From Octopus vulgaris (Eukaryota): a stretch of 64,000 nucleotides of DNA. The notes under the pieces are model-generated. The model ran no database searches, was not told where the DNA came from, and worked only from the letters and a program-made list of their open reading frames with translations. A program made the translations under genes and the position numbers. Below, in pieces: positions 1 to 64,000 of this stretch. The stretch spans positions 86,986,001-87,050,000 of the forward strand of contig OX597820.1 in assembly GCA_951406725.2 (NCBI GenBank), in the 5' to 3' direction. Numbering within the stretch: the stretch's first letter is position 1; each line of letters begins with the position of its first letter.

Positions 1-246
1 ATGTTTAGATAGAAATTCTCACTGTAAAGAAATTACTTCTAATATGACATAAGGCCAAACTTGGATCAAAAGACAGTAGACTAAATACACCTCAGTTAAT
101 GTCTGGTACTTACCTTACTGACCTAAAAAGTATGAAAGATAAAGTCGATCTTGTTTATTGCCTTGCAGTTTTGAGAAGACGGAACAGTTTCGCATCAAGA
201 GATTGTTGCAGTTCGATCTTAGAAAGTGTCATAACTTAATAATAAG

Positions 247-493
247 TGCGCCCTTTTAAAGCCTAGCCAGGCTCATGGGCCCATTTCCCCGGTTTCTATG
301 GTGTATGTATGCACCCAGCTGGAGGGGACGCCAGTCCATCGCAGTGTTACTCATTTTTGCCAGCTGAGTGGACTGGAGCAACGTAAAATGAAGTGTTTTG
401 CTCAAGAACACAACGCGTCGCCCGGTCCAGGAATCGAAACCGCAATCTTACGATCACGATGCTGACATCCTAACCACTAAGCCACGCGCCTCC
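247..493 (-). mobile_element. tRNA-derived CORE-like SINE (family A)
   Basis: A box TGGCTTAGTGG, B-box-like GTTTCGATTCC, and CORE-like TTGTGTTCTTGAGCAAAACACTT. Homologous copies at about 7231-7435, 14470-14668, 24935-25120 and 37130-37300. Confidence 0.8.
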
Positions 494-711
494 ACATAAC
501 TTAATACTGCTAAGAATTTTTATCCGGTTATCGATTCTGCTCTGCTTTGTATAATTAAACTCGAACAATTATGAATAAGTTAAGAAATGATCATTGATAA
601 GCGAGAGGTGTTCTTAGGTTATTTAACTTGATTGGTTAGAGAAATTTGAATGTCAATATTTTCTTGACTTCTGTATTTTTATTCTTCCTCTGAAGTTTAA
701 TCATCCCCCTC

Positions 712-761
<50 letters not shown>

Positions 762-803
762 CCTTTCAACTATAGGTACAACCAGCTAGCAAGCCATGCT
801 ACT

Positions 804-2672
804 TCAGATTTTTGTTGTTTTTTGAGAGAAGCTGATCGAAAGTGCGTGCGAAGCCGGCGTTTGTCGGTAAAAGAAACATTAGAAATGAAGAGCTACGCGG
901 AAGCGACAGCGGAAGACCCGGAAAAAGAGAAATTAAGAAACCTAACACCGAAATCGTTGAATTGGGACCCTGAATAGATGAAGAGATAAATGAGTAAAGT
1001 AGAAAGAGAAGCAACGAATGTCGGAGGAGAAAAAGAAAATGTTAAGGGATTCAACAATAGTATTCAGAACATTCTCCAACGAATCCAGGAGGATTGAAAT
1101 ATCACTTGAATTTCACACAGAAGCAATGGTAACGAACTGTATGGATAGAGTGGTTTTCATAAATAGAGGAAGCCAATACGGCACGGTAAATATTATATTT
1201 GAAAATGTGGCGGCGGCAAAGATGAACGACCAAGTGATAGAAGGAAATAGGTGGACTCTCATATCCGACAAACCAGGAAAAAGTTGGTGAAAATTATAGT
1301 TGGAAGAATCCCACCCATAATAGAGCCCGAATGGGTAATAGTGGGAATCTTCGGAGAGAATTTGAAGAGAGGAAATACGAAGTTGAACGTACTAACAGTG
1401 AGAAAAACACAATGTTTGAATTTTTGGGGTTATGAAATTGAAATTGCGCTATAACCTCAGAATACTATGAGAAAATACCGGAAACGGTAGAATTACCGAC
1501 TGGTGAAAAGTTGGATATTGTGCTGCAGGGAAGACTCCCAAAATGCTACTTGTGTGGCATGAGGGGGGGGGGGCATATGCGAAGGAAATAACAGTATACG
1601 GAAGTAGAGAAAAGGTTGGAAACAACGATGGAAGAAAAAGCAGCCGACGAAGAGAAGAAGGAGAACAATAATAGAACAAATATGGTGAAGAGCAGGAAGA
1701 GAGAACGTAAAAAGTCACCAACTTTAGAATAAACGAAAAAAAAAGGTAAAGGAATAGCAGAGAATATAACATATCAGAACGGTAACACTGAGAGGAACCA
1801 ACTATAGAAGAGATATTGAGAGTGATGGAACTGCAAAACGAAGAAGAAATATGGCGAGAAAATCTAGAGTTGTTTAAGCTCAAAGATAGAGAAGAACAGA
1901 TGGAAGAGAAGTATTTGAAAAAGTCACCAACTTTAGAAGAAACGGAAAAAGTAGAGGAATGGCAGAGAATATAACATATCAGAACGATAACACTGAGAGG
2001 AACCAACTATAGAAGGGATATTGAGAGTAATGGAGCTGCAAAACGAAGAAGAAATGTGGCGAGAAAATCTAAAGTTGTTTAAGCTCAAAGATAAAGAAGA
2101 ATAGATGGAAGAGATGTATTTGCAGCCGAGAGAAATTACAGATACACAAACGGAGGAAGATGTGAACGAAGCAGTAGACTCGAGAAGGAAAACAAGAAAA
2201 GAAAGAGAACGAGAGAAAGAAGAAATGTCGTATAAAAACGTAGACGGTAAGTATAATTACGAGTGTAATGCAACTAATGTTTAACAAAAAATGTGAATCG
2301 AACTGCAAATGAACTGAGAATTGAACTTGTGTTATTTGTTTTGTGAAATTGTAAAAGAAAAAAATGTAATGCTTGGAAAAAGCGATAAAATAGAAAAGGA
2401 AAATAGAAAGACTAATGTGAACAATTAATGATACATTTTATGCGATAATGATAAGAAGACCATCGTGGTTTCGCCTCACAGTGAGACCCGATGGTATTGA
2501 GAATTAATGTGAAAAAGTCACGGTTCGTCTCGCAGCTGGAGTGAGTCGAACCGTCTCATTCTCATTATTTGTTAATCATTCCACCAATAATACATCATTT
2601 GTTTTATGTTCTCGTTTGTCTTGTTATGTCCCCTCTATATAATCAGGCAATTGTGCCTATAATAAAGAGAAA
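804..2672 (+). mobile_element. ORF1-only (non-autonomous or internally deleted) L1/Tx1-like LINE with 16-bp TSD
   Basis: Direct repeat AGCAAGCCATGCTACT at 788-803 and 2673-2688. Frameshifted gag-like ORF from 1018 with a zinc-knuckle remnant GRLPKCYLCGMRG..H (about 1528-1590). Internal tandem duplication of about 209 bp (1710/1919). 3' hairpins and an AATAAA/A-rich end. No RT motifs seen. Confidence 0.75.
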
Positions 2673-2687
2673 AGCAAGCCATGCTAC

Positions 2688-2729
2688 TCCAGACTGATGA
2701 CGAGCAAGACTCAGAAACATGTCTCTGGA
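2688..2729 (+). ncRNA. Minimal type I hammerhead ribozyme motif
   Basis: UCCAGA-CUGAUGA-C GAG caaga CUC A-GAAAC AU GUC-UCUGGA: 6-bp stem I, intact core, palindromic ACAUGU stem III and GUC cleavage triplet. The first stem II pair is a C/A mismatch. Confidence 0.8.
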
Positions 2730-2875
2730 TGGGGGTGGTTATCTCCCCCTTGTAAACCTAAGGACACAGGAAATGTGTCAAGGCCGACAGGAAGCGTTGA
2801 TGCTTCCTAGGGCTAAATAGCAGTGGTGTGATTCCCTTTATGGGACTATCACGTTAAGTTGACAGCATACAACTG

Positions 2876-2879
<4 letters not shown>
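2730..2879 (+). repeat. Hairpin-rich short interspersed repeat downstream of the hammerhead
   Basis: Second copy, inverted, at 16472-16588. Four consecutive hairpins visible. Confidence 0.7.
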
Positions 2880-2963
<84 letters not shown>

Positions 2964-3132
2964 ATGAGTGAATCTCTTACAGTGGTTGGCTCGAAACGTA
3001 AAAGAATTTTCCATTTTTCCGGAGCGTCGAACTAGTTTTCTTGCTATTCCTACACCTGTTATCGTCATTTATTTCTGTATAAATATCGACTATATATATA
3101 TAAAGGCATATATGCCCACATATATATGCTTG

Positions 3133-3181
<49 letters not shown>

Positions 3182-3299
3182 CACTGATCAATCTCCATCC
3201 CCACATTTTCACACCTACACATACACACACGCACACGTCAAGATCACCAACCCTCTTTCACACGCACATACGTACTCTCTTACACACATACGCATCTTC

Positions 3300-3557
3300 G
3301 TTTTGAGATCACTACTAGCGTGTTATCTCCCCTACTTCTTAGCTCACCTGTGTGACTCTTCTGTCCGGCATTCGCCATGATAGATCGGTAGCCACTACAC
3401 ACATTTTTTTCTCTCCTTGTTTCTTTCTGTGTTCCTTTCTGTGGAAGAGCGCAGGCTCGAAACGTTTAAGACTTTTTTAATTCCTGAGCGTTATATTAAT
3501 AAATCTGTTTGTTGTCTACACCACCTATCTTCGTCTTTGGTTTTTTTCTTGAATTAT

Positions 3558-3560
<3 letters not shown>
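3300..3560 (+). mobile_element. Penelope-type terminal-repeat fragment with hammerhead-like motif
   Basis: CUGUGGA-A-GAGC gcag GCUC-GAAACGUU at 3439-3466. A near-identical copy runs off the window end at about 63914-64000, and there is a related remnant at about 2975-3080. Confidence 0.55.
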
Positions 3561-3625
<65 letters not shown>

Positions 3626-4543
3626 ACATATGTGTGAATGTACGGAAAAAAATCAGTGTTATTATAATGACTATAACGATGAATAGTGGATATTAAATAT
3701 CAATAATATCAAGAGGAAAGTTATTGAAATTATCTTATTTTAGAAATAATTAATTAATTTTAGGACTAATTAAACGTTTCTAAGGAAACATTTCAAAATC
3801 CTTGTTACTGTTATTTTTGATATTTGATATCGAGCAATGACATTTAATATTCTATCTACATTGCTATCATCTTCCAGAACAATACGCAGATTTTCTATAT
3901 ACACATTGCTTCAAGCAAGCGATAACATTCTTCTGTTTGTAACAGTTAAAGAATTATTGTAACTATCAGAGAGACATCCTAAGGTAGGCTGTCGTATCAT
4001 CTTCCTTAAACAATTTTATCCCAAACATAATCAGAAATCACTACTTGCTCATGGTTTTGGTACCCCACGCCGGCTTTAAAAACTCCTCGAATTATATACA
4101 CTCCTACCATGTCTTTATAATGTATTCCACCTACTCATACAGAAGTTGCATTGCAGTTACCATCAATGGTGTATACTGCAACATCATTAACCCTCCGATT
4201 AAAGTAACCATTATGCTATAAAGAAAAATAATAATCAACGAACCAGCTTAATTGAATGAGATGCATGCTGTGGCTATATTCACCCTATATTAAAATATAT
4301 ATTTATAGGTATATATGATAATGTATGCCTAAATACTTAATGATATGAGCATCCTGATATTCTACTTTTGTACCAGTGTATTGTGCACCAGTGCAAGAAA
4401 TTTACTCATCTCTTATCATGTTGATCTTTTGGATATTAGTATTCAGGCCTACTATTTCTTTTCTCTTCTCAGTTTATTCATCATGTTTCGCAGTGATTAT
4501 TCATCGCGATCAGATCATCTGTGTTGTCAAAATCTCTAATGTA

Positions 4544-5475
4544 TTGGGTTGTCCGGAAAGTTCGTGCCGATTTTTAAAGGAAAGAAAAAGGTCAATAAAT
4601 ACTTGCCATTACATTTTTAATCAACCAAATATGAACCATTTTGTTGCTCAATGCGTCTCCATCTTTCCTTTAACTTGAAAATACCCTCTTCCCAGAATTG
4701 AGGTGGTTTCATGGCAAAGAATTCATCAAGGTATCTTTTTACGTCATCCAAGGAATTGAAATTTACCATTTACCATTAAGACTATTCTGCAGAGACCTGA
4801 ATAAGTGGAAATCCGAAGGAGCAATATCTGGTGAATATGAAGGGTTGGGTAACACATCCCAGCTGAGCTGCAGCAATTTTTGTCTGGTTCCCAAAGAAAC
4901 GTGCGGTATTGCATTATCATGTTGGAAAACAACACCCTTCCTGTTGGCCAATTCTGAACGTTTCTCTTGAATTGCTGCTTTTAACTCGTCCAGTTGTGTG
5001 CAGTATTTCTCAGAATTGTCTGGTTACTTAAGAGAAGCTCAGAGTACAGAATTCCTTTCCAATCTCTCCAGACACAAAGTAAGGCATTTTTAGGGTGAAG
5101 ACCCGCTTTTGGGGTGACTAAGGGTTGCTCATGTCGCTTACTCCAGGATCGCTTTCTCTGAACATTTCGGTAGATAATCCATTTCTCATCACCTGGCACA
5201 ATTTGCTTTAAAAAAGGCGCGTTTTCATTCCGTTTATAAAGCGAATCCCAGATGGAAATGCGATGCAAGAGATTCTTCTCATTCAACTCATGTGGTACCC
5301 AAACATCGTATCGATTCGTGTACCCAAGCTTTACCAGGTGCTCATGAACGACGGATTTTGATAGGTTGAGGCTTTCTGCCAATTCTCGGGTTGTGCAATG
5401 TGGGTTATTCTCAATTAATGACTTGATTTGGTCACCATCTGTAGTGGATGGTCTGTGTGATCGCTCTTTATCGAG
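4544..5475 (-). mobile_element. mariner (DD34D) transposon, 5'-truncated, frameshifted transposase
   Basis: Motifs WVPHEL, GDEKW, HDNAIPH and YSPDIAPSDFHLF. TIR TTGGGTTGTCCGGAAAGTTCGTGCCGATTT next to TA at 4542. Confidence 0.92.
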
Positions 5476-6639
5476 GAAAGGTGAGATGCTCTATCTCAGC
5501 GTATCTCCTTTCTTTCATTATATAGTCTGTAACGATTGCAGGCACCAGTGGAAAAAAGTCGTTCTGCAGTAATGTCATTCTAATGGGGTATGAAGAGGTA
5601 TTTACAGAAGGGATAATCTGAGAACAATAAGTAATGCATATATTCTCTAAAGTTTGGAAGTCAACCCGACAAAGATTTATACCATTATAAGGCCTTGAGT
5701 TTCACTGGTGGGGTCACTAGTGGTGTATGTTGCAGAGACCTCAATCAACAATGAAATCGTACTTAGACGTTTCCAAATTTTCGAGAACAAAGCAATGAGG
5801 AGAATCTTGGGGATCTGATAGTAAGACTGTGTAAGGTATCAAATAATTTGAGATCATTAAAGTTAGATATCGACGTGGGGCAAATGGGTAACATTAAAAA
5901 ATGTTCTACATATCCAGTCAGATAGAATATTATGGAAGATAGCTCAGTGGAAGTCAGTATGAATAAGACCAACTCTTACATGGCTGAGAACAATGAAGGA
6001 GAAAGACTGATGATGGACATGACAGAAGACAAGCATGTAGACTGGAACAGTTGGCGTGAAGGCTTGGAAGCTCTTTGTTGTATCGTACAGCAATAGAGGC
6101 GGTAATAGTTATAGCATATGACATTATCTGGCCCAGTTTTTCATGCACATACGTCAAAAGCCTATGGGACACAATACCAAATTTAACATTGCTTCATTCT
6201 TGTCTTTTGAACGCACGCACAGATAGGATCGGCGTGCTGATCTATGGGACGTATTGCTTGTTCTCTTAACACCTTTGAAACAGCGTATATTACTCGAAAT
6301 AAGGACGACTTAAATATTTCTAAGGTAACATTTCAATACTTTTGGTGTTGCTGTTATTGATATTTAATGTTCAATCTACAATGCTAAAGACTTATATAAC
6401 ATTAATTATCTCTGTATTCTACAATACTTCGAGCAAACTACGACACATATATAAATATACACATGCATATATATATGCGTATGTTTGTATATGTATATAT
6501 GCGTGCATATGGGTGTGCATATGTATATGCTTGCATATGGGTGTGAGCATGCACACAACACTTGCGTATATGTGTGTGCATGTGTGAGTATATGCATATA
6601 TAGCAGGCTGACAAATTCCACTTATAAGTTGTTAGTCAA

Positions 6640-7190
6640 TTCGAGGTTACAGTTGGAGACACTTGGTTGATGTGCTGCCCAGTAGAAATAAAACCCCTAG
6701 TACATGGTTGCGCAATAAACGGGACTCTCAGTTTTCAACTCCCTATTTCAAAAGATGTGTGGGTCATGTTCAATATCACGAGTGGTACCATTTTTTCAAC
6801 AACGGACAGCAATCCCATTGCAAAGGTGCGTACTGTGGTCCGTGAAAATTGTCATCTGATTATATCTAAATATTCCAAAGAAGCAGAAATCTGTAAAAGT
6901 TCAGGTCAGGTAATTTCCAAAGAAAAATTGGAGAAGAACCGGAGTGCCGCGTCTATAGGAACCAAAGCGTTGTCATCCAGGCGCTAGTTTGTGGTACGAA
7001 TACTGATGAAAGCTTTCCAGAAGTTACACTGGTGATGAAAGGTAGATGCACGGGTACAATGTCAAACAAAAAGCAGTCCTCACAAAAGATTGGATCATCG
7101 TCACCGCTACAAAGAGTCACTTAAACGTGGAAATGATGCACGTTGAGAGCCGTTTATCATGAAATTATTTATTTAGGTGTCGTGAGACGG
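6640..7190 (-). pseudogene. Degenerate reverse-transcriptase remnant, probably Penelope-like
   Basis: Minus-strand fragments LFDIV... and FAMG resemble the Penelope RT motifs FDxxxLYPSI and GxAMG. Heavily decayed. Confidence 0.35.
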
Positions 7191-7230
7191 TTAAGAGAAG
7201 CTGTGCAAGATGGGGAGACTTAACAAATGG

Positions 7231-7745
7231 TGGAGGTGCGTGGCTTAGTGGTTAGGGTGTCAGCATCATGATCGTAAGATTGTGATTTCGATTCCTGGAG
7301 TGGGCGACGCGTTGTGTTCTTGAGCAAAACACTTCATTTCCCGTTGCTTCAGTCCACTCAGCTGGCAAAAATGAGTAACGCTGCGATGGACTGGCGTCTC
7401 GGGAAACCTGGCCCATGACCTTTAAAAGGGCGCATTTATTCTGGAGGCACATCGCCTATGGTTAGAGTAGCAGACACGCGGTCAAAGGATCGCGGGTTCG
7501 AATCTCAGACCGGGTGATGTGTGTGTTTATGAGCAAAACACCTAAGCTCCACGCAGCTCCGGCAGAAGGTAATGGCGAACTTCTATTGACTCTTCCGCCA
7601 CAACCTTCTATCACTCTTTCCTCCTGCATCTTGCAGTTCACCTGCGACGGACCGGCGTCCCGTGCAGGTGGGGAAACTATAAGCCAAGGAAACTGGGAAA
7701 CCGGCCCTTATGAGCCAGGCATGGCTCGAGAAGGAACAAACAGTA
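7231..7745 (+). mobile_element. Two adjacent tRNA-derived CORE-like SINEs
   Basis: 7231-7435 matches family A. 7441-7745 is a related subfamily (GGTTCGAATC B box, TGAGCAAAACACCTAAGCTCCACG) also seen at about 51455-51750. Confidence 0.75.
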
Positions 7746-8219
7746 ACTTAACAAATGGATTAACAAACTATGGATACTGCAACAAGATAACGCACCTACT
7801 CCGTTTTACTTACTCGCGATTTTTTGGGCAAAGTAATTCTCAGAAATTGGTAGCTGCGGATGGTTTTGTGCACCCAAAGTTGAAATCAACCCTAAGAAGT
7901 CATTGATTTCAGAGGATAAAAGAGTTCGACAAAACAGAGGTTATTTCTGAAAGCATGTTCCAGAATGAGTTGAGATCGACTTTGCCTTTCATCCTTTCGA
8001 GGTCAATAAATTAAGTACTAATCGACTGGCTTCCTCCCCCACCCACCACATTTCGGGCCTTTTGCCTATAGTAGAAAATAATATGCTGGGAATGAAGTAT
8101 CAACAACGGAGAAAACAATTTGGAAAGACAGAAGTTTGATTAAATTGTGTGTAAAGTACATATTTGTTTTCTGAAATAGTCGGCTTCCTTTTAGATACAC
8201 CTCGTATTCATGTCTGCGC

Positions 8220-8230
8220 GTATGTGTATA

Positions 8231-8280
<50 letters not shown>

Positions 8281-8294
8281 AACATATATATACA

Positions 8295-8348
<54 letters not shown>

Positions 8349-8451
8349 TATATATAATACTTGTATACTATATACACATGGATATGTTTTTATACGAATC
8401 ACAGATATATATTTGAATATATATATGAGTATATTTATTACACACACAAAC

Positions 8452-8513
<62 letters not shown>

Positions 8514-9125
8514 GTGTATATGCGTATATATGTAAATATATACATACATATATACATATGCATATACATGCATATATTCATACAAACATACATACACGCA
8601 TATATATATATATATACATGCAGGTACATATACATATATATATGCATGTAGAAATATTCCCACACATGCATATGTATGTATGCACATATGGCACACACAC
8701 ACACGTATATATGATGGTTAGAAGCGCAATAGAAAATGGAATTATATCGATAAGCATAATATGCTCGTTCTTATATTTCGAGGTTAATAAATACGACAGA
8801 ATTGTAAATTATTCCAATATCATAACACAGCTTGGAGCTTATACCTCATTTGATCTAGGCACGTAAATATTAATTCAACCAAAATGAACATATTCTGAAA
8901 ACAGTCCGATATTTACACCGGAATCTGTTTGTTGGTAGGATGCTTGCGTTGCATCAAACAGCAATTGGGCGATAATACTGGACTTGCCTATATTTAATCA
9001 TATATTACAAGCGGCTGTAGACCTATCTTGTTATAGGACAGGATAGGATATTACTATTAGATTATCTAGTTGAAACAATATGAAATGATGTGTGCGTCGC
9101 TGGATAGAATGGGAAAAAATTTTCT

Positions 9126-9224
<99 letters not shown>

Positions 9225-9400
9225 TCACACACACGCACACACGCACACACACACACACACACACACGCACACACACAAACACACACGCACATATGTATAC
9301 ATATGTAAATAGATACCCATATATATATATATACATACATACATACATATATACATATATATACATATATATATATATATATACATACATACATACACAC

Positions 9401-9447
<47 letters not shown>

Positions 9448-9569
9448 TACACACAATCACGTACACATGCATCACACACACTATATGTATATGTATGTGT
9501 GTGTACCCATGTATATATACTTACGCACTTGTATGTATTTCTATCTATCTATCTATCTATCTATCTATC

Positions 9570-9611
<42 letters not shown>

Positions 9612-9650
9612 TTATCTATCTGTCTATGCAAGTCTATATGTATGTAAATA
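8220..9650. repeat. Compound microsatellite field (CA, TA, CT, CATA, CTAT)
   Basis: Directly visible. Explains the YI/TH/CV ORFs. Confidence 0.95.
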
Positions 9651-10269
9651 CAGTGATACTTTAGTTAATAAGAAGATACGTAGAAGAGGAAGGCAAACTG
9701 CAAAATGAAATATAGATCCTTCAAGGCGGTATCTCAGTATGGTCGCATTTCAGTATCTGAAACAAGTAAAAGATGCAACTAGCAACTTTCAGGAACGATG
9801 TGGTCCTTCAAACCTCTTAAAAAAAAATTCTGTTTTTCCTTCCATTGTTGAAGCCCCACCAAATAACCACTGATGTCTGAGGAACATTTTACTGCCAGAA
9901 ACATTTTGTGTCAGGCGATTGTGTGTGTATGTGTGTGTATGTTTCGTTATATGTGAGATTTAACTGTGAATAATTGAGCATTCCTCTTTACGCGTGTCCC
10001 CTTTATGGAATTCTGCGACAAGGCTGTACCGTTTTGAATTAGGTGTACAGTCCATCCGTTGTCTTGTATATTGTTTCCGTGTACTCAATTTACACTCACA
10101 TGTTGATTCCATCCTCTGTAAGTGAAATTGGGTTGGCGAAAACCATATAGATAATTACATTTGCTTAAAATATTATACACTAAGATCAAACCCAAAACCC
10201 CAGGATTGAAAAGCAAACTTTTTAACTATTCGGCCATATATGCACATACGTACGTACGTATGTACGCAG

Positions 10270-10300
<31 letters not shown>

Positions 10301-11011
10301 TGTATGTATGTATGTATGTATGTATGTATGCATGTATGTATGTCTTTATTTAGATATCTCTCTAGGAAAAGGTAATTCTGAAATAAGATTCGCCTCATTG
10401 CGAAGCCGAAGATTGTATGTGGGCTGCTTGATTTTGTAGGCGAGAGCCTTAGTAGTGTTGTGCAAACTGTTATTGACTTTAACATCTAGGATAATTCATA
10501 AGTGATGACCATACTCGTCTACAAGTTGACAGCCACTAAGAATGTATGTATGTATGTATGAATGTATGTCCTGAGCAAGACTTTAAACTACATCCGGTTT
10601 TAAGGCCCCGATACGAGAGTACTAGGGTTTTGAGAAATGTGGAACTAATTCTTTGCCACTATTGTTCCTAGTTCTGTTCTGACTCGGAGCATTAGTATCT
10701 GTTAGGGCCCTAAGTTATGTGTTAAGCATCGTTTGAACTACTGTGAGGGAGAAACACCTTGTTTGCATTAGAACTTCCTTCTCGGAGAAAGTAAACACTG
10801 TGAAAAAACCCCAAAATACTTGAAGTACATTTGTTTTCTTGTCATTTCAACATCTGTTGTGTCATTGGTTTTATAGCTGATTGCGCTGATAAGTGGGGTC
10901 AGGGATGTGCAACACATTACCCACTGAAAACAAATCCGCTCTCTGAATGCTTGTAGGGACGGGCTGAGTTTACAAAGTGGCCTTACTTGGTCACGAGTTG
11001 ATTTCCACCAC

Positions 11012-11012
<1 letters not shown>

Positions 11013-11042
<30 letters not shown>

Positions 11043-11240
11043 TGTATGTATGTATGTATGTATGTATGCATGCATGTATGCATGCATACATGCATGTATG
11101 TATGTATGTATGTATGTATGTATGTATGTATGTATGTATATATGTATGTATGTATGCATGTATGTATGTATGCATGTATGCATGTATGTACGTACGTATG
11201 TATGTATGTTTGCGTGCATGTGTGTTTGTGAGTGTGTGAT
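11013..11240. repeat. (TATG)n microsatellite
   Basis: Directly visible. Confidence 0.95.
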
Positions 11241-12828
11241 TGTCAGTTTAGTTTAAAATGTGGGTTGACATATTCAAGATTTGCGCAATTTGCATCATTA
11301 TGAGAACAATCATATACCTTAGAGAAATATATACAAAACAAGAAAAAAATTGGCTTATATGCTCATATGATTTATCTTTATATTGATATCTTGTTTATTT
11401 GAATTCCACGAATACGCATCCAAAAATATTTCCATACCGAATACATCTTAATACAAGAGCAGCAAAAAGCTGGGATAGATTTCGTTAATTTCTCCCAGTT
11501 TAAAAAGTTAATATATTTGATTCCACTGAGAGGTTGGATATGTTTTCTCATGATGATTATTACCAATAGCCTATAGAGAAATGTCAATGAGTTCATTCTT
11601 GTATGATTCTGTTAGAATGGTCAGCTATTATCAGTAACGTGTTGGCTGAAAAACAAAAACAAAAAGAAACAAGAATTATAAAAGAAGGTTTAAATAAAAT
11701 TTACCAAGAGAAAAATTATATAAAAAAAAAATCAAATGAATACAGTTTTGTAATGAATTCATTTATTGAAAAATTGTATGCGAAAAAGAACAAAGTAAAA
11801 TGGCAATATTTTCATAACTATGAATATATGTGTGTATCAACGCAGTATTTAACAATTACTTTAATAGTGTACTTAAACGGTGGGATTCATGAAAAAGATT
11901 TTCAGAAACAATAGCGATTACGTAATTTTTCTAAATTGCACATCTTGCATGTACACAAGCAATAATATTTACGGTATACTGAACATTTATAGCACTTTGA
12001 TAATCTGATTTAAGTTTATCTACGCTGACAAAGCAAACGTTATTTGGGAAGAGTTCTTCACTTGTTTTAATTTTAGTAAACGTGATTTGATTGTTTACCT
12101 CCAGAAATCTTCTTTATCAAAGCTCCATATTCTAAACATTATCTACAGCACAGCAGTGGGACTTGGGTTTTGAGCCTTTTTAGAAACTCAAAGACACAAA
12201 CAATTTCAGAATGAAGAAACATTTGAGTTGGCGGCGAATTGATAGACTCATTAAAGCGTCGGATAGCACCACACCTCGTAGTATTTGTTCTGGTTCTCTA
12301 TACTCGAGTTCAAATCTCGCCAAAACAATACTGCTTTTCATTTCGGAGTTGATTTAAAAAAGAAAATGGAATAATCTAGGGTAGTGAATTGGCGGAATTG
12401 TAAGAATTTCAGACTGGATACTTGTTCTGGTTCCTTACGTTCTGAGTTCGAATCACACCCTGACCTATTTGGGTGGTAGTCTTCATCCACCGACAAATTT
12501 AACATCATCAGCTAGCAACTTGGATGTCTTTAACGGAATCTACTCAGTGGCAAGCATTTGAGCAAGTCTTAGGGTAGAGGAGATTTCCATCTCTCCTATC
12601 AATTACGGAAGGTGGGGTCGAAAGTGTAAAAGGAAGTTCCTTTCCTCTTAACAAAAAAGATAAACAAAAGAAACTTTTAACTGTACAGAAGATGGCCGAA
12701 AATAGCAACAGAGTACCATTCTGATATCTAGGATTGCGCACTTCATCCGGTGGGAGATTTTTTGAAAGATAAATCATAAAGAAAGCCACTCGTCTAATCC
12801 ATAGTTCTCTCTTCATTATAGAATTAGA

Positions 12829-13045
12829 AGGCGGCGAGCAGGCAGAATATTTAGCACGCCGGGGAAAATGCTTAGCGACATTTCGTCCGTCTTTACGTTC
12901 TGAGTTCAAATTTCGTCGAGGTCAACTTTGCCTTTCATGCTTTTGGGGTCAATAAAATAAGTACTAGTTGAGCACTGGGGGTCAATGTAATCGGCATAAA
13001 TCCTCCCATGAATTTGCTGGCCTTTTTCCAAAAATTCAAATCTAT
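12829..13045 (+). mobile_element. tRNA-derived SINE (family B)
   Basis: Head GGCGGCGAGC.GGCAGAAT, B box GAGTTCAAAT, conserved body ACTTTGCCTTTCAT..TTT.GGGGTC.ATAAAATAAGTAC. Many other intact or decayed copies, e.g. 13610-13833, 22470-22670, 29480-29700, 33380-33590, 34742-34950, 42000-42227 and 52900-53127. Confidence 0.85.
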
Positions 13046-13169
13046 ATTATAGAATTATCAATTATTTTGACTAATTTATCAAGCTTGTTACTTTCACACA
13101 GTATCCACCTCAAACGTTTCTTTACATTTGTCTCTTGCTTCTCATTCTTTACACTCTCTATATCTTATG

Positions 13170-13535
13170 TAGGCATGATTGTGTGATTAAGAAGCTCGCC
13201 TTGAAACTACATGGTTTTGGGTTCAATCCTACCGCGTAGCACCTTAGGCGATGGTCTTCTATTCTAGCCAATGCTTTGTGAGTGAATGAGATAGAGAGAA
13301 ACTGTATGGAAACCCGTTTCCTTGTGTGTGTGTGTGTGTCTATGTTTGCTACTCCCATCGCTTCGCTTGACAACCAGTGTTGGTATGTTTACGTCCCCGT
13401 AACTTAGTGGTCCGGCAAAAGAGACTGATGGAGTAAAAAAAAGTGCGCTGAGTCGAATTGTTCGTCTAAAACCCTCAAGGTGGTGCTTCAGCATGGTCGC
13501 CGTCCAGTGACTGAAACAAGCAAAAGATATAGAAG
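13170..13535 (+). mobile_element. tRNA-derived SINE (family C) with internal (TA/TG)n
   Basis: GGTTCA.TCC B box, CCCCGTAACTTAG.GG body and CAGCATGG.CGC.GTC...TGACTGAAACAAG tail. Copies at about 25395-25965, 42480-42870 and 56243-57070. Confidence 0.8.
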
Positions 13536-13985
13536 ATACCCTTCATAGAACCTCATCAAACACTTTTTGGAGGATTACTTTTCTCTTTCGTGTTTTCGCA
13601 AAGCATTAACATTGGTTTCTAAGTTTTGGCACGAAATCAGTAATTTTGGGGATGGGGCTAGTTGATTATGTCAGCTCCAGTGTTCGACTGGTACTTAATT
13701 TATCGACTCTGAGAGGATGAAAGGCAAAGTCGACCGTCCGCTGCAGAATTTGAATCCCTCAAAATGTAAAGACGGACGAAACGCCGCGAAGCCTTTTGCC
13801 CAGCGTGCTAACGATTCTGCCAGCTCGCCGCCTTGTTAAGAACTGCTATTATAGAGTACATGAACGAGTCAGCCTTACTTAACTCACAATCTCTGCAGTC
13901 AAAGAATATTTGGAAAGTGTCTTGGACACTGTACAGTAGAAGCTCTGCTAAATATATATTTCCAGAATAGTATTTCTTATACAAA

Positions 13986-13991
13986 TTTATT
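13986..13991 (-). terminator. Candidate polyadenylation signal of the elevenin transcript
   Basis: AATAAA on the minus strand about 175 nt after the predicted stop. Confidence 0.35.
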
Positions 13992-14125
13992 TAAACACAT
14001 GTAAACTAAGCAACACCTCTTTACGTTGTCAGGAGAATGCGAAGTTGAGCAGAGAGGGATACAGACAAAGGATGACAATCTTTGAAAATTTGAGACACAT
14101 TTAGCCAATATCGATTCTGCTATAA

Positions 14126-14164
<39 letters not shown>

Positions 14165-14169
<5 letters not shown>

Positions 14170-14181
14170 TTCTCTCTCTCC

Positions 14182-14227
<46 letters not shown>

Positions 14228-14272
14228 TCTCTCACTTTCTCTCACACACACACCATCTGGTTCTCTCTCGAC
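14165..14272 (-). CDS. elevenin: Probable terminal coding exon of elevenin precursor
   Basis: Acceptor ttatttcttgcag, phase 0. Reads VEREPDGVCVRESERREREIERERERERERGRERK*, running into a (GA)n repeat. AATAAA on the minus strand at 13991-13986. The four exons total 420 nt (139 aa plus stop). Confidence 0.55.
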
Positions 14273-15375
14273 CTGCAAGAAATAACCATTAAATAACGGT
14301 GTTGAAAGTTGAAGGACACTAGATAATGCAGTCAATGTCCGAGCAAAAGACAAAAAGATTTACAGCTGGAAATTCTTTAACCATAGTCTTACTGGATCAG
14401 GTAACGATACATGAAGGTCATGTGCTCTCCATATTAAAGTTACGAATAAAAAAATGGAATAAATTTCTTTCTCGAGTCATACCAACTCATGAGAACCGAT
14501 TTCCCGGTTTCCATGGCGTATATGTTCCCCACCTGGACGGGATGCCGGTCCATCGCAGGATTACTCATTTTTGCCATCTGAGTCGTTCGGTCGTTCGGTC
14601 GAGGAATCGAAACTACAATCTTACGATCATGAGTCCAACACCCTAACCACTAAGCCACGTGCCCCCAAGGTTACGGGTGTTATGGACTAGTCCTTAGGTG
14701 TTATATGGAAAGGTGATATGTACGCCGGACTTCCTTAACACAAGTATATTTATAATAATGTGACTGTTTAGAATATGAACTTCTAATAATATCTTCATTG
14801 ATTGCCCGATGCACTTTCGACTGGATACAAATAGATACTCATTCAAATAGAAACAAATCGATACACGTTCAAATAAATACAGCTAGATGTTCATTCAAAG
14901 CTATTATCTACACTTCTTAAGTAATTAATCTGCCATTTAAACGTTGGTGTGACTGTTTATAGTTGTTGGCATAGAGAAGCAAGATTCACTGGTATACAGG
15001 GTAAAATAGTATCAGTAAATGTCACAGATATACAGTGCAAAATAGTAAAATATATCAGTGAGTATAAGTGATATACAAAGTAAAACAGTATCGTAAATGC
15101 ACGACGAAAGAGGTCGATGTGTATCACATACGTTCTTTTTTTCATTTGGACAATTTTTATCGATTCGGAAGGACGAAAGTGAAGTAGATTCGAGTAAGAT
15201 TTGAACACCAAACGTAAAACCCGTGAACGGTTAGCAAAAGGTATTGTCTTTTTTGTTCAACGCTCTCTCGATTCTGGCATCCACCCCGCAATAATGGAGT
15301 CTGCGCGTCTTAAAAAGTGAATCAGATGCGATTGCTGACGAAGAAAAGCAAAGTAAAGTGAGTGAAAAAGCATAC

Positions 15376-15484
15376 CTCATCTGAATAACTTCTGGTGTTA
15401 TAGTACGGGTCCCTGCCTTCTCCTTTGGAGAGGAGGTAATTAAGTAAGACATCTCGATCGCTGTGTTCAGAATTGCCAACATCT
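15376..15484 (-). CDS. elevenin: Elevenin precursor, coding exon 3 (C-terminal associated peptide)
   Basis: Long polypyrimidine tract ending ttctag and donor GAG|GTATGC. 109 nt, phase 2-0, compatible with exon 2. Reads DVGNSEHSDRDVLLNYLLSKGEGRDPYYNTRSYSDE. Confidence 0.78.
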
Positions 15485-15739
15485 CTAGAAATTTAGAAAA
15501 GAAAGAAAAGTAAAAAAAAAGAAAAACAAAGAAAAAATATATTACTGATCAAAGGAAATCTTGTTATAATAAAATAAAGATAATCAATTTAATAATAAAA
15601 ATATTACATTAATCCTCGGTAATTTATTTCTGTTTCTGTAGTGTTCAGTCAATGACAGAGAAAATAACCTTTCACATTGTAAAGTATGCGAAATTATCCC
15701 TGGGAACTTCCCTAGAAATCTTGGTGTCAGTTAATTTCA

Positions 15740-16440
15740 ACGATATACCCTCCAGCCTTCATCATGTGTCTTGGGGAAATTTCAAACCTGGGTTCTCATT
15801 CCTCAGGTATTTTTCGATATTATTATTATTATTATTATTATTCAGGTCACTGCCTGGAAACGAACTCGGAATCATGGGGTTAGTAGTCCGCGCTCATAAC
15901 CACTACGTGGGCAATTATGGTGTGAATTTTAGGGCTTATAAATCTAATATTTTCCTATTCTTCCTTAATACCGCTTCCCATATGCTGCTCATATCTGCAC
16001 TCGGTCTGCTTAGGAGGTTGTTGTGTCTTAGCATATGTGCTGCTTTTAGTTTTCGTATTTTTCAGTGGTATTCTGTCTATTATTTTAACTTCCTTCCACA
16101 GAGGGAGCAGGTATCCATTTCTCCATATATGATCAGCTATACCTGATTTATCAATACTTCATCGTGTCACAGCTTTGCGATGTTCGTCTACCCTTATTTT
16201 GAGGGGCGGCATGTTTCGCCCTTGTATAACCTACCACAGCTGCATAGGATGGAATACACGCAGTTTTTGGTCATATTCTCTTCTATTGGTGGTTTTATTC
16301 GAAGGAGATATTTGCGAAGTGTTGTATTAGTCTTGAATACCGTCCTGATGTCAAATGTAAATAATGCTAATAATGTACATAATTCCTCATCTCTTAAATA
16401 TAGAACTGTATATGTATAGAAATATTAAATTTCTAAATAT
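15740..16440 (-). mobile_element. Penelope-like element 3' part: GIY-YIG endonuclease remnant plus terminal repeat
   Basis: Minus-strand reading FDIRTVFKTNTTLRKYLLRIKPPIEENMTKNCVYSILCSCGRLYKGETCRP/KIRVDEHRKAV...SGIADHIW, with frameshifts and a stop. The downstream non-coding part is shared with 43410-43750. Confidence 0.85.
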
Positions 16441-18115
16441 CTCAGAGAGATATAAGCAGTGGTGGTACGATAGAGCAGTTGTATACTGTTAACTTAACGT
16501 GACAGTCCCATAAAAGGAATCTCACCACCGCTATTTAGCCCTAGGAAGCATCAACGCTTCCTGTCGGCCTTGACACATTTCCTGTGTCTACATATTCTTT
16601 TATTCTTTTATTTGTTTCAATAATTTGACTGCGGCCACGCTGGAGCACCGCGTATAGTCGAGCAAATCGACACCCGGACATATTTTTTGTAAGGCTGCAT
16701 AGTCTGCGACTAAACCGGCACCCAACCAATCTTGTTTTGAAAAGTGGGGAATTTTGGGTCATTTGGGAAATGAAAAACAGAACCTGTGAAAAGTGGATGA
16801 ATTTAAATGTACCAAACAACGGCTTTCAAATAGTGTGTACAGATGCATATATGTACATTTACATATACACATACGAAAGAAAGACACTCACTTTAACTCT
16901 ATTGTGCTTGTAGTCTCTGACCTAACTTCAAATATTTATAGAGTAGCACTCGTGTTACACAGGCGTTTATCATAATAACTTAGATGTACGGTACTTTTAG
17001 TGTTTTTTCTCAAGCGTAAGTGTGACCCGGGCTTCTTGAATCTATAAATATTCGACAGACCTTGTGTTACCGCTAGCAGGCTGTATATCATGCACGTCTG
17101 TGACAATGAAATAGTGTCACTACCATGTTTTTCTCGTCATTTGAGAGAGCATGGAAGTGTAGTGTGGGGGGAAGAAGTCGCGGTTCTCTTGTTCAAGTAA
17201 CGTCGGCGTCTATTAGTCTTAGTTTTATCATATATATGTATGTCTTTGTTATAAGAAAGTCCAAGACAAGGAAGGTCTGCATATGTAATTTTTGCGCAAA
17301 ACATGCCATACTCGATAACGAACTGACAGGTCTGTTTTGATCCGGGGTATTAGTACCTGTTAGGGATCCAGTTATGGATTAGTTATCGTGTGAACTACCG
17401 TGAGTGAAGAACCATTAGTTCTCGTTAGAACTTCCTTCAGGTGCCTATGTAGTCACAAGTAGATATATACACCATCTTAATCCTCTCATCCTGTGCCCGA
17501 CAGAATATCGAGGAAATGACAACCATAACAAGAAAGAGCTGCACCAGCAGTTGACTGGTATGCATCTCCAGTTGAGCTGATTAAAATAATCTGAAATGAA
17601 GTGTCTAGCTTCGTGGCACAACGCATCGCCGAGGCCCATTGATCGAACTCACGACCTCACAATCATGAGCCCTACGCTCTAACCACTCGGCCACAATTTC
17701 TAACCATGAGTTTTTCAGCTGATCAAACAACTGGACCATCAAGAACATTGAATTAGCGTATAAATGGCCGAATATTCCACAGCCATGTCAACCTTTACAT
17801 GATTTTCCGAGCGGAAACAGCATGACGTTGTGAGAAGGCTGGACCATTGAATTACTGGTATGATGTAGCCGGCTGACGGGCTTCTACGCAGTTTCGATCC
17901 ACTCCATTTCACTCACACGCTGAGGATCGACCCCTGGCAATAGCAAAAACGCTTGAATTAGATGCCGCACAGTGGAATCGAACCATGGGCCTTGCAATTG
18001 AGGAGCAGGTTTTTTTAACCATGCACACTCATATATGTATATGTCATAGAAGTAGCAATTATTGACATGACTCACGGCATCACACGTTATGAAATATTGT
18101 TACCTCGGTCTAGAG

Positions 18116-18369
18116 CAGTGGTTCCCAGCCTTTTTCATGCTGCCTCTCACTGGTTCTAAGGCCAGGTTCCTAGTGCCTCTCACCACCAGCACCACTCACC
18201 ATCACATACATAGATCATTTTCTGCAGCAAATTCAGAAATAAAACTTAACCCAATTAACCCATTTTTTTTTTTTTTAGCATCCATTGTCCCGTTTTGGTC
18301 ACCCTATTATCACCTCAGTTTTCTTCAATGCCCCCTGGATCTTTTCACCGCCCACTTTGGGAACCACTG
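18116..18369. mobile_element. hAT (Charlie/Buster-type) MITE
   Basis: TIR CAGTGGTTCCCA/TGGGAACCACTG with a perfect 8-bp TSD GTCTAGAG at 18108-18115 and 18370-18377. Confidence 0.9.
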
Positions 18370-19514
18370 GTCTAGAGACATAGCTACCTATTGTAGTGGG
18401 CGGGGACTTCTATTCCGTTTAACTCCACACATGCAAATAATTTGTACTTATTTCACAAACCTTACAGAGATGAAAGGCAAATTCAATGCCAGTAGGTTTT
18501 GGACTTAAATCACAGAAGAATGAAATTCTTACAAAGTCTTAACCAAATATTTGCCAAGTCACTGTGACAAAATCAATGAATTAAAATCGGAAAACTGAGA
18601 CGTTCATGTCTTCCAAGAAAGCATTGGCAGACTAAGTGAAAGGAAAACGTTTCATCCAGAGTGTGAAAATTTCATAGTTTCTGCTAGCTGAGATCATTGC
18701 TCTTGTTATGCGTTGCTTGCTTCACTGACTTAACGTGATCATTATTACTTAAAGGGATCTTTATGTCTTTGCTGTGTTAGTATGTTTCTCTTTGGATAAT
18801 TTGTGCAGTGTGTTGAGAGCAGTCGGGAGTATGTAATCAATGAATCGCATTTAAATATTACAAGCAAACAAGATGAACTGAATAAGTCTGTAGGTCCCAT
18901 CCAGTATTCGATTAAATAACCTTCGAGAACAACACGGACATTTGTCAGCTCGTGTTTGTTAGGAATATAGATAAAACGCTAGGTTCTTCTAATAAATGCA
19001 TCAAATCTAGCTAATAGTTTATCTAATTTGAAAACGTCAATAAACGGTTGTAATCAAATATTACAACAAAATACGATTAATCTCACATAGGCTAATCTCT
19101 TTGTTACTCAAGCAGACACGAAGCAGCGAAGAGAAGATGAAAAAAATAATACCGCCCCCGTATAATAAACAAGTGTCTTGTTGTTAAATTAGGATTGGAT
19201 GAAATAGACTCAGGAAACTTTATATACTCTACTAAGATTCAAAAAATCGAACATTAAGCTTTATATATGGAATTTTTCTTTAAAACACGAGGCAATAAAT
19301 TATGAACAAGAAATGATAATGAGGGAATATTCCACTGTCTATGTTTTATTTATACATAATCCTATTTTCTGATTTTTTTATGTGATGTTTTAGTTACGCA
19401 TAAAAAAATTCATTCCATTAAGAAGCAATAAGAAAATGATAGGCGGTAGCTAGGTATTACTGTGTATGGATGTAAGTGTGCATGTGTGCGTAAGTGTGTG
19501 CATGTATGTGTGTA

Positions 19515-19589
<75 letters not shown>

Positions 19590-20368
19590 ACGTGTGTGTG
19601 TATGGTGTGTATGTAGGACATTATAGGGGAAGTACGTCAGGATTTATTAGTTTTGTGCAGTGGTAGAGGAAAATGAAATATTTTGTGAGTTGAAGAAATC
19701 TATGGAAACCTACAAGTGTCATTATGTGTAAAATAAAACAAGTTTTATATTGATCTCTAGCATTGATACAAGGACAAGCGTTTGTTGCAGAAGGGCATTG
19801 TTGATGGAAATATTCAATCTCGGTTACTTATTTTACAGACAGAAGAGGTATGAAGTTGAGAAACAGTCGATTATTTCGGTACTTAAGCTCTTAATGTAAA
19901 GGGAAGAACATATATAGTATAAGGTACTTCACTGCTTCTTTTTATTTTATTTTATTTTATTTTATTTTTTGTTTTTGCTTTAATGGTTTAGTAAGAAGGA
20001 CATGAAGTGGTTCCATGATATGCACAGGACCTCCTAAACTGGCCAGACTAATGTAGGTAATGTTCAGTTTAGAAAGCAGACAGTCGATGAGAGGAGAATT
20101 CTAGAGTGTTGACACATTAGGAAAGGATTGGATTGGGCAATGCTGAGTGTGGGGCTTGCGGATGGAGACTAAAGACTGATATGAGTGATGTGAGGAGAGA
20201 TATAAGGGTGATGGGTAGTTTTGGGTGGTGGTAGTATGTAACTAGTTAGTTTCGAGGATCCGGAGCCATTGTAATAGTTGCAAAAAAAAATAGAAAAGAA
20301 AAAATACAACGCATTTGAAGACTTAGTTACATAAAATATAGGTTGAAACTTGTTGCGTTTTGATAGCA

Positions 20369-20648
20369 GCCTTCCATATCAGAGATGGGGAATAGGAAAT
20401 TGTCGTGAAAGCATTCCAGCCATGACCAACTCGTCTTTGTTCTAGGCTAGTATTTCTCGGACTACAAGTCTATCGAATGCGTCCTTGTATTTATTTTAGG
20501 AGATTCTCGGCCTTCCATATCAGAGGTGGGGAATGGGAAATTGTTATGAAAGCATTCCAGCCATGACCAACTCGTCTTTTTTCTAGGCTTGTATTTCTCG
20601 AACTACAAGTCTATCAAATGCGTCCTTGTATTTATTTTAGGAGACTCT
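20369..20648. repeat. Local tandem duplication, 141-bp period
   Basis: GCCTTCCATATCAGAG... begins at 20369 and again at 20510, with few substitutions. Confidence 0.9.
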
Positions 20649-21377
20649 CATGTAACGACCACATAGATACCGACTCATTAGTTCATGTGTAAATCTATGA
20701 TCAAAGACACTCCTACCATGACTATCTAGTTTTTTTTTTGTTGGCCAGTATATTCACAACTGCATCGTTATCCAGTTCGTTCTTGTTTACACTGTATAGC
20801 GTGATGAAAAGGATCATTTGTTGCTTTTTCTAACAGGTCGAATGATTGTGCAGAAGTTCCTTCATTGGCAATATGGAATGTCATACAGGTATAACACTGA
20901 CTTTCCGGACACTGAAGGCTTATAATCCGTACTAATTTGTAAGCAACAACTCCTGCGACCGCAAGGCCACTTTACAGATACTTTGGCACAGACTAGTACC
21001 TTGCACACAACAGTATAAATAAACTTGTATCATTTATACTAATATACAAGTATCGAACAGACTACGACAGGCATTTAGAACCAGTATTAGTTATAGAATT
21101 GTCGTATCAGAAAAGGAACAGCATAGCATACTTGTTTACCTAGAATATCTGTAATAGTGTTTAACTAAACTAATTCGAGTAGGGAACAAAACGATAAAGA
21201 TGATTAACAAACAAATTTTGTTAACTGAACTGGTATAATCGGAAGTCTTAACCAATGGACACAGTAACAAATTTATTGTCCAAGTTGTCCATTCCTTATT
21301 TCTGGTTAAGAGCTCCAGAGATTTAATAAAAAATCTCATTGGTTGCTGATTATTATTTCCTTCAAGTTGTAGTCCAA

Positions 21378-21409
<32 letters not shown>

Positions 21410-24400
21410 TATATACATGTATATATACATGCTTCAGTGGCTTCACACATTATATACATGTATATATACATGCTTCAGTGGAACAAAATTCAATTTTTAC
21501 TCATCTCTAGGCTGTCACATTGTTCTTCTCATCGTTGTTGTCATCATGATTCACACAACAACGACAATGATAGGTATGTATGTCTCATACTCTTCCAGGG
21601 CCTCGCTAGTCACATTCTTCAAGTGGAAATGGTTGTCTTGAGGATACTTAATACAGTGAGTTTTTCTCCAATGTCCTTCTTCACAGAACAGCAAAGCAGA
21701 TTCTGAAGAAGGTAGCAATCGACCCCAGTATTTGATGCGTATTTTATTTTATCGATCCCAGAAGGATGAAAAACTAAGATTATCATCTGCCGGATTTGAA
21801 CTCAGAACGCAAACTAACTGAAATAAATGCAGCAAGGTAATTGTCCGATGCTCTAACGATTCTGCTCATGGACCACATTATCATTTCGACTACAGAAAAC
21901 AAAATCTTCAAAGAAAAACAGCCTCGGTTTTCCAACTCAAAAGCAGGTCATATTGGCTGTCAAATGATCTATGGTTCGCATTTTAGCTCTGGCTCTGAGT
22001 TATTACTGTGATAAATATATTTTACTCTAAATAAACCACAATATATAATGGTAGGAGTGACTGATCGATACCGACGACTGGTTAATCTATTTTATCGACC
22101 CCAGGGGTAATAAAGGCAAAATTACCCTCCGCAGGATTTAAACTCAGAACTTAGAGAGCCGACACAAATACCGCAAATTATTTAGACCCTTGCTCTAACG
22201 ATTCTGCAAATCCACCTTCCTATTGTAGTAGTAATAATTGTTTCTGATGTAGGTAATCGGCCAGCAGTTTGGGAAGAAGTGGTTAATCGATTAAAATCAA
22301 CTTCAGTTCTCGCCAGGTACTTATATATAGACCTCGATAAGATGGAAGGTAAATTTGATTTCGGACAGGTCTGAACCCAGAACATAAAGTGATAGAAGAA
22401 ATACTGCAAGGTATTTTGTCCGACGTTCTAACGATTCTGTCAATCCAACACCCTTTTTTGTTAGATGGTTTCAAATTTTGGTAGAGGGTGAGCAGTTTAT
22501 GAGAGAAAGGGAAAGTCGATTATATCGAGACTGGTACTTATTTCATCGACCCCGAAAGGATGAAAGGCAAAGTAGACCTCAGCAGAATTTGAGCTAGGGA
22601 CGTAGAGACAGACGAAATGCTGCCAAGCATTTTGTCCGGCGTGCTACTAGTTCTGCCAGCTCGCCGCCTTACCATTTTTAGTCATAATAATTCCCTCAGC
22701 CTAAACATTTAAATCTCACATAGTTTAGTCCATCTAACCGTAAATAGGTTTCATGCAAAATATTTAATTAATATTTAATTAATTAATGAATCTATCTTTC
22801 AATTTAATTCTCCGGATGTCTTCTGATAAGTTGTCTTTTTGTGACCTAATGCTTACCGATGCTACTCTTATTTCTTATCAGTTCATTTGTGCTTCAAGCA
22901 CAGAATTTTTGTTTTTGCATTAAACTCGAAAAAGAAGAACACGAAGAATTCAGAAGAAATAACGTAAAGGCATCTCGTCCGGCACCTTAGCAGTGCTGTT
23001 AATCCCCTGTCATAGATTGCTGCATTATTTGTCAATTCCTAAAAGAGAAAAGTCAAAGTTGTCCTCGACTGGATTTGAACTAAGAAGGGAGCCAGGACAA
23101 GGTTAAATTAGATATTAAAGTCAAGCCGTATGCATTAATGACGTAATCGGCTGATGCGTCTTATCAATAGACACTTGCTCTGGTGTGTTTTTGAGTTTTC
23201 CAACATTTTTCAAACCATGTATTATAATCACCACTACTTTCGACGGTAGACTCCATATGAATTCACAGCATTAATCTAAAATCTAGTAATTAATTTTGCA
23301 ACATAGCAAGTCTGTTATTTATGCGTTTATTCTACTTCCAGGTTAATTAAAAATATTTGAGAACATTGTACATTTCGAATTTGCTTTAAATTGGTTTTTC
23401 AACCACTACCGAATTAGTTGTTAAAATAGCAATCATGCTTAATCAATAGGTGATAGTTAACATATATTGCTTTCTGACACCCATAGAATAACAAGCCATT
23501 GACATTACTGACAGGCAAAGAAACATAATTGCGTTTATAGACGTTCGGGTCACAGAACAATAAAACAAAATTCTAGTGTAAAGCATAAATTTACAATTTC
23601 AGCAAATTTATAGTTACATCTGAAATATTAGTCTTTGCTATAAACAAAGTTGTTAAGATAAAAAGAATAAAACTTATTGAGCAGCCACAGGGAGCTCACA
23701 TTTTTTTTCTAGCGGTAGAGGATTCTCCGTCGGTCTCGACGATGAAGTAGGCATTACGCTGTTGCGAATTCTTACCCGAGAAATTAACGTGTATGATAAT
23801 GAGTTCCTCTAAAGTAATTCTCAGCACGAATCAGCATAGCACAGTGCAACAAGGCTGGCCTTTTGAATTACAGGTGCAGTCTAGAGAGAAAGCTAAGTAT
23901 CTATCCCAGCGCTGGTACTTTAGTTATCGACGGGAAAGGGATGTAAGGCAAAGTTGATTTCGGAGGGATTTCAATTCAAGGCGCAGAGACGGAACAAATA
24001 CCGTGCAGCTTTTTATCCGACATTCTTACGATTCTTCAATTAACCGCCTTCATAATTCTAGTTCACATGCTTAATTACTTCCCAATTAACTTGATCAGAA
24101 ATGTCAAAATGGATTTATGATATATGGCCACAGTGAACATTACAAAATGTAACTGCGTTATGTGGCATTTCATTTTAAACTCCACCAGTTATCTCTGGTT
24201 TCTGTTTCATGTAGCGGCTAGGATGCTCATCGAGAAGGGGCTCATATTTCTAAAGGAAGAGTTGAACTCAACACCTTAGATTTATAAATTTACATACGAG
24301 CTGATCTCGATTGACCTGCAAATAATAGCAGTCAAATTTCCCTCATATCACTCCACCTAGTCATAAAAAAGAGAAACCACATTGGATAATGAAGTTTTAG

Positions 24401-25523
24401 ATATACTGCTTGAGAATAAGATGAGATGGCCACAAGTAGAACGATTTTGATTATAGGCATGCATCTATCAGAGTTCACCTCGGGCTAAATGTCAACAACG
24501 ACAAATCTTTCTTTATTGCATTATGACAGTCTGTTCAATATTTTATTTTCGACGCTTTTCCCTCACACTTCACATCCATCTGGGATCGCTAAATTTACAA
24601 CAGAAGTTAATTTTACTGACTTCGTTTACACATTATTCCATGAGCAGTTGTGTAGAGACCCTATTGGTAAATGCCGACTATGCATTTACACACATAGATG
24701 CAGGCCAGAGTATGATGTTTGTGAGGAAGATTAGCAAAGGAAGGCTGCTGGTTCAGGCCGATACTGCTTAGCAACAGTTTACTGAAAGGATCACCTGCGT
24801 TGCTATGAGACTGCAAATAGCTGAAACAGATACTGTAAAATCACTTGACTCGACCCTCTAACAATTCCACTTATCCACTACCCTAGATTAATATGTTTTG
24901 TTTTGTTTTATCAACTTCTAACGGCTGCAAGGTAGAGGTTCGTGGCTTAGTGGTTAAGATGTTGCACTCATAAGCGTAAGAATGAGGTTTAGATTCCTGG
25001 ATCTAGAGATAGGTTGTATTTGAGCAAATCACTTCATTTTACGTTGATCCAGATCACTCAAATATAGGCTCATAAGGCTGGTTTCCAGGATTCTGTGGCA
25101 TAAATATTACCTCCCTGAACGGGTGGAAATGCATATGCGACAAGATAGGACCTTTGAAAGAATGAAAGACAAACCTGACTTTGGTGGGATTTAAACTCAG
25201 AGTGTGTAAAGTCAGAGTAAATGCCGTGAGGTATTCTACCTATCACTCTGACTCTGTCAGTTCACTAGCCAAGGCAATCCTAAATTGTTTGTTTGGGATT
25301 CATCCACTTGACACTGAACCAAAGAGCTTCGATGATTCTCAGAAAATATAAATTATTGATCATGTAATTCTATAAGTTATTGATGTAGGAATTCCTCGTA
25401 GTAAGAAGCTTGCTTATCAACCACATGGTTTCGGGTTCAGACCCAGTGCGCGGCAACTTCAGCATAAGTTTTCTACTATAGCGCAAGGCCGAGCAAAGCA
25501 TTGTAAGTGAAACTGAAAGAAAT

Positions 25524-25527
<4 letters not shown>

Positions 25528-25598
<71 letters not shown>

Positions 25599-25665
25599 AT
25601 GTGTGTGTGTGTGTGTGTGTGTATATATTTATATATATATATATAGATAGATAGATAGATATGTG

Positions 25666-25696
<31 letters not shown>

Positions 25697-26280
25697 GTGT
25701 ATGTATGTATGTATGTATGTATGTGTATGTGTGCGTGTGTATGTGTCTATGCGCGTATCTATATGTGTGTGTCTTGAGTTTGTCTCCTCCCGTCTGACAA
25801 CTAGTGTTGTTTGTTTGTTCCCCGTAACTTCGCGGTTCGGCTAAGGAAACCAATAGATTAAATACCAGGCTTATAAACAGGATCGATCTGTTCGACTAAA
25901 CCCCTCAAAGTAATGCCTCAGCATGGCCGCAGTCCAATGACGGAGGCAAGTAAAAGATAAGATACACTTGAAAGCAAATGGATCTTATTTCGGTTTCCCA
26001 AATTATATTCCAATTGCTGTATCAACCGAACTATCCAATTTTTGCACTATAGCATTACTAGCCGAGTATTCCAAAGACATCTGTACTATAAATGTAATCA
26101 GGTTATGCATTTAAATTACAGGTAGTGTGCTTCAGATGATATCAGCGTTGTTTCCGACAATTCACTTTCACTTAAACGAAGTCAGTTGATTTTGAGTCAA
26201 TGGCAGAAGACAACTGTTCAAGGTGCTCTACATATGCTGCGCAGCTTGGTTAGTCTCATATATATATATATATATATATG

Positions 26281-26348
<68 letters not shown>

Positions 26349-26363
26349 TACATACATATATAT

Positions 26364-26409
<46 letters not shown>

Positions 26410-26620
26410 AAAAAAAAGTCAAGATAGAAAATGCTAAAATAATTTTATAAAAACATTTCAATGCCGGTTTCAGTCATTGAGACATTTTCAACTGTAAGTA
26501 TGGAAGATAATTAAATTTGGGAAAAATTAAAAGAAAAGTTTTTAATAAGAATATTTTCATAGTGTTCAAATTCAAGTGACATTTTCCTTGTTTCTGTCTA
26601 TCTCTGTCTCTCTTGTTTAC

Positions 26621-26688
<68 letters not shown>

Positions 26689-26816
26689 TACATACATACA
26701 TACATACATACATACATACGTACATGATAAATACTATTAATATGCGAAACATGGTTCTATGTCCGGGTTACGTATATACATACATATATATGTATGTGTG
26801 TGTATGTATATATATG

Positions 26817-26879
<63 letters not shown>

Positions 26880-26920
26880 TATATGTATATATATATGTGT
26901 ATGTGTGTGTGTGCGCGTAT
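25528..26920. repeat. Cluster of (TA)n/(TG)n/(CATA)n microsatellites
   Basis: Blocks directly visible at about 25528-25775, 26258-26407, 26622-26722 and 26772-26920. Confidence 0.9.
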
Positions 26921-27310
26921 ATACAATACCGGACATAGAACCATGTCTTGCATAGTAATACTATTTATCATGAGGAAGGAAAGCAATACCTAAACTACTT
27001 GTATCTTTTATACAAGATATAGCTGACATAAAATCTGATTATCACAAATAGTAAACGAAGCGAAAATAAGAACCAACTGAAAATCCGTTATTGCAAATAC
27101 TGCCGTCCTTTGCACGTAAACTATCACACAATGTGCTCTACCGTCAAATTTGATATTTGAAACATCTAAAAATGATAATGGTTGTTCATTGGAACAAGTA
27201 AACTCAATGAAATACAGAACTTGATATCAGGTAGGAACGAAGAAGTGTGCAATACAAACAGACATGCACACCATCATGCATTCATACATACATGCATACA
27301 AACATGCAAA

Positions 27311-28140
27311 CGTGGTCTAATCAATAAGTATCCGGACTATTGCCATAGTAATGAAGCTAAAGCATGCAGAGTAAAGCCCCTTAGCACAGATTGACCTTGA
27401 ACATTGCTGTGCATGCGCACTGAGTTTTAAGGTTCTAGCTCACTTCTGCTGTTTACAGCAGTGTTTGAAAGGAAGATGTGTGGAGTATGATCGTCAAAAT
27501 GACCGTGACAGAGAAAGTTGAGCAGAGAATCTGCATCAAATTTTGTCAAAAGCTTGATGATACCTGCTCAGAGGCCTACGTAAAGTTTTCAAAAACTTTT
27601 CTTCGTTCTCGACGTAATCAAGTAAATCTTGTGCAACTGAAACCCGAGTGAATTCTTGGTCAGTTGAAAGCAGTTTTGGCATAAACTTGGTGGACACGCG
27701 TCTCATACCCAAATCTTCAGTGATTATGGACTGAACTGAACCGTAACTAATCTGCACATTCTCTGATAACTCACGGATGGTGCTTCGATGATTTCCCTTC
27801 ACAGCTGCACGCACATCTGCGATGTTTTTCTCAGTTCTGCTGGTTGCGAGTCTCCCAGAACGTTCGTCACTTTTTTCAGCTCATACAATCCTCTCCGTAC
27901 ACTTTTTGTAACTTTGCGTGGGCCTCTGAGTAGGTATCGCCAAGCTTTTGGCAAAATGTGATGTAGATTCATGGTCAATGCGAACATCGCACGTTACACA
28001 CGCTCCTTCCATGCACTGCTGTAAACAGCGGAAGTAATCTAGAACGTTAAAACTTAGTGCGCATGCACAACAGAGATCAAGATAAATTTTTACCACGCGG
28101 CTTCTCTCTGCGTGCTTTAGCTTCGTTACTATGTCAACAA
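27311..28140. mobile_element. Rearranged mariner derivative with long inverted arms
   Basis: The left arm (about 27340-27587) encodes MTVTEKVEQRICIKFCQKL and is repeated inverted at about 27910-28135. The middle encodes a mariner HTH segment (STIRELSENVQISYGSVQSIITEDLGMRRVSTKFMPKLL) on the minus strand. Confidence 0.8.
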
Positions 28141-28200
28141 TCATCATGGGACATATCAGTGGCGACTAGGGATCGGACAATATCGCCACTGGGAGGCATA

Positions 28201-28250
<50 letters not shown>

Positions 28251-28307
28251 CTTCTTTTCTACCTACGTATATGCATACATACATACATACATACATACAT
28301 ACATACA

Positions 28308-28338
<31 letters not shown>

Positions 28339-28849
28339 GTTCATTCATACATGAATACATACAAAAACACACAGTGATGTATGTTTCTAGGCAAGTGAGA
28401 GAGAATGACTTAAGTATTCAGAATCCCTTACCTTTCCCCAAGCTTCACGTTTGTCTAAAAATATAAATAAAATCAGGACTAACTTTCTCTCTGCTTTTAC
28501 AGTTTTTAAACACCGTGCGTTGGTTTCGAAGGGTATCATTAAATATATATTTCTTTGGATATTTTTCTCCTACTGTTTTAGAAAATTACAGTGACTGCTA
28601 ATTATAGTGTCAGCCAATTAAGATTAATTTCAGCTATAATTCTAGCGTATAAGATCCCCCGTATAGAATTCATGCATGTATTCCCTATTTAGTGTACATG
28701 TTGTAGTCGTTAGCAACTGTCAGTAAGCTTGGTAAAACGTAAATTATATATCACAGCACAATGCCGCTATATTGCATGTTGCTTTTGTAAGTAATATGAC
28801 GGCAATCGTTCGCAGGTTAAGGAAAGATGTCTTCTTGGCGGCAGATGTA

Positions 28850-29415
28850 TTGGGTTGTCCGGAAAGTTCGTGCCGATTTTTAAAGGAAAGAAAAAGGTCA
28901 AAAAATACTTGCCATTACATTTTTAATCAACCAAATATGAACCATTTTGTTGCATAATGCGTCTCCATCTTTCCTTTAACTTGAAAATACCCTCTTCCCA
29001 GAATTGAGGTGGTTTCATGGCAAAGAATTCATCAAGGTATCTTTTTACGTCATCCAAGAAATTTAATTTTTTACCACTAAGACTATTCTGCAGAGATCTG
29101 AATAAGTGGAAATTTGAAGGAGCAATATCTGGTGAATATGGAAGGTGGGGTAACACATCCCAGCCGAGCTGCAGTAATTTTTGTCTGGTTCCCAAAGCTT
29201 CAAGTGCCGAAAATGAACTTTCTTATTTTCCATTTTAAAGGGTTACAGAATTAACACAGGTTATAGGAACATAAATCTTCTTTCAGGAAAAGATAGCTTA
29301 AACTGTGCTCTAAATGGAGGTATAGTCAAATCCTATTTTATGGATTCAACCATGTTCTAAAATAAGTCGAAAGGTAAGCTACTATAAATCGGCACGAACT
29401 TTCCGGACAACCCAA
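28850..29415 (-). mobile_element. Internally deleted mariner, same family as 4544-5475
   Basis: Both TIRs intact and flanked by TA. Retains YSPDIAPSNFHLF and the C-terminus. Confidence 0.95.
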
Positions 29416-30894
29416 TATAAGCGTAGGGATATTTGGCGTAGAATCAAATGATGTATACATTCCCCTGAATAGCTTCAACATATTGGTTTCCAGTTTTGGC
29501 ACAAGGTCAGTAATTTCAAGAGAGGAAGTAAATCCATTACATCGACTAAAATGCCCAACTGGTACTTATTTTACCGACCCCGTGAGGATAAAAGGTAAAG
29601 ACGCCCTTCGACTGATTTTGAACTCAGCACGCAAAGACAGACGAAATGCCCCTAAATATTTTCCCGGCACGGTAACGATTGTACCAGCTTGCCGTGTTGA
29701 GTGGCTTCAACATATTAACAGGAGATTGAGAGTTTTATATAGAACTGGAAATTAACAAAATTCTCTTCAAATAGACATTATGTACGGAGGTGAATTATAA
29801 CTTTATAGTTTCTGATTTTGTGAAGCAGATGAACGAGAATTTTATGTCAATTAAGTTTTCCAGAAGAGAATACAAACCATTAGTAAATGGACATCATATA
29901 CTTATTAAGCATGAATAGTTGGTTTAGTTGTATAAAAAAATCATAGAAAAAATTGGTACACAAACTTTATATAAAGTAAACCATAGGATCCAAGAAAACT
30001 GGTGGCAACCAATGTTGGAAAATAATATTTTTAAAATATTTTCAAAAGTGGAATAAACTGGTTTACTGTAAAGAATGATTCGTCGTTTGAGAGTGATGTA
30101 CCGAACGGAGGTATCGAATGAATAGACAGGAATTAGTGAGGGAGATGGGTGGGTGGGGGAGACAAAATAGGAGAGGTGAAGAGAAGTGAAGACATTCTAG
30201 AGATAAATAAGAAAGCTTACAATTTTAGAAAGCAGGAGTTTAGTTAGAGAAAAACCAAAAGAAAGGAAATTAAGGCTAAGGAAAGGGAGGAAAAATGATA
30301 TAATAAGGGTTATATATCAGTAATGATGTTAATAAAGGGGAAATTGACTAAAATAATGAGAGGCGTTCATTGATAACTTCACACGAGGAAATTTCTGGGG
30401 TGAACATAGAGCGAACCATAATAAATTTCTACGTCCGAGTGTACACGATTGAGTTAAATATGATTGTACTCAAGCATATTTCATTCAACGCTGCATTATG
30501 AACCTCGTGTTATCTACTGCATATGTAACATATATGATATCATACCTTGATACTGTGTGAACCGAGATCCCTGTTGATAGGCCCTTGATATCAAATACAG
30601 TGCTAATCACTTACGATATGCTATAAGTAGCTCCAGTTCGCTGTATCAACTGGATTTGTTGAGAATATAAACAGATTAGCTGCTTAATTTGCTGGGTTTC
30701 TTCAAATTGAATCAGACACCTCTGATGAGAATGCAATAAGGTTTGAAAATTGATTGAGGCTGTTCATCATATTTTCAGTCAACAGATGAATAACTAAATT
30801 TGTCCTATGTATATATATATATATATACTGCGTAGGTCGCACACACGCCACACATACACGCATATGTATGTATGTATGTATGTATGTATGTCTC

Positions 30895-31968
30895 ATATCT
30901 TTAATTATTATAAATCTTCCACTGAGAAGGGAGCCGGTTTCCAACAAAGATACAAGGCTCCTTCTTTTGGGTGTAGACACATAGACAAATTCACATTTTG
31001 AACTTGAGAAAAGTTCTGCATACTTTTTACTGTTCCACTCACAGATTGCACTTGTAATGTACGAATCAGCCGGTCGGTTTCTCTTTCTGATAATCCCAGT
31101 TTATCCAAATTTCCTTCAAGCATTTACTAACAAAACCTAGTGCTCCAGTTATTATTGGTATGAATATGAATTCATAGTCTGGATATAGAAGCTGGGAGTT
31201 TCAAAGCAGTTGTCCATAGATATCCTCTTTTTCTTTGATTTTCAAAAAGATATTTATATCTGCGGGGCAGTAAACCTCTATGATGGTACATACCTTTGCT
31301 CCTCTGTCCTAAACAACAATATCCGGCCTGTTATGCTTACATTTGACAGAAGTTTTGATGGAAATATTCCACCAGCATTCCTTGAGTTGGTGTTTATGAA
31401 TATATTCCCAAAGAGAGGGATTTTATAAGTTTATTTCAGGACAGTCTTTTTTGCGGATGGCATTGTAAATAGTATTAGCAACAACATCGTGTCGCATAGG
31501 GGAGGTAGTACCGGGCCGGCGTTTTAGGACAGCTGCTAATCACATGCGTAACGTCTTCCACAGAAACATGACATAGCCTACACATGCGGTTGTACCTTGG
31601 GATTCCAAGAGCGTCACTGTCTTTTGTTCACCAGGTACTTTGTGGAAATCTCCTGTTTCTGGATTGCAAACGCATAGCCTTCAAAATGTGATCTGATGTA
31701 GTGGTCTTGTGTCCAAGAGAGGCTGCGCTTCGTGTCCATTCTACTGCCTTCTTCAAGCTTCCGGGCAACATACCCATGCATGGTCTTTTTTTTGTATGCT
31801 GAGTGCTTTCCATCCAGGTCTTCTATGAGGTAAACGAGCCCAGCTGTCTTGAGGTTGTATAGGAGATCATAAGGAAGAGAGTGTTTCTTGAGGAGTTCAC
31901 TGCCAACTCGTACACTGTTGCTCACTTCACTTTTCAGGAGTGTATTAATATATTTATTTTGCTGCTCT
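30895..31968 (-). mobile_element. 5'-truncated RLE-type non-LTR retrotransposon in a (CATA)n repeat
   Basis: CCHC finger CRLCHVSVEDVTHVISSC, RHD, KHNRPDIVV and IIGALG. Frameshifted. Confidence 0.85.
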
Positions 31969-32239
31969 TGTATGTATGTATGTATGTATGTATGTATGTA
32001 TGTATGTATGTATGTATGTATGTATGTATGTATGTATGTATGTATGTATGTGTGTACTTTACTGATCACCATTGTTAATAAACGTTTTGGCTATAGATTG
32101 TGAGGTGCTGTGTAAGTTTTATCATTAACATGCTATGTTTTGTTATATGAAATCTTTAGCGCCGAATATATATCCTAAGGTGAATTTTTCAGCACTAATA
32201 TAAAAGGAACAATCTGGCCGGCACCAACAGTCCCTAATT

Positions 32240-32271
32240 CACACACACACACGCACACGCACACACACACA

Positions 32272-32321
<50 letters not shown>

Positions 32322-32351
32322 TACATATATGTATATATGTATGTGCGTATT

Positions 32352-32409
<58 letters not shown>

Positions 32410-32520
32410 TGTATGTATGTGTGTATGTATGTATATATATATATATATGTATGTGTAGGAAGAGAGATACACAGATAGATAGAGAGAGAGAGAGGGAGAG
32501 ATGGGAAGAGAGAGATAGGT
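32240..32520. repeat. Compound microsatellite
   Basis: Directly visible CA/TA/TATG/GA. Confidence 0.95.
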
Positions 32521-33591
32521 ATAGCAAGTTTGCATATAGGAAAGTATACGCTATTGTTATTTATTTCGATGTTGATCTGCCATGTCTTACAATCGCACCA
32601 CCGTTATAATGCTTTATGACCGAAGAAAAATAACACGAAAGAATATGATTTACTACATTCATTGGATGAAACACCAAGGACAAACATAGTAGATGAGGTC
32701 GGTAGGTAGAAGCCTTAGTGATTTCGTCAAAGATAGACCGGTATAATATCGAGTCGGAAAATTAATGACAATTTAGTAATAAAAAAAAACAGAACACATC
32801 AAGAATATCCTTGATATCTAGCATTATAAATGGTATACATAGGAATGGATTTCTCTCACGGAGATTATTGATACCAGAAAATGAATAAAGCAAACAATAT
32901 TATAAGGGGGAGATCATTCAAATGGTAGTAATTGGGTAAAAGATAAATAGAAGTTGATATAGAATAAATATATATCTAGATTAAGTAGACTCGTAAAATA
33001 AAATATATACGTACATATATACATATATGTGTGTGTAAATAGATAAATAGATAGATACATACATACATACATAGATACATAGATAAAGAAAGAGAGAGAT
33101 AGAATGAGAGACAGTAGGGAGGATCCTCTATTGTAGTGAAAACAGAAATCGAAGAATTATTGCAATCAATAGAAAGCATGCAAGATGGATGGACAATCTA
33201 AAGAGTTGCCATTGTTTGGTGATCATCAAAATACGTTACATAATAAATATACATTATGTAACATATATATATCTTACAAATATATCAGAATGATTTATGA
33301 TTTACTGAGTTACTATTGTTGTTGTTGTTGTTGTTACTTCTGTTGTTGTTGCTTGCTGCTGCTGTTGATGTTGTTATTAATGCGACGAGCAGGCAGAATT
33401 GTTAGCATGGCGGATAAAGTGCTTTGCGATATATCTGTCTTTACGTTCTGAGTTTAAGTCTTTCCAACGTCGACTTTGCTCTTCATCCTTTCGGCCTCGA
33501 TAAAATAAGTACCAGTTGAGCAATGAAGTCGATGTATTCAACTTACACTCTACCCAAATCCCAGGACTAGTGTCTATAGTAGAAAAGGTTA

Positions 33592-33625
<34 letters not shown>

Positions 33626-34371
33626 GTGAGAGAGCAGTGAATACCATCAAAGTGACACTGGGTTAAAATATGCGAATCCCAGCATACCCATCATGACTAT
33701 CCGTTGATAAGGGTTCCTCAGGCATATGCATCACAACAGCATGTGCGCGACGTAGTGATCTTCTGTCAAGATAAACAGCACATGACCTTGCAGGTGGAGC
33801 CAGTTAGAATTTTCTCCATGTCAGGTAGGCCACCCCGCTCAAAAGGTCCCTGAATAAGGTTTGTTTAAGGATGTTGAATGAAACACCCATGTTTCTAGAG
33901 GTGGATTATTAAAAACCCAAAGAATTCTTCTCAACACATGCTTCCCCACTACTTTTGCTCGTGATCAGAGATGCACATATCGTTAAGCACTAAGGGAATG
34001 CTCAACTGGTTAAGGTCAAACAACTGACAAGCAAATCTGTGGTATTGAGCAGAATATTTGTTGTAGCCCATCTTTTATACCAAGACAAAACATGTACGTA
34101 ATAGCACTTTCAAGCAGGCCTTTCACTTGTTGTAGAATGAATTATTACCATAATTATCATTATTATAAAACCAACGAATAGGCCTCTACGTGGTCACCCG
34201 ACTTGCTGGAAATAACGACCAATGTACTCTTCAAATCTACTCTCACAGAAAAAGAAACATAAGATAACGTTGTCATGGCTTCGTAGTGATTTCGGACAAA
34301 AGACGGGTCAGTTACGACAGGAGAGTCTGTGATCGTATATCTGTTCATTCAGGGCTAGCCTGTAGGAAAAC

Positions 34372-34422
34372 AGCAACAACACCAGCTACAACTACAACTA
34401 GAACAACGACAGCAGCAGAAGC

Positions 34423-34521
<99 letters not shown>

Positions 34522-34523
34522 CT

Positions 34524-34558
<35 letters not shown>
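34372..34558. repeat. (CAA)n(CTA)n trinucleotide repeat
   Basis: Directly visible. Source of the poly-Thr ORF. Confidence 0.95.
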
Positions 34559-36334
34559 GGATAAGAAAAAAACTAAAATCGAATCGTGCGTAAAATATCT
34601 AAGCTGATGTTAAATCTACGTATGTTGGAAAATGGTATGTCATCTTTTAAGGAACTAACAAGACATTTGAAGAAAGAGAGAGAAGGGGGGGGCGAGAGGG
34701 AAGAAGAGGGAGAATCGTTTTCTATATTCTACAAGAGCGTTAGGCGGTGAACTGGCAGAGTCGTTAGCACACCGACCAAAATGGTTAGCGGCATTCCGTC
34801 AATCTTTATGTTCTGAGTTCAAATTCCACCGAGGTCGACTTTGTCTTTCATCCTTCTGAATCAATAAAATAAGTACTACTTGAGCACAAGGATCGATGTA
34901 ATCGACTTACCTCGTCCGCGAAATTGCTGGCCTTGTGCCAAAATTTGAAACGATTAATTTATTAGTGTTTTTTTTATCCATGAGCAATGACTATATCTTG
35001 GAGTTTCGTTTAATGATTGCAAATTTCTGTTCATAGACGCTAACTTTTTTCTTGTACGATTCGACGAGAAGTAGTCCTTTTCGAAGATGGGAAATATTGG
35101 CGTGTATTTTCAAAAAGATGGATTGACAGACATAGAAACGGAGAATAAAGGCGAATGCTTAGCGAAAAAAAATTTCAACTGAACTGTCCCGCTAACATGG
35201 ATTACTATGCAGGCCAGTCACGTTGTAAGGTTGAACAGATGTACACAATGGAGGGATAAGTGGGTTTCATGATATAGACCCAGGCAGTGATAAGTTATGT
35301 CTGTTCAGGATGGTGATGGGAGTAAAGTAGATAACAAATGTAGTTTGGTCAACACGTGGGTGGAAGTGTGTCGTGTAAGTCTGAGGACAAGGAGGATCAT
35401 GTAAAGCTGACAGAGGTAGACCTAGTTAAGACCGGAACAATCTGGTCTTAATCTGGGAAGCAATAGAATCTACAACAGGCCATGTAATTCACTAAAGTGC
35501 CTTTTACTCTTCTGGTGACTGTTTTCTTGAAGCACTTTTTTTATTCTTTTATTCTTTCATTTGAACGTTCTCTATGTGATTTTTTTTACCTGTATACCTG
35601 TAATTCCCTTGATTAAGAGTCACTTTGAGGGTTACTTGATATAAAGGTTGGTTCTAGGAGAAAAGGCATTCAATAAATCACTTATTTGGCTCAGTAAGAT
35701 CAGCTTAAACTCGCACAAGTTAATTTCTAGAGAAAATACATGAGAGCGGTTAAAAGGAGACTCCGAGAAGTAATTTGGTGATTTAATCTGATAATGATGG
35801 GGAGACGACTAACAGGTCTAGTAAACATTTCTGTTGTTCAAAGTAGAAAGACTTATTGTGGATGTAATTGTGGTAGACTCACTAATACAATACTCATTAA
35901 CAGTTTTGATTATAAGTTTAATTGATAATACTAACAGCTTTGATCATAGGTTTGATTGAACGGACCTATTACAGAAGATGTTCCAACCGTAGCTATCCAG
36001 TTGTTTTGGATAACTAGATCATTGCTTAATGTGTTCTTTTTTAAAGATAGTAATATGTGAATCTGTTCATCGTTTTTTTACGACAGTAGTATGTGATTTG
36101 ATGAAATTTGGCTGCTATTTCTAACGTATCAAGCGACTGCATGAAGGTTCTATTTTGTTGGTTCACGATTTTAGTGAAGGTTTGCTCATTATTCCGAAGG
36201 ATTACTCTTGATGCAATTTAGAATGTCTGTGTATCTAGCGACTGCACGGTCTTCGATATGCAAGTAGTAATACAGTAAAACAGAAAACAAGTCAGATTTA
36301 TGAAATGATTCAAATGTCAAAACATATTCCTTAC

Positions 36335-36415
36335 CGTTCTTTGTCTTGAAAGTTCGTCATTGGGAATGATCTTTTGGCACCGACACCTCGACATCTTGGT
36401 GCATATATATACTTC
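36335..36415 (-). CDS. elevenin: Elevenin precursor, coding exon 2 (rest of mature peptide, KR site)
   Basis: Strong acceptor ttatcttttccttttcag and donor CG|GTAAGG. 81 nt, phase 2-2. Reads (R)KYIYAPRCRGVGAKRSFPMTNFQDKE(R), completing the elevenin motif C-x5-AP-x-CRGV-x-A-KR. Confidence 0.93.
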
Positions 36416-38610
36416 CTGAAAAGGAAAAGATAAATTAATGATTTATAACATAGATTCAAAGCCTCAAATTTGGAGGATGGATTATAATAGCACTTCAGTA
36501 ATGTATCGATCCAGGAAAGATAAACGGCACGAAGATATATATAAATCTGTGAAGTATTAATAACTCTTCTATCATTATTAAGTCTGAAGCACCCGAACAC
36601 AAGGATCACAGTAAAGGATAATGACTAGGATGTTGACCCTTGGGTTGTAATTTTTGTGCCATAGCAAAATCAAGTGGTAACTACCGAGGTAACCCAAAAT
36701 GAAATATACTCGGCTTGGGTCAACTTCTAACGGCTCATGAAGAACATAGAGCCATTCTAGAGTTGTGCTTTTTTGAGTAAAAAGCCATGAAGCTGGTGAT
36801 AAAAGGCAGGAAACTTTGTTGCTATACGTGTAGCAGAAATGGAAAGATCGAAAGACAACAAAACAGCAGAGACGACAACTGCAATGATAGCAGAAATAAT
36901 GGTAATAATCAAGTGCCAATAAAATTCTGTGCTCGATATAATTGACTGCTCCATTTCGCAATTTGTGTGAATTCCTGCCTATGTTAGAAATCTATGCAAA
37001 AACAAGAGAATAGATAGAATCTTATGTCATGTCTGTTTTGTTCTCATAGACTTGTGAGGTCAAAAAATATCTGAATTTTCAAGGCATTTAGATTGAGTGA
37101 CGAAGACTCCACCTTGAACAGGAATTCAACTTTTTGCAGGGTTAGCCTACAAGTGCCACTAACACTTATTTTAGCTGAATGTATTGAGGCCGTATGAAAT
37201 AAAATGCTTTGCTCATCGATACAATATGCCTCTTCGTCCTGGACAGCAAATCAATAACTCTGTGATTGTGAGTCCAATACTTTAACCAGTAAGCCACACG
37301 CACACACACACGCACTCACAAAGAGCCAAAAGATACATACTAAGATTTGTATTAAAATTTTTGCAAATAAAGAAAAAGCGTTTTAATAAAATTTCAATAC
37401 ACCATTTTCAACATTCTAGTCTATTCTTTTATTCATTATTTGATTAAAGACAATAAAAAAAGAACAAATATAAAAATATAACTTGCTATTAATTAATATG
37501 AAAGTTCATTCTAAATAATAAACCAGAAAAAAATTAAAATAAAAGCAAGCAAAAAAATGAAAGAAAAAAGAAAGTCTTTGCTTTTAGCACTGATTAAACG
37601 AATATCTGTCGTTTAATGAAACAAACTTAGGCGTGTAGAATTTAAAAAACACATGTTTCAGAGAAGACATTGATAGGATGGAACTTAACCGCGATTCATC
37701 ATCACTGAGTGAAGTGATAAGTGGATGTAATAAATCTACGTAAAATAAAAATCTTGAATAGAATGAGTTTCATTAAAATGCAATAAACCCATTGAGGAGG
37801 TCTTGAACAAAACACTCGACAACCTTCTATCTCATTAACAACCATCCAATATGTATTGCCCCAGGAATTTAGAAAGAAAAATAGAAATCAAATTCAATTT
37901 TCTTGTTGCAATAATTTGTGTGGCGTCATTTTTGTAAAATGTACGTACATACATACATACATACATGCATACATACATGCATACGTACGTGTATGTATGC
38001 TTGTATATTTGTATTTTTGTATGTATGTATAAGCATATACATATGTTCTAGTGTCACAGTTTGTAAACGAAAACGGAAGATAATATTCAAGACACGATGT
38101 TATTCATTTATTTATTTATTTAACCTGATGATCTCGCCACTCAAGTTTGAATAAATACATAAATATTACACTTTATAGTGTTATATTTATTTTAAAACAA
38201 CATACAGTACTTTCTTTTAATTCGTTTGAAGTATTGTAAGACTTGAAAATAAGCTCCTGAAAAGGAAATGAAGCTATATATGATAGTACCTGACATATCG
38301 TGTAAAAATAGACATTTTAAGGGCTGCATTTATTCCAAATTTTGTTCTTGGGAGTAATTTTATAACTGATAAAGTACTTAACATCGTATATAAAATTACA
38401 TAATAAATCTTGGTAAATCCTGATTCATGAGATAAAAAATCGCATAAGCGTTAAACAGAATATATGAAAGTTTTAATGTGTCTTATTTCTTTTCTCCCCA
38501 ACTTGCAACCCACTGTATTTCATTAGCTGATAATCCGAGTAAAACATAGCTCTTTTTGGGCTAACTTGGTCGGTTTAGCACTAAGTATTGAACTGAGCTG
38601 CTACAACAAA

Positions 38611-38989
38611 TCTTTATATATAAAAGTGAAGTTGCGTGTCTGTCTCCTACGATTTAGATTCCTAACTACTCCCACATTTTGCGGTGCAGTTTAACCAAAA
38701 CCGGGTATCTTATAGTCGTGATTCATATCGAGCCCTTCTGCGATGAGTCTACGATTTAAAAAAAAAAATTACCATTATTTTTTTCCATTTTAATGCATTT
38801 TTTCGCTATTATATAAGGGAAGTAACTCTTTAAAAATGTCTACGATGAGTCAACGATTTAAAAAAATTTACCATCATTTTTTTCCCATTTTTAATGCATT
38901 TTTTTGCTATTTTTTGGCTATAACTATCTAAAAATGCTTATATAGTTATTTCCCTTACAAACCCGAGCAACACCGGGCGATACTGCTAG
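38611..38989 (+). mobile_element. Non-autonomous Helitron
   Basis: Starts with TC after A. Ends with hairpin CCCGAGCAACACCGGG plus CTAG before T. No TSD. Internal duplication of about 70 bp. Confidence 0.85.
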
Positions 38990-39313
38990 TTTACAATATA
39001 ATGCGTCTTTATTCTTTCGGTGTGAATTAATTGTTAGTCAATAAAAACATAATCGTTATTTTATTTTTCACCAATTTATAAATCCTAATTCTATCTCAAC
39101 ACTATAACACAGAAGAGAAAGCGGGATTTCAGTGATGTGAAATTCAAGCTAACTTGTTGAGAATGCCAAGACAAAACTCAAACATTGCAGTTGAACAGGT
39201 GTCTTGTGTTACAGGAAAGCAAAAGGTGAGAAACTGGATATCAGAAGATGAGCTCAGAAGAAATGCCTCAATGCACTCTGTAAAAATAGAGAACCTTATT
39301 GGTTCCATAAGAG

Positions 39314-39344
39314 GATAGATAGATAGAAGGATAGATAGACAGAC

Positions 39345-39376
<32 letters not shown>

Positions 39377-39397
39377 CGATAGATAGATAGATAGATT

Positions 39398-39470
<73 letters not shown>
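39314..39470. repeat. (GATA)n microsatellite
   Basis: Directly visible. Similar blocks at about 43105-43185, 55772-55872 and 60935-61070. Confidence 0.95.
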
Positions 39471-39471
<1 letters not shown>

Positions 39472-39926
39472 ATTGTAAGGTGAATAAATGTCAATAAATA
39501 TTAAAATGAACAACACATGAAGAACAAAATTTGAGAAATATAGTCCTTGCTTAATTCGTGAAAAATTGAATGAAATAAGAGAGCCTAAATGTTTTGAACA
39601 ACAATCCTTCACCAGAAAGAAGGAAGAAGAGAACACACACACACACACACACACACACGCATGTGTTCCCGAAGCGAAGATCCTGTGCAGTAGCAGGTGA
39701 AACTCAGAATAGCAAGGGACTGATTCGACTAAAATATGAAATATATTTTAAACTTTATTATGGTATTGAGTAATCTTTTTACCGATAGTTAACACACACA
39801 CACATATATATACACCCATACATACATACATACATACATACATACATACATACATACATACATACATACATACATACATACATACACACGTGTGTGTTAT
39901 ATGTGTGTGTGAGCTTGCGTGCGTGT

Positions 39927-39971
<45 letters not shown>

Positions 39972-42900
39972 ATATAAATACAGACATATAATTTTGATCA
40001 ATCGTTAATCTTGGTAATGTCAGAAGACTTATTCAAGTACAATTATGTCTTGTGTTTAGTATTTTATTGATATTTCCGGATTGTCAGTGGTCGTATATTC
40101 CATCTTGACGATCGAGCTAGTTGCTGTAAGTAAGCTGCCTCACACCTATTATACTCTACTGACGATGAAGCTCCTGTAACGAAGTTTTTTTTAGGTGATT
40201 TTAACGTCTTTAACAGAAACTAGTTTTACATTCGTATTATATTAAGATAATGTATAAAATTACCGGTGTTGTTCGAATTTCGGTTAACGTTTTGAAAGTT
40301 GAAAATATCTTTCTGCATTGTTTAGAAATCTATTCGCTGTGAATGCTGAAGTATGGTATCTTTCGAGTTAAATGTTAAACGTTAAAGCTAGTTCTAAAAT
40401 AACAATAGGACATTTACTGATGAGGTGACTCGATGTAAGAAGGCTTACAAATGTACAATGACGGTGTCTGTCCCTGTTCTGCCTTTAACAATGTAAGTCT
40501 TCAGCATTTACTATCATCGTTGATAGTTTTGAAATTTTACAGAAATTATGCTTTTAAAGTAAGATACTGTTAAACGAATGATTTTGTATAGGACTATCGA
40601 AGGAAACCATATTTTTAATTAATGATTGATACAGCTCAAAGCAATGCCCTCTATAATATTGACTTTTAAAACTGATACGCAGACAAATATTTTGATAGAA
40701 AGTGTATTTGATAAGATCCACTACGGTTTATTCCCGGAACATTATTTTATCAAGTCCAGAATGATGAACGATAATGTTATGTAAAGCGTGATTAAAGCTC
40801 TGCTTTCTATATTATTGATTTTTGATTTCTAACACTGGTACAGGAGGATATATTTGGCGCAATCAATCTAAGTAATTTACTCGTGTTTTAGGTTAACTAA
40901 CCCTGGAAGGATGGAAGAAGTTGCGGTAACGAAATAGGCATTTTATCCTAAGCTCTTCCACCAATTTTTCCAACTCTCTACCAGTTTTGCCAACCCACCG
41001 CCTTGTATTGTCTATAATGCCAACGTTACGTGCTTGGATATAATGCTTCCAAAGTTCCAGATATTCTGATTGTGTAAGGGTTTCATATAATACTTCATTT
41101 TCGCAGTGATAGAACATGAAGCATTGTTACGTTAAGCATTACATTATTATCCTGTCACTAGTCATACAAAGATCCCGGTCTTTATGTAGTTTTAAACAAC
41201 TTTTGCTTCTAGAAAGAATCAAAACAAAGTTGACTTCGATGGGATATGAATTCAGAACGTAAAGAGCTGTAACAAATACAACACTGATTCTACAATCGCC
41301 TGAATAATACTTATACATAAATAATAGATTAGGTTATATGATATGTGGTGGAAGCATAATTAATCTCCTGAGATTTTCTTTGGTCTTTATTAAATGGGTA
41401 ATCCATTTAGGAAGAAGACAAAGAAAAAAAGTAGAACTTTCTAACGAAGGAATTTAAAGACTGTACTAAGTAATAACGGTTCCAGTTTTCGGCACAAGGC
41501 CAGCAAGTTCCGGAGGAGGGGGTAAGTCGATTACATAGATTACAGCAGTGAGCTGGCAGAATCGTTAGCACACCAGGCAAAATGATTAGCGACATTTCGT
41601 CTATCTTTATGTGCTGAGGTTGACTTTGTCTTTCATCCTTTCGGAGTCGATAAAATAAGTACCTGTCAAAATCAGTGGTTAATTGAATAAAGTGCACACG
41701 CGCACGCACTTACACACACACACACACACACAGAATCTCTCTCTCTCTCTCTCTTTCACACACACAAAGACAGCAAATTGTGTCCTTAGCTGCCTTGCGA
41801 TTATCTGGATCAGCGCTTCTTAAACTGAGGTGTACACACACTCCTAAGGGTACGCAAGAGAAATTGCAGAGGTACGTGAGGTTTGTAAAAAAACCCATGA
41901 AAGTTGGAATAATTACAACGAGCTAAACGCAACTCGTATATACAAATGTATGGAGAGCCTTTTACCGTTCCCATCCATTTATCGCTGTAAATATATATTT
42001 TTTTTATTGCCCACAAGGGGCTAAACATAGAGGGGACAAACAAGGGGACGAACGGATTAAATCGATTACATCGACCCCAGCGCGTAATTGGTACTTAATT
42101 TATCGACCCCGAAAGGATGAAAAGTAAAGTCGACCTCGGCGGAATTTGAACTCACAACGTAACGGCAGACGAAATACGGCTACGCATTTCGCCCGGCATG
42201 CAAACGTTTCTGCCAGCTCGCCGCCTTGTAAATATAGCTATGTTTATTATCGCTGTAAATATAGCTATGTTTATTATCAAAAACAAATTTCCTCACCAGA
42301 CTGTCAACCGCATTCAGATATCTGAAACTGCAGCAAAACATATTTATAACAGATCTCTTTATATCGTTTTATTATACGGCAACTTCAGTTTGGCTTCAAT
42401 TAACGAAACGGGGCTTGTCGAAATTGAGTAGTACGTTTTCTGCTTTTTTCTTTTTTTGTTGTCTTTTTTGTGGGGGTGTTTGTATGGTAAAAAGCTTGCT
42501 TACCAACCACATAGTTCCGGGTTCAGTCCCACTGCGTGGCAACTCGGGTAAATATATTTTACTATAGCCTCGAGTCGATCAGAACCTTGTGAGTGGGCTT
42601 GATTGACGGAAACTGAAAGAAGCCTGTCGTATATATATACATATATCTGTGTGTGTGTGTCTGTGTGTGTGTCTGTGTTTGTCCTCCACCACCGGTGCTG
42701 GTTTACCTATGCCCTCGTAACTTAGCGGTCGGCAAAAGAGACCGATAGAATAAGTAGTAGGCTTTACAAAAATATAATAAGTCCTGAGGTCGATTTGTTC
42801 GCCTAAAATTCTTCGAGGCGATGCCCCAGCATGGCTGCAATCAAATGACTGAAACAAGTAAAAGAAAAAATAAAAAAAAGATAAAGAATTCCTCCTATTT

Positions 42901-43104
42901 TTATCTCCGTTTCTAGTTGTACTGCACATTGCTATATCCTCGGACGGTTTCAATAATATATTCGATTTTTTTAATATTTTCTTTTGATAAGAAGTAGTTA
43001 CTCGAATCGCGCTTAACGTCTCTTTATTTTTGAAGTAAGAGGTGCTAAGTGTTTCCACACGGAGATCCTCGTGGTGCAACGTAACTGATTAAAAGATAAA
43101 TATT

Positions 43105-43166
<62 letters not shown>

Positions 43167-43409
43167 GGATAGATAGATAGATTGATTGAAAGAGAGGGAG
43201 AGAGAGAGATATGTATATATATAGGTATATTGGTGGAAACAGAAAACATAGAACTCAGAAGAATGAATACATGTATGTTTTTATTATTATTTAGCAGAAG
43301 CAACAGAGTGACTCAAGGTCCAAGAGTTTCGTGCGTTTTGCACCGACGGCACGAAACTCTCGGAACCTGAATCACTCTGTTGCTTCTGCTAAATATTAAT
43401 ATATACACA

Positions 43410-43623
43410 CAACATGACAGAAATGTTCTGTATTTAAGAAATGAGGAATTATGCACATTATTTACATTATTTACAATTGACGGATATTTGTTCTAATCTT
43501 GTTTGTTGTTAACACATCGTTTCGGCTGATATACCATCCAGCCTTCATCAGGTGTCTTGGGGAAATTTCGAACCTGGGTTCTTATTCCTAAGGTATTTTT
43601 CGATGTTGTTGTTGTTGTTGTTG

Positions 43624-43674
<51 letters not shown>

Positions 43675-43750
43675 TCACTGCCTGGAATCGAACTCGGAAT
43701 CTTGGGGTTAGTAGCCCAAGCTTTTAACCACTACGCCATATGCCCACGGG
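43410..43750 (-). mobile_element. Penelope terminal repeat: tRNA-like head, (AAT/AAC)n and hammerhead motif
   Basis: A box TGGCGTAGTGG and B box GAGTTCGATTCC at about 43740-43683. GACAC-CUGAUGA-A-GGCUG..CAGCC-GAAAC-GAU-GUGUU at 43556-43511. Confidence 0.75.
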
Positions 43751-43769
43751 CATATAAATAACGTAATTA

Positions 43770-44975
43770 TTGTATGACAGAAGTAAATAGACACGACATA
43801 AAACAGTTTTATGCTTATTTTAACTTGAAAAGGTTTATATTTTGTATTAATTGACATATTTATGTTTCAAGTTCTATATGTAGTTGTTTAATCATGCTAC
43901 ATACAAAAGAAGGCTTGGAACTGTCCGAATTTCTAAGAGACCGTATTGTGAGTCAATCTGAAGGTGAACCCAGTCAGAATAAAATCGCAGAAAACCTTGG
44001 GATCCCACTTTCTACAGTTAACAGAGTGATTATGAAATTCACCAGGGAGGGCAAGGAGTCCACATTACCTCGCCCAGGTCGACTCGGGCTCTCTGACAGG
44101 ACCTTTCGCTTTGTCAAGCGAAGTTTGGAGGATAATCCTCGTTTCAAGGCCTCTGACGTAGCAGAATATGTTGATGTCACTCCCAGAACAGTTGTCAGGT
44201 ATCCCCACAAACTTGTCTACTATGGCAAAGCAGCAAGAAGGAAGCCGCTTCTTCGACCAGCCAATATCAAGTGGAGAAAAGATTGGACCAGTGAGATGGT
44301 GGAGAGGCAACTAGCATTTTGGGGCATTGTCATATTCTCTGATGAGTTCAAATTTGCTGTATTTTCTGACAGTGGTCGAGTGTGGGTTTGGAGACCCTGC
44401 GATCAAGAATTTGAAGTAAAAAGATTGCAGCCAACAATGAAACGTGGCAGTTATTCTGTGATGGACTGGGGGACAATTTGGAGCAATGGTCGATCAGAGC
44501 TGGTGGAGTTTGAAGAAAGCATAAACTCAGATCCATATTGTAGAAAGGACTCCTTCCAATCTTTTCCAGTGGTGAAATGATTAAAGAAGACTATTTTTGG
44601 AAGATGGGGCTCCTTGTCATAAGGCTAAAAAGACCCAAGGCTGGTTGGAAGAGAATGGCATTAAAAAGCTTCCATGGGCAAGCCAGTCACCAGATATGAA
44701 CCTTATTGGACACCTCTGGGTCATAATGAACAGAATGCTTCATAAAAAGAGTAAGGCATACTCAAAGCCAGATCTCTTGAGATTACTGCATGGAACTTGG
44801 CAAGAAATTCCTCAAGAGAATATTCGTCATCAGATCAGTAGCATGCCTAATAAGATCCTTGGATTGAAATATTAGATATTCACATTAAAATAATTAATAA
44901 ATAATCTGAATGTATAATTTCAGATTTAAATTAATTTTAACGTGTATAAGGGTGTCAATTTACTTCTGTCATGTG
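43770..44975 (+). mobile_element. Near full-length Tc1-family transposon with disrupted transposase (43894-44875)
   Basis: TIR ATGACAGAAGTAAAT.GACAC at both ends. Motifs [16 protein letters not shown] and SPDMNLIGHLW (catalytic E replaced by G). Frameshift near 44530-44600. Confidence 0.92.
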
Positions 44976-45239
44976 TATATATTTATACCCATACAAACAT
45001 AAATACGTACATACATACACATATAATCTATTTTATTCTTTCCTGTCTTAGACAGTTAGATATGATTTGAGGGATATTTGGTTGCTATATCTTAAGAAGT
45101 TGAGCGACTAGGTAGAAGCTCCTTTTAAACTATTAGTTCTATCAGAGACTGCGTGGGTGGCGCCATCAAAGGCAGTTGAGATGAATAAACTAAGAGGCGC
45201 TGATTCATTTGTAGATTGCGGCAGGAGAGATGAGGCTGA

Positions 45240-45328
45240 GGATAATAATCATGATGGCTGTGGTTGTTGTTTTGATGTTGCTTTGATGCTAGGGGTGACG
45301 ACGACGACGACGCTGATGATGACGATGC

Positions 45329-45360
<32 letters not shown>

Positions 45361-45484
45361 ATAATGATGATGGCTGTTGTTACTATCGTGGTGATGGTGG
45401 CGGTGCTGATTGTAGTGACAATGATGAAGATTATGATGAAGATAATGGTGGTTACAGTCGCTGCTACTACTGCTGCCACTGCTG

Positions 45485-45549
<65 letters not shown>

Positions 45550-45562
45550 GTTGCTGCTGCTG

Positions 45563-45640
<78 letters not shown>

Positions 45641-45840
45641 ACAGTACAAATATTGCTGTCGTTTCATAATGATGATAATGATAACGATGATGCGACGGTG
45701 GTGGTAGTGGTGATATGATGATGATGATGATGATGATGATAATGATGATGATGATGATGACGACGACGACGACGACGACGATGATGATGATGATGACGAC
45801 GACGACGATGATGATGACGGTGATTACAACGACGATGATA
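45240..45840. repeat. Mixed trinucleotide low-complexity region (GAT, GAC, CTA, CTG)
   Basis: Directly visible. Confidence 0.95.
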
Positions 45841-46959
45841 TGTAATATCACACAATGAAACAACCATTTCCAATATTTTCTTTCTTGATCAATGCCATTC
45901 CAAAACAAACAGAGATATACAAATAGAGATAATTTCATTATTTTATTTTTATTTACTTTCAGCTTGTTTCTTCTGTTAAGCTTTGGTATTGCATTTTTAT
46001 CTATATTTTGTTCTAAGTTTCTTTCTTCTTTCTTTCCATCTATCTCTCTTTCTTTCCTTCCTTTACATCAAACTCGTGTTTACATAAAAAAGTAATTATC
46101 GATCTGAAGTCTGCCGGAATCATCTCACAACCGATAGTTCACTAAATGATTTATTAAAGTACAGTTGTGGCGATGGCTTCATATAGTAGTAATCAAACGC
46201 ATATTTATACATTCTTATATAAATAAACATATAGACACAGACATGCACAAAGAAATACATACATGCATACATAGATACATACATACATACATGCATACAT
46301 ACATACATACATACATACATACATACATACATACACACATAAAAATGTCTGGAAATTATGGGCGAGACATGCTAAGTCAAACTGCACTTCAAACAAAATA
46401 AACGCCCGTATCTTACCCTCCTAAAACGTGTGGGCCTTATTATTTATATGCATACATACGTACGTGTACATACACAATACATACATACATACACAAACAC
46501 ACACACATATGCTTATGCATGTACGTTTATAAGTATGTACATGTATAAATAGAGGGAGTAGAACGTAATATGCATATATGCATCTATATTTGTTAATATG
46601 CACATGTGTGTATGTGTGTGCATGGGATTAACCAGAAGTATACAAACCTGCGTTCAATAAAATATGTGTGTATACAATCATATTTAATACGTTTGTATAC
46701 ACACGAACGTAGGAAGACCTTTGCTGCAGAAATAGCTTCGGAAAAAATTCGACTTACGACCACAATTGGTTCCGACTGACTGGTCGTAAGTCGATTTGAT
46801 CGTAAGTCGATTTGGTCGTAAGTCGACCTATATGCTTACATAGCTCTGTTTTATATTTTTACATCCTTAAGGTACATTCTCAGGTAAAAGTCATGCATAG
46901 CATTCTGTATTATGCTATTATACTGGTGTTTCACTTGAAAAAGAAACAGAGAATGGCGG

Positions 46960-47332
46960 AGAGATGCTGTCCTCGAATGTGTTTATTGAAAAGTGTGTGT
47001 AAGTTGCGAAAATGGAAAGAGTGGATGGTACCTCTCTAAGTGTAGACCTTTGAGTCGGAGAGAAGAAATTGGAGAAGGCACTTGCTCCTAAGTTTTCAGG
47101 GCACATGCTCCCCAGGGCACTTGCTTCTAAGATTCTTCGATTATCCCTAGAGGACTTCCTGTATCAAGAGGGCCACATCTCTATCATCCTCCCCGTCATT
47201 CTTTTTTTTAGCCTTTGTATACTATGCATATGCTCCATCTTTTTCAGTGTATACCGTGTATACTTAGTAACACTTTATGTCTGTCTCTGTATTGTACACC
47301 CCATCCTTCGCCTTTGTGGCAAATAAATGAAA
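46960..47332 (+). mobile_element. Probable L1/Tx1-type LINE 3' end
   Basis: Decayed ORF end, then a pyrimidine-rich UTR, AATAAA and an (ATC)n tail. Family assignment is an inference. Confidence 0.4.
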
Positions 47333-47484
47333 TCATCATCATCATCATCATCATCATCACCATTATTATTATTATTATCATTCTTTTTATTATTTTTGCA
47401 AATTATACAGTGAAAATATTGTGCTGCTCTATGATGCCTGTTATTATTATTATCATCATCATCATCATTATTATTATGTTATCT

Positions 47485-48552
47485 TTTTTTCTTCTTCTTT
47501 CAAATTTGTTTCCATTTCTTGCCGAGTGTCTTCCGGAATCCTAGGGCAAAGAAACTCATAATATACATTGGTAGGCCATTAAACTAAACTCACTAGTTCG
47601 TTCATTTTTTTTTTTAAATTAAATTAAAATACATGGGTAGTAATAGTTCTCACATCGACAATGCTCTTCTCAATACGTGTGATGTACCAGTTAAGACAAT
47701 ATTTTGCACTTCTTGCAGGGATGGTAAGCCAGGGATCATTCTCATATAATTTTCGGTTCCCTTCTTGATCATTCCTAGTGCTCCTACGATCACTGGTATT
47801 GTAACCGCCTTGAGATGCCACATTTTCTCAATTTCAATGAGCAGGTCTTTATATTTTCTGAGCTTGTCAAACTCTTTCGCCGAGATATTATGATCACAGG
47901 GGATGCTCATGTCGATCAATAAGCAAACTTTATTGTTTTGGTCTTTCACAACAATATCTGGTTTATTGGCTTTGATGGTTCGGTCTGTATGTACTGGGAA
48001 GCCCCACAGAATCGTTACATTTTCTCCTTCAGTTACAGCTTCAGGGTGGTGATTATACCACTTGTCGGCAGTTTTGATATTGTAATGCCGACTTATTAGC
48101 CAGTGTAGATATTATCCAACTCTGTCATGTCTTAATTTATACTCCACTGGTGCTAAGACTTTACATCCAGAGATTAGGTGGTCCACTGTTTCAATCATGT
48201 CGTTGCAGATTCGGTATTTTGGGTCTGCTCCATTTTTCATCACATTGGCCTGGTAGTTCCGAGTTAATAGGCTTTGATCTTGAGCAGCCAGGATGAAACC
48301 TTTCTCTCTGCTTTTAGCCCTGAGCTCCGTAGCCACTGATGGGTTTGCTTCTGGTCAACATCAGCTTCTTTGCTGCGTTTGCCGTGCAGAGGTTTCTCCT
48401 CCCACCTATCAGCCAATTGCTCGTGCGCTTTTTTCGTAGCCATTATTTTCACCTTCTTTGCAACAATAGTTGCCGTACTTCCCTCGGGTTGTTCAGTTTG
48501 GGTATCCTGCACGGGATCAATAGCAAATTTTTTGCTTTCCTTTATGATAGAA

Positions 48553-48553
<1 letters not shown>
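47485..48553 (-). mobile_element. 5'-truncated R4/Dong-like RLE non-LTR retrotransposon in (TAA/TGA)n
   Basis: Motifs KPLHGK, GFILAAQDQSLLTRNY, zinc-finger remnant RICNDMIETVDHLISGC, RHDRVG, NKPDIVV..LLIDMSIP, K..KY and PVIVGALG. Confidence 0.9.
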
Positions 48554-48599
<46 letters not shown>

Positions 48600-48600
48600 G

Positions 48601-48636
<36 letters not shown>

Positions 48637-48852
48637 CGTTATCATTGTCATTATTATTATTATTATTATTATCATCATCATCATCATCATCATCATTATT
48701 ATTATTATTAGTCAACTAGTTAACGATTTAGGCAAATAACTAATCGATTGTTTCATTAATCGCTCGGTCATTCTATCAGGTTAGTTCTACAGAGAATTTT
48801 CACCGACCTCGCCAATGAGTTCGCCGCGCTACTACAGGTAAAATTCAAAGTT

Positions 48853-48918
<66 letters not shown>

Positions 48919-49387
48919 CCCCCCACCACCATCACCACCATCACCACCACTACTCCTTTCTTTCTTCCTCTCTCGCACTACTAATGAACTTTGAAAGATA
49001 ATGTTTTATCCGAAAGAAATATTTCATTATACACCTCCCTCTAGTTCCTTCTTTAATTTAATGTCACGTAAAGTTTAATAGAATCTAGTCTTCTAACAGC
49101 TTTGTACTGAAGAGACCTAAAGAGATCGAAATAGCGGCTATATATGGATGCTTAGGATTCTATGATTAACAGGAAAAAAATAGAATATTTTACTAATTAC
49201 AAAAAGAAATATTTTATTCCATTAATGGGAAAAAACGTTAGCAATATGTACTCTGAAAAGGCGATTCTTCTTACCAAAGAGACAATCAACTAATTAACTG
49301 ATACATATATACATACATACGTGCGTACGTATGTATGTATGTATGTATGTATGTATGTATGTATGTATGTATGTATGTATGTATGTA

Positions 49388-49459
<72 letters not shown>

Positions 49460-50019
49460 TGTATGTATGTATGTAATGCATTAATAAATGTTATTTTATG
49501 TATTGTCACACAAACATAACAGAAGTTTTAGATATAGAAAGAGAGTATTGATATGTATATATGTGTGGGAGTGTATGTGTGTGAATGTGTGTGCGTTTTC
49601 ATGTGTGTACATTTATGTGTGTCGTGTGTACGTGTGTGTGTGTGTGGGTGTGTGTGTGTGTGTGTGTATTCATGTGTGTACATTTGTGTGTGTCCGTGTG
49701 TGTGTTGCTTGTTGAAGCACATATCAATGTACAGGAGCGTAATCTGATCTGTGTTGTGTTTAAATTGTGAGAGTTTAAGGAATTTATTTTCCTGTGTGGG
49801 TAGAGCGGTTTTTGGTCAGATGAAATTACATTCTCCATCCTAGGTATAAACTTTCACTTACCAAAATATGACCAAAACATAAAAAAATGGTGAAATCAAA
49901 TATCTCTCTCGCTACCTCCGCATCTGCAATCCCACAACATATATATTTACACGTATATATATATATATATATATATGCGTACATTCATGTATATATACAC
50001 ATACACACGTACATACATG

Positions 50020-50078
<59 letters not shown>

Positions 50079-50190
50079 GTACATAAAAACATTCATAAAT
50101 ATATATATAATACATATACATACACAGAGATAAATAACCTTCTATGTATCATACTTAATATAAGCATAACGGATTTGTGCGTGTGTGTGC

Positions 50191-50244
<54 letters not shown>

Positions 50245-50399
50245 GTGTGTGTGTGCACGTGCGAGTGTGTGTTTATGCGCACAAATCACTTATGATAAAT
50301 GGAAAAATTATAGCCGTTAGCAGTGCGAACGGTACTAAGTTGTATATAGATATTTGATTTGCAGTTTATTTCATTGGGAACAAATCAACTTCATGTGTA

Positions 50400-51400
50400 T
50401 TCGTTAACTACATATTCACCAGCAGCCTTCATCATCAAATTTGTTTGTGTGGTCAGGCGAAATTCATCGTCTACATCCTTTTTGAAAAATGTCTGCCGCT
50501 GTAAGCTAAATTCAATGGCTTCTTTTGAATGAAAATTGTCAATAGCAGTCTTGCGACGTTAATTCGAACCATCGATGTTTTCGATTAAGCATTCTTCTCT
50601 ATTACTGCGACAGGGGTAAAAAAAAATCATACAAGAAAAAGAACCAACTTAAACAGTGGGCCATTTCAGGAATATTTTGATTTTCTGCTCCTCGCCAAGA
50701 CCGCATATTCTGCCCCGTTCCGTTATGACGTCACATGATTCCATTAACGGCTCTCTTCTCATTGTAGCTTTTACCATTAGCTGATGATGGCATGTTTTGC
50801 AATAACTATCAGGACAACTTATGCCAGCCATTTTAGATTCACCAGCAGGGATAAGTATAAATTTACTTCACTTCATGAACAACCAGCTAATTAAGTAGTC
50901 ACATTACAAAAAGAAAGTAAAATGGCAGTCAACAAAGATCTGTTCAATAGCACGCTTACCAGCCTTCGTATTACGCAAGTTGTTTACCACACACTCTTCA
51001 GACTAGTAAGCCCTGTAAAAAATCCTGTTGCCAATACAGAAACTGCGACAGGACAACTTGAAAACTTGTTTAGGGTTCTGTTGCTCAAATCTAGCTCCTG
51101 ACACGACACCTTTGCCACTATTGTTATGATATCCGCAGTTCACATTCGTCACTGACATGTTAGACTGATCATAATGTATTTTGTTCAGCCAACATATTTT
51201 CCGTTTCTCTCCACTGACAAAATCAACTTTGAACGTAACCCTTCCTTTATCTAATCTAACATTAGCTATATGCTTAGTTAAAGAGCTATTTAAAACAGTA
51301 AGTCGTTCCTGCGAGTTCCTATAAAAAGAATGTTCACCACAACGAAATTATTTGCCTAACTACGCGAGGCATTTAAAAAGAACTTCTATTCATGCCCATA
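50400..51400 (-). pseudogene. Highly decayed DNA-transposase remnant, possibly hAT
   Basis: CGYHNNSGKGVVSGARFEQQNPKQVFKLSC resembles the hAT motif GYDxxxxMxGxxxGVxARFxxxNPxAxFxxC. Weak. Confidence 0.35.
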
Positions 51401-51888
51401 TATAAAGTATTACTCATATCGGTGACGACATTTAAAACTTCTCAAGTACTCAAGTGGCGGCGCAATGGTCCAGTGATTAGGGCAGCGGACTCGCGGGCAG
51501 AGGATCGCGGTTTCGATTTCCTGACCGGGCGTTGTGTGTGTTTATTGAGCGAAAACACCTAAAGCTCCACGATGCTCCGGCAGGGGGTGATGACGACCCC
51601 TGTTATACTCTTTCGCCCCAAATTTCTCTCACTCTTTCTTCCTGTTTCTTGAGTAACGCTGCGATGGACTGGCGCCCTGTCCAGCTGGGGGAACACATGC
51701 GCCATAGAAACCGGGAAACCTGGCTAGGTTTTGAAAAGGGCGAAAAATAAATAAATAAAAATAAAGTACTCAAGTACAGCAGTTTAAATGAAATCTGTAC
51801 ACACAACCTCTTGTACAAACATTTGCTAATGTTTCATATTACTTCGTTTAATTAAATAAATAAACCACCACTAAGACCAGGTAGGTTT

Positions 51889-51959
<71 letters not shown>

Positions 51960-52671
51960 CACATGTACACAATAAATATCTACTGTAAATATCAACGCTA
52001 TTATTTTTTGAACACACATATATAAACATACATGCATTTAAATGTTTACAAAAAGTCAGCTATAGGAAATAACTTAAGACCTATGACATTTTTTGGTTAA
52101 ATCAGGTTGGTGATGTACTGAATGACGTATACTAAAAAAAATATTAATGAATTGAAACTTTCCTTTTGGAGAAAGAAAACGAAAACCTAGCAGCATTTTT
52201 TGACGATTTTCAATGAAATGTGAAGATAATTTATATATATAATGAGATTTTTTAAAATAGCGATGCCTATGCCTACTGCATTTTAAATTGAGGAAAGGTA
52301 TTGCACAGGGATAATCTCATTCACTTAACAACATGTGTAATTGACCAAAAGGAAGGATTTCTACAATCATTGGTTGCAAATGAAGCCACAGGTGTTACAT
52401 CAGAGTTTTCCTTTTGGAAAGATATTGAAACACAAACTAGGTGGGTCTCACTCCCAGTTCTTGGATGGCCGTTGATTCTATCGAGTTCATCCACCCTTTG
52501 ACAGGTTTTGTTTTTAGTCCTGTAGTGTGTCCAACGGAAATCCCCCTCCTTACAAAGCAAGCTTGGTAGGGTTGCCGGTTTAGTCGCTGACGGCCCGACC
52601 ATGCGACAGGTTGTATTGGATAAGATGTTGGCAGTAGCATAAAAAGTGACACATACATAACACATAAACAC

Positions 52672-52830
<159 letters not shown>

Positions 52831-53172
52831 TATGTACAGACACAAATGCACACACATGTATACACATTGAATACACATATACACTCACACAAATATATAT
52901 ATTCTTTATTGCCTACAAGGGGCTAGAGATAGAGGGGACAAACAAGGACAGACAAAGGGATTAAGTCGATTACATCGACCCCAGTGCGTAACTGCTACTT
53001 ATTTAATCGACCCCGAAAGGATGAAAGGCAAAGTCGACCTCGGCGGAATGTGAACTCAGAACATAACGGCAGACGAAACACTGCTAAGCATTTCGCCCGG
53101 CGTGCAAACGATTCTGCCAGCTCGCCTCACACAAATATATATATTCATATATATATATATGTATATATATAT

Positions 53173-53211
<39 letters not shown>

Positions 53212-53544
53212 TAGATATAATATATATACACACATATATTTATGTGTATATATATATGCACACACGCACATGTATATATACACATATACACATGTACATA
53301 CATGTTTATAAATACATGCACATAGGCTCGCGCACGCACACACGCACACACACTAACAAACAGACAAAGATATATGTTCTAATGTTCCCGAAGAAGAGCC
53401 TATGATCGAAATCTTATAGACACTACTTCCTTTCCTTTCATCGAGTGTCAATCTAATAAGTACTCGGTATATTCACTTTCTTTTTTCTGTTATTCCTGTT
53501 ATACTTGCATCTGTACATACATACATACACACATACATACATAC

Positions 53545-54290
53545 GTCTCATCTACCGATGAGACACGATCTTTTAACCAAGATACTGTATAATGTGATCT
53601 GTCGGATGGACAATCCTGTGAGAAAAGAGATAAGAACCCACAGTATGATAGAGGCCATAGCCACTTATAATATGAAAGAGCATTGGTAGAATGTCCCAGT
53701 GAAAACTTCAATAAAATGTAGACTATCAGATCGAACACTGTGATTTGGTACAGAGAAGAGAAACTGTGTACCGTAGTGAAAATCAAAAGCTTGGCAGGCA
53801 TCAACATAAGCTAAAGATTAGTGAAAAAGGAAATACTTAGGCTGAACTATTGAGAAACTCACGGTTTCTCTACCCGGATTACAAATTCAGGTTTATAGCT
53901 GTAATTATTGGGGCACTGGAGTATGTAATGCACAGCCTAAGTACCAATCGTGACAAATTAGGCTTCTCAAACAAGAAGGGAGAAAGCTAATTCGATGTCT
54001 ACAAATTCAAGCCATCACTGGAACTATAGAAATTTGTAAAACTTTCCAGAAGTTTAGCACTTGAGTATATATGCGCATATCTAGGCATGCAACTATATGA
54101 GAATACATACATAAAATGAAACATACAAATGTATACATCCACGGGTTCCAAATACTGCATATATATATACACACATGCATGCAAAAATACCCTACTGATG
54201 TTGATGAAATTCCAATGTATAAGCCTTAGATCAAGGTTAGAAACCTCTATTTATATTGGCAAGAAATCTTGGAATAAAACTGAATAATTA
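53545..54290 (+). mobile_element. Decayed RLE non-LTR retrotransposon related to 30895-31968, in (CATA)n
   Basis: RHDL, LYPDYKFRFIAVIIGALEYV and LIRCLQIQAITGT match the C-terminus of the 31-kb element. Flanked by CATA repeats on both sides. Confidence 0.75.
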
Positions 54291-55580
54291 CATACATACA
54301 TACATACGTACATACATACATTCATACATGAATACATACATACATACATACAGACATACATACATACACACACACATACATACATACATACATACATACA
54401 TACATACATACATACATACATACATACATACATACATACATACAAAGAGATGGTGTTACATTTGAGTTCCATAGTCTTTGCGGGATTCCTGAAGTCTCCT
54501 ATTCCATCAGATTTACCCCTGGCAAATCAGCATGGTTTTCTTTTATCTTTATATAAATTATATCCTACTAGGAATTGAACGCAGGCAAGACAGTTAGCTG
54601 ACGAAACAATTGTATAATTGAGAGTTGCTTCTCATCTATGTACACTATTGTGTTATACATAACCATTGTCTTTTCTTTAAGACACACTAAATAATGTAGT
54701 TTTAGATACACAATTTCCTATGAACAATGGGTTGATCATGGCTGGAAAGACTTCTGTAATCTGTCTACACAGTCAGAACTAACCTCGAGCTAAACGACTC
54801 CAACAACATAACTATTGTACCTATTCGTTATTAAGTTGAATTGATCATATAAGATTTAAGTAACTTCGACAATAAAAACATCGCAACGTTAGCGGCCAAA
54901 TTCAGCCATATTTTGACTGGAAGTAGACCAACATATAAATCACATAAATATACAGACATCATATTTAATCTACAAAGCTCCAGCAGTTTCAAATTGTTTC
55001 CATGATATCCTTATCCTCAGTATTCGCTCGTATAACTTGACTGTCAATGGAGAGGCGACGCATTTATTTACCAAACGGAAATGAAAGGATAGTTTGTTTA
55101 GATCATATCAAATAAGGAACGTTGAGAGATTTGTTTATCAATATCTAGATGAATTGAAATAGCTTTAGCTTTAATCTGTAATATTTTTGCAAGTACATCC
55201 TCCATATAATAAAACCTATATTCGCTGAACTATTAATCCCGAGGAAAATTATTCATTTCGATATCAACTATCACTGGATACTACAAGCAGAATTGGGCCA
55301 CAAACAATATAAACAATCAAACGGTGTAAGAATTTTTACTGATTAGCATTAAAAAAAAACACAAAAAAAACAAAAAGAAAAGCCAATACAATAGCTTCAG
55401 TGAGTATATAACATCATAGAGGATTTAAAATGCGGGGGAAGTGCAGATATGTTTATGAAAATTAGCTTAATTTTTGCCTTTATTACTGCAATTATAATTT
55501 AATTTTCTAGTCATTAACTGTAGAATCACTATTTTCTCTCATTCAGTCATTCAGTCGACGGAAAAGAATAGAAACATACA

Positions 55581-55626
<46 letters not shown>

Positions 55627-55770
55627 CATTTCTACACACACACACGCACGAATGCGTAGGACTTGATTTTGGATACATAGTTTTGCATAAAAATAAATTC
55701 AATTCTATTTTAGTTTCCGATTAGAAGTCATTTCAAAACTAATGAGATAGCTGCTAAGTAGTGAATACAT

Positions 55771-55873
<103 letters not shown>

Positions 55874-56553
55874 CACACACATTCATTTATTTATAACACG
55901 TGACCCGCGCTCACGCTCTCAATCAGCTATCGATTGCTTCACAAATATTTCGGCAACTTCCGACATTATCTTTTCCACTGAACAATGTAGTATTTATTCT
56001 AGTAGGAAATATGCGGGATATTTGGAATCACATTGTAGCACGCCTTTTCCTTCCTTATCTGTTCACCCACTACATTAAGTGTGCACTGTTATAACCACTC
56101 CACTCGAGCAGTAACTGTCTTGCTTTACTGTTCGTTGGTGATATCTACAGGAAATACCTTATGTTAGCATCTTCGTATCTCACACAGTTTCTTAATTTCT
56201 TCATATTTGAGGCAGTTCTTGTTCTATATAAACGCAATGTATAGGCACAGGTGTGATTGTGTGGTAAGAAGTTTGCTTCTCAGTTACCTGGTCCCGGGTT
56301 CAGTCCCAGTGCGTGGCACCTTAGGCAAGTGCCTTCTACTACAGCCTTGGGTTGACCAAAGCCCTGTGAGTGGATTTGGTAGACGGAAACTGCAAGAGGC
56401 CCGTCGTATATTTATATATGTATATATCTATGCGTGTGTGTCATTGTATATGTGTTTGTTCACCAATACCAGTTTACAACAGCCGTTGGTGTGTTTGTGT
56501 CGCCGTAACTTAGAGGTCCGGCAAAAGAATAAGTACCATGCTTTACGAAAATA

Positions 56554-56961
56554 TATTCTTTCTTTATTACCTACAGGGGCTAAACATAGAGTGGACAAAC
56601 AAAGGGATTAAGTCGATTACATCGACTCAAGTGCGTAACTGGTACTTATTTAATCGACCTCGAAAGGATGAAAGGCAAAGTCGACCCCGGCGGAATTTGA
56701 ACTCAGAACGTAACCGGCAAACGAAATACCTATTTCTTTATTACCCACAAGGGGCTAAACACAGAGAGGTCAAACAAGACAGACAAACGGATTAAGTTTT
56801 TTATATCGACCCCAGTGCGTAACTGGTACTTAATTTAGCGACCCCGAAAGGATGAAAGGCAAAGTCGACCTCGGCGGAATTTGAACTCAGAACGTAGCGG
56901 CAGAAGAAATACTGCTGAGCATTTCGTCCGGCGTGCTAACATTTCTGCCAGTTCACCACCC
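56554..56961 (-). mobile_element. Tandem-dimer family B SINE nested in a family C SINE
   Basis: TSD TTACGAAAATA at 56543-56553 and 56962-56972. Two body units. Confidence 0.85.
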
Positions 56962-57074
56962 TTACGAAAATAGAATAAGTAATGGTGTCGATTCATTCGA
57001 CAAAAATTCTTCAAGGCGGTGCCCCAGCATGACCGCAGTCAAGTGACTGAAATTAATAAAAGATAAAAGATAAA

Positions 57075-58030
57075 ACTTCCCAGTTTGCTGTTAACTCGAC
57101 TTTTTAAGAACTTTTTCTTAAAATTAGGATGCTGGATCGTTATTGCAACATGGCTTGAGAATTTGAGCGTTGTTCTAAATGGAAGGCATAAATTCTACCA
57201 CCTAACAAAGTGGAAGCGGCCCAAAGCAATATGTAGTCGGGAGGGTTTATTAGAAGAGAAAGCAAAAGAAAAAGAGAGGTTGGAATATCCCAGTAGATGC
57301 AGTGGCTATTTTAGGCTACAAAGCTGGAGCCTGTGGCTGTTGTTGCGTCTGCTTCAGGCACATTACGGGTCTTATGTCTAAAAATACCCAAAGCTGAAGC
57401 AAATGAGATCGTCTTGTCTTGAGAGTTTCTAGTTGAAGGGTGCCAAAGGTCATATAGCGGCATCAAGAAATCTAGGTCTCTCCCCTTTAAGCATAAAACC
57501 GACCAAAGGCTTTAGGCAGCATCAACAGCAACGATTTTACTATTTTGTTACAGTAGGGCAGAGATATTTAAAAAGTTGGAAATCGTCGTAGAGAGTATAT
57601 AAAAAGAAACAAAAGGGGCAAATAAAAGAACGAATCCAGACTAAAAGCAGGAAAGAGTCTGGAAGTCCTTCAAGTAGAGGTTCTCTGAAAAAACCCACCG
57701 ATAACCTAAATGTCTGTTGAACGACCTGAAAGAAACAAAGATTAAGGAGATAGGACTGAATCTATAGACACTTAATTAATAGACTATTGTTAGACAGCCT
57801 GGATCTAACTTTCCAGGTGCCTAGCTACAGGCCCATCAACTATTTTGGTTAATTTTGGCTCTTGTCGCCGACTCGTAACCTCCTTAGAGCGATGTCAGTC
57901 ACCACACCAATTGCATATCAATAGCTAAACAGAGAAAATGACGCACAAGCCATCCCGCCTTAATCAACACCAACAATACTCACCGTATTAAGTTGCAATA
58001 CCGAGATTAAGACAGGGTGCTCAGGGTTGC
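57075..58030 (-). pseudogene. Decayed L1/Tx1 ORF2 (RT C-terminal region)
   Basis: YESATRAKIN...LGTWK resembles the Tx1/L1 motif YExASGAKINxxKS..LG.W. Many stops. Confidence 0.5.
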
Positions 58031-58149
58031 TCGGACGTACAGGCTGAGCAACACATACATGCATACATACCTACCTACCTACATACATGCATGCATACAT
58101 ACATACATACATGCATACATACATACATACATACATACATACATACATA

Positions 58150-58665
58150 CAAATTCCGCCGAGGTCGACTTTGCCTTTCATCCTTTCGGGGTCAATAAAT
58201 TAAGTACCAGTTACGCACTGGGGTCGATATAATCGACTTAATCTGCTTGTCTTTCCTTGTTTATCCTTTCTGTGTTTAGCCCCTTGTGGGTAGTATAGAA
58301 ATAGGTATTTCGTCTGCCGCTACGTTCTGAGTTCAAAATTTGCCGAGATTGACTTTGCCTTTCATCCTTTCGGGGTCGATAAATTAAGTATCAGTTACGC
58401 ACTGGGGGTCAAGGTAATCGACTTAATACCTTTATATGTCCTTGTTTGTCCCTTCTATGTTTAGCCCCTTGAGGGCAATAAAGAAATAAGAATCGTTAGC
58501 AGGCTGGACACAATGCTTTTCGGCATTTCCGTTGGCTTTACGTTCGGAGTTCAAATGCCACCACGGTCGACTTTGCTTTTCAACCTTTTGGGCTCAATAA
58601 AATAAGTGCCAGTCGAGCACTGGAGTCGATGTAATCGAATAGACCTTCACCCAAAAGTTTAGGCT
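58150..58665 (+). mobile_element. Tandem array of family B SINE units
   Basis: Three successive ACTTTGC.TTTCA.CCTTT.GGG.TC.ATAAA cores. Ends about 50 bp from the elevenin exon 1 donor. Confidence 0.85.
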
Positions 58666-58715
58666 GTATTGTTGTTGCTGTTATGTTAATGTAAATTTAA
58701 GAATATAATACATAC

Positions 58716-58837
58716 CGACAGTCTATTTTCCTCTTCATTCCTGGACTACTCTGTTCACTGATATGAACTGTGATGAGAAGGATTGCAATCGTCCATACCA
58801 AACACTTCTGGTATGTTTTGTTGCACAGTTGTAACAT
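58716..58837 (-). CDS. elevenin: Elevenin (L11) neuropeptide precursor, coding exon 1 (signal peptide, KR site, start of mature peptide)
   Basis: Translates MLQLCNKTYQKCLVWTIAILLITVHISEQSSPGMKRKIDC plus 2 nt (CG), then donor GTATGT. Hydrophobic core LVWTIAILLITVHI. Candidate acceptors just upstream (tttactatag, tttcattgcag) imply a non-coding 5' exon further upstream. Confidence 0.9.
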
Positions 58838-59814
58838 TGTTCTGGATCTATAGTAAACTTGCTTCTGCAATGAAACAATAATATGCAATATTAGATTCAA
58901 GTTTAATTATATTATTTAGTCGAGTCGAGGATAACATGTGATAATAACGCAAGTTTATTAAAATTACACCTGTACAAGATTAATAAATTAATTCTTGTGA
59001 AGGAAGCATACTATGATATTTGGATAAAAAGTTTAAGAATATATCTGTGGAACATGTAGAAGTCTTCTTTGGATGCAAGGACAACTCTCGACTGTTTTAT
59101 TTAACCTTTTCAGTGACGTATTGCCTTACCGGTACTGCAACACCTGAAATTTGAATAAACATTAATAGGCGATGGAGGAGGGGGAATTTTTCAGGTACAG
59201 ATTTATAACTGTGGTCATCTTGTTTTTCTTTCTGAAAACAAGACTTATCCTACAACTTGGACAAAATTCATGTACGCATCCAAGGTCAACAGCGATACTT
59301 AAGGTTAATGAGAATGTCTAAAGTTAATAAAAGTGTTCAAAGGACGTTCCGTGTTTTAAATTATAGGTAATATATCGATGGCCTTGAATAAAAGATTGTA
59401 CTAGTTACAGATGTACTAGTTGTACTAGTTACAGATGTAATGACAGACTCATTCGTTAACTGATTTATTCAGCAACTATTTATTTATTTATTTAAAATAC
59501 TTTTTAGATTGCTTCTGTACAACATTATAGTCACTTGGTAGCCCTATGTTGCTACTTAGTATTCTTATTACCATGGAGAAATATGCCAAATGGTGGTCTA
59601 CCTGTATCATAAAGTTCCATAATATTTTTCACATTGTTATTTTTTAAGATTGGTGGAGGTTACTATAAGTACCACGGATCTTTTTCTTGAATCATGTGAA
59701 ATATTGTGGCTAAGTATATATAGAATAACTTTATAATGTTATTGTGTCTCCAAAGTAGACACGTGGTGAAGTTGGTGAAAGACATCGTAGAATACAATAT
59801 ACTTTATTGTTTAT

Positions 59815-60597
59815 TATTTCTTTATTGCCCACAAGGGGCTAAACACAGAGAGGACAAACGAGTACAGACAAACGGATTAAGTCGATTATATCAACCCCAG
59901 TGCGTAACTGGTACTTATTTAATCGACCCCGAAAGGATGAAAGGCAAAGTCGACCTCGGCTGAATCTGAACTCAGAACGTAGCGGCAGACGAAATACTGC
60001 TGAGCATTTCGCCCGGCGTGCTAACGTTTCTGCCAGCTCGCCGCCTTGATTGTTTCTGGAATAATCCAACACAAGATTTATGAATATTTTTTCGATAAAT
60101 CTCGTGGTGATGGCCTGTCTTCTGCCGGGAATGATTTTGCTTCTGTAGTCCTCTTCAGAATCTGGCAAAAACGTTACCTATTTTTTTATTACCCACAAGG
60201 GGATAAACACAGAGGGGACAAACAAGGACAGCCACACGGATTAAGTCGATTATATCGACCCCCAGTGCGTAACTGGTACTTATTTAATCGACCCCGAAAG
60301 GATGAAAGGCAAAGTCGACCTCGGCGGAATTTGAACTCAGAACGTAGCGGCAGACCAAATACCTATTTCTTTATTACCCACAAGGGGCTAAACACAGAGC
60401 GGACAAACAAGGACAGACATAGGTATTAAGTCGATTACATCGACCCCAGTGCGTAACTGGTACTTATTTAATCAACCCCGAAAGGATGAAAGGCAAAGGC
60501 GACCTCGGCGGAATTTAAACTCAGAACGTAGCGGCAGACGAAATACCGCTAGGCATTTCGCCCGGCGTGCTAACGATTCTCCCAGCTCGCCGCCTTA
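59815..60597 (-). mobile_element. Family B SINE monomer (59815-60047) and tandem dimer (60178-60597)
   Basis: The dimer is flanked by TSD AAAAACGTTAC at 60167-60177 and 60598-60608. Confidence 0.88.
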
Positions 60598-60995
60598 AAA
60601 AACGTTACTGTGCCAGAAAAAAATGCCCGGCAGCATTTCTTTCTGCTCTAATTATCAGTTGAGCACTGGGCGGGGGGGGGGGGGTTTTGATGTAATCGAG
60701 TTCCTCTTCCCCTTAAAATTGCTGACCTTGTGCGAAAATAAGCATCAGATTTGCTGTTCATCTTTCATCGGTCGATAATATAAGCACCAGTAATATACAA
60801 GAATCGACACTATCAACTAAAACCCCTAAATAACAGCCTCAATAATTAAATAAATTCGTCCGTTTGTGATTATCAGTTTATCTATATCTACAATTTATGT
60901 CGATTTTATCTTATTGAGACAAAAGAGAAATACAGACAGACAGATAGATAGACAGATAGATAGACAGATAGATAGAGAGATAGATAGATAGACAG

Positions 60996-61066
<71 letters not shown>

Positions 61067-61229
61067 AACATGAGGGAGAGAGGGATAAATAGGAAAAAAT
61101 GAGTAGATATGAAGTGGTCATGTGGGCTTCGTATGGATCTATCCTGCGCATTAATCTTTTGTTCAGATTCGCTGTGATCGTAGACGTAATTGCATTTTGA
61201 AACAGTTATTTTAGTTTTCCTCAAACTGG

Positions 61230-63680
61230 GTAGATATAGAAAGTAACGCAGTGTTACTTCATATGAGTTAACCTGACAAAGTTAGTTAAGATATGAGATA
61301 TTCTGGTAATGTTAATTAAGACAGGAACAATGTATTAAGATAGAAATAGTGTTATGTAATATATAAGGTAACAGCGGAGTGTGACGTAAATCTCTATATA
61401 TAAAGCTGAAGTTGTCTGTGTATGGCAGGTTTGGTAGCTTTCAACTAACACTATCTCCTCCGAGACCCTGCGGCGCAAGTTGACCAAAATTGAGAGTATG
61501 ATAGAAGAAGGGTTGCTCTTCCTTCCGTTGAAGAAAAAATTCAAATCGGACCATGTTAACACCAAAGATTATTTACATCAAAAAGGTGCCTTTTTCCTAT
61601 GAAAATCCCCATTTTTTACGATTTTTTGACTGCTGTGTCGCCATTTTTCGGTGTATTTCAACCAGATAAATGTTCACTTAAAGAGAATAACAAGTTACAT
61701 AGTGCAAAAGTTTTTACTTTTCAAAAATTCCAATTCTAAAGGGTCGAAAAGAAAACAAACCCGAGCAACGCCGGGCGATACTGCTAGTTAGATATAATCT
61801 GGTAATGTTACCTAAGATTTAGACAATATGTCAGCGTTATCTGTGATAGATATAATCTGGTAGTGTTACCTAAGATATAGATAATCCGGGATTATTACCA
61901 AAAATAAAGTTAGACACAGAGTATACCTGATTATTGCCATCACCAATGATGGTAATAATCCGATAGTGTTAACTCTGACAAAGATCATCTGAAACTGTTA
62001 CCTGAGGTAGAGTTAGTTTGTGAGAGTTACTTAAGACGGAGGGAGATAATGAGCCAGTTTTAATCGGAGAATATTACTTTAAAATGCGACTAATCCAATA
62101 GTGTTAATCAATATAGAGGTAATCTGACTCTTAACTAAGAGTATTACTTATGATGCAATTAATCTAGGACTAGTTATAGATAATCTGGTAGTGTTATCTA
62201 AGATGGAGGTAATCTATCTGTGTTACCTACAATATAGAGTTAATCTGAGCTGGCTAAATTAGTAATAAGACAGATAATACGAGGTTATTATGCATTATAG
62301 GTTCAATATGACAGTGTAACTTCAGAAAAAAAAATTGTGTATGTTACTTTAGAGATGATAGAAGACTGTTTCTATGATAGAGATAATCTAGGATTATTAC
62401 TTAATATATAGATAATCTTGTAGCGTAACTAGAGAAAGAAATATGGGAATTTTGTCAGAGTTATAGATAATCTCGGGGTGTTATGATAGCTATTGTCTGG
62501 AAGTGTTATCTAAAATTGCTACCTATGATGGTGATGATAAAAGAGTGCTATTTATAAAAATGTTCTGGTACTGTAACCCAAGACTGACACAATTATCTAA
62601 GAGAATTATCTGAGAAAGAGATAATCTAGTGTCTCTGAGATAATTCAGGAATAATCTATGGGTGTGTTACTTAAGACAATAATCAAGTGTTACTTAGCAT
62701 AGATATATTACGAAAGTGTTAAGAGAATGATAATTTCAAAATGTCGACGAAAGCTAGGGATAATCATAGAGTGTCAAGAATTATAGCGGTAATCTAAACG
62801 TTTTAGTTTTGAAGGAGATAATCTGACAATGTTGCCTGAGGTAATGGTACTCTAAGACAGTTACTTAAGATATGTGTAAATTTTATCTAAGACAGAGATG
62901 AGATGGTACTCCTACGTTAGAGACATTTTTTTAAATTGTTAATTAAGATAATGATAAACCAGTAATAAAAGCGATGATAATCTGTGGCTGTTATCTGAGA
63001 CTGAGTGATTTAACAATGTTACTTAATATGGAAAATTTACCTCAAACAGAGAATATTTGACATAGTTTTGCAGTATTACAAAAGGCAGAGTACCTTGCTT
63101 ATTAATTGAGAGCGTGTTACCTGAGATAAAGATAATCATCGTGTGTTTCCTCTTTTGGAAATAATCTTAGAAAACCACCAAAAATTGAAATAATCTGTGA
63201 ATGTTATCTGAGAAAGAGAGAGTAAGAGAGAGAGGAAGAGAGGAGAGGGAGGGAGGGAGTGAGGAAGGGAGGTGGAGAGGGAGTACTTGGAGCCTTAATT
63301 CTGATAACGATAATATGCGAGTGATAAATATTTGATGATTTTGTAGACTTACTTACATATTCTGAGAGTGTTACCTAACATAAAACATAATTTGATAATA
63401 TTATAAGATAATAATAATTGGAGATGTTACTTAAAGTAAAGATAATCTGGAATTGCTAGAGAGTTAATTTGTTAGAGTTTCCTAAGATATAATTTGTTAG
63501 AGTTTCCTAAGATAATAGATTATCAGGTAGTTAATCAGAGCACATTAAGGATAATCTGAAAGTTTTACGATAATTCATAGATAATCTTACCTAAGATATC
63601 GAATGTAATTTAAAACTGCTATCCAAGACAGAGTTAATGTTGTCAGTTTTACCTGAGATGGAGAAAATGTAGGAGTTTTA
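61230..63680. repeat. Degenerate 29-bp minisatellite
   Basis: Unit approximately AGATAATCTGGTAGTGTTACCTAAGATAT. ATAATC anchors at 61794, 61852 and 61881 give a 29-bp period. Interrupted by the Helitron and by a GA-rich tract. Confidence 0.75.
61391..61787 (+). mobile_element. Non-autonomous Helitron
   Basis: A|TCTCTATATATAAAG...CCCGAGCAACGCCGGG-CGATACTG-CTAG|T. Termini shared with 38611-38989. Confidence 0.85.
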
Positions 63681-63796
63681 AGATGACCAGAGCTTACTAA
63701 GTGTATACCGGTTGACGGAAACTGAAAGAAGTCCAGTGTTTGTAAAATACATGAAGCCTAATTCCTCAAATAGCCTTAAAAGATATATATATATAT

Positions 63797-63839
<43 letters not shown>

Positions 63840-63846
63840 CACACAC

Positions 63847-63915
<69 letters not shown>

Positions 63916-64000
63916 TCGCCATGATAGATCACTAGCCACTACACATTCTTTATTTTCTCTCCTTGTTTCTTTCTGTGTTCCTTTCTGTGGAAGAGCGTAG

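Follow-up and report, generated by a model that had tools for sequence, protein, structure and literature searches.

The window, i.e. the whole 64-kb stretch of octopus DNA under analysis, contains a predicted hammerhead ribozyme that is preceded by a LINE derivative and followed by the body of a small repeat; a second, inverted copy of the repeat adjoins a Penelope-type fragment. The features are as follows (coordinates refer to the window; evidence in brackets).

779-808, plus strand: upstream retrozyme remnant, unit positions 335-363 (family alignment)
789-808, plus strand: upstream copy of the target-site duplication, stem I 5' strand (19 of 20 positions identical to 2674-2693)
809-2673, plus strand: ORF1-only non-autonomous LINE derivative, 1.87 kb (translations, genome matches, self-BLAST)
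2674-2693, plus strand: downstream copy of the duplication, comprising the stem I 5' strand and a UAC bulge (19 of 20 positions identical to 789-808)
2688-2729, plus strand: type I hammerhead (sequence, predicted fold, family comparison)
2730-2878, plus strand: retrozyme body with four hairpins, ending at the short fixed 3' end, unit ~209-214 (fold, family alignment)
2879-2960, plus strand: (TC)n(TA)n microsatellite that adjoins the 3' end and often flanks family insertions (sequence; same flank elsewhere)
About 15740-16360, minus strand: broken Penelope-type GIY-YIG fragment and terminal repeat with the remnant of a different hammerhead (adjoins the second retrozyme copy)
16417-16588, minus strand: another family copy that lacks the ribozyme, spanning unit positions 95-266 and ending at the long fixed 3' end (96.5% identical to the unit of L005)

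The LINE derivative comprises a gag-like ORF with a CCHC knuckle, interrupted by several frameshifts and stops, lacks an ORF2, harbours an internal duplication of ~200 bp and ends in a tail with a poly(A) signal; in its relatives, zf-CCHC is detected at E ~0.002, which falls short of the Pfam cut-off. Genome-wide, its 5' end gave 18 matches and its 3' end 41. Although the insert sits in the stem I strand, the 20-bp duplication leaves the ribozyme whole. Given this duplication and ~8 nt of additional retrozyme sequence upstream, the window copy appears to stem from direct insertion of LINE type into a retrozyme copy already short by 5' truncation. It is probably a decayed, inactive relic, since its ORF1 is broken, a tandem partner is missing and the distal stem I strand is deleted (~16 nt after position 2731). 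About 300-580 bp before the window start (L088:9319-9601), a second LINE tail, 96% like that of the window element, is joined to a hammerhead and truncated on both sides.

Two further features occur in the window. A 169-aa open frame at 4981-5490 (minus strand) is presumably a fragment of a mariner-type transposase, and a dispersed repeat of ~230 nt (D19), which we take to be SINE-like, is present in six copies (22438, 41995, 52899, 56730, 59815 and 60364).

The ribozyme and the retrozyme family

The initial annotation had described a CUGAUGA/GAAA core, a 6-bp stem I, a GUC triplet and a palindromic stem III, and all of these are in place: stem I is formed by TCCAGA (2688-2693) and TCTGGA (2724-2729), the catalytic core by CTGATGA (2694-2700) and GAAA (2714-2717), and the palindromic ACATGT of stem III (2717-2722) is followed by GTC, which sets the predicted cut at 2723/2724. 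Stem II pairs 2702-2704 with 2710-2712, closed by a CAAGA loop, above a C2701.A2713 mismatch. The bare core pattern is at chance level in the 64-kb window (three matches versus 1.1 expected, a value equally high in 14 of 100 shuffles); the hammerhead is taken as real because of its paired stems and its family copies, with 97 exact copies of a 30-mer genome-wide as opposed to none for the control. Rfam covariance models, envisaged earlier as a check, gave no match at the gathering score in the window, and no Rfam hammerhead at E<=5 in the related loci L002, L004 and L038. All four hairpins assigned to the body appear in the predicted fold, but only two exceed chance alone (z -4.7 and -4.9), the other two failing to do so singly; the entire stretch 2688-2879 folds with a z of -2.3.

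The designation "minimal" does not apply: with a short helix II of 3-4 bp and a helix I of 6 bp plus a distal extension, the ribozyme is canonical by the available text of PMC4209133, in which minimal hammerheads have a helix II of 7-8 bp, a helix I of 4-5 bp and no contact between loops 1 and 2. With the Penelope hammerheads treated there it shares the palindromic stem III, the predicted dimer and one additional nucleotide that separates A9 from the conserved G-C pair, but it differs in the size of helix II and lies outside the terminal repeat of a Penelope-like element (PLE) ORF. The initial annotation had also raised the possibility of a family U at position 2701, which would restore stem II. 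Among the 97 exact copies, 72 have C at this position, 24 have T and one has A, and related families have U.U, A-U or A.A at the pair; U is thus not the family state, and a stem II restored in this way is not supported. A basal C.A mismatch in stem II could impair catalysis, and the 24 T copies may reflect CpG decay or a sub-family.

A first-look search with the stretch yielded 2,333 candidates in the microsatellite-rich host genome of 2.8 Gb, and 40 of them were scored. Family sequence extends to both sides of 2688-2879 with a period of 354-355 nt; the unit, previously put at about 200 nt, thus measures 354 nt, and position 2878 is one of two fixed insertion ends. The tandem copies that had been called for were found as a 354-355-nt trimer (L092) and as dimers (L027 and L355/356), yet they are a minority, with two arrays among 30 ribozyme-anchored loci, and dimer partners are scarce because such arrays are rare. 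When the L005 unit is folded as a circle, it is predicted to pair with itself at a z of -8.6, and none of 100 shuffles is as low. The inverted body copy reported at 16472-16588 exists, but its true span is 16417-16588 and it is devoid of the ribozyme. The family is thus, as initially annotated, a non-coding, hammerhead-bearing retroelement, and comparison of its sequences supports its placement in the non-LTR retrozyme kind.

Several properties, as far as the available text of PMC7229834 describes them, are common to this family and the metazoan non-LTR retrozymes: the type I hammerhead, tandems, a predicted circle paired with itself and a non-coding unit (354 nt here, 350-390 nt in mussel), which lies within the 150-450 nt typical of such elements found in tandem. 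The axolotl hammerhead HHR_Amex1 has a palindromic stem III with a tetraloop, as in the octopus family, and HHR_Amex2 has U.U at the base of stem II, comparable to the basal mismatch seen here. In contrast to the retrozymes of that text, the octopus copies are mostly dispersed and 5'-truncated with two fixed 3' ends, and they host site-specific LINE insertions; LINE passengers are not mentioned in the part of PMC7229834 available. On its own, the ribozyme adds one more ordinary member to a class already known.

Covariation was assessed in 132 distinct hammerheads from several related families. Pairing in stems I and II was a condition of their selection and the pairing rates of these two stems are therefore inflated, whereas the interior of stem III is unfiltered. 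The first pair of stem II is C.A in 80, U-A in 21, U.U in 15, A-U in eight, A.A in five and another combination in three; the next pair is G-C in 121 of the 132. Changes in stems I and II between families are compensatory, and stem III is a perfect palindrome in 108 of the 132, represented by seven sequences of 6-10 nt, the related copies among them not being independent. Self-complementarity is held while the sequence changes, as a double hammerhead needs, which supports dimer cleavage on comparative grounds; stem covariation and retention of the palindrome argue for past selection on the ribozyme. Contigs assembled from runs guessed to be RNA cover the retrozyme family, and the LINE passenger thinly; such contigs are blind to level, ends and circles. 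A recent preprint reports that eight of nine predicted Xenopus retrozymes showed no cleavage. The hammerheads of a related family, B, that lie behind a passenger (L038, L041, L045-L054) have a GUA triplet and a 10-nt palindromic stem III, and could partly fold as a monomer.

Insertion anatomy of the retrozyme copies

The enzyme that moves animal retrozymes is an open question in the available texts of PMC7229834 and bioRxiv 10.64898/2026.07.22.740005, and the ends of the octopus copies bear on it. Among 30 ribozyme-anchored copies, the 3' ends fall at unit positions 205-220 in 16 and at 258-280 in nine, and the 5' ends are scattered from -353 to -2. Among 30 body-anchored copies, 28 reach 5' beyond the cut site and 12 carry an inverted 5' piece; a pile-up of 5' ends at the cut site, the sign of copying from a cleaved linear monomer, was seen in none of the 30. 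Since the copies pass straight through the cut site, their template would be uncut or re-ligated RNA. Inverted pairs, some of which had been chosen since prior matches hinted at inversion, consist of one short and one long arm in 11 of 12 cases; a dinucleotide microsatellite abuts seven of the nine pairs whose flanks were inspected, and only one of the two pairs with both arms scorable has arms that match each other best.

5' truncation, an inverted 5' copy, a one-sided tail and a microsatellite target are the properties described for PLE insertions (10.1101/2021.04.23.441226). The retrozyme exhibits all four in the same layout, differing in the length of the tail, which is ~55-60 nt as compared to the 30-40 nt described. 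We infer that a Penelope-like RT/endonuclease copies the retrozyme. The fixed ends, inverted arms and one-sided tail provide direct genomic evidence for an enzyme of the Penelope type, and they name the priming end. The available text of bioRxiv 10.64898/2026.07.22.740005 regards retrozymes as non-autonomous PLE derivatives, based on co-occurrence in vertebrates and pLTR homology, and thus also points to PLE machinery, for which the octopus insertion anatomy is independent evidence; unlike the retrozymes treated in that part of the preprint, the octopus family has no homologous pLTR that could be found and bears cargo of up to ~1.8 kb.

Two candidate partners were rejected, and neither yielded an autonomous PLE whose terminal repeat resembles the retrozyme. 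The Penelope GIY-YIG fragment of the window (considered at about 15960-16360) has its own, different ribozyme remnant, and its adjacency to the retrozyme does not recur and is apparently due to chance. A second, very abundant GIY-YIG family (L325-L354) showed no retrozyme-like ends in 30 loci. PLE-derived queries gave a single distant match in 60 loci. The L325-L354 family is young, with 14,950 first-look candidates, frequently occurs as inverted pairs and carries hammerhead-like pieces far apart in its 3' region.

LINEs at the ribozyme site

The insertion in the window is one of many at this site. Of the best 30 loci matching the 3' end of the LINE derivative, 25 run into a hammerhead core, three into the target strand and then another element, and two into neither; four of these loci are duplicates of one cluster on C17 and two are one and the same locus. 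A 23-nt tail motif has 91 exact matches genome-wide (control, 0). In the first 30 of them, a hammerhead scan is passed within <=60 nt by 16, compared to 33 of 5,000 random positions; of the remainder, six are degenerate or partial by eye, one retains the target strand only and seven have neither. ORF1 lies upstream in 26 of these 30 loci and ORF2 in none. The targeted retrozyme families include ones with differing stem I sequences. Target duplications measure ~14-21 bp and end at the border of stem I and core in the group of the window, or 8-18 nt further 5' in other groups; the downstream ribozyme stays whole because they end at or 5' of this border. In family A, insert-bearing copies are scattered among solo copies (18 versus 22 rows, 12 changes) and a single clade of insert-bearing copies is rejected (p-AU 9e-35); from this scatter, targeting occurred many times. 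L192, a short truncated insert with a duplication, represents the LINE route in action.

RT-bearing elements were found at the same junction in seven loci among 30 of the 66 rows of a junction search (two of the 66 being duplicates), and in two more, one of them full-length. Rows L233-L237, L242 and L244 were discarded as insertions, being retrozyme variants with an internal AATAAA, and L207 and L221 are apparent chance matches. The relatives of the partner ORF2 have an APE endonuclease-RT-zinc-finger layout and are accompanied by a CCHC ORF1, as judged by Pfam on a related family and by homologue domains; the best solved structural relative of the partner ORF2 is L1 ORF2p. The tail of the ORF1-only elements is identical to that of the RT-bearing L204/L238 in the last 13 nt and the junction, and otherwise no more than similar and T/G-rich. 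Based on architecture, we take the partner LINEs to be Tx1-like.

One target in >20% of flanks, accompanied by a duplication, defines target specificity in the Tx1 clade in the available text of PMC4494074, and the octopus elements show such a preference. The targets given there are Tx1D for Tx1, U2 for Keno, those of Kibi/Koshi, and Mariner-N4 for Tx1-Mar with SINEU-3; a satellite target listed in Figure 3 might or might not be a retrozyme. Shared with this clade, as far as it is described there, are the ORF2 layout, the CCHC ORF1, fixed sites in other mobile elements, tandem insertions that sandwich a duplication and non-autonomous partners with the same target. The octopus LINEs differ from the Tx1 elements of that text in that the target is a retroelement ribozyme in several diverged families, and in that the host re-mobilises the passenger.

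Among the ORF1-only elements, ORF1 frames of 436-483 aa are open. In 11 pairs, dN/dS is 0.05-0.21, some values being rough because dS exceeds 2 in several pairs, and two more pairs are saturated; by this sequence comparison, ORF1 is under purifying selection. HeT-A, HAL1 and Ag-Sponge, the ORF1-only non-autonomous LINEs in the available part of PMC5786205, likewise possess ORF1 alone and depend on the RT of a partner; distinct from these elements as presented there are the Tx1-like origin, the ribozyme target and the apparent second route of spread.

A young, intact LINE family (L146) was considered as a partner and rejected, as its tail is different and was never seen before a ribozyme. This abundant family (L143-L154, L155-L164; C4:93.33-93.36 Mb, C26:13.91-13.94 Mb and others) has many open ORF2 frames of 1,132 aa and 131 scored matches at 89-100%, often in tandem at ~5.26 kb. 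Its members are mixed with several ORF1-only families in long arrays, the junctions of which suggest insertion at one another's 5' ends. L145/L149, another EN-RT LINE, has a 3' end running into (TATC)n and possibly belongs to a microsatellite-targeting family.

Passengers of the retrozyme

If every copy had been inserted by the LINE route, a duplication would be predicted at the 5' break. Yet, 17 truncated passenger arms at 15 loci of the window's element family have none, apart from a doubtful 12-mer in L319, whereas full-length controls have it in three of three. At most truncated-passenger loci, at least 3 kb upstream is free of retrozyme; at L105 and L321, later insertions could mimic truncation. 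In eight inverted pairs, each arm includes passenger tail, ribozyme and body, and the junction between the two arms falls within passenger sequence. These composites end at the two fixed ends of the retrozyme, mostly in (TA)n or (TC)n and without poly(A). In family B, the sequences located behind the passenger group in a single clade and have variants in common (10 rows from eight loci on four chromosomes versus six solos; the tree is short, at 205 columns, with support of 94/97 and an unsettled bootstrap, and the pattern overlooked three additional linked loci), which indicates one founder insertion that was copied onward with its retrozyme flank, by the route of the retrozyme. The LINE thus probably spreads in two ways: by targeted insertion of its own, and as a hitch-hiker on the retrozyme. 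On C17, at 44.6, 67.3-69.2 and 79.7 Mb (L091, L093, L094), segmental duplications of a composite insertion, counted once, sit beside or inside a more distant ORF1 element.

A retrozyme with a dimer-cutting hammerhead that hosts an ORF1-only LINE, the passengers of which then spread by the retrozyme's route, is considered the probable explanation. For the type I hammerhead, efficient cutting is predicted in the dimer alone. Copying of the family starts from two fixed 3' ends, and 5' truncation, inverted arms and microsatellite targets are observed; a Penelope-like RT/endonuclease acting on uncut or re-circularised RNA is presumably responsible. The 14-21-bp duplications show that APE-RT LINEs and their ORF1-only partners enter the stem I strand or the sequence immediately before it, and the LINE ORF2 may mobilise the ORF1-only elements in trans. 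Passenger, ribozyme and retrozyme tail are then copied jointly by the retrozyme's route, as anatomy and phylogeny show, the enzyme again being putative. The likeliest template would be a passenger transcript that reads through a lone, poorly cutting ribozyme and thereby gains the priming end of the retrozyme.

The template is the sole point of difference from a scheme in which passengers travel on large RNA circles: a unit of ~2.2 kb would be cut out between two ribozymes, circularised and reverse transcribed by rolling circle. Retrozymes are abundant as circles in other animals in the available text of PMC7229834, and the full-length inserts L091, L311 and L324 are flanked on both sides by retrozyme sequences overlapping by 100-180 nt, which copying of a circle beyond a single round would produce; such overlaps would also arise if the LINE had entered an existing copy of more than one unit. 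The points at which family B passengers end (positions 13, 84 and 94) are close to the passenger's own 5' end, which favours a linear read-through template past the lone ribozyme and makes the circles somewhat doubtful. A single clade of downstream sequence is also expected from LINE-driven 3' transduction, a process established for L1, in which a weak poly(A) signal would be passed and ORF2 would copy the downstream retrozyme without any Penelope-type enzyme. This is improbable, given that the composites end at the fixed ends of the retrozyme, lack poly(A), lie in (TA)n/(TC)n, outside the LINE target and without its duplication, and form inverted, one-tailed pairs like those of passenger-free copies.

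Ordinary decay, i.e. independent targeted insertions followed by deletion, inversion or segmental duplication, with the ribozyme as a dead remnant, accounts plainly for the one C17 cluster, and copies diverged by ~5-15%, some of them interrupted, are in line with it. As a general explanation it is unlikely: family B composites on four chromosomes are homologous as far as the retrozyme ends and have unrelated flanks beyond them, 11 of 12 pairs follow the rule of a short and a long arm, and the covarying stems and preserved palindrome speak for past selection on the ribozyme. The original view of a self-standing element of ~200 nt, headed by a minimal Penelope-type hammerhead, agrees with the many copies that end at the position matching 2878, but is refuted by the tandem units, in which family sequence extends 5' beyond the ribozyme with a period of 354 nt. 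The helix sizes are canonical rather than minimal, and the element seems to start at the ribozyme in the window only because the LINE derivative was inserted there.

Searches of the text of open-access articles turned up no LINE that targets a hammerhead or travels on a retrozyme. New are the Penelope-type anatomy of the retrozyme and the truncated LINE passengers inside such insertions that have no duplication of their own, whereby one retroelement, a cargo of ~1.8 kb, is carried by the machinery of another class. Trans-mobilisation by Penelope-like enzymes becomes testable via a short cis-signal, which bears on circular-RNA-templated gene insertion. More tentatively, the octopus may harbour a LINE lineage with a two-enzyme life cycle that aims at the hammerhead because insertion at this site, where the target duplication restores the ribozyme, links it to Penelope-driven, possibly circular-RNA, amplification; this is a serious possibility short of an expectation. 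On this reading, the ribozyme, being dependent on a dimer, would switch between two outcomes, leaving lone read-through RNAs intact and excising unit-length RNAs from arrays; retrozymes would serve as natural vehicles for cargo of kilobase size, and insertion anatomy would allow their mobilisation by Penelope-like enzymes to be read directly.
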